A stretch of DNA of 60,582 nucleotides, counting the filler, from Porpidia crustulata (Eukaryota): the NCBI GenBank assembly GCA_964255105.1. It is 5 parts of 5 records of this genome, joined end to end, with 100 filler letters (N's around TTAATTAATTAA, not from the genome) between each part and the next. Parts side by side here need not be neighbours in the genome. Positions count along the whole stretch, not along the records: positions 12,149 to 24,184 come from CAXUWE010000573.1; 4 more parts are not named here. One strand, written 5' to 3'. Position 1 is the stretch's first letter. Each line of letters opens with the position of its first letter. A program made the translations under genes and the position numbers. Below, in pieces: positions 1 to 60,582 of this stretch. The notes below the pieces were generated by a model. It was not told the origin of the DNA. It saw only the letters and a program-made list of their open reading frames with translations, and searched no databases.

Positions 1-1186
1 AGGGCGGGGTAGAGGCGGAGCACTTTTGATGGGTTCTGTTAGCTGATAGGGAGGGGCAAATTGGTGATTAAAGGGGATCTCTACTTTCGTTGAGGAAGTA
101 TTTGAGATATTTCAAGTTTCGCAAGGTTTCGTAATCAGGGGGTTCGCCGCCTAGGAATTCCGCTTCGGCCCTCAGTTTTGTATAGATATCGGGGCATTTT
201 GCGAGGATGTTGAAGGAACTTGTCAGCATGCTTGCTGTTGTGTCTCTGCCGGCAATCAGTACACTCAGGAGCTCATTTCTCATTTGTGTAGGGTGGTCCG
301 TCGCTTTTGCTAGTTCGTCGACGAAGACGTAGCGACCAGACTCGGGCTTCTCATTCTCGTGTGACAGTTTCTCGGTTTCAGAACGGGAAGCTTGATGGTC
401 CCGCGCGTTCTGCACGATGTTTCCAACGAAATTATGAATAGTCTTGATGTCTTTGAAATAGCGCCTATTTGTCCAGATATAGGATGTGATACCTGTAGTT
501 CCCCAATGGCCTTGTTTGCTGGCGGCATAGTCGAATGCAACACCAAAGCGCGCTTGCGGAGAGTCGTCGTCGCCATTCTGCGAATTTACTGATTGGCCCA
601 GAAGATATTCTGAGGCTTGATCAAGCGCAAGATTGGAGAAAAGAGGTCCGAGGTCAATAGTGGACCCATCTTTCGGGATTTTGGCAATCAGCCCCTGGGC
701 GTGCGTTTCAAATTGCTCCAGATTTGCTACTTGGTTTCTTGTGAAAGCTGGTCGAACCAAGGCGCGTGAATGCTTCCACGATTCACCATCGCTCACAAAT
801 ATCCCTCCCGTCAGCAAGGGCGTGAAAAAATCCAAACGCAAACCAAGACCAAAATCATCAAAGCGATTGGCCAAGATAGCCTTGATGTTCTCAGGCTCGA
901 TTGTCAAAATGACAGTTTGAGTCAACACAGAAACAGTATACGTATTGCCAATCATAGCATATTTGCGTACTTGCTCTTCAAGCAGTTTCTTGGCTTTCAG
1001 CTTAGTATGAATATCTAAGAGCTCTCGCCACCCGATATATCCAGATTTTGGACTACTCGGAGGCTTGAGACAGCCATGCTTTCTCCCAAATGCAGAGACT
1101 TCACGCTGGCGTAGGATTTTGATGTATACAAGATAGGCCAACAGGGACACAATCGCAGATACTGCCAAAGGATATTGATACGCCAT
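1..1186 (-). CDS. Cytochrome P450, CYP52-clan (alkane/fatty-acid hydroxylase-like); 3' end truncated by the contig edge
   Basis: N-terminal TM anchor, GIFVSDGESWKHSRALVRPAF and I-helix AGRDTT typical of CYP52. Intron 23..84 (GTAGAG...GCTAAC...AAG on minus) splices to give the K-helix ExxR motif E-M-L-R-L-Y-P. The heme-binding Cys lies outside the window. Confidence 0.9.
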
Positions 1187-4100
1187 GGAACGCGATGGGG
1201 TAACAGAAGCGGCAAAGCCGAGCGAAATGGAGCAACCACATACAATGAATTAATGGTATCGAAGCACAAATTACCTGGAAAGTAAGGCCAACAATCTATG
1301 TGCGTCGTTATCCTCACCCCGTCTGCTGAACCCGTCAATAATATAAATGACATGACTGCCTATTTTCGCAGCTGTGACTCAGCTCTGTATTTCTTACCTC
1401 CCGTATTCCCTTTCTCATGAACGGTTGCCTGGTGGATGATTCAGATGGCATAGTGACAGTCTAGCTCATAGAACGCACAACCCTGTGAGGCCAACCGCGC
1501 CAGCAGATTGTCTCCGCCAATTAGAATTTATTGCGAAGTCCTGACCAAGGACCCCTTATGCGAACACCACGTCGACATGAGTCTAGCACCAATAGCGCTC
1601 TCCTTTCGCGGAGACATGCCATACGACACCATGCCTGCAGAACAGCTTTCACCAACGCCAACGGATACATCGGAACCGAACACGCAATCCGCAGCGGAAT
1701 CAGTTGTAGACCCCACCTGAATCCCAAATAGGATCGAGAGACAGCTGCGGGATTGGTCGCCAAACACGAGAGGCGCCTTCTACATTGTCGGCCGGACTGT
1801 GTGGCTGATGGACTCAGATAACCGATTGACTGCCTAAATTATGACGGCAAGATTGCCCTAAGACTTGGCGAATTGGGACTTGCAAGGTGGGCGGCGGAGA
1901 CGACGACAGCCGTGCCAGAGGGCCCTAGTACTAGTCTAATAGTGTTTCCATATACAGTAAGATACTGAATAATACACAATGATACCCAGGCTCCTGTGCT
2001 ATCGATACTGCCTAATATACCTTCACTGGATACACCAACCACTCCCTAACGTACCTTCCTACCCAAAAGCTGTGATCGGTCAGCACCTTGATGGCGAAAG
2101 CCCAAGGTCGATATATGGATAGTATCAACAAGCCTTCAGATATATGAGATCTTCGGGTCCTATCAGTCACGGTAACTTGAAATAAAGGTGACTGCAAATC
2201 TATGGTTTCGATTCTATTAACGGTTGAAGTACTACAATTTGTTCGTTCTCGCCACCATGAAGTTCTTTGTTTGAATTCAGTGCAAAAGACCTTCAAACTC
2301 ATCTCTACATCTACCATTTCCTGGAAGTGTTTTCTATTTTGTCCGTATTCAGTAAATATGCAAGAGCCAAAGGCCTCCATTGCAATATAGACTTCCTTCT
2401 CGAGCTCTTTCCATTACCTCCATACTTTGTATCAATGTCCTGCAAAAACCGATCATGTGTAGGTGATAATTTGATTTCCTGTGACGGCAAGTTGTTCTTG
2501 GTGTTCATACTAGCTGATGCCTTCTAAAAGAGCATAATCTCTGCAAAGCACGGCTAGGTCCTAAGAGACACTACACATCAGCCTCGATTCATAACAAAGG
2601 AAAATTGTGTCTTTGTCCTTGTTGTGACTATGCTCTGACTTCCGAATGGGACAGATTCCCTGGCCATCCCACCTAATAGTCCAAATTGGGTTCGGACCAT
2701 CTCAATGTAATATTTCGCTACTTCGACCACTATGAATTCCCACATCACTGAACAGATGCTTTACGGACTAGTTCTTTCACCCGTCAGTCGCAAAAGTACA
2801 GAGACTACTTTCCCGACACAGACTTTCTGCTCAAGAGCTTCCTTGGTATACTTGACTCCGCGCGATCCCTCTCAAGTATTAGCCTAAGCAGCGAAGCTTT
2901 GTTGAGAAGGCACACCCCCGAGCAATATGGTCAGGTTCTCTAGTATAACGCGCAAGATAGTAGACAACCTAACTTGGACAATAAGCTAGGCAATGCTCAA
3001 TTTGAACCACATGTGCCCAATGAATCGTCCTATTACTACGGACGCACTTCGTTCTAGTCAGACTAGCAAATATCATGAAATGCTCCATTCACTACGGTCC
3101 GAATTAGCGTCCCAAAGAAGGACTTTTCTGGCATTGCTTACTCACGATAATTCCATAATACTCAGTTGAAGCTCCAAGCATTTGGTATCTTTCCCCGCAG
3201 TGTGATTGAACGAGCCGCCGCCTCAGTGGTTAGAAGATAGTTAATAGTTCATTTCCGGAACCGAGCGATATAAAATCTTGCCGAGAGATTGAATGAGCAA
3301 GGATTGCCAAGCATTATTAAAAACTAGAGCACGTGAGATCTTGCTTTGTCTCCGAATTGAAAGGTTGTTGTAGTAGTTGTTCTTCAACAGAGATTGAAAG
3401 CTATTACAGCATTACATCGGAGACAAAGCTTGATCTTGGATGGAGTTCCTGCTCATTACTACATGAGCACCAGCTACATTTTGCTCAGAGCATTCCCTAT
3501 GCTCGTGGTGAAACTAATACACTTGGTGTCAGCCTCAGTAAGCACGCTATCCCTATGTATAGTTTTCATACTCGCAGCCTTTTTTACTTCAACCTTCAAG
3601 TCCTTGATACAATGAGCTCTGTTCAAATTCCTTGAAGTTATAGATCTTTGTTTTCCCGGTTGAGCGAGGCCAGGAAGTGTTAGAGAAACCTGCATACAAA
3701 CCGATCTGTGCGTGCTCCTTGCTGGCTTTCTAGACCGAAGGTAAAATATGGATAGCTGTAATGATTGGGCACCTACAACGTATTTCTTTCGACTACATCC
3801 AATAATTAAATCCATCACGGATCATTCATAAGGACATAACGTTCGGACTCGTCTCGAGTACAGCACATCACCAAATCAAGAAAAGAGTAGTGGATTGCCT
3901 ATTAGAAAGCTTCTTTTCACCTCGAAAGGGCTCCGCTATGTCAGGTATCGAATCAGTCGCGAAGAGCTTGAATTGTAACATGTCAAAAAGCGTAAATGTA
4001 CCATCAGACACGGTCCTAAAAAACAATGTTTACATTACCATTGCAGCGCGTATCGGAGATCTATGGTGATCTAAGTCTCCATAGGAAATGCCGGCCCTGA

Positions 4101-6640
4101 TGGTTGTCAGGCGGCTCTTCGGACAGACCTACGCTGAAAGGTAGATAGTTGATGTATTGGATGTCATCCATATGCAAGGCACCACACAGTCCCGAGACTA
4201 TTCGAGATTCGCCGGTATACTTTCCACATCACCAAGGACCGCTTGACAGAGGATCTTGAGTTCCTTAGATCATCTTCATTCCATCAGCTGTACTCTTTTT
4301 GGATTTGCGCTTCAGACTCATCATTGGTGTATAGCTCCTGGTTGCATATGGCGGAAGCCTCAGCTGCCCGAGTTCTAGGCTCCGCTTAAATAGGTCTTCC
4401 GCCTGATGACCTGAAAGTTTGGAGCAACCAAGGAGGGCCTTGTGTTCGTTCTCAGCGAGGTGATTAGCACTCTCCTACACCCTTCGGCGATTGGTGGTGG
4501 ATGTTGATATTAGCGGCGGCCACCCAAATCAACTCTCTAGGAAATGGGACGATAATGCAAGCACCACAGCACACAATTTGATGTCACGCGATCAAAGCTG
4601 TATCAGCCTCTTGGGAAATCAGCGGGTTAATTTACCAAAGGTCAGCCTCAGCGATAAGGTCGAATACAGCCAATATTCAAGAGGTTTCCCGTTGTTTCGC
4701 CGTCGTATCCAAATACGTGGGTTTATTTGGGAACTAATACTTGGATGCAAAATCGATCGGATGTTTTTGCACCCTCTGGCATAAGTTCTATACAGCAACT
4801 GCATGAAAGTTTTCATCGCACCCCACTTTTAGATACATCAAAACACATACTTTTCAGAAAATAATCATTCGTGTGTATTATTCTTTGATAAGTCTCAAAC
4901 TTCTGTTTTAGAACAAGACTACCTCGTACTGTTTCGCTTCTTCGGATTTCTTCGTATCTAAGGGTTTTTCCCACTTACTTCATACCAGTAATATAATGTA
5001 AAATTTTAAATTAGCAGAATGAAAGCTTTCGTCGAGATCAACCAGTTTCTTGAATTTGATACTGTTGTCTTTATGGTAATATCGAACATGTGACTGGAAA
5101 GCACTGAATTTGATGTGAAAAGGAGTCAGCCGAGGACTTGTTCACAGTAACTGGATACTACTGTGGTTGGTGGGCGTTGGGGGCGGGTGTCAGGTGGATA
5201 TGTCTGTGAAGTATTTCCGTGCTACTCTATACCTTAGGCACCAAATCTCGCGATTCTGATACCCCCACTGGCCCTAGCTACAGCATGATCTCCAACAGGC
5301 TTGCTTCGGCGGCTCTCTTGATTTGCCTGTAGCTGCATACTATCCAGAAGACTTTCTTAGGGAACCCGCTCGCTCAATTTCCGTGGTCTCGGTAAATTAG
5401 GCTCATGCCCTCTAACAGCACAGATAGAAAGATTCTGTTCCAAATGTACCACTCCACGATTATGCACTCTGGCGCGTTGTGGATATGAACATCACTCGTG
5501 GTCACACGACTGTCAATATTGAGCAGTACCACAATCCTCCTCAGATTCGTCCACGACAAAGAGATGCGTGGTATGCCGGAATTGGGTGAATCAGCAGCTT
5601 CCATGACTGTCCATGTGGCCCCATGCAGTGCAGTCGCCCAGCCTTGGCTGGTTGGTGGCCGGTAAGGTCCCAAAGTAGCTTCTTTGTTCTGTTTTGTATC
5701 TATCGAGTGATGAGAGGAGACCAGGAAAACCACGACCAACGTACTAAGTACCTTGATTACTCTACATGCTGTTAATTAAGATGTTCGGCGTGGTTGGACA
5801 GCTACACACCGTCACCCAAACGAAAACTATCATACGCAAGCATACCGGTACAGAACACATCGGGATGGATTGCCCTGTAGCGCATGTATCTAAAGTAAAC
5901 GCACAAGTACCTACCCCACTTTCGAAAGCCAACTCCGCTACATTTTACTGGGCGTCCTACTCTACACTACCTTGCTAGGTACGTACAGTAGTACTTCCGT
6001 CGCTCCTCCGAAATGCACTGGCTCAGCGTGCTAAGGTATTGCTGGATTATTCACTACACGTTCCCACTACCCACCTTCCCCCACCGACATCCGTACGTCC
6101 TCTTCCTACCAAATGGACAACATCGGATGCAGGCATCTGTGAGATTGAGGCTTTTCAACTGTCACCTGCAAACATGTTCCTCCGCCAGCCATTGGATGTT
6201 TGCATCTCCTTGCCGAACACGAAGCGGCTGACATTGGCTCCCTCGGCTCCATCATCCCATGCGGCATTTCTGGCGCGCCGATACCTCGATCCGTTGGGGG
6301 TCGAATACGAACACTGTCACGGCACAGGACAGATAAGACACCGTGCTGAGATGGTGGTGGGTCTCGCCAACTCACCGCCTCATGGCCCAAAGGATGCATG
6401 AGTTCCCAGCCCTCGTTGTGGGTGAAGGATGCCACGAGCATTTTCCGCTACAGCTTGGGTGTACTGTTGATGTTACACGATACTTGGGAGACTCCACTCC
6501 TTTTTCTCATGTTTACGAGTGTCACCCTGATTTGGCAAAGAGTTTTGCCTATAAGTACCTCTGTCATCCCCTCTGTGTCCAAGTGCAACTGGCCCTTCGC
6601 TAAAGCCCCCATCACTTGTCATTCGTTTGCAAACATCAAG

Positions 6641-9094
6641 ATGGCCCCGTCTTTGAGCCAGTTTACCCTCTTCTCTCTGCTCGGGCTGCTATCTCTTTTC
6701 GAAAATGCATATACGGCCCCCGTCCTTCCATCTGGCTGGGCATCGAACGGATGCTATGTCGATAATGTCAGTGGACGCATCCTGTCGTACCAATTCCCAG
6801 ACAACAAGGCCCTGACTGTCGAAAATTGCATTTCATCTTGCTCGGGCAAAGGCTACACAGTTGCAGGTATGGAGTACGGGGTGCAATGCTTCTGTGATAG
6901 CGCCATAATCAACGGTGGAAAGCCTGCTGCTTCTCCAACGGAGTGCAACGTAGCCTGCGGCGGCAATTCCGCCGAACAATGTGGTGGTGGGAGCAGGATG
7001 AACATTTACTCGACTGGAACACTAACAACTCGAGGGCCCCCTGGTCCTCAGAAAACTAATCTGCCAGGCTCGTGGGCTTATAAAGGCTGTATCAAGTGAG
7101 TCCGCTGCTCTTACTGTTAGCGTTGGCCTTGCAGAACTGATCAAAATTTTAGCGAGGCATCGCCGAATAGGGTCTTTAAATACCAAATCATCAACACAAA
7201 TAACAACACTGCGACTAACTGCCTTACTGCATGTTCGAACTTTGGCTTTGGCGCCGGTGGCATGGAGTACGGACAGGAGTGCTGTACGTGTAAACTTCCG
7301 GTTTCTAGTCCAGCTCCGCGCCACTACGTTCAGCGAATTGACTCCCATTTTCTTGACGTCTCATTTTACCTTTCACATTTGCTGACGTATAGAACAGACT
7401 GTGGCGACGCCACGGACGTGACAGCTGCCGGCTCCACTATCCAGCCCGATACCGACTGCAATGTCGCGTGCTCTGGAGATCCATCAACGCTATGCGGCGG
7501 TGGAAATAGGATATCCTACTATACTTGGAATGGCACCCCCTTACAAGTTTGGGCGCATCCTACAGGTGGTGCTGCCGGCCAATACCAGCAGTTGATTGGT
7601 GGGGTAGTTGTACCTCTTATTACGACCCCGGGCACAAACGGCAAGATCACTTTCGTAGAGAAATATGGAACTGGGGCGCCAAACTCTACCGGTGCATACG
7701 AGCTGGACGTCTCACAGATAAACAATCTCCAGGCAGCCTGGAGGCCTATGCATGTCAAGACTGACGTTTTCTGCTCGGCGGGCTTAGTGCTTCCTGACAA
7801 GGTCGGAAGACAAATCAACATCGGAGGGTGGTCCGGGCCTTCAACGTTCGGAATCAGGATCTACTGGCCCGACGGATCGCCAGGGACCCAAAGTGTGAAT
7901 GACTGGCAGGAGAACGTCAACGAGCTTTCGCTTCAAGCCGGACGGTGGTACCCATCTGCCATGATCATGTCCAACGGGTCCATACTCATCGTTGGAGGTG
8001 AAACTGGATCCAACGGTCCAGCCGTGCCGTCACTCGAGCTTCTACCGAAAGTAGGCCCAGTAATTACAGAGGATTTCCTCTTGCGCACTAATCCTAACAA
8101 CCTCTACCCATTTTTGGCAGTCCTCCCATCGGGGGGGATATTCATTGCATACTACAACGAGGCCAGAATCCTCGATCCAAACAGCTTTGCAACTATCAAA
8201 ACACTTCCTAATATGCCTGGGTCTGTCAACAATTTCTTGAGTGGACGAACCTATCCCTATGAAGGCACGATGATGATATTGCCTCAATACGCGCCATATG
8301 GGGATCCGATGACGGTGCTCATTTGTGGTGGATCGAATTCGGGCGCATCTATCGCAGTCGATAATTGTGTATCTACTCAACCAGATGCAGCAAATCCGCA
8401 ATGGACACTTGAGCGTATGCCATCCCAACGCGTCATGCCGTCAATCACAGCTCTTCCAGACGGTACTTACCTCATCTGCAATGGTGCGAAACAAGGCGTT
8501 GCCGGATTTGGTTTGGCAACTAATCCAAACCTCAATGCTGTTCTCTATGATCCCTCGAAACCGGTCAATCAGCGGATGTCCATTATGGCCAACACCATAG
8601 TGGCTCGTCTATATCACTCCGAGGCCGTGCTCCTACAGGACGGTCGTGTCCTGGTATCGGGATCAGATCCGCAAGACGGGAAGAATCCGGAGGAATACCG
8701 GGTCGAGGTATTCGTTCCGCCTTATCTACTATCTGGTCTAGCAAGGCCATCTTACACAATTACGAATAAAGATTGGGCATACGGCCAGCAGTACCAGATC
8801 ACTATCACGGCAGGCTCCACCGCCAACTTGAGAGTATCACTCCTCGGCGCCGTCTCCAGTACTCATGGCAATAGTATGGGCCAAAGGACCATCTTCCCGA
8901 GCGTTTCTTGTGCTGGAAACACTTGTACCGTCACAGCGCCGCCAAATGCAAGAATCTGTCCCCCGGGATGGTTCCAACTTTACGTCCTTGATGGCCCAAC
9001 CCCATCGACTTCAGTTTGGGTCCGCATTGGCGGAGATCCTGGTAAGCTTGGCAATTGGCCCGCGTACCCTGACTTCAAGACACCTGGTGTCTAA
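6641..9094 (+). CDS. Secreted WSC-domain copper radical oxidase (glyoxal oxidase, CAZy AA5_1) with two WSC domains; 3 exons
   Basis: Signal peptide MAPSLSQFTLFSLLGLLSLFENAYTAP from ATG 6641. Two WSC domains (GCY..D / CISSC / GMEYGxQCxC). Introns 7096..7152 and about 7285..7397. Catalytic motifs TDVFCSAG, RWYPS, RLYHS, STHGN, and a C-terminal PPGWFQLYVL Ig-like domain. Confidence 0.93.
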
Positions 9095-11186
9095 AGAATC
9101 TCTCTTTACTTGGTTGGAAGCCGGCCTTTCCCTACCTTGTTATGGACGTTGGTATAATTCTGCCTAATATTTGTTTTTGTATACTATCGACGTCTAAATG
9201 GGTTACGATTACTATATGTAAGATCTGAATCTTTTAGGATTCTTAAACGCTGTCCAGATGCGGCGGTTGATTTAATCAAAGATTTAATAACTTGAGTTAC
9301 CATAACTTTCCAATTCAAGTCTGGCTTTAATCGTGGATGCTACGCAGCTTCATTCCATCGGTTTATGAATCTTCAAAGCAACTGAAATCAACGAGTTGAG
9401 TTGGAGTAAACTTTCTGGTCATTTGTCGCACAGCATGACCCAATGACGAAGTTTGGGTATTGATGGCTTGCTTACCACGCTGACAACGTAGCGCAAACAA
9501 AAGCCTCAAGAACCTAATTTCGACCTGCCGACCGAAGAAATCCATTCTGGTGAGGCTAGAAAGGTGCGCGAAGTTTCTGATAAGGTTTCCGTGGTCGTTT
9601 GTGCAACCTGCTTGCTTTCCATGACTGGGCGGCTGATCGGCCGAACTCGGTTTTGCCCCCAGAAGCTCGGAACCCAATCTCGATGCTTCGCTTCTAAGCG
9701 CTCATTCGATTCCTGCGAGTCATTGGACTGTATCATCTTAAGGGAAGGGGGCTAGGTATCGTTACTTCTTTGTGCATAAATCAACAAAAACTCGGATCCA
9801 CTGGAACTGACAGTTTGACGTCTAAGCATACCATCTATCTTCGTTACTCTACGCTTGTGAGTGAGGCATTAAATCGAAGTTGCACGATGACTTCACTTCC
9901 TTACCTCTAGATGAAGGAAAGTCTATCTCTCTGTCAATTAGGTTCGGGAACCAAAGTCTATCCATATTCTAGAAAAATCTACAAGTTCTATAGACAGCAA
10001 GCCACAACACCTTTGTTCCAGCGATATCTAGGAATCGACGACTTGAAGCCATCATACCTGCTTTCCTGCAGCCCAGCACTTAGATAATCTAGTGATTTTT
10101 GCGGCCTGTGGATCCGCTGCTCCATATTGGATGATTTATCAGTCTCGGTGACACTTCGACTCATCCTCAAGTTCCTGACGGTGTATGAACCCGATTCTAA
10201 ACACAATTATATTTCAAACCCATTTCAGTACTGGCAGATGAGAGATCTTTTTCATCAATGAGTGTCCAACACCCGTTTTGATGAAGGAGACCAAGACGAG
10301 TCATGACTTCATCTCGCCACAATGACGGGCCAGCAGAGCCGCGCATATCAACGGTTTCCACCTTGGGAGGCTAACTTCCAAAGCCGACGCTAAGGCACGG
10401 CACCAGGATGTACTCCTGTCCAAGGGATTTCCTGTCTCCACGAGCAGGATCGGTAATCAGAAAGTCGAGGGTAGGAGCGAGACGTGCTCAAAGACGTAAA
10501 ATCCACATACAATATTGCCACGCGTAGGGCGAGATTGATATGCGTCCTCTGATTCTCGGTGCTTTTGCCCGGCTCATCGAGAGTGATCTGCACTTCCCAG
10601 GAGATGCTAATATCCTGGATCGACTGATGTTTGTCAGACGACTCGCCGGGAGTAATGATACCGCCGATATCCTTGAATGGTTTGTCTACTTCGGGATCTA
10701 GATCGTGTATCATACTAGGAGATTTGTGTCAAGTCCAACCTCAAGCCTGAAGATCAGATGGAACCGTGAAAGGTATCAACGTTTCAGCAAGCACCATTTT
10801 GCCATCTTTTGTCTTATCCTTGTGAAATTGAAGAGGATGTAAATTGAAATCCTTTCGAAAGATCAGGCAATTGTGCTCCAAGAAGCTGTGAGATGTGTAC
10901 ACCAAAAAGGGATTCATTGACAAGACATACCTACGGCAAAATTGGGATCCCGTGAAATATTGACGATGGAGCCGGACAACTCGTCTTCTTGTGGTTTTGA
11001 TTATCGATGGGGGAATATCTATAGATAGCGGTTGTACTTCGCTCTGAGGGGGGTATCTCATGTGCCTCTGAAATTATATCCAAGAAGGGCTTTAAGCCAA
11101 CATACCCCAACATCTATAAACTTTCGATACCTACCACTGTCCAGCACGTAGGACACAAGCGGTCACGAAATCGTTATTATACGCCC

Positions 11187-12048
11187 CTACTTCTTCTTCC
11201 TTCCCTCAGCCACAACCTCGGCCAACGCTTTCCGCGCCCGCGCTTCCCGCTTGTCGAACGTTGCATTGAAAAAGGCGGGAAGGACTCGATGGTGGTCTTG
11301 TGGAGTGTCAGCGCGGGGATTCCTTTTCTCCTTGGGGCGAAGACTCACTAGCATGTTCCTCCTCGAATTCGATCCCCCTGCACCCCTTCTCCCCCATCGC
11401 GACCCTCACGGCTTCCTCGAGTAGGCCTCTTCCAATCTCCTTGCCTCGAAATCTTAGCTTCACGGTCCACGCCTTTATGTACGCCCTCCGCTCCTTTTTC
11501 GACAGTCGCATCGCTAGTGCACCGATAATTTCATCGCCCCATTTGGTGATCAGCACAACGAGTTCCTCGCCTTTTGGTTTTTTACCTCCGCTATCGCTGC
11601 TGCTAGTGATGGCAGACGAAGACGACCCCTCGACCAGCCAGTTCCAATTGATATTCTCGGCATGCGTGAGATACGGTCCCGAGGCCACGCGCACGGCGAG
11701 CAGAAAAGCCATGATGATACCCGTGGTCGTGGTTAGGAAAACCGGGAAATCGAAGAATTTCGCTAGTCCAGCTAGGATACAAAGTATCGTCGCCAATGAC
11801 GCAGAGTTGGTTATGATAGCGTAGGAGGCGGTCTGACGTTGTTGGGCGACGGAGTCGGCGATGAGACGGAGAGCTTCGACACGGTCGGGATTGGTAATTG
11901 CAGGGGTGGTTGTGAGGGCTGGAATTGAAGGCGGGGAGGATTCTTCGGAAGGAGAGGCGGGAGTGGTGATAGACAGTGGGGACGGGTTGGGATGAGAGAG
12001 CAGGGTGGAAGGTTGAGGAGGGGAGGTCGGGGTGGCGATGGTGGTGGG
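11187..12048 (-). CDS. GNAT-family acetyltransferase-like protein; 5' end truncated by the contig edge
   Basis: Frame is open from 12048 with no ATG at its start. It contains ALRLIADSVAQQRQTAS, a hydrophobic segment and motif A (AWTVKLRFRGKEIGRGLLEEAV). An intron starting GTGAGT after EEEHA leads to the last exon NHHRVLPAFFN...GRKKK-stop (TAG 11187-11189). Confidence 0.8.
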
Positions 12049-12148
12049 NNNNNNNNNNNNNNNNNNNNNNNNNNNNNNNNNNNNNNNNNNNNTTAATTAA
12101 TTAANNNNNNNNNNNNNNNNNNNNNNNNNNNNNNNNNNNNNNNNNNNN
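12049..12148. other. Artificial contig-join spacer N44-TTAATTAATTAA-N44
   Basis: Identical 100-nt linker seen four times; TTAATTAATTAA gives stops in all six frames. Confidence 0.98.
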
Positions 12149-12175
12149 GTTGCAAAACCCCTCCACTCGCGTCAC

Positions 12176-15100
12176 TCAATAATGCAACAAGTTCCGGAGT
12201 GAAGGACTTTCGCTCGCGCCGTTCGGCATTCGCCCTTCGTTAAGTAGCCGGCCTCCGTTGCGTCCAAGGCCTTCGGGCGGGGTCTCTGGTCTTTCGTGGT
12301 TTCCACGCGGGCTGCCGTAGATGGCGCCATGATACTGCTGCCGTGGCGATGGATGTGACTGGTATCGTACCGCGAATGGGTTTTCCGCCGCCCCCGGAGG
12401 CCCATGCGGCCCGATCGATTGATCAGGCATCGGCGGGGATCGCATAATGTTCGGAGGTGGGCGAACGTGCTGGACCCGGCTAGCATGTTGACTGTAAGGA
12501 ACAGTCACCAGATGCCCCGCGCTGTTGGGCTGCAATTGGTACGGCGACGGTGCTCCGTTCAGTTGATGTTGGATCGGCAACTCATGGTGTGGAGGATGAC
12601 TATACGCCGGCGCGCGATACTGGACAGGCGGCGCGAAGTGTGACTGAAGTGGTAGCGGAGCAACTTGAGGCGAGTGTGATATCCCGTTTGACAGATGTGG
12701 CGGACCGCTGTACTGCGCAGGTCTCGACCGCTCGGGCCATCCATGGTATTGATCGCATTCCTGCATCGCCGGTAGTGGAGGCCACACGGGATGCGGTCGC
12801 GGAGATGGCGTATCGAGGTCCTCGACTTCGTGAGGCTCCTGGCGAATTATATCAGGCTTTGGGGATACACTACGTCGGGGTGTTGGATCCTTAAGCTTTC
12901 TCAAGTGGCATCTGTGGCAAAGAAACTCCGGCGAGATGACATCTATTGCAGAGGGCTCTACCTCAAGTTCTACAATCGTCGTACCCTCAGTGGCAACATT
13001 TTCCCGCATTGCCAATTCAGTGACGGGCTCGCTGTGCCTATTCGCATCACCATTGATTCCGAGCATGGCCTCAGCTCCAGGATGTGCACCCGAGCCCTCG
13101 CAAAGATTTGCTGAGTCTCCATTGATATGCCCATTCTGCAATGTTCCCTGTAGTAGCATTTGAATTCCTGTTGGTTCCATCGCAACTGGCGGAGATTTTG
13201 GGCCCGCTATAGTGGTGGGCATAATCTTGTGCCATTTTGGACTGGCATCGGCACTGCACGAAGCGCATTCCTTGAGACTCGGCTCACTGACAACGTTGTC
13301 GCTCAGATGAATCACCCTGTCGCCGTCTTCATCCACTTCTTCTGACTTCACGGTGACAGCTGCAGGCGATACTCTCGAACTTCTGGTAACGGGCGCAGAA
13401 GCTGACGGTAAAGAAGCTGGCAGTCCAGAAGTAGAGCCTCGGTGACCAGTGCCAGCGCCTCCGGTTTGTAGAGAACCCTTGGCTTCGTGATCTTGTTGTG
13501 ATGCTTTGCGGACCGTTCCCGTTAAAGAAAGGTCTGCCTGCTTATAGGTACGAACGAAGAGCTGCAGCGCATTAAGGGGCGAGTCCTTGAGCATCTCGTG
13601 CATTGGATGGATGATGTTCTTGCTGTTGTGGCCTGCACAGTAGATGACAGCCGAAAGGAGGCCAGTCTCGTTTCCCAGCGTTACTGGGGGATTAACTTCT
13701 TTCCTAGAGTTTTTGACCGGTGTCACATCAAAGCCAAGAACATAGCCTTGCTGTTGTGCACAACTCACGTGAAAGTTGGCTTGGCAATGATGGCAACTGA
13801 TACAGACCCCTGCCGCTGAGTCACATAGTTTGCAGACTTGTTGCCACCTAGGCGCTTTGATAGTCCCGATGTTCTCGGCTGTATCCAACGACTTAGCATT
13901 AGCGAAGCGAATTTCTGGGATCCAGACAGCACAATTCACATGGACCCAATTATTCCCGGTTGTTCGTTTGAGGGGTTCCCGAGGATTCGTAGCCCAGCCC
14001 TTGGCCTCGTGTTCGCGGCGATATCGTTGGGTGTGGTCGATAACCAGATCCTTTTCTAAACGCTCCTTTTCTCTCTCGCGTTCATTCTTTTTCTTATGAG
14101 AGACTTTGGGAGGTTCCATAAGGTCCTGCTCTGTTAGCCGAACCGGACATAAGACGCACTCGTAGGACGTTGAGATCTGATTGGCTGGGACAGAGTCGTT
14201 GGAGCACATGTCACAAGTCCATTTGTGGTTCGTGCGACTTTCTCCGATGCCGTAGCAATTTCGGTGTACTGTAAGCCTGCAGTGCTTACAGCAAAAGCGC
14301 TCATCTCCAGAAGGCTCCATTTCATCGCAAACAGCACACGGTAGGACCCTAATGCGAGGTTGTTCCGGCACCAAAGGAGGTTCTGGTGGCTTTTCAATCA
14401 CCTTTTTCTTCGGTGGCTCGTTGTAGGTGCCATTCTGAATTGCCTGAGGAGCCTGAAGTTCGAGACTAATCTTTTGTTTCTTCTTTGGACCTTCTTGACC
14501 AGGTGGAATGGTGAGACCTGTAGGAACCTCGACACCGACAGAAGCGGCAGCGGTCGCCGCCGCGCTACTGATTGCAATAGAATTGATCTTATTTGATGCA
14601 ACAAGCTCAGCAAGAAGTTCTTCGTCTATCTTACGCTTCCAGGCTCTACCACCGCCATTAGCGACTTTTTTGGCTACTTCTTCGAGGTTTTCCCATTGAA
14701 TGGCATATTTGCGCCAAAGTCCAGCACAGCGTTGACAAAGAGCAACCATGAGATGTACACCTTTGTCTTTACTGGATTTGGAATTCTGGTCGGCCGGTAC
14801 TGTCGTACCAGGAGCTGTAGCAGGTGCTCGTCTCCATTGCGGAGATGACCTTGCTGCGCAGAACTTGCACTCAAAATCACGCCTTCGAGCAGCCGCTTTT
14901 TCATTGTCAAAGGCCGAATCATCGTCATCATCAGCCACGTCGTCCACGAGTTTAGAATCAACCTGTTTTGCCTTGTTCTTGCCCTTTCTCCCTTCAAAAT
15001 GGCCCCAGATTTGCTTCCCCCGGTCCGATTTTTTCCACATATAGTAGAAGCGAACAATATCTCCATGCTTCTGTGACTTACCCACATGCCTGGAAACATT

Positions 15101-17513
15101 CCGAAGCTCGGATCCGAATTTCGAGATCCCTTCCTCAAATCTTTTGAGCTCTTCCTTGTTGAGTTCGGGTTCTCTAAGGTCTTTTCGCCGATTTAAAACG
15201 CGAAGCTGTGCTAGTGCTGGCTCCACCAGGTAATTATTTGTATAAAACAGTTCAAGCGCTTTGTCGAGGAAATTGGTAGAATACTCAGTCACCCCGACGA
15301 ATTTAGCAAGCGTTTTAGCTCGTATCATATAATCGTCAACCATCTTTTCACGATCCTCTCCACTGACGCTGGTTTCGCTAGCGTTGTCTCTCAGAGAAAT
15401 TTCACCGACTTGTGGTAACCGGAACTTGAGCCTCGCAGTGTTCAGGTGGTCACTATTTGGATGATCTTCACCACGGCGAACATAACCGGGAGGCTCATCC
15501 ATAACCCATTTCGGCCGTTTCTCCCTAGCAATTTTGCATTCTTCGAGGGCCACAACGGCTTCCTTGGCGAATTTGGCGTCTTTTTTGTGGCTGCCGCCTT
15601 TGACGTATTTTCTCCTGATTTCAGCGGGTTTGACAAGCTCTACCGGCCGACCGTGCCATACATGGACATTGGCTTGATGTTTCGGGCCTAGACACGAAGT
15701 GGCGCGTGGATAAATCCGATCGTCATAGTCGAGAGCGTCCTCAACGCCGCAATGAATTCCATAATATCGATACGGCCATTGTTTTGCCTGCGCTAGTTGT
15801 TCTGCTGTTGCTGGTCGAGGCCCCGATAGTTGCTTTTTGAGATCATCGGAGTTGCCGCCGGTCATGTTAATGGCAGCGGCCACATGCTCATCCTCCTCTT
15901 CGTCCAGGAATTCATCGTCTTCACCTTCCACAGCCCTGTCTCCCACAAGTGGAGTGTTTCGAGCCTCGAGCTTACGTTCCTGCCTCCGGCTACACGGCCC
16001 GCAGGACCAAGCAAAACCACGGGCCGGCTTCTTGAGCAATGGAGGGCGCACGCAATTCATGTGATACGTGTTTTTACACATCGCGCAATCGACAGAATCA
16101 TTTCTATACCCTCAAATTAGATTTAGGAGTGTGACTATGATTGGAAAAGCTTACGTCGCACAGTATGTCCCACATCGTTTGCATGACTTGATACTGCTGG
16201 TCAATTCCTTCCCACGTCCAAGTTCGACAAGAACAAATTTCCATCGCTCATCAAGCACTTTTTTGACTCTTTCCGGAACGTTTATGACCAGACTCGTAGG
16301 AATCACGTCATAATTACGAACAATATAACGATCATATAATTTATCAAACCAGAAGCTGTCCTTTGTTTTCCTGTATTCGTCTAGATTGTCTATCTCACTC
16401 CTGTGAAGGATACGGCATTTTCCTCGTAATGAAGTGAGCGGGCAGGTGTCAGAATGCATCGAGGCGAATATGTTACGCGTGTCGCTGGCGGTCTTTCCAA
16501 TATCCTTGGGCCGATAATACCAATTCATGCGTAACGAATCTATCGGTAGATTACGATCATTGTTGGTATGGAGAAACTCCATGATACGTGCGAGATAGTA
16601 CGGTTCTCCCGGAGGTTCGCATACCATATATACATGGTCTGACATGAAGTTAGTCGATGATAGAACACACGAGCATCAGCTTTGTAAAGGCTGGGAGTCT
16701 CTTACCATTGAGCCCAAGAAGAGTACCGTCGTCCGCTTTCAACTTTTCGTTTTTTAGATAACCTTGGCACGATTCAAAAGTGAGCATATTTGTTTCTCTG
16801 GGTTTAACTGTGGAAACCGTCGAAGCTGTCCGTCGAGGTGGCGGATACGAAGTATTTGGAGTGATATTTGAATAGGAAGCTGCGGTAGTTGGATTCCCTC
16901 CAGGTGCTTTGCGCTTTTTCGATTGGGTCTGAGGCGCAGGATTCGCCTCTGGGTTCAGTGAGAAACTTGACATGCCCGGAATGTAGTCTTTCGGCGCCGC
17001 AGTTGTCGCGGTACTCTTTCCCGACGCTGCGCCGGAGCCTGTCAGTGATGAACGTCGAGTATTTACGGTTGAGAATTGGCTCGTTTCGCTAGATTGAAGT
17101 GAATTCGAGCTTGCCGAGCCTGATGGAGCTTGCGATTTCTTGCCTCCAGCGGAATCATAATCCATATCCATTTCACGGTCTTCAGCGTAATTTGGCCTCG
17201 TGTTCCCATTTCTGTTCCGTGATCTCGTACCGTAAGGTGACGGACCAGGTGTATCCGTTGGATTTGTAGTTTGCGCGGGCATCATGGAGGAGGAAGATTC
17301 TATGGTCGTTGATTGTGAGCTATGAGGTGCTGACTTTTTAGGCGCATTCTTGGTCGATGGTTGGATGAGTTGAGGTGAATTAGATTGTGTTCGTGGCAGG
17401 ACCGAAGATGCATAATTAGAGCTTCCGAGAGGCGCTGAGGCAGAGGGTATGGTCTGGCTCGGTCCCTGTGTAGAAACGTGACCATCATGGCTTCCGAGAA
17501 GGTCGTCTGCCAT
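12176..17513 (-). CDS. SNT2: Snt2-like chromatin-associated E3 ligase (BAH, PHD fingers, ELM2, SANT, GATA-like zinc finger); 3 exons
   Basis: Exons 17513-16706, 16638-16155 and 16103-12176 joined by canonical introns. BAH DHVYMVCEPPGEPYYLARIMEF; PHD CKRC..C..DSVDCAMCKNTYHMNCVRPPLLKKPARGFAWSC; ELM2 DDRIYPRATSCLGPKHQA; SANT FEEGISKFGSEL..IVRFYYMWKK; PHD/ePHD LTVHRNCYG, NWVHVNCAVW. Confidence 0.93.
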
Positions 17514-18979
17514 GACGCCTCGCCTCTAGCATAAGATTTCTACAACGCCCGCCTCATTTGATCCGAGATTGTCACCAATGACGGAGCGACTGATTCGCAT
17601 GATACATTGGCCAAAATATGTGAGGCCAGAATATCTATGCAGCGTGGCGGGTTGCGTTTGTGAGGGCTACTTTTGTGCAGCATGTACGTGGGAAAGAGAG
17701 GGACCTCGCGCTTCTGGGGCAATCCAATTAGGCGATGCAATGACCATATCAGAGCAAATCGTCTTGTACTAGTCGCCGGAGAGAAGATCACGGAGCAGAC
17801 ACAGCAGAAAGTGAGGAACAGTCATAAAACGAGTACGGATCGTGCACACTCAGGCTGGAGCGATAGATTGACTTGGGAGACGGTAACGATGGTTATGAAG
17901 CAAGGTGGGAGCAAGGTTGAGGAAGGCGGCCGGACTAGGTGACTAGATACTCCAGGAATCAATACCGAGTTCTGGAAATTAATTTCACGCTTACACTCTA
18001 CGTTGGTACATTTAGGTGTTTACCTTAGGTACTTCGCAGTTCCATAGGTCATTTGCGGTCCTGCGGGAGGCGCTAACTGGACTTAATCGTATCAAACCAC
18101 TAAACTACCTACTCACTGTTCACACTAAGAAATCACATTTTCTCTGTAAAAGACACGAGCCTGTTTCCATCTTGATACATTCTGACATATGTTTCCTCCT
18201 GGCGTTGTATCTTATCGTCAAGACTCACTAGGCCATATTCATGTCGATGGACTACGAAATGCCCGCTTTGAGCATAAGCAGTCAAGTGGGTTTCAATGAT
18301 TCTTACTCAGGCGATAAGCTATTCTTCTGGCTAGAACCCGACTTCAGACTTCGTCAAGAACCTATGATATAAGGATCCCGTGGCTAGCAAGAAACCGACA
18401 CCTATTTGTAATAGACTGGCATAATTCATACCGGCTCATCATTGGTGATATTGTCCAGGCAGCCTGTCTTATATAATTCATTTCCCTCTCGCTAATCTGT
18501 CGAATCATGCTCTATCCCATTCCATTATAAGTCTCATATGCTCGAGACGGCAGAGGAAAACTCGAGATCTGGTCTCCGTTTCCTGCGCAATTGCTCCTCT
18601 ATACTGATTTCATGAAGCTGCGGCCCCTGCTTCAAGCCAGGATATCATCGAGAATGACAGATTTGCGAGTCAGCGACAACCTCAAGCTACACTGCCCTTC
18701 CTTCTATATGGTCGCCTCCTTGATTCATATAATAAAATCTATCTACTCGGTGGGCTTGAATGTGCTAGCCGGCCGACGTTCCGCCTCGTCCGTTCAGAAC
18801 ACGAAGGGGGAGTGGCACTAAGGCATCTATAAACGGCTAAGCCTATTCAGGCCTTAGCATATTCTTGTGTTGACGCCCTCGGCTGAAGTTTGAGTAAACA
18901 TCACAGCTTGCGGCTTGCGTACAAGGTATTCTTTTCTACTGTCCGAAAGCTTGGATTGGATGCTACTTTCAAGAGGTTC

Positions 18980-21900
18980 ATGGCACTATCATTTAACACT
19001 ACTTTGACTTCCATCGATATTGTGCGACAGCAAAATTACAGCACCACGTCAATTTCTTGGCTCGAAACGCACCTCCGATGACGTCCAAGATTCATCCCGA
19101 ACAACCTCGCATTGTAGCCAGCGAAATATGTAAGATTGACAAAATTCCTGCTCCCCATATCTCAGAGTATACTCAACGAAAGCTCGCGGCGTCCACGCCG
19201 ACTCCGTCATCGAACCCATTGCTTTCTCTGTCCCATCCTCGTTACGGATTGCCGTCGACACTCGTGCAAAACTTTCTGTCTTTGGGCGTCAATAGTATTT
19301 ATCCATGGCAGTCGGCATGTCTCCTAGGGCGTGGTCTGTTGACTGGAGAAAAGAACCTCGTCTACACGGCCCCAAATGGTGGAGGAAAATCCCTTGTCGC
19401 TGATGTACTTATGCTAAAAAGAGTCATCGAATACCCTACCAAGAAGGCAATCCTGGTCTTACCCTATGTAGCATTGGTGCAGGAAAAGCTCAAGTGGGTC
19501 CGGAAAGCAGTTGAAGGGGTCCAGAAGAATTCCGAGAGTCTCAGTCAATCTGGGCTGCAGTTGCCGAGCCATCGGAAGTTTCACAATCACCGCTCAGTGC
19601 GCGTTGTTGGGTTCTTTGGCGGCAGCAAGGCGAGAGTTACTTGGTCCGACGTTGATGTGGCTATCTGTACCATTGAAAAGGTCAGCTTAGGATGTTTGTA
19701 GCATCGAAGTGACCTGATTTGGAATATAGGCAAACTCGTTAGTGAATACAGCAATTGAGCAGTGTTCTATTGGCGATCTTGGGGTAGTGGTACTAGATGA
19801 ATTGCACATGATCGACGATAATCACCGCGGATATATCATGGAGCTTACGGCTACGAAGTTGTTGAGTTTGCCAGGGAAAGTACAAATCATTGGAATGAGT
19901 GCGACTTTATCAGTACGACCCGATTCTGTATTGAAGGGAAAAGTCGGCTGATATAAGCTATCAGAATACACAGCTACTCGCTACCTGGCTGGGTGCAAAA
20001 TTTTATAAATCGGTCTACAAGCCTGTCCCTATCGAAGAATACTTGGTTTATGACAATGCGATCTACCCTGCGTCAACGTCGAGTGCCTTCTTCGAAACCG
20101 CAAGGCAGCTTAGTTCCACCCAGTCACAGCGTTCTCCTTGTCCGACTCGAACTATCAAACCATCAAGTTGTGCTGCGTTGAAAACCCCAATGTCTAACGC
20201 TGTCGTGTCTCTTACCCTCGAAACAGTGAAAGCTGGCTATGGTGTGTTAATTTTTGGCAGCGGCAGACAAGGATGCCAGTCAACCGCTCAGCTAATTAGC
20301 GAAGCAATGCCCAATCCATCAGATAACGAAGAAACCATCCTGGACAAGAGGAGGGATGTCATCAGTGACCTTCGGAGCTTAGCGGTGGGCTTGGATGCCA
20401 CTCTTGGATTTACCGTGATGAGAGGTGTTGCCTTTCACCGTTCGCCCCCGGCTCCTTTAATGCCACAATAATTAGGCTGACTTCCCGAAGATGCTGGTCT
20501 CACGATGGAGGAAAAAGAGATAATTGCTGAAGCCTACGACAGAGGGATCATCAAAGTTATCGTTGCCACATGTAGCCTAGCTGCAGGTATCAATCTTCCT
20601 GCGAGAAGAGTCATACTTCAAGGGGCAAGGATGGGACGGGATTTGATTGGACCGGCAATGCTGTCGGTACCACCCGTAGTAAAAAGGGGTCATGTGCTAA
20701 ACCCGTCATAGAAGACAGATGCGCGGGCGAGCTGGTCGCAAGGGCAGGGATGAGATTGGCGAAAGTTATCTTTGTTGCCAGAAGACCGATCTTGAGGATG
20801 TGACACAACTGATTGAGGCCGATCTTCCAATCATCGAGAGTAGCCTGACTCCTGGAAAAAATGGAATCAAGAGGTAGAGATTCCATTTGCAGAGAGACGA
20901 TGGATCTGACAGGAACAGAGCATTGTTAGAAGTTATCACAGTCGGACTAGCAACGCACATGACTAGAGTTCAGGAGTATATTCAACGAACTTTATTATCC
21001 CACATGCTGGAACGGCAGGTACTTGATGCCTTAGTGCAAACTACGATCGAGGACCTTATCGCTACGGGCATGATTGTAGTCGATGGCACTGGCTCTTATT
21101 CAGCTACTCTTCTCAGTCAAGCTACGATTGCCTCGTCGCTGACACCTGAGGACGGCATCTTCGTTCATAGCGAATTGCAAAGAGCGCTCTGCGCATTCGT
21201 ATTGGACGGAGAGATGCACATCTTCTACATGTTTACACCCGTGCAACTTTCGGTGCCGGGTGACATAAAGTGGCCGATATTTCGGAGAGAAATGGATAGC
21301 TTGGACGAGAACGGCATTCGTGTACTTGAGTTCGTTGGTGTGAACCCTGGTCTAGTAAACAAAATGTATAGCAGCGGCGTAGTGGCATTGAAGGGCGAAA
21401 AACTAACCGTCAGCAGGGCCAACAGCGCAACGCCACTTCCAGAAAGAACTGCCGATGAAGTCCGAATGGCTCGAATCTATCGCCGATTCTACGCAGCCTT
21501 CCAACTCCGCGATTTATGTAACGAGGTCCCGATCCATGTAGTCGCTCGGAAATACGACATACCATGAGGATTTGTCCAGACTTTGGCTCAGAGTTGCGAA
21601 GGGTTTGCGGCAGGAATGATCTGCTTTTGCGACCGGATGGGATGGGGGATGCTCAAAAGCGTGCTGGACCATATGTGTGACCGTTTGAAAGCGGGCGCTA
21701 GAGCCGATCTTTTGGATCTGGCCCAGATATCGTATGTGAAGAGTCGAACGGCTAGAGTGTTCTGGGAGAACGGCATGAAGAGCATTCGGGCAGTGGCGGA
21801 GGCAGACACGAAAGATCTGGTCCCTATCTTGTTGCTCGTCTGAGGCCCTTTCTCAATTGCGCTCTTCCTACGCTGATACATCCGCAGGCGCAACCCAAAC

Positions 21901-22089
21901 GATTCAAAATCGACAATGAAGGAGAGGAGAAATACCGTCAGAAGCTCACCGTCAAAGCCGCCATCATTGTTGGATCTGCCAACCGATTGTGGGGTACGCC
22001 ATGACATTCTAGACGGTCGTCATTGCGAACGGAGATGCTGATTCTTGATAGAACGAGAACAGCAGATTGAAATGGAAGAAGACGTGTGA
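18980..22089 (+). pseudogene. HELQ/mus308-like (Pol theta helicase-domain) Ski2-family DExH helicase with an in-frame TGA at 21565-21567; pseudogene or sequence error
   Basis: Q motif SIYPWQSACL, Walker A APNGGGKS, DELH, GMSATL, HHAGL, VATCSLAAGINLPARRVI and QMRGRAGRKG are reconstructed across about 8 introns. Reads RKYDIP*GFVQTLAQSCEGFAAGM in frame. Terminal exon EREQQIEMEEDV-TGA at 22087-22089. No polymerase domain. Confidence 0.8.
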
Positions 22090-22477
22090 CAGGATTCGGT
22101 GGTTCTGCTTGACAGAGAGTCTCGCAGAGAATGAATAGTCGAGTCGGACTCAACCAAACGAATTCTGCGCCCTGCTCAGGCAACAGTTCACCGAGACCCG
22201 AATTGAACAACAAGACGAGGGTAAGCATACCGCAAGTTTGAGTGGCCAGCAGGTTCGAAATAACCGCTGGTTTGTCGGGAATGGAAATCCATTCGTGCAT
22301 ATGTCAATCTAACCAATCACGGGAGAGCGGACTGACGCGAAATGGTCGCTTAGAATGGATGAGACTGAAGTGGATGACTGATGGGGACTGTCGTCACGTG
22401 GGTTACTAGGCCCCGGAGTGATTGGTATTCACGTATTATTCACATATCACGTATGGAGGTAATTGATTATCAATGCT

Positions 22478-22484
22478 TTACTAA
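22478..22484 (+). promoter_or_regulatory. Candidate Yap1/AP-1 response element (TTACTAA) upstream of the quinone reductase
   Basis: Exact TTACTAA about 310 bp upstream of ATG 22794. The S. pombe family member obr1 is a Pap1 target. A 7-mer can occur by chance. Confidence 0.35.
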
Positions 22485-22793
22485 GGCTTACAATAGGTGA
22501 GGTGGCCAGCCATTGCCTAATTGGATTTAGCGCTCGGCTGTTCCTTACTCCATGTGTATATCCCTGCGGTAAACATGCTGTACCTTGCCTGGGAAATGGC
22601 CGATCTTGCAATTCTAGCCGTTGGGCGTCACATCGATATCGACATTCATTAATAGTGGGGTCAAAAGCTCCGCGTCCATAAAACCTTTGGACTTTCCTCT
22701 ATCTAACTCTTACTTTACTTTCTCTCCATAACATCAACCTCCTCTCATTGCAATCCATTCCATCTCAACTTATCCGTCATCGCATCTGTCACA

Positions 22794-23715
22794 ATGGCTC
22801 CCAAAATCGCCATCGTCTTCGTACGTCCACTGGCCGTCATAGTCGTTGAAGCTCATGGATCTGCAAAACTTTGGGAAGACCCTAGCTGACCAATAGGCAA
22901 ATACCAGTACTCCATGTATGGACATATCAAACAGCTTGCCGAGGCCGAGAAGGCTGGCATCGAAGCTGCGGGGGGCAAGGCCGACCTGTACCAGTGAGTT
23001 GTGCCAATTTCTCTGTGGTTACGATCGCCAAGACCTATCCGAATAATGCTTTACCTCACTTTTGTCTATACGACATTATCATTTCTGTCTTGAAGCTCCC
23101 CTCACCGAATGAAAAAAGTACCAACTGAAGTTTCCCCTCCCACTAGAGTCGCGGAGACCCTCCCGGCCGAAGTCCTCACCAAGATGCACGCCCCCCCAAA
23201 ATTCGACATCCCCACCATCACCGCCGACACTCTCGAGAGCTATGACGCCTTCCTCCTCGGCATCCCCACCCGCTACGGCAACTTTCCTGCCCAGTGGAAG
23301 ACCTTCTGGGATACCACCGGTAAGCAGTGGGCCACCGGTGGCTACTGGGGTAAATACGCCGGCCTCTTCATCTCGACTGGGACCCAGGGCGGCGGGCAGG
23401 AGAGCACGGCCTTGGCCTGTATGAGCACCTTGACGCACCACGGCATCGTCTACGTGCCGCTGGGCTATAAGACCGCCTTCCCCATCCTGTCGAGCCTGGA
23501 CGAGGTGCGCGGAGGCAGCCCGTGGGGCGCTGGGACTTTTTCTGTTAGTACTTCCGTTCTTTGCGTCCGTGATCGAAAATTTAAGAGACGCTAACGAACG
23601 ATGCTTTCAGGGCGGCGACGGCTCCCGCCAACCCACCAAGAAAGAACTTGAACTTGCCACCATCCAGGGCAAGTCCTTTTACGAAACGGTATCCAAGGTC
23701 TCCTTTTCCACATGA
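22794..23715 (+). CDS. PST2: Flavodoxin-like NAD(P)H:quinone oxidoreductase, WrbA/Pst2/Ycp4 (Alt a 7-like) family, 204 aa; 4 exons
   Basis: Exons 22794-22820, 22908-22993, 23147-23543 and 23611-23715. [74 protein letters not shown]. Confidence 0.95.
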
Positions 23716-23880
23716 CTAGATGGACCCTTGGACAAGTCGGCAGCGACGAACGGGACAAGCGCAAACGCGCAGACCACATCGGCGGAGCCTACGACCACGG
23801 CGCAGTCGTCGGCAGATACAGGAACTAGAAAGGAGACAGGGGGGCCGTGTGGGTTGCCATTCAAGTGCGAGATCATGTAG
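23713..23880 (+). other. Putative stop-codon readthrough signal (TGA-CTA-G) and in-frame C-terminal extension ending in CaaX (CEIM)
   Basis: ACA TGA CTA GAT... is followed by 54 sense codons LDGPLDKSAATNGTSANAQTTSAEPTTTAQSSADTGTRKETGGPCGLPFKCEIM and TAG at 23878-23880. Confidence 0.8.
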
Positions 23881-24184
23881 CTTTTGCTATTGCGGAGTTT
23901 TCAGCCTCAGGTAGCATGAATATGGAAGTTTTCTGTCTCCTGGTGTGACAAATTGCGCGTGGACAAATTGTACGAACACTGTGATGGTGTGATGTCCGTT
24001 TGGGAATTTATGCTAACATCCGGGGGCTTTGCTCCATTTGATCGATGCAGAACTCAAGATGGTGATTCGGATTGACCGATCGCATGTTTCTACTAGCCGG
24101 CAGCAATTTGGTGTAAGCTTTCAATGTTGCTATGCCTAACCAGTATCCACAGACGTCCCCTGATCATCTACCCCCATCTCCACC

Positions 24185-24284
24185 NNNNNNNNNNNNNNNN
24201 NNNNNNNNNNNNNNNNNNNNNNNNNNNNTTAATTAATTAANNNNNNNNNNNNNNNNNNNNNNNNNNNNNNNNNNNNNNNNNNNN
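24185..24284. other. Artificial contig-join spacer
   Basis: N44-TTAATTAATTAA-N44. Confidence 0.98.
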
Positions 24285-24967
24285 GCTGATAGGAAGCTTT
24301 GGCACCATGCAATTTGGGGATCCAGGCGTGGATTTCCCCGTGTAGTTTCGGGTAAACGCCGGCGGGACGAAGCGAGTAGGGTTTCAAAGATTGGTGAGAG
24401 TGGTTGTGGCTGAGGTTAAGGAGAGCGTTCTCGGCACGACCCTTGATGATACCGAAGAAGGGGGTGAAGCGGCCTGGGGTGGTGGTTGCGCCTTCGCCTG
24501 ATGTGAAATTAAAAGGTTAGTACGTGAGGAGACTAGTATAGGAGATGTAGCCAAACGTTTAATTACCTGAAACGTAGACAAACTTGAAGGGATCCGACAG
24601 CGAAGCAAAAGACTTCGCCGCCGCGAGCGGGTAATCCAACGCGATCTCCTCGTACACCCTACCGTCTATCAGCTTGACTCCTTCAACTTTACAGAACCCA
24701 TAAAATTGCTGACTTTTTGCTGACATCATTCGCACTGATTCCTTGCGCCCATACACACCCTGTCGCTCCCTGCAATCTGTCCATCACCTCCGCTGGATAC
24801 TGATTGAAGTCTTTATGGATGATCACATCGATTTTCGGGTGACCTTCCGCCATAGGGACAGCTCGACGGCTTAGTATTGAAACTTTAGTTACAGCATTGT
24901 TGGTGATCATCTGATGAAGGCATGCTGAACCGACCAAGCCTGTCGCGCCTGTGAGAATGAGATGCAT
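24285..24967 (-). CDS. NAD(P)-binding Rossmann-fold protein (atypical SDR, epimerase/Fmp52-like); 3' end truncated
   Basis: MHLILTGATGLVGS glycine-rich motif, GCVWAQGIS, DYPLAAAKSF, FVYVSG-EGATTTPG and IKGRAE..LRPAGV across two introns. Runs into the spacer. Confidence 0.85.
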
Positions 24968-26697
24968 ACTTTCGAGGCTGGAGCTGTCACGTAGATATTG
25001 CGACTACGAAGGGGCAACATTGTCTTTAACATGTTACATCCAAGTCGGACTTTTCGGATTTAATACCCGAGACCATAGTCTGACACCCTTTCGATAATCT
25101 GACATTCCTTTCTATAGTCTCAGTAAATCAAGGGTTTATCAAATACTTCAACGAGTATCTTATCTCTTAGCAATGAATGTGATTACGAACTAGCACGCTA
25201 TTTTTAACCCTTCTAAAATCATAAATGAAATGTCGCGAGCAGATCTTCATCTACTTCAGTTCCAGCTGAAATAGCTCTTCTACACCGCTCATCCTTTCTC
25301 ATCCTCTCATCTTCCTCATCCCCTTCATCCTGCGGGACTTAAACGTTGGCGATCTTCACATAAGATTAAGGGCGATAGCAGATTCTGTCCCCAGACCCTC
25401 TCCATTGTACCCCCTAGATGGTCATCCAACAACTGTAACAACAACAACATCAAAATCAATATCAATGCTTATATTATATCTGATACTTCAACATATTCCT
25501 GCCTTGTCTGCCTTTTCTCCCTCGACTGTACCTGTAATCGAGACCGATTGAGACCACTCTTATGTTTCTTATTGCGCTTTTCTTACTCTGAAAATTGTAC
25601 CCGAGAATGCATGGCATTGATCTCTTGCTCAATATTTTCCTCGATACGCTAGCTCTAAGAACCGCCTATATGTGCTCGAATTTAGAAGTGTTTCGCTGAT
25701 TGGAATGCTTCATGATCTCTCAACAACAGATTTGTGATCTTGTATGCCTCTTAGTATACATGGCTCTAACATGCAGAGTATCAATCATGGGACCCAATGA
25801 TAGTGGCCAATAGCGATAACATGTATGAACGAATAAAGCAACTTTGATGCACCATTGCAGCAGAGTATACTCAATCTAGGCCGATCGTACTACTCCAAAT
25901 TTTGATTTTTAAGCAGGAGGTCGTTAGAAAATGGACTCTTTTTGATGATGCCCTCCCCATCTTTCGCTACATCCCTGGCTTTGGTTCTGGTCCTCAAACC
26001 TGCGACCAAATGGTAATGTCAAGTCAAGAGAGCCCGGATTGACCTGAGCTACTTCGAATAAGCTGGGCTCATCGTTTGAAACCCTAAATAACCTTCTAAG
26101 GTAGCTCATAGTATGATATCGACGAACTCGAGTCGAATCACCCGTCTTATTGCAACGATAGTGAGCCTCAGCTTACCTTCTTCAAGAAAGTTCCGCGGAC
26201 CTCAAGATCCCAAGTCCCAAGATTTTGATGCAAATCTCTTAAAAGGGTCTTCTATTACAAATCGTGACAAGATGAATCAATGACGCCAAAGTCAATCATC
26301 AACCCTTCGAGGCGTTTCTATTTTGCCGAGCTATAACTATTCTGGAGATGCCGTGCTGGGGAGAAATAGACTGGTCGTCGAATTTGATGAGCAGGACCCC
26401 GTCGATCTTCGATATAAAGGTACAGGCTAATTATGCTATTAGGGTTAAACATCTCATTCGCTTCGAATCATTCAGCGATATGTGACATGCTAAAGTGAGA
26501 AGCCTTGAATGACGAAGATTTTTATCAAGCAACGTTAACTATGATTCGATAAAAGTCACGTCGATGTTGTGTATAGCACCTTGTCGTTTCATTAACGTAC
26601 AGTGTCGATATGATATATGAAAAGCAAGTACTACAACGTTCATGACATAAGATACTGAATCTCATACAGTTTCATACCGCCACGTCAACGTGGTAGA

Positions 26698-28192
26698 TTA
26701 ATGTATCGGAAATCTCGGGTATTGCTCAACATGGACAGTCTTCCTGATCCCCGACTCTAGCTCACCAGGGCTTCTGGGTGATTTTGAATCACTCCACGCA
26801 CTATTCGCCGGGACGAGGCCGTGTGTCTCTAATTCATTGACCTTGGGAGGACTGTGCCAAGCATTGTCCTCCCCCAGTTCCAAATAGACACTCTGGGGTG
26901 CACTTGGATCGTAGCGGTCGTGCCATTGTGGGGCTGACTTGCGACTGCTGGAGGGGACAATGGAAGCCATTTTCTTCAGACTGCTGTTCTTGTTGCTGCT
27001 GCTATGCAGTTTGCTCGTGATCTTAGGAGCAAAGTGCCGAAAAAAGTTAGGCATGGTGATGAGACAACCACAGACGACGCCTGAGGTGATTTCTGCAACC
27101 CTGGAAGAGTGTGAGAACCGGGGGATCAAACGAGGAACAGATAGCAACGTACGTCCACAAAGCTACTGGGAAGAGATAGTAAGTTTTATCGGGAGTGCCA
27201 GCGCTATAGGCGCTTGTGACAAGGTGCATAATGCTTGAGATACATCCACTGTAGATATTTAGCTTCCAATGGCTCGTAAAAGATAATGATTTGGGACATA
27301 CAATAAGCCCGTAGCAAAAACGGCCGACACCCCCACTTTTCTTCTTGTTGGCATTTGTAACCGCCAGATTGACAGTATGGGTAACAGTAGTATCGCAAAG
27401 TCCGAGACTACATTGATTATCCCCCCAGCCACAAACACCAGATCGTCGTTGATACAATGTCCAGGAAGCTTTGGATTCCAAATCTTTTCTCTCGGAAGGC
27501 ACGGCCAGATCTCGATCGGGAGGTTGGCTAGGTAGAACAATAGGTTGAACCATATGACGAAGTGTATCAAATAGTATATCCTAGGTCTGCCGCTTGGCAC
27601 GAATATCCGCAGGTAAAGCAATAAGATCGACAGCTTTGTGATGAATATTATAGGCACGTAGATAATCTCGACAACGTTTGCGAGCTGGTCATCAAGATGT
27701 ATTTGTCAGCTATGCACTCCGTTTTGGCCAGGTATTGAGAGGGACATACTTTAGCCCAGGGTACAAGGTCTTTCACCATGATATTCCACTGATGGATTCC
27801 GGCGTGCTCGTTAAAAAGGGGCATCAACATGATACCGCAATATGCTAACAGGCCCAGCTAGTTGTGAAGGTCTCGATTAGCGAAATTGACACAGTAGGTA
27901 GAATTGCTACATACCCATGCTATAAAGCAAGTGTCTAGCTTCCCGTCAATGATCCTGCATCCAAGAACATGAACGTGTACCACTTACAGTCTTCCCAGCC
28001 ATGAGACCGAGTGATGTAAAATTTGGTGTACATTCGGATCAAAACACAAAGACTGGCAACTATTAAACAAATACTCTGGCACGCAATATTTGCCGTTCGC
28101 TGGGATGGTGGATCATAGAAATTCGGTATGATTCCCGGCGGTGGCTTCAAGCCTGGTGACAATGCGATGAGTGTAGCATTAGTTGTCTCCAT
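26698..28192 (-). CDS. PTH11-like (fungal rhodopsin-domain) multi-pass membrane protein without a CFEM domain; 6 exons
   Basis: PPPGIIPNF, IRMYTK..GWED, GIHQWN, ITKLSILLLYLRIF, CLPREKIWNP..GHC, NVVSDFAILLLPI..IWRLQM..RRKVGV, AEITSGVVCGCL. Five canonical introns, including a 20-nt second exon. Confidence 0.88.
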
Positions 28193-29537
28193 GGTGTAGG
28201 GTATCGATCACGACACAAGTGTCACCACGAAAAAGTAATGGGAGATTATTTGAAATATTGAAAACCATGAACTATGTAGGAAAACCCAGCAACGCGTAGC
28301 ACAACAGATCGAGATTGAAGTTAAAATTAAGTACTGTGGGCGCGCGATAATCTTATAAGAGTATGGAGCGCCTGTGGACTGGTGTGCATCATGTTTTCCT
28401 TGGTACAAAGGCTCAAGCTATTCTGCGGAGAAGCTTCAAGCACGTTGAGGTATTCGCCGAAGCATGGGATATGCGTGAAATCGTAGAGATCAAGCGTAAA
28501 TAGCAACGTAGCCTGTTATTTGCATAGCCCTTTAGCTCCAGGATACACGGGCCCATCCGCTGCGCATCAAGAGCTCCAAACACAGTATTGCCAATCAAAA
28601 GGCATTCTGTCTGCTCTAATTGTGAAAGGCGACATAAATGCCATCAAGGGCGACCGATGGGGGTTTTGGCTAATCAACACCATGATCGAGCATCACTAAT
28701 TCTAATGGACCAGAGCGTCTATCGATAGACCAGCGACCCGGTAAGGTATAGGACAAGAAGTCCAGGTAGTCCGGTAAAGGCTTTGCCCTTTAGTACCGTG
28801 AGGAGCTATATCCCCACACTAGGAGACGGCCTATTACCCTAGCAAAGCCCTGAACGGGGCAACGAGAAAAAGACACCTCATTACGAGTAATTTCTGATCA
28901 CCATACTATATTCAGATAATCGGGAATGCACATGGCTTTCATGGAGAAGGATGAGGACTCTTTGGCTCAACTAGCATATGATGGTGTATGAATATCGCGG
29001 GGTGCAGAAGCGTGATGCTGCGTCGCACATTCTTTCTGCGCGTCCCAAACATATGGAAACAGGGTGAAACCAATCCGATAGCTCGTCATTTCCGTGGGTC
29101 TTTGTGTAACGTACTCGATGCAGATCAGCGAAAAGAAATCAAGTCTTTGAGGAAGTTCTCATAGGCGCGCTTAAAGGGGGTAACTAATACCCGCTGCTTA
29201 GACCCTTTACTCTAGTGGTCGAGCCACAAAAAAGGGTACTATAGTGGGACTTATTAATTTGTCTGCCTATCATCGAGCATCGATAATCACCTCCGACTAT
29301 CGTTTGATGTTCCCCGCATGAGTATACAAACCTAAGTCAGAAAGCAGATACTGGGCGCAAATTATCCGACCGGTTTCTGTAGAGTAGGTAGGCACCTCAT
29401 ACGATTACCAAACCGACGTCTCAAATCTATTCCCAAACCTTCCTATTCTACAGCTCCAGGTCAAATAGTAATATCTCCGTGACATGACTCGAGAAGACCA
29501 GACTGTCTAGAGTATTTCCATTTGCCTCAAGCTCAAT

Positions 29538-30140
29538 ATGTCAAGCTCAAGGCCACCAAATGAAGGCCAACTGTCGTCGAACCTTCCTGGGGTTACCCAC
29601 TATATCACAGGGCACGATACCTCGACTGGCAAAGCCATCGTACAGTTCACTCGACCTGCCTCATGGGTCCCGATCCTCAAGGGCGCAAACGCGTTCAACG
29701 TCGTCTACACCACCTCCGAGTTCCCTGCCTCCCTCAACGACGATAAAGACTTGAAAGCTCACGACGAGCTGATGGCTTCTAAAAAGCTTGGACTGGTCAG
29801 CCCTGGTGGCACTGTCTGTCGAATAGTCGACTTTGCTCCTGCCAAAGACCCGTTGATGCATCGTACACAAAGTTTGGACTACGGTGTGGTACTGGAGGGA
29901 AGCATGGAGATGTCACTGGATTCGGGTGAGACAAGTCTGCTGCACAGGGGCGACGTTGCCGTTCAACGAGCCACGATGCATGGCTGGAAGAACCCGAGCA
30001 CTACAGAATGGGCCAGGATGCTTTTTGTTCTACAGGACTGTCAAGCCGTCGTTGTCGATGGAAAGAGCTTGGGAGAAGACATTAGCCACGCGAAGGCTAT
30101 CGATGAGACATTACCAGAAAGCAGCAACTCCAAGCCATGA
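29538..30140 (+). CDS. Cupin-domain protein (fungal cupin-2 type)
   Basis: Intronless 200 aa. YITGHD..GKA, GGTVCRIVDFAP, MHRTQSLDYGVVLEG and GDVAVQRATMHGWKN cupin motifs. Confidence 0.9.
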   Translation: MSSSRPPNEGQLSSNLPGVTHYITGHDTSTGKAIVQFTRPASWVPILKGANAFNVVYTTSEFPASLNDDKDLKAHDELMASKKLGLVSPGGTVCRIVDFAPAKDPLMHRTQSLDYGVVLEGSMEMSLDSGETSLLHRGDVAVQRATMHGWKNPSTTEWARMLFVLQDCQAVVVDGKSLGEDISHAKAIDETLPESSNSKP

Positions 30141-32640
30141 TTGTTGTTTCACGTCTATCAAGCGAGCCCACGATATTATGAGATGATTGGAATGGATTAT
30201 GGATTATTGATTAGGGCTTCGCATGCTATGGTTCAACACAAAAGCCTGCATACCAGGAAGAGGTCCAGGGAAATACAACAGATGAGTAGCTTTTACCCTC
30301 TCTGTACGACGGCCACCTAGACCTAAAGACCGCAATTCAAACCACATGTACACATTCAGCTTAAGCTACACATTTTTGGCGCCCTCTTCGATAAAGCCAA
30401 TATGTATGACGATAAAATATCTCCAGTGTTACTTGTTGTCTTCTCTCAAGTACTTCAGCAGGCATCACAATCTCTCTCATCTACATTGATCTGAAGGTGA
30501 CACATATTATCATCTAGGTACCTCAAAGAGCTTGAGGCACCAGATCTTCGAGCCTACACCATTTTATCCCGCAACTGTCTGGCTCCATTCAGTATTTTAC
30601 TATAACTGTTGAGAGCTTCTTTCAGTACTCTTCAGCTCGTACTATCGAGTTCATCACGCACACGTGATGCAGTTAAATTCGAGATGCGAGTTGAATAATG
30701 TCATCCGTCTCGGAGATCTTATTTGTTCTATCTATACTAGCGGCTCATGATTTAGCTCAAGCGCCATCTAGTGGGTATTTTACTTCTCCCTAGATTGACA
30801 CAGTCCACGTTTCCGATGCTTCGGCAAATCACGCTAAAGGCTATCGGATCTATCGTCGCGCCATAAAATATGACTCTAGCGATAAACAAGGAATCCCATG
30901 CCGGATCATCCGAGATCTCCAGTCGCGGCGGGTCCATTCAGGAACTATTTCAAAATATATCCGTCATAAGTAGGTCTCATACAGGGGGGGTATGAATAGT
31001 CATTTAGCAGATGGGGGTATGCTTTGTTCAACTAAAGCGTATCCAAAAAACTAAAGACGTTATAGATTGAAAAGTGAGCGAGCCTTTGAGGCTTCCAAGC
31101 GAGACGGATTTTCACAACAGACCTAGTATCGTGCGAATGCCTCCCGTCAGTCGAAATCGGAAACTGGGACAAAGCATGTACCACAAGGCAATTAGATGGC
31201 TAGATGGTCTACATTGCCTCTAGAATAGACCATGATCCTGATATCGAATCATCGTCGGCTTGGTGGTGGGTACTTTGTAGGCTACGCGCAGTACCTTGTC
31301 CTCAGAGTCGGGTCGATAATTGATCGGAAGACATGAGCACTCCAGGACAACGACTTCCTATCGCTCTAGTGCCGGTGTTCGTGCAACATTCCTATCTTTC
31401 CAGGCCTCGACTAGCATCAATTAGCCACGCAGTTGAATGAGCACATTTACCGAACTTTACCGATACCTTGTGAGCAAATTAATTGTACAAGTGATCGGAC
31501 TTTTACATCTGTAAGCTTTGCTGCTTCGATACACATGATGTTCGGACATAACATTCGTCTCATCGACGGAGAACCCTATCTCTCTGTGACAAGTGCCTGA
31601 ACGACCACAATCGTCGTGGCTAGAGATATTCTCTCGTGTCTAACTTAATTTACCGGTAGATATATATGATAGGCTTATTTATTGGATTAAGTCCCCCGCT
31701 GACAAGACTCGTGTATCTACAGATGGAGCCTTGACGACTGATAAAGGAGCCAATCAAATGACAGACGTGCAGCAGGTTGTCGTCGTCGGGCTTCACATAC
31801 ACGTCATATTGTTCGGTAATTCATGCTCACGACTGCGACTTTGCATATACGCCGTGAGACCCATAGATCCTTACATTCCCTAACTCAAACACATCTGTGT
31901 CCTCAATGCGACAGCCACCCTCATCATGTATGCAATCTGTTACGTGAGTCGTTCAATACGCTCAAGAGAACAACGGATATATTTCGGGTCGAACTAGTTA
32001 CTGATAACAGATACAGGCGTGATATCCTTTTCGGGAAGACCCTCTATTCTCAATTCTTGATTGACGTGTTGGAGCAGAGCTAGACATTCACGACATCGAA
32101 GCATACCCTCACCTTCAACAAGACCGCTCGTTGTTTACATCAAATATGATCCATATGATCCGTAGAATACGGTAGTGTGTCAAGTATTGCAAGATCAGCC
32201 ATGCATAGACTACTTACCCGGACTTGCTCATGTCGCATCGTAAGTTACAGCGACACCGGAGAAATCGCGCTCAGGGATCCTCGCGCCTTCACCTTGCTTG
32301 TCTCCACGCCTTCGAGAGATCTATGCCCAGCTTTATATAATCTCAGCCCTGCACAACATGATTCAATGCGATGAAGGTACTCACTGGTGGTAGAACAATG
32401 AATCTTATGCTGATTCAATTTCGGCCAAGCCGTGGTTTCACTTGCTCCTTCCTCTTTGATTCACCGGAGGTCTGAATGGAAGCTGCGGCTAGAACCAGTA
32501 TCTCCATTCAAGTTTCTACAACACCGCTTAAACTTTCCTCATCAATCTTTGAAGAATCCCACGCCTGCATCTACAACACGTCCACAGTTTCTAGGGAAGC
32601 GTCTGTTATCAAGACGGTACTTTACCGTGATTCGATCAAT

Positions 32641-34521
32641 ATGCTTCGTCAACGTCTTATGCATGATATCGCCGAACTGCAGAGAAGGCCCTATCCTAAC
32701 ATCTCTTTGATCTTGAAAGACGAAGACACGACGAAAGCGTGTCTCATACTCCACCCCAACGGTGACATTCCACTCCACTTGACCGTAATCTTTGGCGACA
32801 ATTACCCTCTCTCGGCGCCAAGGATTACCATACAGTCTACCCTGCTCCATCCTAATGTCTATTCATCTTACATTTGCGCCTCTATACTTAATACGGATGA
32901 GGGTTATACACCAGCATACACACTCAAGGGGATTGCAATCCAACTTCTTAGTTTCTTTGCTAGCAACAAAATGGAACAAATCCATACAGCTACACAAGTC
33001 GAACTTGCTCGATATCGTGCTTCTCCTGCTCGATTCTCCGCTGAATCTAGCTTCCACTGCTCTCGATGCAATTTCGACGAATTGACTAAGATCATTCCGA
33101 CAGATAACCGATCTACGAATTTGTGTGTTACGAATGCACTGCAAGGAATTAAGGAACCAATAAGTTGCAATCAAAGTGGAAGCAAGGCATCAAGAGAGAA
33201 AGTACATGATATATTCATCAGCATGATTGAAAAATTGATTGCCCTGCCCCAGGAGTTGATACTTCTCACACTAGCACAACTTGATACTGAGGAGCTGCTC
33301 GCACTGAGCGCGTGCGATCGGATTCGGGTGGTCATAGCTGATTCTGATCTGATTCGTCTCCGCGAACTTGAATGTTTTTGTTTAAAGAAGAGCTTTGAGA
33401 TTCCAACACTTGGTGTTGGGGTTTACGTAGGAGGACGACGGGGAAAAGCCACTTTTTCGTCTGAATTTGATCTTCTTTCCAAAGAAGCCTTCGATAAATA
33501 TAAGATCCGAAAATCCGTTCAAGGACTACCTTTCCAACATTGGATGCCACTCCCAATATCTCGACGCCATTGGCAGATAGCGAAACAGCATACAGATATG
33601 GCACTGGCGAGCCTAACCCACGTATTAAACTCTGGACACGGGGGATCCAAAGCCAGCGTTTTGTACCAGTTCATGAATAACGTGGTTGTACAGTTCAGTC
33701 GTACGGCCGGCCAATGTTTCATCAGTGGTCGCAAATGCCCCACGAGCTCCCTTTCGCATGCTTCAGAGAAAGCTATTGAGTCATATTTCGCTCTCTTCCC
33801 CCAACTAATATGCATTACAATTGAAGACGAAGGGATCACCAAAGAGGCAGAACGGGTGCTGAAGGAGTTTCAAGAGGGAAAAATTTACAAAGCGCATTGT
33901 CCAGATTTGGGACACCTCTTGGTCGGCATCCTGGTCTGTGAGCAGGATATGACTTAGGACCTGACCTTCTTGATCATCAAGGAAGCCATAACTAGGAATG
34001 TCGTATGGATGCTTGACCCGAAGGGCGCTGGGATGGTAGAATCAAGCTACTTCGAGCCGTCTGCAGAATCGGACTACCGTCTTGAAAAACCCTCTAAAGC
34101 ATCGAAAACTTCATACCGGCTACTTATGTTTCTTGAGCTTTTCCGTAAGACCGCCCGTCCTCCTGGAAAATCTATCCACCAAGTTTGCGATGAGGCTTTT
34201 GAGGCTCACGGTGCTCCTCCAAGAGGTACGACTGAGCGCCTTGCCACTGAGGTTCGTCGTATCCATGCTATTGACCAGTTTCCTCCGTTCCTCAAGTACA
34301 TGGGTATCACTGTACTGCCAAGTAAGCAGGAGTTCACGGAGTTCCTCAGATATTCGATTGACGAGAGTATGCTTGTGGGATACTCTGCATGGCCAATGAG
34401 CCAATCTCAAGCGCTTGCAAGCCGCCAGATCTGCGAGCCAGGAGTAGAGGTTACGCCCGGAATCACCCCAGATCAGGTGATACCAAATCGTCTTAGCTTC
34501 TTCCCCGGACGCAAGCGATGA
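32641..34521 (+). pseudogene. Ubiquitin-conjugating (E2/UBC) domain protein with a long C-terminal region, interrupted by an in-frame TAG at 33955-33957
   Basis: LRQRLMHDIAELQ..PYPNI, YPLSAP and HPNVYSSYICASIL (HPN motif plus active-site Cys). F-box-like LIALPQELILLTLAQLD. Reads CEQDMT*DLTFLIIKEAITRNVVWMLD in the same frame, continuing to TGA 34519-34521. Confidence 0.75.
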
Positions 34522-35806
34522 GAAATTCTGATGATGTCGCCTTTCATTTGATAATGGACTCAATCCTACGGAGTGAGGGGGCAGAGGCATCCTATCTTGA
34601 GATTAGCCAAGCCTCTTTCGTAACATAAGAATTAAGGCTACATTTGCGCAGTCTTCCAGGGCTGACTGTTTCCAAATTAATGTGGGAACTTAATAAAGCA
34701 GACATTCTTTAGTAAAGTACATTGAATGAGGCGGGTCGGGATCGGAAGCCTAGCTGTGTGGTTGACAAGGCTAAAGTACGTTCATGACGTACTACCCAGG
34801 AAGGGCTTCTCTGGCAACAAATTTCTAGAAGTCGGGTTGATATCTAGCTTGCCATGAGCTGGCCATGAGCGTGCTTTCTTGGTCGGAGCTGTGAAGTATT
34901 TGAGGAGAAGGCTAGGTAGTCCCCTATTTCTTTATGCTATGCAGTATCACTTATATATTAATCTATGGAGAGTTTAAGCCAGAAACAGCGTGTTTTGTGC
35001 ATCAGTGTGTCAGAAATGTGGAGACAAATGTGGTAACGTGAAGATCAGCAACCGTGGAGAGCTGAGTCAAATTGTGATGGTCACACCAAGAGATTCTCAA
35101 GTAAAGCCAAGTTTGTACGAAGAACCGATCTCGATTTCTTGGTTTTGCAGCTTCGGCCGTATCATGAAATTTTGGCGTTTGTATAATGATAAAGTAAGAA
35201 GCCGCCGCTACCTAGCACCCATATTTGATCGTAGACAGCCAAACTCAATGATCATAACCTAGGGTTTCTTCACCCAGAGCATCCATGTTGTGAGGAGTCG
35301 TAGTGAACTATATCAATTGACTAGACTAAGCCTATAATACAAGGAGAATAACTTAAGGAGGGAAAGGAATTCTGTCGCGAAAACCTCCTTTTGGGATCGG
35401 CTTCTGAGCGGAAGGAATTCCGTATCGAGAATGCAGGTACGTAGTACCTAATCCAATTAATGGGTCTAACCCATAACACATGTGCCCGTGGTGTCGTTCT
35501 TGCAAATTGTCCCCGATGGTGGTTTCAAGGAAAAGGTCGCCGCCCTCATCGATCGAGGTAGGCTCAAGTTATTCTTTGAATCTATTAGTTCTATCAAGGT
35601 GATATACATTGCGTGTCCTCTCCTTTTGCTGTCAATCTCCTGGAAAATTTACACCATATTGGACTTAGTATTTGGCTCAGTCTCAAGATCAGGCTATTTT
35701 TATTCCAGAAAGGACTTTCGATAGAAGTTTATTTGTGAAGCTGAATCTGATAACGTTTCTCTATTCTCGCAGCTCTTTAGTATTTATGCAGCATTAATGA
35801 TTCGTG

Positions 35807-36319
35807 TTGAGATATATGATGGGCTGACTTAGGGTGAAAAGGGTTGTAGATTGAGTCGGTCTAGCTACGTGTCTATATATCGGAGGTCAGGTGATCTTAC
35901 TAGCGTAAGCACCCCGAACACCTAGTCGTAGGACCTAGATGCTCTGTTTTCAACAATTCGACTAGATGAATTTATAAAGTAAATCGATGATTCTTAGCAG
36001 CGCAAAGTTTTCCATATATCATTCAAGATCGTACAATGAAAAGCAGGCAATAGATTCAAGAAACGTTAAAGCGTACTACATTTGAACAAAATATATAAGA
36101 GTATTAATGTTAAATTATCGACATTCAAGGGAAAAATAAGATAACCGAATCTTTCAGACGCTGTAGAATTTATCGTAGAAATTAAAGTAGCAAGGAAGAG
36201 ATCGCACTCGAGATAGTCTTCATTTAATGTGGACAGGGCCGGTGAAAGGATGATAATTCTTGAAATATATGACGGGCTGACTTAGGGTGAAAAGGGTTGT
36301 GGATTGAGTCGGTCTAGCT
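35807..36319. repeat. 60-bp direct repeat (35807-35866 and 36260-36319, period 453 bp); the second copy ends at the contig edge
   Basis: TTGA(G/A)ATATATGA(T/C)GGGCTGACTTAGGGTGAAAAGGGTTGT(A/G)GATTGAGTCGGTCTAGCT, 57/60 identical. Confidence 0.9.
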
Positions 36320-36419
36320 NNNNNNNNNNNNNNNNNNNNNNNNNNNNNNNNNNNNNNNNNNNNTTAATTAATTAANNNNNNNNNNNNNNNNNNNNNNNNN
36401 NNNNNNNNNNNNNNNNNNN
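36320..36419. other. Artificial contig-join spacer
   Basis: N44-TTAATTAATTAA-N44. Confidence 0.98.
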
Positions 36420-37041
36420 GATCGGGGCTGGGGTGGGACTGGCATGCGCCAGGGCGATAGCGAGCAGGATGAGGGTGGGCAGCTGCATAGTAAAATGGTT
36501 CTGCTGGGAACGATACCGTACTAGACTCCTTTAGGGTGTAAGCAAGGGGCTGGTCGAGGAATGCGGACAATCTTTCCGCGGACACATGGTTCTATATAAA
36601 CACCACGGAAGCTCGAGACGAACGTTGCTCGAGGACAATACTGCGCTCTCGATCTCACACACGCACGAACTTCCCACGGATCGTCCAAACTCCTTTGCGC
36701 CGGTGGACCTTGACTCGGTGGGTTAGGAGACGCATCCGGACTTTTCTTGGCACTCACACAAAGGGACGTGTTACCCACAAACGCCATGGTCCCATCAACC
36801 GCCTGAAAGTCACTTCAAGGCTTGAAAAGTACGAGTATGGGCGCTGAAGATCAATGAAGAGATGGTCAATCAGTAGGCTGGCGCATGATATCAATGAAGA
36901 CATTGTCAAATCATTTTCAGGGGGTTTGACAGCGACGACGAAAATTCCAAGGCCAGATCCGTTGACGCCAAAAACCACCACAACACCAATCTGTCCCGCT
37001 ACGCTCCAACAAAGTAACAGAGATGGAAAAAGAGACAGTCA

Positions 37042-38597
37042 TTAAGCCGTGTCGTTGCTAGGTCTTGACACACCGGTTGCGGTCGCTGTACTCGGCTGAT
37101 CGTTGTCCCAAGTCAAATAGGTGTGATCCCCAAGTTTCCTGAGAATCGGTGTTTAGTACTGCTGGCCAAGAGTTCGGATATGAACGTACCGTGGCTTTAT
37201 GAGATGTGTCACGGTGAACAAGGCACCGAGCACAATGCATAATCCACCCACGACGACATACGCGATGCCGAGAAATGGGTTCTTTCCGCCCATGACGGTC
37301 CGAGTGGATATGACAATGGATTTTGTGCCTCCATACTCAGTCACGGGGAAGTCTATGTAAAGTCAACAGGCGTCAGAAAACAAAGCCATGCCGCATACTC
37401 ATTTCAATGTCCACCCGATACATTCCACAAGCCATGGTCTGATTATCGTTTCGTTGAGCTAGCTTGGAGAAAGCGGGTAGACCAGCAGTCCTCATCCAGA
37501 CTTGAAAATGCTCATCGTCTTGTAACTGCGGTGGTGGGTTACTATCTGTGTATTCTCCAGATGGCCATCGCTCGACCCAATTCGGAGGTACGGCAATTTC
37601 ACTGTAGTTGTACTTCGTGGGGCCATATAGTTGTTTATCGCTGGCCCATGCGATTCCCTTGTTGGTCATGGAATATTCCTCGGTCTTGGAACCGCTTATT
37701 ATTCTCACCGGACTCGTAAATGTGTCGTTGAAGAACGAATTGGCGATAAGCCCGCATGGATAATAGGGTCTTCTCTTGTCATCAAGTTTCAGAGGATCGC
37801 AAGAACCGCCACCGATCGTGCCACTGGAGACAGCAGCACCTTGTAGCTGGTTGGTGTCGAGTGATTTGACATATCGGCGATGGTTCTGGTAGAAATTCGT
37901 CAAGCGGTAGTAGAATAGCACCGGGGGACCAATGTTTGCAGGTATAGTGAATGTCAAAGAACACATGGTGGTTGGGGTTTTCTTCGGTTCATCCAAGTTC
38001 TTCCCATAGTTGATGGTCGTAGTGTTCCGCTTCCACATCGGCTCAGTTGAAGTGCAATTTGTTGACTTGAAGTAGCTAGTCACTAATCCACTGGGCATTG
38101 GTTGAAAAGCGCCTGAATCATCACCCTCGGGGGCATCCGTGCCGCATTTGGAGTAATCAATAACGAGTTCTTGCACCTAAGTCTCAGGTTAACCCCGCTC
38201 TCTTCGAGGGCTGGCAGTGTTCCTCAGTCTCTTTTGGAGTATACTAACTTGCGCGCTGGCATATAGTAAGAGACCACCTATCGGCGCGAATATGATACCG
38301 ACAATGAAGAAGAGAGGGAGAACGGTTTTGGGAGTGAGAATCGGTCTGAACCGCGTCAGCGCATGCTAGTAACACTATGTGGTGCGGATTCTTGGGCACC
38401 CACTGCCATGCTTTTAATCTTTGCTGCCGGAAGGCGGTATCTGCACAGGAGATTCCATGTCAGACTCTTGAGTATTGATAACAGTGCAAGAGTGTAAATA
38501 TACTTGCTGGCCTTCTGCTCTTCACTTTCTTCTCCACCTCATTGCTGGGGTCTTGCCCATCTATGGAATCCGTATGGGCTGCTTGAGTCTGCGTCAT
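37042..38597 (-). CDS. CDC50: CDC50/LEM3 family P4-ATPase (phospholipid flippase) beta subunit; 6 exons
   Basis: [90 protein letters not shown] and [13 protein letters not shown] across five canonical introns. Confidence 0.93.
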
Positions 38598-39407
38598 GAC
38601 AAATCTTTGGTCCTCGCGAGGTCGTTGCAAGCTTACGGAGTTGAACTCTTTGATGCGGCTGCTGGCGGGACAGTCTGCTACAGTCGGCGTAGTTCACCGA
38701 CTACCAAATTTAGGTATTCGTAAGGCTGACGGCTAAGCCGCACTCTACTACGCTAGTCGCCTTAGTCATTCATCACATCCCTCCTCCCTGCCGTCAATTG
38801 ATGCAGGGCAATCACACCCGTTATTATGGTTCCAGATAGATTGTGGAAGAGTTGAACACCACACACGTCGGACAGGTCATATCCAATGGCTCATCAATCT
38901 GTAGCTCTTAAGTAATCGCATTGGACGCTATCACTAGGTTACCACAGGAAGGATATATCAAAATTGAGGCTAGATAAGACGTTCTGATAGTCGCCAAATT
39001 TCCCCCTACCCGACCCCCGATACCTTGCCATCCATAGGTAAGCCCAACCCAGCTAGCTGTTCATAAAACTATGGTTATGACTTGGAGGGCGCGCGCAGCC
39101 TGTCTCCAGTGGAGAAACTAAGGGTCGTGGTTCCAATGAGTATCTCGATTTCCACCATTATAATAAATCCCAAACTCCAATGCTATGCAATCTCGTCGCC
39201 ACGGGAGAGGGGTAACCGTAAAGTCAATGCATGCCGTAAGATAATCCAATACGCCAAAGAATAGATCAGCCTGCTGATCTGGTATGGTAAGTGGAGTGTC
39301 GTAAATAAATCGTGTCACACATAAGATGTTGCCAGTAATCTGTGATACAGTCGATCATGAATATCCGTACCGATGATAAATCCTTCAGCCAGTGAAGCTA
39401 AACAGAT

Positions 39408-40574
39408 TCATAGCCATTGTTGAAAGTAGCCTTTGCTGAACCAGCCTACTTTGTCATATGCAGTCCAAAGCTTACTGGCCTTGTTGACATCGATCTTGCA
39501 AGCCTGTTGAGCATCCGTCTTACGAAATTCCTTGCCAATTTTCAAGGCCTGTAGTCGAGCATCGAAGATGCGACGCTTGCTACAGAGATATGTAGCACAG
39601 CTCAAGCGTAACGTACCGGCCAGGTTGAACTCTGCCTCGTGAAGCAGATGCCGGTCTGGGTCATTTGTCAGATTGAGGATGTTGTTACTTGGCCAGTCAG
39701 CCTTAAGAATCTTCGAATTGCCTTTGGGAAGTGTCTCTGTAGACGGCGAATAGTCTGGCAAGGAATCGTAGTCAACATCTTCCGGGCGCTTTGTACCGGG
39801 TACACGGGTTTCTGGTGTTTGAGACCTTCCCTGAGGTGAATATAGTAGCTTCGCCATGGGAGACGACTTTGGAGTTCGCTTCATCCGTGGAAGTGGGGTC
39901 CCAGGTAAGGCAGCTTTGATGGCTCTCTTCTGTACCCTTGATGCTGGTGCTGGAGCAATGTTGACGTGAGGCAGAGCCTTCGTGCCAGGTCTCGCACAGA
40001 TACGCTTAGCTTTCCAATACTGATCTTCGGTCTCCTCGCGAGTTCTTTTCATGTAGGCGCCTGGATTCCGGTTGTAGCTGCGGCCAATGTTGGGTACACA
40101 CGACAAAGCCAAGAGATACTCGTCACGGGTGGGTCGGTTAATCTTTTCGTCGAACTTGGTCATGTGCATTGCCATGTGCTGCGATACAATTTCCTCGGCA
40201 GTCGTCATTGTCGACTCTGACGGAAATAAGGGCTGATCTGCTGAAAGGTCTGCCTGTAGATGACCTTCAGGATAGAGTACCGGATCCCTTGCCATTGTGC
40301 CTTCATCGCCTGCTTTTGCATTGTCTTTGTCGCTAGCTCTCTGCTTGAATGAATGATTGGGCCACGGTGATACAGGCGGCGATGGAAGGACTCTCATCTC
40401 AGCGTTTTGCGGTGACGAGCAATTGGAAATTGGGGGAAGGGTATTATCTGTTGTGAACGACGCCTCGGGTGTTGAGAACGGAGGTTGTGTGGAAAGGTTG
40501 GGCGGACTGAAGCTATCGAGAGATTTTGCCTCTGGAGGAGACATCAGGCTTAGAATCGATGGCAATCGTGTCAT
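39408..40574 (-). CDS. SWIRM-domain protein (Fun19/YOR338W-like)
   Basis: DPDRHLLHEAEFNLAGTLRLSCATYLCSKRRIF..FRKTDAQQACKIDVNKASKLWTAYDKVGWF. The start codon is uncertain. Confidence 0.9.
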   Translation of the reverse strand: MTRLPSILSLMSPPEAKSLDSFSPPNLSTQPPFSTPEASFTTDNTLPPISNCSSPQNAEMRVLPSPPVSPWPNHSFKQRASDKDNAKAGDEGTMARDPVLYPEGHLQADLSADQPLFPSESTMTTAEEIVSQHMAMHMTKFDEKINRPTRDEYLLALSCVPNIGRSYNRNPGAYMKRTREETEDQYWKAKRICARPGTKALPHVNIAPAPASRVQKRAIKAALPGTPLPRMKRTPKSSPMAKLLYSPQGRSQTPETRVPGTKRPEDVDYDSLPDYSPSTETLPKGNSKILKADWPSNNILNLTNDPDRHLLHEAEFNLAGTLRLSCATYLCSKRRIFDARLQALKIGKEFRKTDAQQACKIDVNKASKLWTAYDKVGWFSKGYFQQWL

Positions 40575-42728
40575 GATTGTCGAATTGATGTTGCTGGCGA
40601 TGTTTGTGACGCAATTGTGGGTTGAATGTATTGTGATAGTGGATGGATGATGGATAGAAAACGTTTAGGAACGCTTCGAATCCAATGGAAGGATGCGGGT
40701 CGTATTTGTCAGGCTATCGTGGATAGAAAAGAAGCGAGAAGGTAAGTGGCGATTGTAAGTTTGATGACTTTCGCAATCAGTCAATGGTATCAGTTTCAGG
40801 ATGATGGAGAATGCGGAAGGTGAAGTTGTCTTTGAGAGAATCGTTAGCAGTTCTGCGCAGCAGAAAAGTGTTGATTAAGAGTATAAAGGACAATAGGCAG
40901 TCATGGAAGGTGGCGGAAGAAGGAAGCGAAAACCTGAGTAATATCTGGGACACGGGTGAATTAAATGGAAGTCAGAAAGGTTGTGTCAAAAAGAAGGTGA
41001 CAAGGCAGCAGTCAGTCATCGTGTTAGGGTATGAATCAAGCGGAGGATGACTCTGTGGATTCCCTTATTCGATAGAGTCTTGCATGGGGGTGGATCAATT
41101 CAGAAGCAGATACACAATATCAAGCAGTCTGATCATGAGGCGAACGAAAGTGCACAAGGCATCAGGCCGGACATGACTTGGTCTTGGGGGGGGGGGTAAA
41201 GAACGGTGAATAAGGTAGGAAATCAGTAAGCGCCAATGGATTGATCAGCTGGCTTATTGAGCCCATGACCATTCATTGGTCAATTGGAAGGCCATTGGGT
41301 GGTGATGGGGCACAATAAGAAGAAGCGAAGCGAAGCACACTTGCGATCCTTCCAAACACGAGAACAAAGGGCAGGCGTAGTGCCACAATCAGGCATATGT
41401 GTTGAAGGCTGCCTATTTGGACAGGATGAAAATACGGAATAGATTAGTTGTCAAGAAGGACTCTAAGTGCTAGTGCAAGCAAGTAGTCACGTAGTGGAAG
41501 TGAGTCAATCGATTAAAGACGGACCGACTAGGCTGTGATAGGCATTAGCTCCGCCCTCCTTCCTCGGCATAAACGAACGCCCCACCAAGGGCTGTACCTT
41601 AACACCTTAAATCAGGTAAGACATGACAGAAGAAGGGTCCAATCGCATTGCATCAACGCCACGCGGCACTGCTGGGATGACTGTCGCCCGATGTACGTAC
41701 TAATGCCTGATGCATAAGAGCCAGAAGGAGAGGTAGAAGGCAGACACGATAATTCCTGGACGGGAACAGATATTACAATAGTCGAAAGCATCTCTCAATT
41801 TCCACCGCATTCTGTGCATCAGTGGAAGTCATCATCAATTGATCAAATCAGATGCGGTGTGCACAGTGGTCGCCATCGTTATCTCCGGTATTAATCGCCG
41901 CAGTCGGCCACTTGACGTCGTCATCTAGAACCGGAGAATCGGTGCAACCCTGGCTGGTGTCATCTGCTCCGTCGACCACGGTTAACCAAAGGTCATCCAT
42001 CCACCTCACACTCGAAAACATGCTTTCATCGCAATACATACGATGCTAACCAGAACACGCGATCTCTCGTCTGTCTTATCTGATAGCGAGACAGCATTCT
42101 TCTCAATTCCAGTTGCTGGCTGTCACACCTCATTCCGCCACCGTAGTGCAATCCTCCCCCCATCCATTGACTCTGTTCAATGGATCATCACCTTATTTAT
42201 CGTGCGACAGTCTGCGTAGTCTTCGCCAGACGCTCAATTATCCGGCTTGACTGCGTCCAGCTGCAATGCATCTGATCGGTCTTGCAAGTCTGTGCGCATT
42301 CTCCCATGTCATGGCTGATGCACGGACGTGAGCAGACGTTGTCCCGCCATGAACTCTCGAGCCTTCGTCTTACAGCGCAAATGTGCTATCGGCAGGTCGT
42401 GCGCAGACATTTACCGCATTAGCTGTGTCTCAACCCTTTGATTCAAATCATCGGTATCGAGAACATGATGGATAAAGGATCGAAATGTTGAAGAACGGGT
42501 GGCAAAGATTCGTACATTGGCCACTTAATATGATGACGCAAAGCTCTGACTCAATACCCCTCTCGGTCTCGAAGCTTTTGCTGTGGGCATCGTGCTTGGC
42601 TCACTCGGTTCGCTTCAATGTGCGGTATTCTATTATCAAGCGGACCGCCTGTGGTTCTAGTTTGCTTCATGTAGAGTTGCTCTACGGGCGAGGAACTTGT
42701 AAGGCATTGACCTTTAATCTGAGTGGGC

Positions 42729-44083
42729 CTATGCTAGAAGGATTTCATAGCCATCCTTTTGAATTCTTATAGCTTCTACTTCATTGCCATAGCGTCTCCG
42801 GACCAGCTCGAAAATGACAAGCCCTGCGCTAGTGCTTGGGACCTGCTTTAGGGTATTCCACAAGAAACCCCTATACAGCCATTGCCTCCACCCTCCGAAA
42901 CGCACGGCCCTGACCACGCATCGCTCGTAAGTCTTTTGATATGCCGCGTAGTAATGGTGTAGCATTTCCAAATTCGAATGGGCAAGCTTTGCTTGCTTGT
43001 CCAAATTTGCTAAAGATCCGTGGTGGATGCTCTGTATCAAGGTGATTGGGTGCTGTACGATCTGTTGGGCCACAGACGCCGCGATACCTGCAAGCATGAG
43101 GAAGGTCGGCTCCAAGGCATAATGAGGTTTAATAAGCGTGATGCCGTTTCGCTTGGTTGCTTCGATACAAGATTCGGACCCAAGGTATGGGGATCTGGGA
43201 CCGCCGTAATAAGCCGTCACAAAGTTATAGTAGCCCTGAGCCTTGACATATTCAAAGGTTGCAAAGAATAGAGCATAGCCCAAAGAGTCTTTCACAAAGG
43301 AGAGACCCCAACCGGCGAAAGCACCTCGAGCGCCTATCTCCTTCAACCTACTGTGGCCATAGTGCCACATGCTCCTGTACCTGCCCTCCAGGATCTCGCT
43401 TGTGCGAAAGCGGACTTGAAGAGCGTCAAGTGGAGCTGCTACGATTGACTGGATCGTACCGGCTACAAAGCCAGCAGTGAAGGTAGTCAGTATAGGAGGA
43501 GCTGGATAGACTCGTTTCAACGATTGTGAAGATGGCTTGTGGAATAGGGCCAGCGTTTGGAGGTAAGAGGTGTAAAGTACCGCTCCAACGCTGCACGGCG
43601 TCAGTAAATCTACGATATTTTGTAATTATTGGCTTTCTTTACCCAACGTTAGCAAGCAATGGTGGAAGTACATGGCTTGGTATAAATTTGAGTCCCTGGA
43701 CCCGTACAGCATGTGCCAGAAGGCCAGGAGTGCTCATCCGCCAGGACCAGGCTTCATTGGCTTGGGCGCGAGGATTGATAGCTTTGGCGAAAGCCTAGAC
43801 TAGGTTCAGCAGGTTTAACCCGTCCAGCTGAAGGAGAAAGTACCAAATAACTACAGACAATGAGCTCAAGTGCTCAGACATAATAACTTAATCCTGGGAC
43901 TCACTCCACACGAGTACGAAAAAAAGCCTTTGCAGGAGCTCGGAAGTAGAAGGCAATCAACTGAGATCCAACAGCGCGTACGCCAGCAGCAGAAGCTCCC
44001 GTTGCCGCGTTACTCTTTCGGTCTCGTGTTTGCGTCTGTGGTCTGTGATCAGTGGAGGGTTGGGCCTGCGTTGCGAGGCCCAT
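42729..44083 (-). CDS. Mitochondrial carrier family-like protein; 4 exons including a 7-nt microexon
   Basis: FYFRAPAKAFFRTRVDYL, AGFVAGTIQSIVAAPLDALQVRF (PxDxxxxR carrier signature), KDSLGYALFFATFEYVK, LYRGF..QVPSTSAGLVIFE. Confidence 0.85.
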
Positions 44084-44434
44084 GTTGATATGCTTATCTT
44101 GTAGTACGCAATGCGTAGATCCATTACGATGTTCATCTCGTAAGTAAAAGCACTGTACACATATTGTAGTTTAATGCGAATACCGCTGAGCTTAGAGCAA
44201 ATTGTTCCAGATAGCATGTGCCTTATGTTATAGTATTCAATCAAAGATTAAAGCGTCTTAGACCACGCGAGGCTTGTATAGCCCGATAAGGCAATTTATT
44301 ACGCTTGAGCCTAACCTGATCTGTACCCACTTTAACGCGTTGCGCGGCTCTTTACTTTTCCTTACGCAAGTTGCGCTTCGCCATCACCTTTCTTGTCTGC
44401 TCCCTCAAGCTTCCAACAACAACGATCTGAAAGC

Positions 44435-47400
44435 ATGGCTGATGAAGTTAAGATTGACAAGCAGGTCTTCCATGATCGCCTGTCGCATTTTATCTCAGCA
44501 TGGAAAGCCGACAAGAGATCAAACGACGCGTTATTTGCAGGCGTTGGATCAATAGTGCTGCTTATGGGCAAGAATGAGGGTAATGTCACATTTCAAAAAA
44601 ACAACGCGATGCATGTATGCTTGAAATCTGAGGCCCTATATAGCCTTTGGAGGCTAATGAGGATCATAATCTGTAGTTCTGGCTTCTAGGATACGAGTTT
44701 CCAGCAACACTGATGGTCTTTACTACAGAGGCACTCTACATTGTCACAACTGCTAAGAAAGGTACAAATCTTGGGACTTCGGGGTTTCTAGGCAATCACG
44801 CTGACTCACTCGTGACAAAAGCGAAACACCTTGAGCCCTTAAAGGGCGGCAAGGTACCCGTCGAGATTCTGGTTCGCAATCCAAAAGACGCAGAGCAGAA
44901 CAACAGGCATTTTGAAAAATGCTTGGATTTGATCAAAGGGGCGGGTGTATGTCAGACGGAGATCTGCTGCGATAGAGCCTGACTAATATATGAACAGAAG
45001 AAGGTTGGGACTATCGCGAAGGACACTTCAACCGGCCCGTTTATTGAAGAATGGAAGAAGGCGTTTGGGGATATCTCAAAAGAGGTGGAGGAGGTTGACA
45101 TCACATTAGCAACTTCATCAGCTGCATTGGCGATCAAGGACGAAAACGAGCTAGTAAGCTAATGTGCGACATGACATAATATGAAGTTGCTAATATAGAG
45201 CAGCGCTCTATGCGCAACTCGTCAAGAGCATGCACCGGACTTATAGCTGAATTCTTCGTCGAAGAGATGTCAGAAATATTGGATGGAGAAAAGAAAGTGA
45301 CTCATAAAGAACTAGCTGAGAGAATTGACAAGAAGATAGACGATTCGAAGTTTTTCCAGAACCTCAAATCTAAGCTTCCAGCAGACTTTGATGCAACCCA
45401 GCTGGATTGGATATATGGGCCTCTGGTGCAAAGTGGAGGTAATTACGACTTGAAATTGACTGCTCAATGCGACACCAACGCTCTACATGCTGGGACTATC
45501 ATTGCGGGACTAGGCCTTCGTTACAAGAGCTATTGTTCGATAGTAGCTCGCACATATCTGGTGGATCCTAACGAGTCGCAAGAGAGCAACTACAAGCTCC
45601 TATTGGCCGTACACGAAGCAATGATGAAGGATGCTCGTGAGGGTGTTGTAGTGAAAGATCTTTATAACAAAGCTCTCGGCATCATCAAGACCAAGAAACC
45701 AGAGATGGAAAAACACTTCCTTAAGAATGCTGGCGGGGGCATTGGTATAGAAACTCGAGACAATACCTTGAATATTAACTCGAAGAATACCAGGACACTG
45801 AGGGATGGTATGACATTATGCATCTCAACCGGCTTTGCTGATATAGAAAACCTGGATCCGCAAGATAAGAAAAGCAAAATGTATTCATTGCTAGTATCTG
45901 ATACCATTCGCATTCGAAGAGACCAGGATCCGGCGAATTTCACAAGCTCTGCACCTTCTGACCTCGGGTCGACATCGTTCTTCTTCAAAGACGACGAGGA
46001 AGAAGAGCAAGCTCAGAAAAGTAAAAGCAAGAAAGATCCCAAAGTTGGCGCGGTTGCCGCCTCAAATATAACGAAGACGAAGCTTCGAGCAGAACGGACG
46101 ACTCAAATTGATGATGGCGCTGAAGCTCGGCGACGGGACCATCAGAAAGAGCTTGCTCAAAGAAAGCAAAATGAAGGTCTGGCACAGTATTCCCAAGCGA
46201 CGGGTACCGAGAATGGCGTAGCGCAAAAGAAGTTCAAGAAGTTTGAGTCTTACAAGCGCGATAACCAATTTCCATCGCGGGTTAAAGATCTAATGATCGT
46301 GGTAGACTCTAAAGCAGCTACGGTTGTTTTGCCAATCATGGGCCGACCGGTACCGTTTCATATCAACACCATCAAGAATGCTAGTAAGAGCGATGAAGGG
46401 GAATTCGCTTATCTTCGAATCAACTTTCTGTCTCCAGGCCAAGGTGTCGGTAGGAAAGATGATCACCCATTTGAGGACGCAACAGCACATTTTGTGCGCA
46501 GTCTTACCTTCAGGTCGAAGGACGGAGATCGTATGCAGGACATATCACAGCAAATCACTGAGCTGAGAAAGAATTCTGTCAGAAAGGAGCAAGAAAAGAA
46601 AGAACTTGAAGACGTGGTGGAGCAGGACAAACTCATCGAGATCCGAAGTAAGTTTTCAGTCCTGGTTTTGACTGATGACGGCTAACGTTCGATTAGCTCG
46701 TAAGTACGAGCGACTAGACAATGTCTTTGTTCGACCAGGTCTGGACGGCAAGCGGATCTCCGGAGAGGTTGATATCCATCAGAATGGTCTTCGATACGCC
46801 GATCACCGAGGAAGTAAAATCGATATCCTGTTTAGCAACATCAAGCATCTGTTCTTCCAACCATGCACGCATGAGCTGATTGTGATCATCCACGTCCACC
46901 TAAAGAATCCGATCATGATTGGGAAAAAGAAGGCGAAAGACGTTCAATTCTATCGCGAAGCCACTGACATGCAGTTTGATGAGACAGGAAATCGCAAGCG
47001 CAAGCACAGATATGGCGATGAAGAAGAGTTTGAGCAGGAGCAAGAAGAACGGAGACGACGAGCCCAGCTCGATAAGCAATTCAAGATCTTTGCCGAGAAG
47101 GTCCAAGTCTCTGGTCAAGAGGAAGTCAGCGGAGTCGATATTCCTTTCAGAGAGCTCGGATTTCAAGGCGTTCCCCATCGTTCCAACGTGTATATGCAGC
47201 CTACCACCGACTGTTTGGTTCAACTTACGGAGCCGCCCTTCACGGTCCTTACCCTAGAAGACATTGAAATTGCCCACCTAGAGCGTGTACAGTTCGGCTT
47301 GAAGAACTTTGACATGGTGATCGTTTTCAAAGACTTCCATCGCCCCCCAGCCCACATCAATACCATCCCAGTCGAAGCTCTCGAACAAGTGAAGGACTGG

Positions 47401-47784
47401 CTCGACTCGGTCAACATCGCTTACACGGAAGGCCCCCTCAATCTCAACTGGCCCACCATCATGAAAACCATCACCACGGACTCTCACACCTTTTTCGTTG
47501 ACGGCGGATGGTCGTTCCTGGCCGCCGAATCCGACGACGAAGATGCCGATGAGGAGGAAGAGGAGAGCGCGTTCGAGATGAGCGACAGCGAGGTCATGGC
47601 GTCGGAAGCGTCGTCGGAGGACGAGAGCGATTTCGACGATGACGCGTCGGCGGACGAAGGGGACGCGAGCTTGGATGAGGAGAGCGGAGGTGAAGATTGG
47701 GACGAGCTAGAGAAAAAGGCGAAAAAGAAGGATCGTGAGGGCGGGTTGGAGGACGAGGATACAGGGAAGAAGCGGAAGAGGTAG
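44435..47784 (+). CDS. SPT16: FACT complex subunit Spt16
   Basis: [102 protein letters not shown], acidic tail and GKKRKR. About five introns. Confidence 0.97.
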
Positions 47785-48123
47785 GGGGTCTTTCTGGTAG
47801 GAGTTGGATCAGCTTGCGGAAAATCTTTTTGCTCTGGACGTTTATTTGATGGCGAGCGTTGCATCACAGATTTTATCAAAATTGGATCTCGGACAGCAAA
47901 GGAAGCGAGATGGTAGGTTAGCATTGTTAGCGGGGCGGCATCTTGCGCAGGCGATTCGGGGGGGGGTCGATGCCATATCTGCCCAGTTCTCCACTGCTCA
48001 GCAATTCATCCGCGCCAGGGGACTTTCGGACACCCGCACCTTGATCGCCGCCGTGGCACGATGACCTGTACTCCGTTGTCTGTCATTGCTTGCGCTTGAG
48101 ATGCTTTTTCTTGGGTCCCTTCG

Positions 48124-48163
48124 TCTCTCTCCGTCTCTCTCTATCTCTCTCCCTCTCTCTCCC
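48124..48163. repeat. Imperfect (CT)n microsatellite
   Basis: tctctctccgtctctctctatctctctccctctctctccc. Confidence 0.7.
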
Positions 48164-48452
48164 TGTATATCATTCATTCACCACAACCCAATCCACAACC
48201 TCCATTCCTTCAACCTCGTCATCAACTCCTCTCAATACCTCAATCCCAACGCAGGCAATTCCGCGCTCAAAGCGTCTGAGCCGATACCCATAAGAACCTG
48301 CCCGGCGTTGTAGATCGATGCTTGGTTTTCTAAATTTGACGGGGATCTTTCCCCACCCCGAGGCTGCAGCAAAGTGAGAGTAGCGGGGAGGGGGAGGAGA
48401 TCGAAACAGCCAGATCAATCGCAACGACCCCTTTTCAAGAGCCCCAATCATC

Positions 48453-48552
48453 NNNNNNNNNNNNNNNNNNNNNNNNNNNNNNNNNNNNNNNNNNNNTTAA
48501 TTAATTAANNNNNNNNNNNNNNNNNNNNNNNNNNNNNNNNNNNNNNNNNNNN
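48453..48552. other. Artificial contig-join spacer
   Basis: N44-TTAATTAATTAA-N44. Confidence 0.98.
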
Positions 48553-48558
48553 ATCCCA

Positions 48559-49356
48559 TCAATCCCACGGCGCGCCCGCGACTCCAGGAGGCCGCCGATA
48601 ATTCAAACCCCAATTATTAAGCGATCTGCATTTCGTATACCACTCCGTCATGACATTCTGATACGGCACCTTCATCCAGCCCACATCACGCTCGCTCACC
48701 CCTTCGATCATCGGGCCGCCGGACCCGCCGCCCTCGCTCCGCCCGAGGTACCAGGATTTGTCAATCAGCCGGACCCAGCCTTTGGTCGTGGTATCGAGAT
48801 CCGGCGGGGCGGGTGCGTCGTGAACGACGGAGTGCAAGGCCGACGCATCTACTTGTACGGCGAAGCGGTAGCGTGGGGAGCGGCCGATGCCGACCCTGCT
48901 CCCGCTTCCGCTGCCGCCATCTTCCAGCTGCTGCTGCTGCTCGGTACGGTACGCCGTTGAGGACCATTGTTGGAAGTGCTGGCGAATTGTATTCGTACTG
49001 GCGTTGTCGAAGAGCGCCCGGTCCTCGAACACGGTGAGGTTGAATTTTTCCAGAATGTCGCCGCCGTGGAAGTAGTCGAACATGTCTTGCATTTGGAAGT
49101 GCAAGCGCCGGAGAAACCCGGCCCAGTCGGCGTCGCTGGCGTAGGTGGTGCGGTAGATGACGAAGCCCCAGGTCCTGTGGTTGTCGTCCTGGAGCTGCCG
49201 CTCGATCAGGTCGGCAGCGTTATTTTGCCATGACATGTCGGGGTTGCGCTGCGACGGTGATCGGATCCCGCGACGTATTCCTTCCAGCGAGGCGGTATCA
49301 GCCTGGAGCTGAGTATCCTGGGACGGATCATAAGGCGGATTCTGAAGCGGATTCAT
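48559..49356 (-). CDS. Conserved fungal hypothetical protein with a WGFVIYRTTY..W..F motif
   Basis: 265-aa intronless ORF with GC-rich coding-like composition. The motif TWGFVIYRTTYASDADWAGFLRRL and C-terminal DVGWMKV resemble a widespread fungal family of unknown function. The start could be an internal Met (MSWQNN). Confidence 0.75.
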   Translation of the reverse strand: MNPLQNPPYDPSQDTQLQADTASLEGIRRGIRSPSQRNPDMSWQNNAADLIERQLQDDNHRTWGFVIYRTTYASDADWAGFLRRLHFQMQDMFDYFHGGDILEKFNLTVFEDRALFDNASTNTIRQHFQQWSSTAYRTEQQQQLEDGGSGSGSRVGIGRSPRYRFAVQVDASALHSVVHDAPAPPDLDTTTKGWVRLIDKSWYLGRSEGGGSGGPMIEGVSERDVGWMKVPYQNVMTEWYTKCRSLNNWGLNYRRPPGVAGAPWD

Positions 49357-49588
49357 TGAAACACTCGAGGAGAATTGTATGCGTTCCTGATGCTGATCAG
49401 GACATCTTTAAACAAACAGAATTGTGTCCTACTGCGGCAGTGGCTGAGGGCAGCAGGTTGTCAATTGTCGGAGGTTTGAAGGTTAGATGTATTTACTTAT
49501 TACCAATGCGGAATCATATGCAGATCAGTGAACCCCACTACGGTAGATTGCGTCACGGACATGGCCCACCAAACATCCTCACAGTTCC

Positions 49589-51613
49589 CTACACAACCTC
49601 AACATTAACGATCCAAATGTCCTCCTCTGGCTTTTCCTTGTACACTCTCGCATTCTCAATGCGATGTACTACGTCCAACCCGCGCACAGCCCGCCCAAAA
49701 ACTGTATGTTTCCGATCCAACCAGGGCGCTTTCGCCGTCGTGATGAAGAATTGGCTGCCGTTGGTGTTGGGCCCTGCGTTGGCCATGCTGAGCGTGTAGG
49801 GGCGGTCGTGGACGAGGGCGTGGGAGAACTCGTCTGCGAAGGGCCGGCCCCAGATGGATTCACCGCCTGTGCCATCGCCGAGGGGGTCGCCCCCTTGTAT
49901 CATGAATTTGCGGATGACGCGGTGGAAGCGGGTGCGGTTGTAGTAGCCGGCGCGGGCGTGGGTGACGAAGTTCTCCACGGCGAAGGGGGCGGCGGCGGGG
50001 AAGAGCCGGAGATGGATGTCGCCGAGGGTGGTGTGTAGGATGGCGGCGGTGCCGGTGTCCGGGGCGGTAGGTTCATTGGGGGTGCGGTGGGAGGTGAGGT
50101 GGCGGGGTTTTTCGTTTTGCACGTCACGGGTAGATTTGGGGGCGTCGGTTTCGTTAGTGAAGAGGTAGAAGCGGACTTTGCCGCTAGCGGTGGAGGCGAG
50201 CATAGGGTCGCGGGTTTCGGATTCTTGGAGTAGGGGATTGGCGGATGCAGCCATGGTGGCGGTCATGACGGATTTTTGAAGGGGCGCGCCTTGGTAGAGG
50301 GTGAGATTGAGGGAGCGGAAGGGTTCATCTTTGCCGTAGACTCTGACGACGCGGTTGGTCAGGGTGTTGACGACTTTAGTGCCGAAGAGGGAACCGTAGA
50401 TAATGAAGTTTTCGGATTCGTCGAAGATGACGTTGATTTTGTTTTTTAGCGCTGGATTCTCCAGTTCCCTTTCTACGGCCAATCGGCGGCCAAATTCGAC
50501 GTCTTCCAGCTTCTGAATGGCAGCACCTGCTTGTTGCATGTCTGTGATGGTTTGAATGGACTCGTCGTATGTTCGTTGCAATTTTCCGGTCTCGAAGTCA
50601 AAAACCCGTACTTTGCGATCGGGGAAAGAAAACGTTGCAAACTTTGATCCTGACGGAGAGATGGAGATGGAAGTAGGTAATGATTTTACTTTTTTGAATT
50701 CGAATAAATCTGTGGAGCTTTTGTATTTCCAGACGTTGGTAGCTTGCGAGTGATCGTCAGTTCCCTGCCAATATTCCAGCATACCATTAGAATCGGCAGA
50801 TATCGCACAATTAAATTCATTGTTGAATGCCATTGAAGTCACAGGGCTCTTATGCATCCCGTCTATGGTATGGAAGGGTTCTTGCGACTCTCCTCGGCCT
50901 TTGTAGATATAAATCAAGGGCTGGCTTTCATCTGCAACGGCAAGAACAGGTATTTTTGCACCTCGTCGGTACACCCAGCATATTGAGCTTGGCGTAAAAT
51001 CCAGCTGGAGAATTGCCAGGAGATCTGTTCACCTACATCAGCAACGGTTCAATACTCTTGCGTGTATTAGTCTATACCGAAAGTAATCACATCAAAAATC
51101 TTTACAGTCTTGTCTACTCCCGCAGTTGCGAAATTCCGACCGTCTGAGCTCACACTAACGCTCTTTATTTCGCCCACATGAGCACTAAACTCTTTGACCG
51201 ATTCGATACCCACGGCAATCTTTTTCCAGAACTTGACAGTACCCTCAACTGAGCTGGTAATCAAAAAGTCTGTGAATGGCGTCATAGTCACAAACGACAG
51301 TTGGTCTTTGTGCATCAATGACTTGGAGTATCGTGGAGAGGTCGGCAGGGCGGATATGAACAGTTTTTCGTATGGAAGAATGCGGCGCTTTTTCTTGGGT
51401 ACACTCGAGGGCAAGGCAGGTCCAATGTCATCATCGGATGATGATTCTGCTGAGTCGTTAGTTGGCGGGCTCGGCATCATGACTTTATCGCAAACCTTCA
51501 TTGTTGCTAGAGCTGTTCGCTCGAGGTTGGGTATGATGGTCCTCGTTCTCATACTCGGAACGCGAACGCTTGCTCGAGGCCAGATCAATGACATCAGGCT
51601 TAGTGTTTGACAT
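49589..51613 (-). CDS. cyp15: WD40-repeat cyclophilin peptidyl-prolyl isomerase (PPWD1/Cyp15); 3 exons
   Basis: ATG at 51613, intron, then SSSDDDIGPALP..KKKRR, YSKSLMHK, VKFWKK, LEDVEFGRRLA, and cyclophilin domain FHRVIRKFMIQGGDPLGDGTGGESIWG, SMANAGPNTNGSQFFIT, WLDRKHTVFGR. Confidence 0.95.
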
Positions 51614-52102
51614 CGTGAAATTATAATTTTCCGTTGTGCCCTTTCACTTCAGGCTCGTTGCATATTTACAGAAGTTGATGCAGACACAGCTGGAGCAATG
51701 GGATACTTTAAAATAGGCGCGAAGTAACGCGGATCGGCGGCTATTGGATACGATTTCAACGAAAGTTATTCCAGCACGTAGTATCAATACGTTGGCTCAC
51801 ATACCAAAGACCCAAGACAAGGAGGCTGAAGAACTCAAGAGCAATGGTTACGTGCGGGTCCATGATCCCCAGCTCAGGCTGCATTCAAATGAGTTCACAG
51901 GGTGGATGAATTAATTGAGTAACGACCCGGCAATATCACTTTTATTATCACTTCGACGAGGACGCAAAGAGCAGCCGAATACCGTTGGCCTCATTGTAAG
52001 CGGGAATCTACTGTATCCTATTGAAGTCGAGGAACGCCGTCCTTTACAACGCCAGTTGCCTTCCTCTTTCCTGCTAATTCCATTCGGATCTTGTGGTCGT
52101 CG

Positions 52103-53068
52103 TCATGCGCCGGGGTAGGGCCGGTCATGATGTGCAACGAACTGTCTGACCATCTCTTTATCCTCAGTGCTTGCATAGTTCAAGGCTATTCGAGCTTGTG
52201 CCGCCCAGATGTAATCTGGAGGGTTGGATATCCCAAATACCTCGTGCGGCCGTGTTCCCCACCGGCTTTGATGGACATATAGGCCAACGCCGTGAATTTC
52301 GTCGACAGGACATGTAGGCGACATGCACTGCTCAGGTCTGGCAGGCTCTCCATACGTAAGTATGCGGGGTAACGGAGATACGGGCTCGGGTATGTGAGAA
52401 TATCTATCCATTCGAGCAGGCATATCGACTTGAAAAAAGCTCAAAGAAGAACGTGTGATCTCCTTTGTGGTTCTGACGAGGTCGCCGTACTCTTTTTCGA
52501 TATCATCAGTGCCGTCGCTGCTGTCTTGATGTGCCGAAGCCGCTTGATGCAAATTGATTTTTGAGAGAATCGAAAGCTCTGCATGCTCCAGTTTCCGAGG
52601 ATTTGATGCACCCCCTGAGTCTACATACCTGAACAACCCCAGGAGCGCTGTATTACTGTATTGATGGTTCGGCGGGGCTCTTTCGGCAATTTGGTCAATT
52701 TCCAACGAGCCTGTTAGACTTTGCAACTCGTCTGCTCCTTCATGCATGTACTCGCTCTTCAATGGTTTTACTATCTCGTTCTGCTCATGTGGCATGCCAT
52801 TATCACATCCATTGCGAGAATCTGGAAATTCCTGTGGACCTCTTGGCCTTAGTAGGGCTGTATCAAGCGATATACTGGGAGGACCGAGGTTCGTCTTAGA
52901 TATTGATGGTCGATAAGGTGCGATCCTTGGTTTTTGTGACGGTGTTGATATCTCCAGAGCTCTTTTCGTTGCGTATCGGCGACCCAGGGTTTGCGATGGA
53001 TTGGGAGCTTCTGGCATTTGAGCTCGCATTTGCCTTTCTAGTGTCCTTAGAAGGTCGTCCGCCATCAA
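52103..53068 (-). CDS. Hypothetical protein (orphan-like)
   Basis: 321-aa ORF starting with ATG; low-complexity N-half; C-terminal CxxxxCxxxxxHxxxxxxH segment. No family recognised. Confidence 0.55.
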   Translation of the reverse strand: MMADDLLRTLERQMRAQMPEAPNPSQTLGRRYATKRALEISTPSQKPRIAPYRPSISKTNLGPPSISLDTALLRPRGPQEFPDSRNGCDNGMPHEQNEIVKPLKSEYMHEGADELQSLTGSLEIDQIAERAPPNHQYSNTALLGLFRYVDSGGASNPRKLEHAELSILSKINLHQAASAHQDSSDGTDDIEKEYGDLVRTTKEITRSSLSFFQVDMPARMDRYSHIPEPVSPLPRILTYGEPARPEQCMSPTCPVDEIHGVGLYVHQSRWGTRPHEVFGISNPPDYIWAAQARIALNYASTEDKEMVRQFVAHHDRPYPGA

Positions 53069-53935
53069 TCACCCTTTTCCTAAACTATACGATTGCTAGA
53101 ATATTGTTTCGTGGAGGCCTCAAAGCGGATAGGATTAGGGACGACAAATGCCATTCCCAAAATAGGAAAGAGCGTTCGATTCAATACCCAGTGGTACGGC
53201 TCAGTATCCACGGCGAAGGACAATTGAGCATAAGAAGCATCTATATAACACTTGTGTGTTGAGAGCGGCAGCAACAATAAATAACACATTAGCGACTTGG
53301 GATGAAAGCTTGAGCTCGACAGTGCCACTTTGTGAAAAACAAGGGAATAACAACGGAGAAGGCGTAGTTTGTCAAAGATTTAGTATGACATAGATTTTCG
53401 AGTAAGACTGCAAGGCAAGTATTGAATTTGCACATGTCAAAAGTATCTAACGTTTTGTCTCATTAAACCACAGACTCGTTAGAATACTGAATTGAAGCTG
53501 CTTGACCATTCGACCAATGCCAATGTCAATTGAATTCATTACGAGCAAGAAAATAGTATCTGACCGTGTCATCGTCAATCACGGATTTCTGGGATTAGCG
53601 TCTCAACCACCACGCAGCAGACTCTCTCGGCTTTCAGCCGTATGGTTATTTCTGAAACCCCAGAATAGTGACAAGTCCTGACTCGTGGCTTTTCTGTCTT
53701 GCACCCGTTTGTATGCTGTCTATACACAAGGCGGCGGGTTATTTGCTCCGAACGGTTTCGGAGAGGGCATAGGGGAGTCTTCGTCCAACCAAAGCCCTTG
53801 GTAATTCTATGGTAGTCCGAACAGTCAGCTACTTTTCTTTGAAGTTCAGGTCTCGAATCGCGAGACACAGAGGAGTAAATACTCTCGAGACATATCCAAG
53901 AATCATTATTACGTATAACATAGGAAATCAGGGGC

Positions 53936-54547
53936 TCAGGAACACTTACGAACATGTACGATGGGAAAACCTGATGACCTGCGAATTCCTGGTAGAGTGA
54001 CAGCTGAATTCGGTACTTCTTCTCTCAACCTTGTACGCACGGGTGCTGCAGTTGGCGGAAGCCCAGGTCTCTGCAGCGGAACGGACAAAGATACGGCTCC
54101 GTCAAAGCTTTGCCTAGAGAGCACATCCTCGATGCTTGGATAGGTTGGTGCAACGGGCTTTTGAGGCTGGAACTTCTTTTTCCTGTATGTAAACTCCCCG
54201 TACTGAAAGAAGTCCAACGTCTCGTTAGGTCTAGGATACTGGCCCCTTCCACCAGTGTTGTGTTGCACGGGTTTCGATAGGTCATGTATGTTTGATGCCA
54301 TCCTTCCTTTGCTCAGGGATATCATTCTGTCATTGTTAGTATCGGAGCCTTTGCAATACACTTTGGGAGCCAGTCGGTGTTCCCCCACAATTCTGTTATA
54401 GTATCCCTGGTTGTACTGATGGTGGTAAGAGAAGTTTCGTACCCTTTGCACGACTTCTGGCTCCAAGACTGGGATCGTTGGCTGCGTCGTCGAGGGTAGA
54501 ACCGCCGACGACTGCTTTGCAGCCGATCTTTTCCGAAGACGGGCCAT
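53936..54547 (-). CDS. Hypothetical protein (basic, orphan-like); may continue via an intron or frameshift into 53575-53955
   Basis: 203-aa ORF starting with ATG. A GTAAGT donor-like site near its end suggests a further exon. No family recognised. Confidence 0.4.
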   Translation of the reverse strand: MARLRKRSAAKQSSAVLPSTTQPTIPVLEPEVVQRVRNFSYHHQYNQGYYNRIVGEHRLAPKVYCKGSDTNNDRMISLSKGRMASNIHDLSKPVQHNTGGRGQYPRPNETLDFFQYGEFTYRKKKFQPQKPVAPTYPSIEDVLSRQSFDGAVSLSVPLQRPGLPPTAAPVRTRLREEVPNSAVTLPGIRRSSGFPIVHVRKCS

Positions 54548-55060
54548 AGTCTAGAGTGCTGTGTATTCTGCTTCCCACACGGAATGCAAGAATCAGTCGT
54601 TGGAAACTAATTGCGAGTCAAGATATACAATTTCTTGACAGCAAAGAATGAAAGTTAGGCTCGCATGGCTAAGAAAGAGGCGGTGCATTATGTGTCATAA
54701 ACGTTGAAGGGCACTAGCCCTCATCTAGGCTTTTTTTCGAACAAACTGTATAAGCCATTCTAAACAATAATTTTCTTTGTCATGGTCAGACCCGAAGACC
54801 AATGTCCTTGTCCAGCCTGACAATCCATTGTCACTCCTTGACAAGATCCTGGACTATCGCCAGCTGATAATTTGAATCTTTCTAAAGGTTAACGAAATTC
54901 CTTTCGTCATGAGGACTATATTCTGAAAACCTAAACTTTGTTCGTGCCAATCCCATAAGACTCAAGGTCTTGGGGTGGCCGGCCCTGGGCTGCGGCATTG
55001 GTAGTAATATAACCTAATCCTAGTAGATTGAGATCAAACGGTCTATTGGTTAGTCTCATA

Positions 55061-55235
55061 CCTCAAAGCATACAAGATACGCGTAATACTAAAAACCATA
55101 AGAGATGCAAGAGATTCTTCCCACCGCTCTAAACCAATAACCTCAAATGATACAAGATATTGCTAATTCTAAAAACGATTACAGGAGCCAGACATCTTTC
55201 TCACCACTCTAAACCAATAATCTTACATGTGTACA
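55061..55235. repeat. Degenerate 80-bp tandem repeat, about 2.2 copies
   Basis: 55061-55140 versus 55141-55220 match at 62/80 positions without gaps (e.g. CCTCAAA..ATACAAGATA, CACC.CTCTAAACCAATAA). Confidence 0.85.
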
Positions 55236-55327
55236 CGTAGAAAAGGCTTGAAAGCCTGGAAGTATTTCTTGTGATTTGAGAGACTTGGCACAAGTCTGAG
55301 GGAATGCCAAAGGGTAAACGTTTCTTA

Positions 55328-55960
55328 CTAGTTTCTATGCCGCTCCATTCCTTCGAAGAGGTCGTCCAAAACATAATATGCATCCCGGCTCCTACTGTTC
55401 GTATGTGGTGGCGACTCAAGGCCGTGAGATACGTCAGCCATCTCATCATCGTCCGATTCGTCTTCGAAATCAGGGGCAAAGCACTCAAAGAGTCCTTCTT
55501 CCTCTGCAGCGCTCAAATCTGCACGGATTCTTGCTTCGTCATTTCGAAACGATTCCTCGGTTGGGCATCCGATTGCACACTGCGCATAGTCTGATGGACG
55601 AAAGAGGCCATATTTGCAATAGTGGGCATGAAGTTCGATTTCGCGATCCTTAATCATGCTATTCGTTGCAGCGCGGAAATTCGAATAGGGCAGCCTCCGA
55701 TCGAGTAGGAGGCGCATAAGATGTATGTGAGTTTTAAAGAAATACTCGACAATTCGGTCATCGCCCCGGCGAATGATCTTGCGGCACTTGTTGCAATATG
55801 GCGCTTGCGTATTGAGGCTGTAACTGGAAACTTGATAGTTCTTATCCTCGTATTCTCTATAGAGAAGATAAGACTCTAGGTCGACTTCGCAGGGATCAAG
55901 GATCAGATATTTATATGGGTGGTAGCATTTTGAATGCAGATCCGCGTGTGCTAAGCACAT
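55328..55960 (-). CDS. Hypothetical protein with an N-terminal Cys/His cluster and acidic C-terminus
   Basis: ATG at 55960: MCLAHADLHSKCYH...C...YCNKC, a second HYC...C..C group and a DFEDESDDDE tail; about 210 aa. Confidence 0.55.
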   Translation of the reverse strand: MCLAHADLHSKCYHPYKYLILDPCEVDLESYLLYREYEDKNYQVSSYSLNTQAPYCNKCRKIIRRGDDRIVEYFFKTHIHLMRLLLDRRLPYSNFRAATNSMIKDREIELHAHYCKYGLFRPSDYAQCAIGCPTEESFRNDEARIRADLSAAEEEGLFECFAPDFEDESDDDEMADVSHGLESPPHTNSRSRDAYYVLDDLFEGMERHRN

Positions 55961-57275
55961 GTTGGGTCCTAGACTGATCCGTACTTTGAGTAGGAAAAAG
56001 GGTGCTAAGGAGTTATTGCTGTTTGTAATCAATTCTGTGTAGGAAAAATTTGCTGAGTGAGTAAAGGTCAGGACTGATTGTCAGAGCTTTATATTCTATA
56101 ATGGGGCCAAGAATTTCAAGTGGCATTGTTCTGAGCGTTGGAATCATTCATCTACGAATAAAGGCATTACTCAGTATATTCAGTTGATCATTCTTTGTCT
56201 GATTTTCATTTAATCTTTCTGAAAGACCATTTGATTTTTGCTCCCATTGTTGTGCTCTCTTTATTAAAGACTAAATAGACTTTACTCTTTGTGTCGCTAT
56301 GTGTCAGTATAATCTCTGACGTTGGGTCAATAGATTGCAAGCCAAATGCCGCCATTCTTTTTTCGAGGTAGCTACAGCAGCAGAATTTGAATCACTTTCT
56401 GGCTCAGGAGCTTCAAACCCGATAGTGCCGCGACTACTAGCTCTATCCTTTTAGGGTCGCAACTGTCGGTTGAGAAGTTTTCAAAATGGGACGCCTAGCA
56501 CTTTCTTTCGGCTTGATTTTTTCTGCATGGGCCTCCAGTTCAGCACGGCCACCTGTCTTCGGTCTCAAAGTCTGCAGGTTCAACTTCGTCAAACTCAACT
56601 GCATCAGCTCTGGGCTTCCCAGATTTGGAGTCCAGCCGACCGCCTGCCTTGCTGGACACCGTGAGAGCATTGAGAATAAATCAGCTTGCGGATATCTGGC
56701 GTAAAATGTGATGGACAACAATTTCTTGTGTTTGTTGGTTGCTGGTTGTTCCTTGTGGGTAAGTACTATTGTTAAATTTGTTATACAAAAGCACTCTTGA
56801 TTTTATAATCTTCTTTCCCCTAGTACAGAGGCAAAGCTGACAAGCTAAGACGACTCCGAGGCTTTTCCCAAACAATGTGCACGAAGCAGTAGTCATCGGA
56901 ACTGGAGCTCACCCATACTTCAAATTGCCTCAATCAAAGCACAATGGCATTGCTCACACTACGCCGAAGTCTAGTCCAATTCAAAGAACATAAAAGGTCC
57001 ATACAAAATCGTAAACAAAGGAAAATCAAACTATGTCCACAATAGTATTGTTGGCATTGAAGGCTTCCCTGTTCGACGAAGACTCAACATAGACAACCTA
57101 TAATACCAAGTCAATGACAAGTCAAGAATATCTAGTATGACAGACTTGGTGATTCATACATGTAATTCCTCATACCTTTCATTCTCTGGCTCAAGAAAGT
57201 AATCTAAAGTCCTCGCCTTCTGGTCCCAGTCTTCTGTCGACGTTGCCATCAACCAGCTTCACTCAATATCCAGAA

Positions 57276-57527
57276 ATGGGCTGTGTTCCTTCTCATATCC
57301 ATGATGAGTCGGACAAAACCACCCGCCGGCGCGAGGAGGTCATGGCGCAAGCGCGAAGGCAGAGAGTACGAGACTTGAACAGGGAAAAGAGAAAGGAGTG
57401 GGATCAGCAGAGACTGCAGAGAAAAGTGTATAACATACATAGAGCCGAGGGAGTCCCGGAGGGATGGGGGATCCCGGACTTGGGATATGCAGAACGGCGC
57501 GATTACAATCAAAGGCATATCCTTTGA
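57276..57527 (+). CDS. Small 83-aa protein with an N-terminal MGCxxS acylation motif
   Basis: GAAATGGGC start context. MGCVPS is followed by an R/E/Q-rich helical segment. Confidence 0.5.
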   Translation: MGCVPSHIHDESDKTTRRREEVMAQARRQRVRDLNREKRKEWDQQRLQRKVYNIHRAEGVPEGWGIPDLGYAERRDYNQRHIL

Positions 57528-58426
57528 GTGTTTCAGAAGGTATATTTGCTGATAGACTATAGGCTCGTGCAACTCACCTTTCCAATATCTCTCTACTATA
57601 TACTCGCTGTCTGGCCTTTCTAATTCTTATACAAGGCATCTTGACCGCCACGCCGATCAGTTCAATTTACGCAATTTAATTCACGAGCAATTGGCAAGGA
57701 GGTCAGTGGAGTATCAATCAGTGAATCGTTGATTCCATCAAGGTTGCGTTTGCCATCGCATAAGCAATGGTAAGATTTTCAGGGCACCAAAGAACTCGTT
57801 TACTTTTTCCTATCTAGGAATTTTCTCACCCTTAACTAACCCACCCCCAATTATGGTGGTACTCTAATTGCACGTGTGTAGGAAGATTGAACTTGTCTTC
57901 AGTGAGTAAACCGTAGAAATAGCGCATTTTTTTCGAATCGAGATCAGCAAGGGTTACTTTCTTTGTTTCCTTTTTTCTACCCTGGTATCTATCAACTAAA
58001 GGCATCTGTAGGGAAAGGGAGCTATACATGATGAACCATTTCTGACCCACCGCTTCCGACTGACTGTCAACGGAAGTTAGAGATACATTGACCACACTTG
58101 AAGAAGAACGGAGGCTTCTGCAATGCCGATTGCTTCAGCAAACACACTTGACCTGGAGAAGCACTCTCTTTGTCCTTCTCATTGTCCGTACAAGCTCAGA
58201 AGCTCCGCAATATTCTCTTTTGTTCAAAGACACAACAATGAGGTTCAATCTATTAGTACCACCTCTAATACAAGATTCTTTGCCCGTCATATCATTATTT
58301 CTAGGATAACCAACACACAGTAGCGCCATCGTCCTGATAACTCACTGTTCTTGACTAAATAAATGTCATCTCGCTTCACGCTGCGACTACAAAACACCCT
58401 CGAATTGCGTCTCTTACTCGCCCAAC

Positions 58427-59458
58427 ATGAGATCTTACAACAATTCCTCGACTGATCAACCACGAAGCTGCAATCAAAGCGATTTCAACGCTGGACTAGC
58501 CTGCTTATACAGTGCAGCAGCCGAATCAAAGACTACCGCAAAGGCTATTCCCGTTCACACAGTCGCAGTCACCGTCACCATGGCTACCTCGTCAACCTCA
58601 GACACAGCGACGAAGCAGATTGGCTCGGTCCTTGCCTTCGGAGACGGTCCAGGAGCAGCGAGACCTTCAACCATTCCACTCCAAGAGCCAGGGCTTACTG
58701 CGCCAGTAGAACCAGCTCCTACTCCAATACCAAACGTGTCGGCTGATCCAAACCCCCCTCAAGCGGCCCCCACAGCCCCGGATGCCCAAACCGTCCCTAT
58801 TGAGGCCACTGTCACCGTTCGCCCAGTCCATGGACACGACCACACGGTTAGATTAAATGGCACTAAGCATAAGAGTTGGCATTATTACAACCAGACAAAA
58901 ACGGTCACGAATGAAATCACCAAAACCATGCTCATTGAGCAAATCGCCAATACCAAGCTCGCCACGGAGGCTAGTGAATCCTTTCCTCAGCTTCGTACCT
59001 ACAACTCTTCTCGACCTATCATTCTCCCTGAGTCTACAGTCCTGACTGCGCATTACGATCAATTCACTACCCATATTGCCGATGTCGCAAACCCCAGCCA
59101 GACGGCCAGCTTTGGCACATTCCATCCAGCGATTCCAGGGATTCCACAAGCTTCGACGATCTCGAGCCACCCTGCTCAATCTCAAGGCTCGAGCTTATGC
59201 CCGTCTACGTCTATGGTCTTTGGAATCAGCGCTCTAGTGATACTGTTTGTCGCCGCCATTCCGCTAGTCCACCATGCCTTGATGGGTGTACCCGAGGAGG
59301 AGGAAGCGCAAGCGGATCCCGAGACACTCGCAGAACTCATAGCCTGGGAGAGACAGGAGCAACGACGGGACGAGAAGCGTCAATTATTGCAGCAACGGCG
59401 ACGTGAGAAAGCCGCGAGGCAGCATTGTGCTGAGGATGCATCTGAGCCTGTAGACTAG
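58427..59458 (+). CDS. Hypothetical S/T/P-rich single-pass membrane protein, possibly with a decayed 5' end
   Basis: 343-aa ORF with a mucin-like S/T/P region containing N-x-S/T sites, a hydrophobic segment VFGISALVILFVAAIPLV, then a charged E/R/Q tail. Confidence 0.55.
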   Translation: MRSYNNSSTDQPRSCNQSDFNAGLACLYSAAAESKTTAKAIPVHTVAVTVTMATSSTSDTATKQIGSVLAFGDGPGAARPSTIPLQEPGLTAPVEPAPTPIPNVSADPNPPQAAPTAPDAQTVPIEATVTVRPVHGHDHTVRLNGTKHKSWHYYNQTKTVTNEITKTMLIEQIANTKLATEASESFPQLRTYNSSRPIILPESTVLTAHYDQFTTHIADVANPSQTASFGTFHPAIPGIPQASTISSHPAQSQGSSLCPSTSMVFGISALVILFVAAIPLVHHALMGVPEEEEAQADPETLAELIAWERQEQRRDEKRQLLQQRRREKAARQHCAEDASEPVD

Positions 59459-60582
59459 TATGAGGAGGATGCCGCTGGTGAGACGCTTCGGCGATCAAGG
59501 GCTAGCTGTGGATGAAAAGAGCAGATCGAGAAGAAAATGCGACGACGAGTGAAAAGCCAAAAGAAGAAGCCAGATCTATGTTATATTCCACACTTGATGA
59601 CCAGCTCGAATCCTAGTCGAAGACGTGAAAGTAGATGAGAGGAGAGGATCTGAGACTGATGTTCTTGAGATTCGGCGCTATGGAATACTTTACTCGTGAG
59701 CATTCACTTCTCTCCTTTAGACTCTGAAACTTCAACTTTTCGGCGTCTTATTCAGAAATATGAAACATAATATTCATGCTCGAGTTTTGACCTTTTGGAT
59801 CTAGATTGATATGAGTAATTATATTGATGCATCACTAAAAATGTCTCAAATATACTAATTCCCATCTTTCAGGAAGTTTATACAGTATACGCTCACGTCA
59901 CTCCCGTCAGGATCAATAATAGCGAACCATGAAACAATTCAAGTGCCCAATCAACCAATTGATGCGTAAATCCGACCGTGTTCAAGATCCAACTGATATG
60001 ATAGGATCAAGTAGTTGTTACAGATTTGTATCATGAGTGCTGTCATACCTTGGAAGTCGCCGACTCTCACGCGTTACGATTAGTCACTTGATATACATAT
60101 GCTTGCCCGCGAGATCGCAGATCTTCCAGCAAACCAAAACGGATCAGTCTACTCATTCCTCGTTTCTCATATCAGAAAAATCAATATTACAGCCATCCCG
60201 CTACCGACTTCCAATCAACCCGCTTCCCCCCTCGGGATTCTAGGATAGACCTCAATTATCCCACGCCTTGTCCAGAACCACCCACCCAGTCCGCTCGAAA
60301 ACAATCCATTTACCTAAGATTCCTTTGTCTTCCCTCCAAAAACTATTGCATTCTACTTCTCACTGTTCCTTTGCTATATATTTACCCTATTTCTCATTCC
60401 CAAATTCTTACCTCTCGCAATTTTGCAACTTCACACCTTAAACACCAAAATTCGAAATCAAATACATACACGCCTTTGATCCAACAGAACAATCCGCTCG
60501 ACCCTTAATACCAAACTAGAACCCACCTCACCAAACCACCACATCCACCCGTGCCACCACACCCACCCACACACCCAACCGC

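Follow-up and report, generated by a model that had tools for sequence, protein, structure and literature searches.

The quinone reductase gene at 22,794 to 23,880 of the Porpidia crustulata window (the whole stretch of 60,582 nucleotides analysed here, filler included) raises the question of whether its protein ends at the first stop codon, or whether that stop leaks and exposes a hidden lipid anchor. A sequence-only reading had proposed that one gene yields both a Pst2-like enzyme and an anchored, Ycp4-like isoform through leaky termination. Sequence comparison supports this proposal by way of a conserved stop context, a conserved frame and selection on the tail, and we regard it as very probable that this is a real, conserved feature, most likely programmed UGA-CUA-G readthrough that would add a lipid anchor.

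The gene and the frame behind its stop

The locus comprises the following features.

22794..22820 (+): exon 1 (MAPKIAIVF) of a Pst2/WrbA-type gene; the N-terminus matches homologues
22908..22993 (+): exon 2; GT-AG introns on either side, the first of them containing a CTGAC branch point
23147..23543 (+): exon 3, flavodoxin core; TIGR01755/NF002999, E 2.6e-36 and 1.3e-38; Pezizomycotina homologues are about 80% identical
23611..23715 (+): exon 4 to the first stop, C-terminal helix, completing the 204-aa enzyme; homologues stop at the same place
23713..23719 (+): TGA-CTA-G leaky-stop context, shared by tail-bearing loci; reported readthrough motif (PMC4207609)
23716..23841 (+): in-frame low-complexity linker of 42 codons, T/A/G/S-rich, beginning LDG; relatives' tails follow their stop in frame
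23842..23877 (+): conserved C-terminal motif GPCGLPFKCEIM; tail alignment, pN/pS 0.23
23848..23850 (+): Cys lying six residues upstream of the CaaX Cys, a candidate for S-acylation; kept by all 38 aligned tails
23866..23877 (+): CaaX box C-E-I-M; prenylation predictions (PMC9231725), Cys invariant
23878..23880 (+): second stop, TAG; stop identity unconstrained in relatives

The four exons sum to 615 nt, or 204 aa plus the stop, and are separated by GT-AG introns of 87, 153 and 67 nt. The nearest database relatives of the product are filamentous-ascomycete (Pezizomycotina) proteins, at about 77-82% identity. Exon 3 alone scores 125.5 and 132.9 bits against TIGR01755 and NF002999, slightly below the whole-protein cut-offs, and exon 4 fits the end of the profile; an 82% identical homologue (P0071) passes the TIGR01755 cut-off of 132.5 with 214 bits and matches 5MP4 at E 3.5e-80. 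Judged by this similarity, the 204-aa product is an ordinary WrbA/Pst2 flavodoxin-like NAD(P)H:quinone oxidoreductase, for which we infer FMN-dependent quinone reductase activity from the family. The 204-aa enzyme is what the Porpidia gene shares with other Pst2/WrbA proteins (type IV NAD(P)H:quinone oxidoreductase; PDB 5MP4; allergens Alt a 7 and Cla h 7), and the cryptic tail is where it differs from them.

Past the TGA (23713-23715) the frame stays open for 54 codons, with T10/A7/G6/S5 among the 54 residues, and ends in RKETGGPCGLPFKCEIM before the TAG at 23878-23880. Re-translation of the window bore out every coordinate given in the sequence-only reading for exon, stop, tail and second stop, and the exon model plus 54 open codons agrees with its contrast between a complete enzyme of 204 aa (predicted mass 21.9 kDa) and a readthrough product of 259 aa (27.5 kDa). 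It was also right to call UGA-CUA(G) a known readthrough context: UGA-CU is reported as the experimentally defined core in Ustilago, which an A at +3 and a G at +4 strengthen (PMC4207609). The length of the tail carries little information of its own, as open runs of at least 40 codons follow 739 of the 5002 stop triplets on both strands of the window, and the evidence is therefore conservation and not tail length. An in-frame extension ending in C-x-[IVL]-[MLSQA] follows six of the 5002. TGACTAG occurs six times in the window, and among its seven TGACTA triplets preceded by an open stretch of at least 30 codons this one alone leads to a CaaX end. A short motif list detected no AATAAA-like signal within 23716-24185.

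Upstream, at about 18997-22000 (+), lies a gene of several exons for a Hel308-like DNA helicase (weak NCBIfam matches), presumably polymerase-theta/HelQ-like. About 300 nt 3' of the second stop lies a gap of Ns (24186-24284) with a short TAATTAATTAA-type spacer, and beyond it a minus-strand gene at about 24384-25003 has a weak Rossmann-type reductase match.

Conservation of the tail and its stop context

Metagenome contigs were scanned with a last-helix pattern that is blind to the stop and to downstream sequence and that fits 98 of 101 full-length homologues at the protein level. The scan gave at least 128 loci and, among the matches listed, 121 unique scorable ones, which are a sample and not a census; four matches without a stop within 60 codons and six duplicates (including L116, whose tail is intact) were dropped before counting. 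An in-frame CaaX tail is present in 40 of the 121 unique matches listed, following TGA-CT in 37 cases, TAG-AC in two and TAA-CT in one. Among the matches listed, TGA-CT thus stands at 37 of 40 tail-bearing loci as against 5 of 70 tail-less ones. Six matches ended by the contig, one long extension with a short flank, and four scored as having a tail in another frame or after a stop were set aside from this contrast; two of these four carry in-frame tails once an extra intron is removed (L002, after TGA-CTA-G, and L055, after TAA-CTC) and the other two have broken tails (L082, L097). TGA-CTAG in full is found at 30 of the 40 tail-bearing loci listed. Clustering at 95-80% identity preserves the split (35/3/2/56 to 27/2/1/41, the latter at 80%). 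Contingency p-values of 1e-16 to 1e-20 are inflated by relatedness and were not used as probabilities, and the stronger argument consequently comes from within the tail-bearing set.

Within that set, 38 of the 40 loci listed have C at +1 and T at +2 behind the stop, while the bases 5' of the stop vary freely. Tails among the matches listed are 44-114 codons long, and each keeps the reading frame. None of the 38 aligned tails lacks either Cys, and in 34 of 34 unique full motifs a2 is I, V or L and X is L, M, S or Q only. The terminal motif has a pN/pS of 0.23 in frame, whereas the two shifted frames give 0.90 and 1.66 and the last helix of the enzyme gives 0.35 (34 unique sequences). Given this difference between frames, together with synonymous switches in the motif (Leu TTR/CTN, Ser TCN/AGY), the tail is, on comparative grounds, selected as protein. 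The second stop varies among the 34 unique relatives (TAG 18, TAA 10, TGA 6). The residues directly after the first stop are kept as L-[DHQA]-G (CTN-[GC]AN-GG) in the window (23716-23726) and in the tail loci, beyond the CUA-G motif.

Tail loci match clusters of Fusarium (L060), Epicoccum/Curvularia (L051), Aureobasidium (L088) and Hyaloscypha (L116), a range of at least three classes (Leotio-, Dothideo- and Sordariomycetes). A tree of 94 of 136 rows (those with at least 120 aligned residues) has weak basal support, and neither the class of organism nor gains and losses are fixed by it. The expectation that orthologues would keep TGA-CT, the frame and a terminal CaaX is borne out across these classes under the constraint described above. 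A companion expectation, that some species would have a sense codon in place of the stop, found no instance among the 121 unique matches listed. Contigs from the one DNA sequencing run that includes this stretch leave 23528-23739, and with it the stop, uncovered. Because orthologues share both stop and tail, a sequencing error at the TGA is implausible, and its conservation in relatives also speaks against a strain-specific nonsense change.

Protein searches, all word-limited, recovered little of the tail: phmmer with the 54-aa tail returned one unnamed 79-aa ORF, a search with the P0011 tail region matched 2 of 11 candidates, and a tail profile matched eight among 8000 scored candidates (seven Aureobasidium models and one TGA=W call). 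An ESM Atlas search returned flavodoxin-like clusters only. Downstream of the stop no conserved RNA structure was detected with mononucleotide shuffles (mean MFE z 0.08; 4 of 41 loci below -2; window +0.87).

Readthrough and its alternatives

From the sequence we infer readthrough in cells at some rate, lipid modifications, a localisation and a physiological role, as follows. Most ribosomes would stop at the UGA and release the 204-aa flavodoxin-like quinone reductase, while a minority would insert an amino acid at UGA-CUA-G and go on for 54 codons, giving a 259-aa form in which a flexible linker would lead to a Cys open to S-acylation and a terminal CaaX box. This long form would be prenylated, with X = Met pointing to farnesyl, as well as trimmed and probably palmitoylated, which would place it firmly on the plasma membrane, where it could reduce membrane quinones and limit lipid peroxidation. 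The window has the TGA-CTA-G context and an extension under coding selection, as would be expected of UGA-CU(A)(G) readthrough, and UGA-C is reported as the leakiest context in Neurospora ribosome profiling (PMC12790415). The Neurospora gene given as the quinone reductase orthologue, NCU02948 (PMC2441463), shows very high footprint FPKM in that profiling (PMC12790415).

Stop and extension lie unspliced on the mRNA in relatives, namely in three mRNA-like contigs (L051, L053, L060) and, by its 3' UTR, in FGSG_01403. The contigs run in a single frame from Met to TGA, contain the unspliced tail and continue for 89-175 nt beyond the second stop, so that polyadenylation before the tail end, which would have undone the proposal, is not seen in these contigs. 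FGSG_01403, which we take to be the F. graminearum orthologue, is a 204-aa, 21.8-kDa, FMN reductase-like protein that fits the Fusarium cluster. Its RNA-seq 3' UTR is given as one 218-nt block (PMC3577648), which can hold a tail of the size of that in L060 (55 codons), and neither the splice-variant nor the corrected-model tables among the supplements to that source list the gene. The presumed orthologue is reported in three 2D-gel spots, all of 21.3-21.9 kDa (PMC9332169), indicating that the stop is mostly used in F. graminearum; as a list of differential spots, this shows short-form dominance only.

The tail could instead be reached by alternative splicing, in which a weak donor in exon 4 would be joined to the AG of CTAG or to a later AG and the stop removed. 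Such a route has apparent backing in NCBI models of 206-258 aa from Leotiomycetes, Aureobasidium and Fusarium whose introns lead into the same tail, in a GC donor of the window (GCAAGT at 23669) that lies in frame with an acceptor at 23719 (51 nt), and in the mosaic of splicing and readthrough documented for PTS1 in fungal PGK and GAPDH (PMC4973966). However, the junctions of the models differ even inside Aureobasidium, some remove part of the enzyme core, and the introns implied in Halenospora and Hyaloscypha are about 39-42 nt. The in-frame candidate introns of the window all lack a CTRAY branch point, and a filter for donor, branch point and YAG was passed by 2 of 41 loci, the window not among them, as against 23 of 28 real introns. 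GCAAGT is present at the corresponding site in 1 of the 40 tail loci listed, with no GT or GC there in 8 of the 40; AG at +3/+4 is missing in 9 of the 40 listed, and where it is conserved the CUA-G motif explains it. The tail appears in none of 79 mRNA-like database proteins, a set in which assemblers drop minor isoforms, compared with 6 of 18 NCBI models, and the three mRNA-like contigs retain stop and tail unspliced. We therefore consider splicing improbable, and the window offers no credible alternative intron. On this sequence evidence the tail-splicing NCBI models look like predictor artefacts, as their junctions vary between close species and sometimes cut the core. Two gene calls with TGA=W (P0121, P0143) translate continuously to the CaaX, indicating that the segment skipped by the models is the in-frame stop and its neighbours. 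Models with apparently invented introns around the leaky stop are P0011, P0060, P0072, P0086, P0087, P0110, P0124, P0136-P0142, P0176 and P0177, and P0037 lands in the wrong frame.

That the tail is a relic of an ancestral Ycp4-like long protein, either untranslated or translated by basal error without function, might be suggested by its loss or degradation in some lineages (L097, L108 and L083, and L082 with its one-base frameshift), yet a pN/pS of 0.23 between classes whose synonymous sites have reached saturation (pS 0.78), and a frame kept over 44-114 codons with co-conservation of the CT dinucleotide, are not neutral persistence, making this very unlikely. We give equally little credence to stage-specific A-to-I editing of UGA to UGG (Trp), or of UAG to UGG in the TAG lineage, although stop loss by editing is reported in Fusarium (PMC13123824, PMC4817773). 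The conserved signal is the 3' CU, a signature of ribosomal readthrough, and the three mRNA-like contigs read TGA. Moreover, the edited A would come after G, whereas fungal A-to-I editing favours a preceding U. Re-initiation behind the stop, with the tail as a lipidated micro-protein of its own, is more improbable still: gene callers do give stand-alone tail ORFs (P0122, P0133), and CTG is the first codon in five listed loci, but the tail in the window has no in-frame Met before its last residue, the ATG at 23720 lies in another frame, and a separate peptide need not stay in frame with the upstream gene.

The predicted anchor, its precedents and its absence from some loci

If readthrough does occur, the extended protein would carry a plausible lipid anchor. 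C-E-I-M has Cys at -4, an aliphatic a2 and a permissive X. The suggestion that C-x-I-M fits a CaaX box gains from predictions for CEIM, which three of four methods class as prenylated, FlexPepBind being the negative one, and two of two as cleaved (PMC9231725 supplement); CDIM, CSIL and CVVQ belong to the positive prenylation training set (PMC9231725). The invariant upstream Cys, six residues before the CaaX Cys, fits a prenyl-plus-palmitoyl signal. The combination of a prenyl and a palmitoyl group is the plasma-membrane signal of Ras-type proteins.

By analogy with yeasts, the long form most likely works like Ycp4. The CaaX-type tail that the sequence-only reading ascribes to Ycp4 is confirmed for Candida albicans, where an extension of about 90 aa is reported to end in a CAAX box and all four Candida enzymes are placed at the plasma membrane, guarding against lipid peroxidation (PMC4556627); S. 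cerevisiae Ycp4 has 49 extra residues and is cited as palmitoylated (PMC7943015). The tail with its CAAX box, the plasma-membrane site and the palmitoylation of the yeast proteins are what lead us to this analogy, in which a flavodoxin-like quinone reductase, a linker, a C-terminal CaaX and a probable plasma-membrane or eisosome role would be shared. Ycp4 differs in being a separate paralogue with a constitutive tail, while in Porpidia one gene would yield both forms; the CaaX tail is not sense-coded, as a stop interrupts the frame in the window and in all listed tail loci. A benefit of the anchor is less than obvious, since tail-less Pst2 is itself reported at the plasma membrane in yeasts (PMC4556627, PMC7943015). 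This, and the reported failure of CgPst2 to co-precipitate with CgYcp4 (PMC7943015; PMC4556627), give no support to the further idea that the long form is an anchor subunit for the oligomeric enzyme. The palmitoyl list for Fusarium FonPAT2, which covers the substrates of one enzyme searched against UniProt, has no FLP entry.

The closest mechanistic precedents are the cryptic PTS1 signals exposed by UGA-CU(A)(G) readthrough in Ustilago Tpi1, Art1 and Rpe1 and in human MDH1 and LDHB, as described in PMC4207609 and PMC4973966. These cases resemble the Porpidia gene in their stop context, in involving a cytosolic redox enzyme with a conserved targeting signal concealed at its C-terminus, and in having a minor extended isoform, which in Porpidia is predicted. 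Here, in contrast, the hidden signal is a CaaX box with an upstream Cys behind a long extension (54 codons; 44-114 in relatives) with a low-complexity spacer, and it is not an SKL-type PTS1: the tail ends in CEIM, and 40 of 40 listed tails, selected on that pattern, end in Cxxx. The earlier impression that readthrough-encoded prenylation was undescribed for the Pst2/Ycp4 family stands for the open-access full-text literature, outside which most subscription papers fall, and in which we found no report of readthrough in the Pst2/WrbA family; in other proteins such signals have been predicted, namely in Drosophila Syx17 (PMC3840789) and Arabidopsis MT1C (10.1101/2021.11.09.467898). Those two share with our case a prenylation motif predicted inside a readthrough extension, but as presented in these sources they are single-gene predictions in unrelated proteins and kingdoms, with no dual Cys and CaaX anchor shared between classes behind UGA-CUA. 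Mechanism and anchor are thus each known, and their conserved combination appears to be new.

Functional readthrough in fungi is known mainly for peroxisomal targeting, and here leaky termination would decide lipid anchoring. If true, this would be a case shared by several classes in an abundant antioxidant enzyme of a named allergen family, and it points to a way in which moulds lacking the paralogue might still make a Ycp4-like form. It would provide a simple test bed for termination fidelity as a regulator of membrane redox defence and makes a case for looking through genomes for CaaX boxes that lie behind UGA-CU, as well as a caution that many deposited 206-258-aa models appear to rest on invented introns. 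More speculatively, and as less likely than not, we suggest that termination efficiency could be a regulated lipid-anchor switch across filamentous ascomycetes, in which UGA-CU readthrough would set, and stress or oxygen would tune, the prenylated and palmitoylated share of the quinone reductase. Readthrough would then be one of three convergent fungal routes to an anchored form, where budding yeasts would use a CaaX paralogue and tail-less loci a Met-Cys extension begun at an upstream AUG. One lineage may use an as yet undescribed UAG-ACC-CGU-ACG-G recoding signal.

The UGA-CU element is not the sole route to a tail, since intact tails also follow TAA-CT (L048, and L055 once its extra intron is removed) and TAG-ACC-CGT (L020, L071). 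Neither is a known high-readthrough context, and both count against the readthrough reading; in these lineages either low readthrough suffices or another mechanism acts. In one lineage (L020:723-1067 (+), L071, L004, L069) a conserved ACC-CGT-ACG-G comes after the TAG and may be a further recoding signal or a site of editing. L020 and L071 have in-frame CaaX tails of 114 and 105 codons, and short hairpin folds occur at TAG-ACC-CGT-ACG-G in both. In L004 and L069 a 56-nt intron begins 4 nt after the stop, and with this intron taken out the same sequence reappears and the frame stays open until the contig stops.

Where the context has been lost, the tail is sometimes decaying (L097, L108/L083). 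L097 has TAA-ATA and an internal stop in the tail; L108 has a frameshift and an Arg in place of the CaaX Cys, and L083 is a truncated relative of it. L082 differs from the near-identical L116 by a one-base frameshift, either an error or an allele, and L085 has TGA-GTG-CAT with a remnant-like extension of 21 codons. The tail is absent from 70 of the matches listed, including apparent filamentous-ascomycete loci such as Dissoconium L068, and is therefore dispensable in some lineages or paralogues.

Six tail-less loci (L011, L022, L024, L032, L057, L067), which are probably from basidiomycetes, have an upstream in-frame start encoding Met-Cys-Phe (MCFP/MCFT type) and a low-complexity linker, with a second Met preceding the enzyme in five of the six; proteins P0183 and P0185 group with them. 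Such a start is missing from all 13 tail-bearing loci whose N-terminus can be seen. The extension is a possible N-terminal S-acylation anchor, which would be produced through leaky scanning. Tandem arrays of two or three flavodoxin-like genes on yeast-like contigs (L025-L027, L037-L038, L065-L066, L073-L074, L079-L081) have no tail, and two copies within such arrays start with MCRL.
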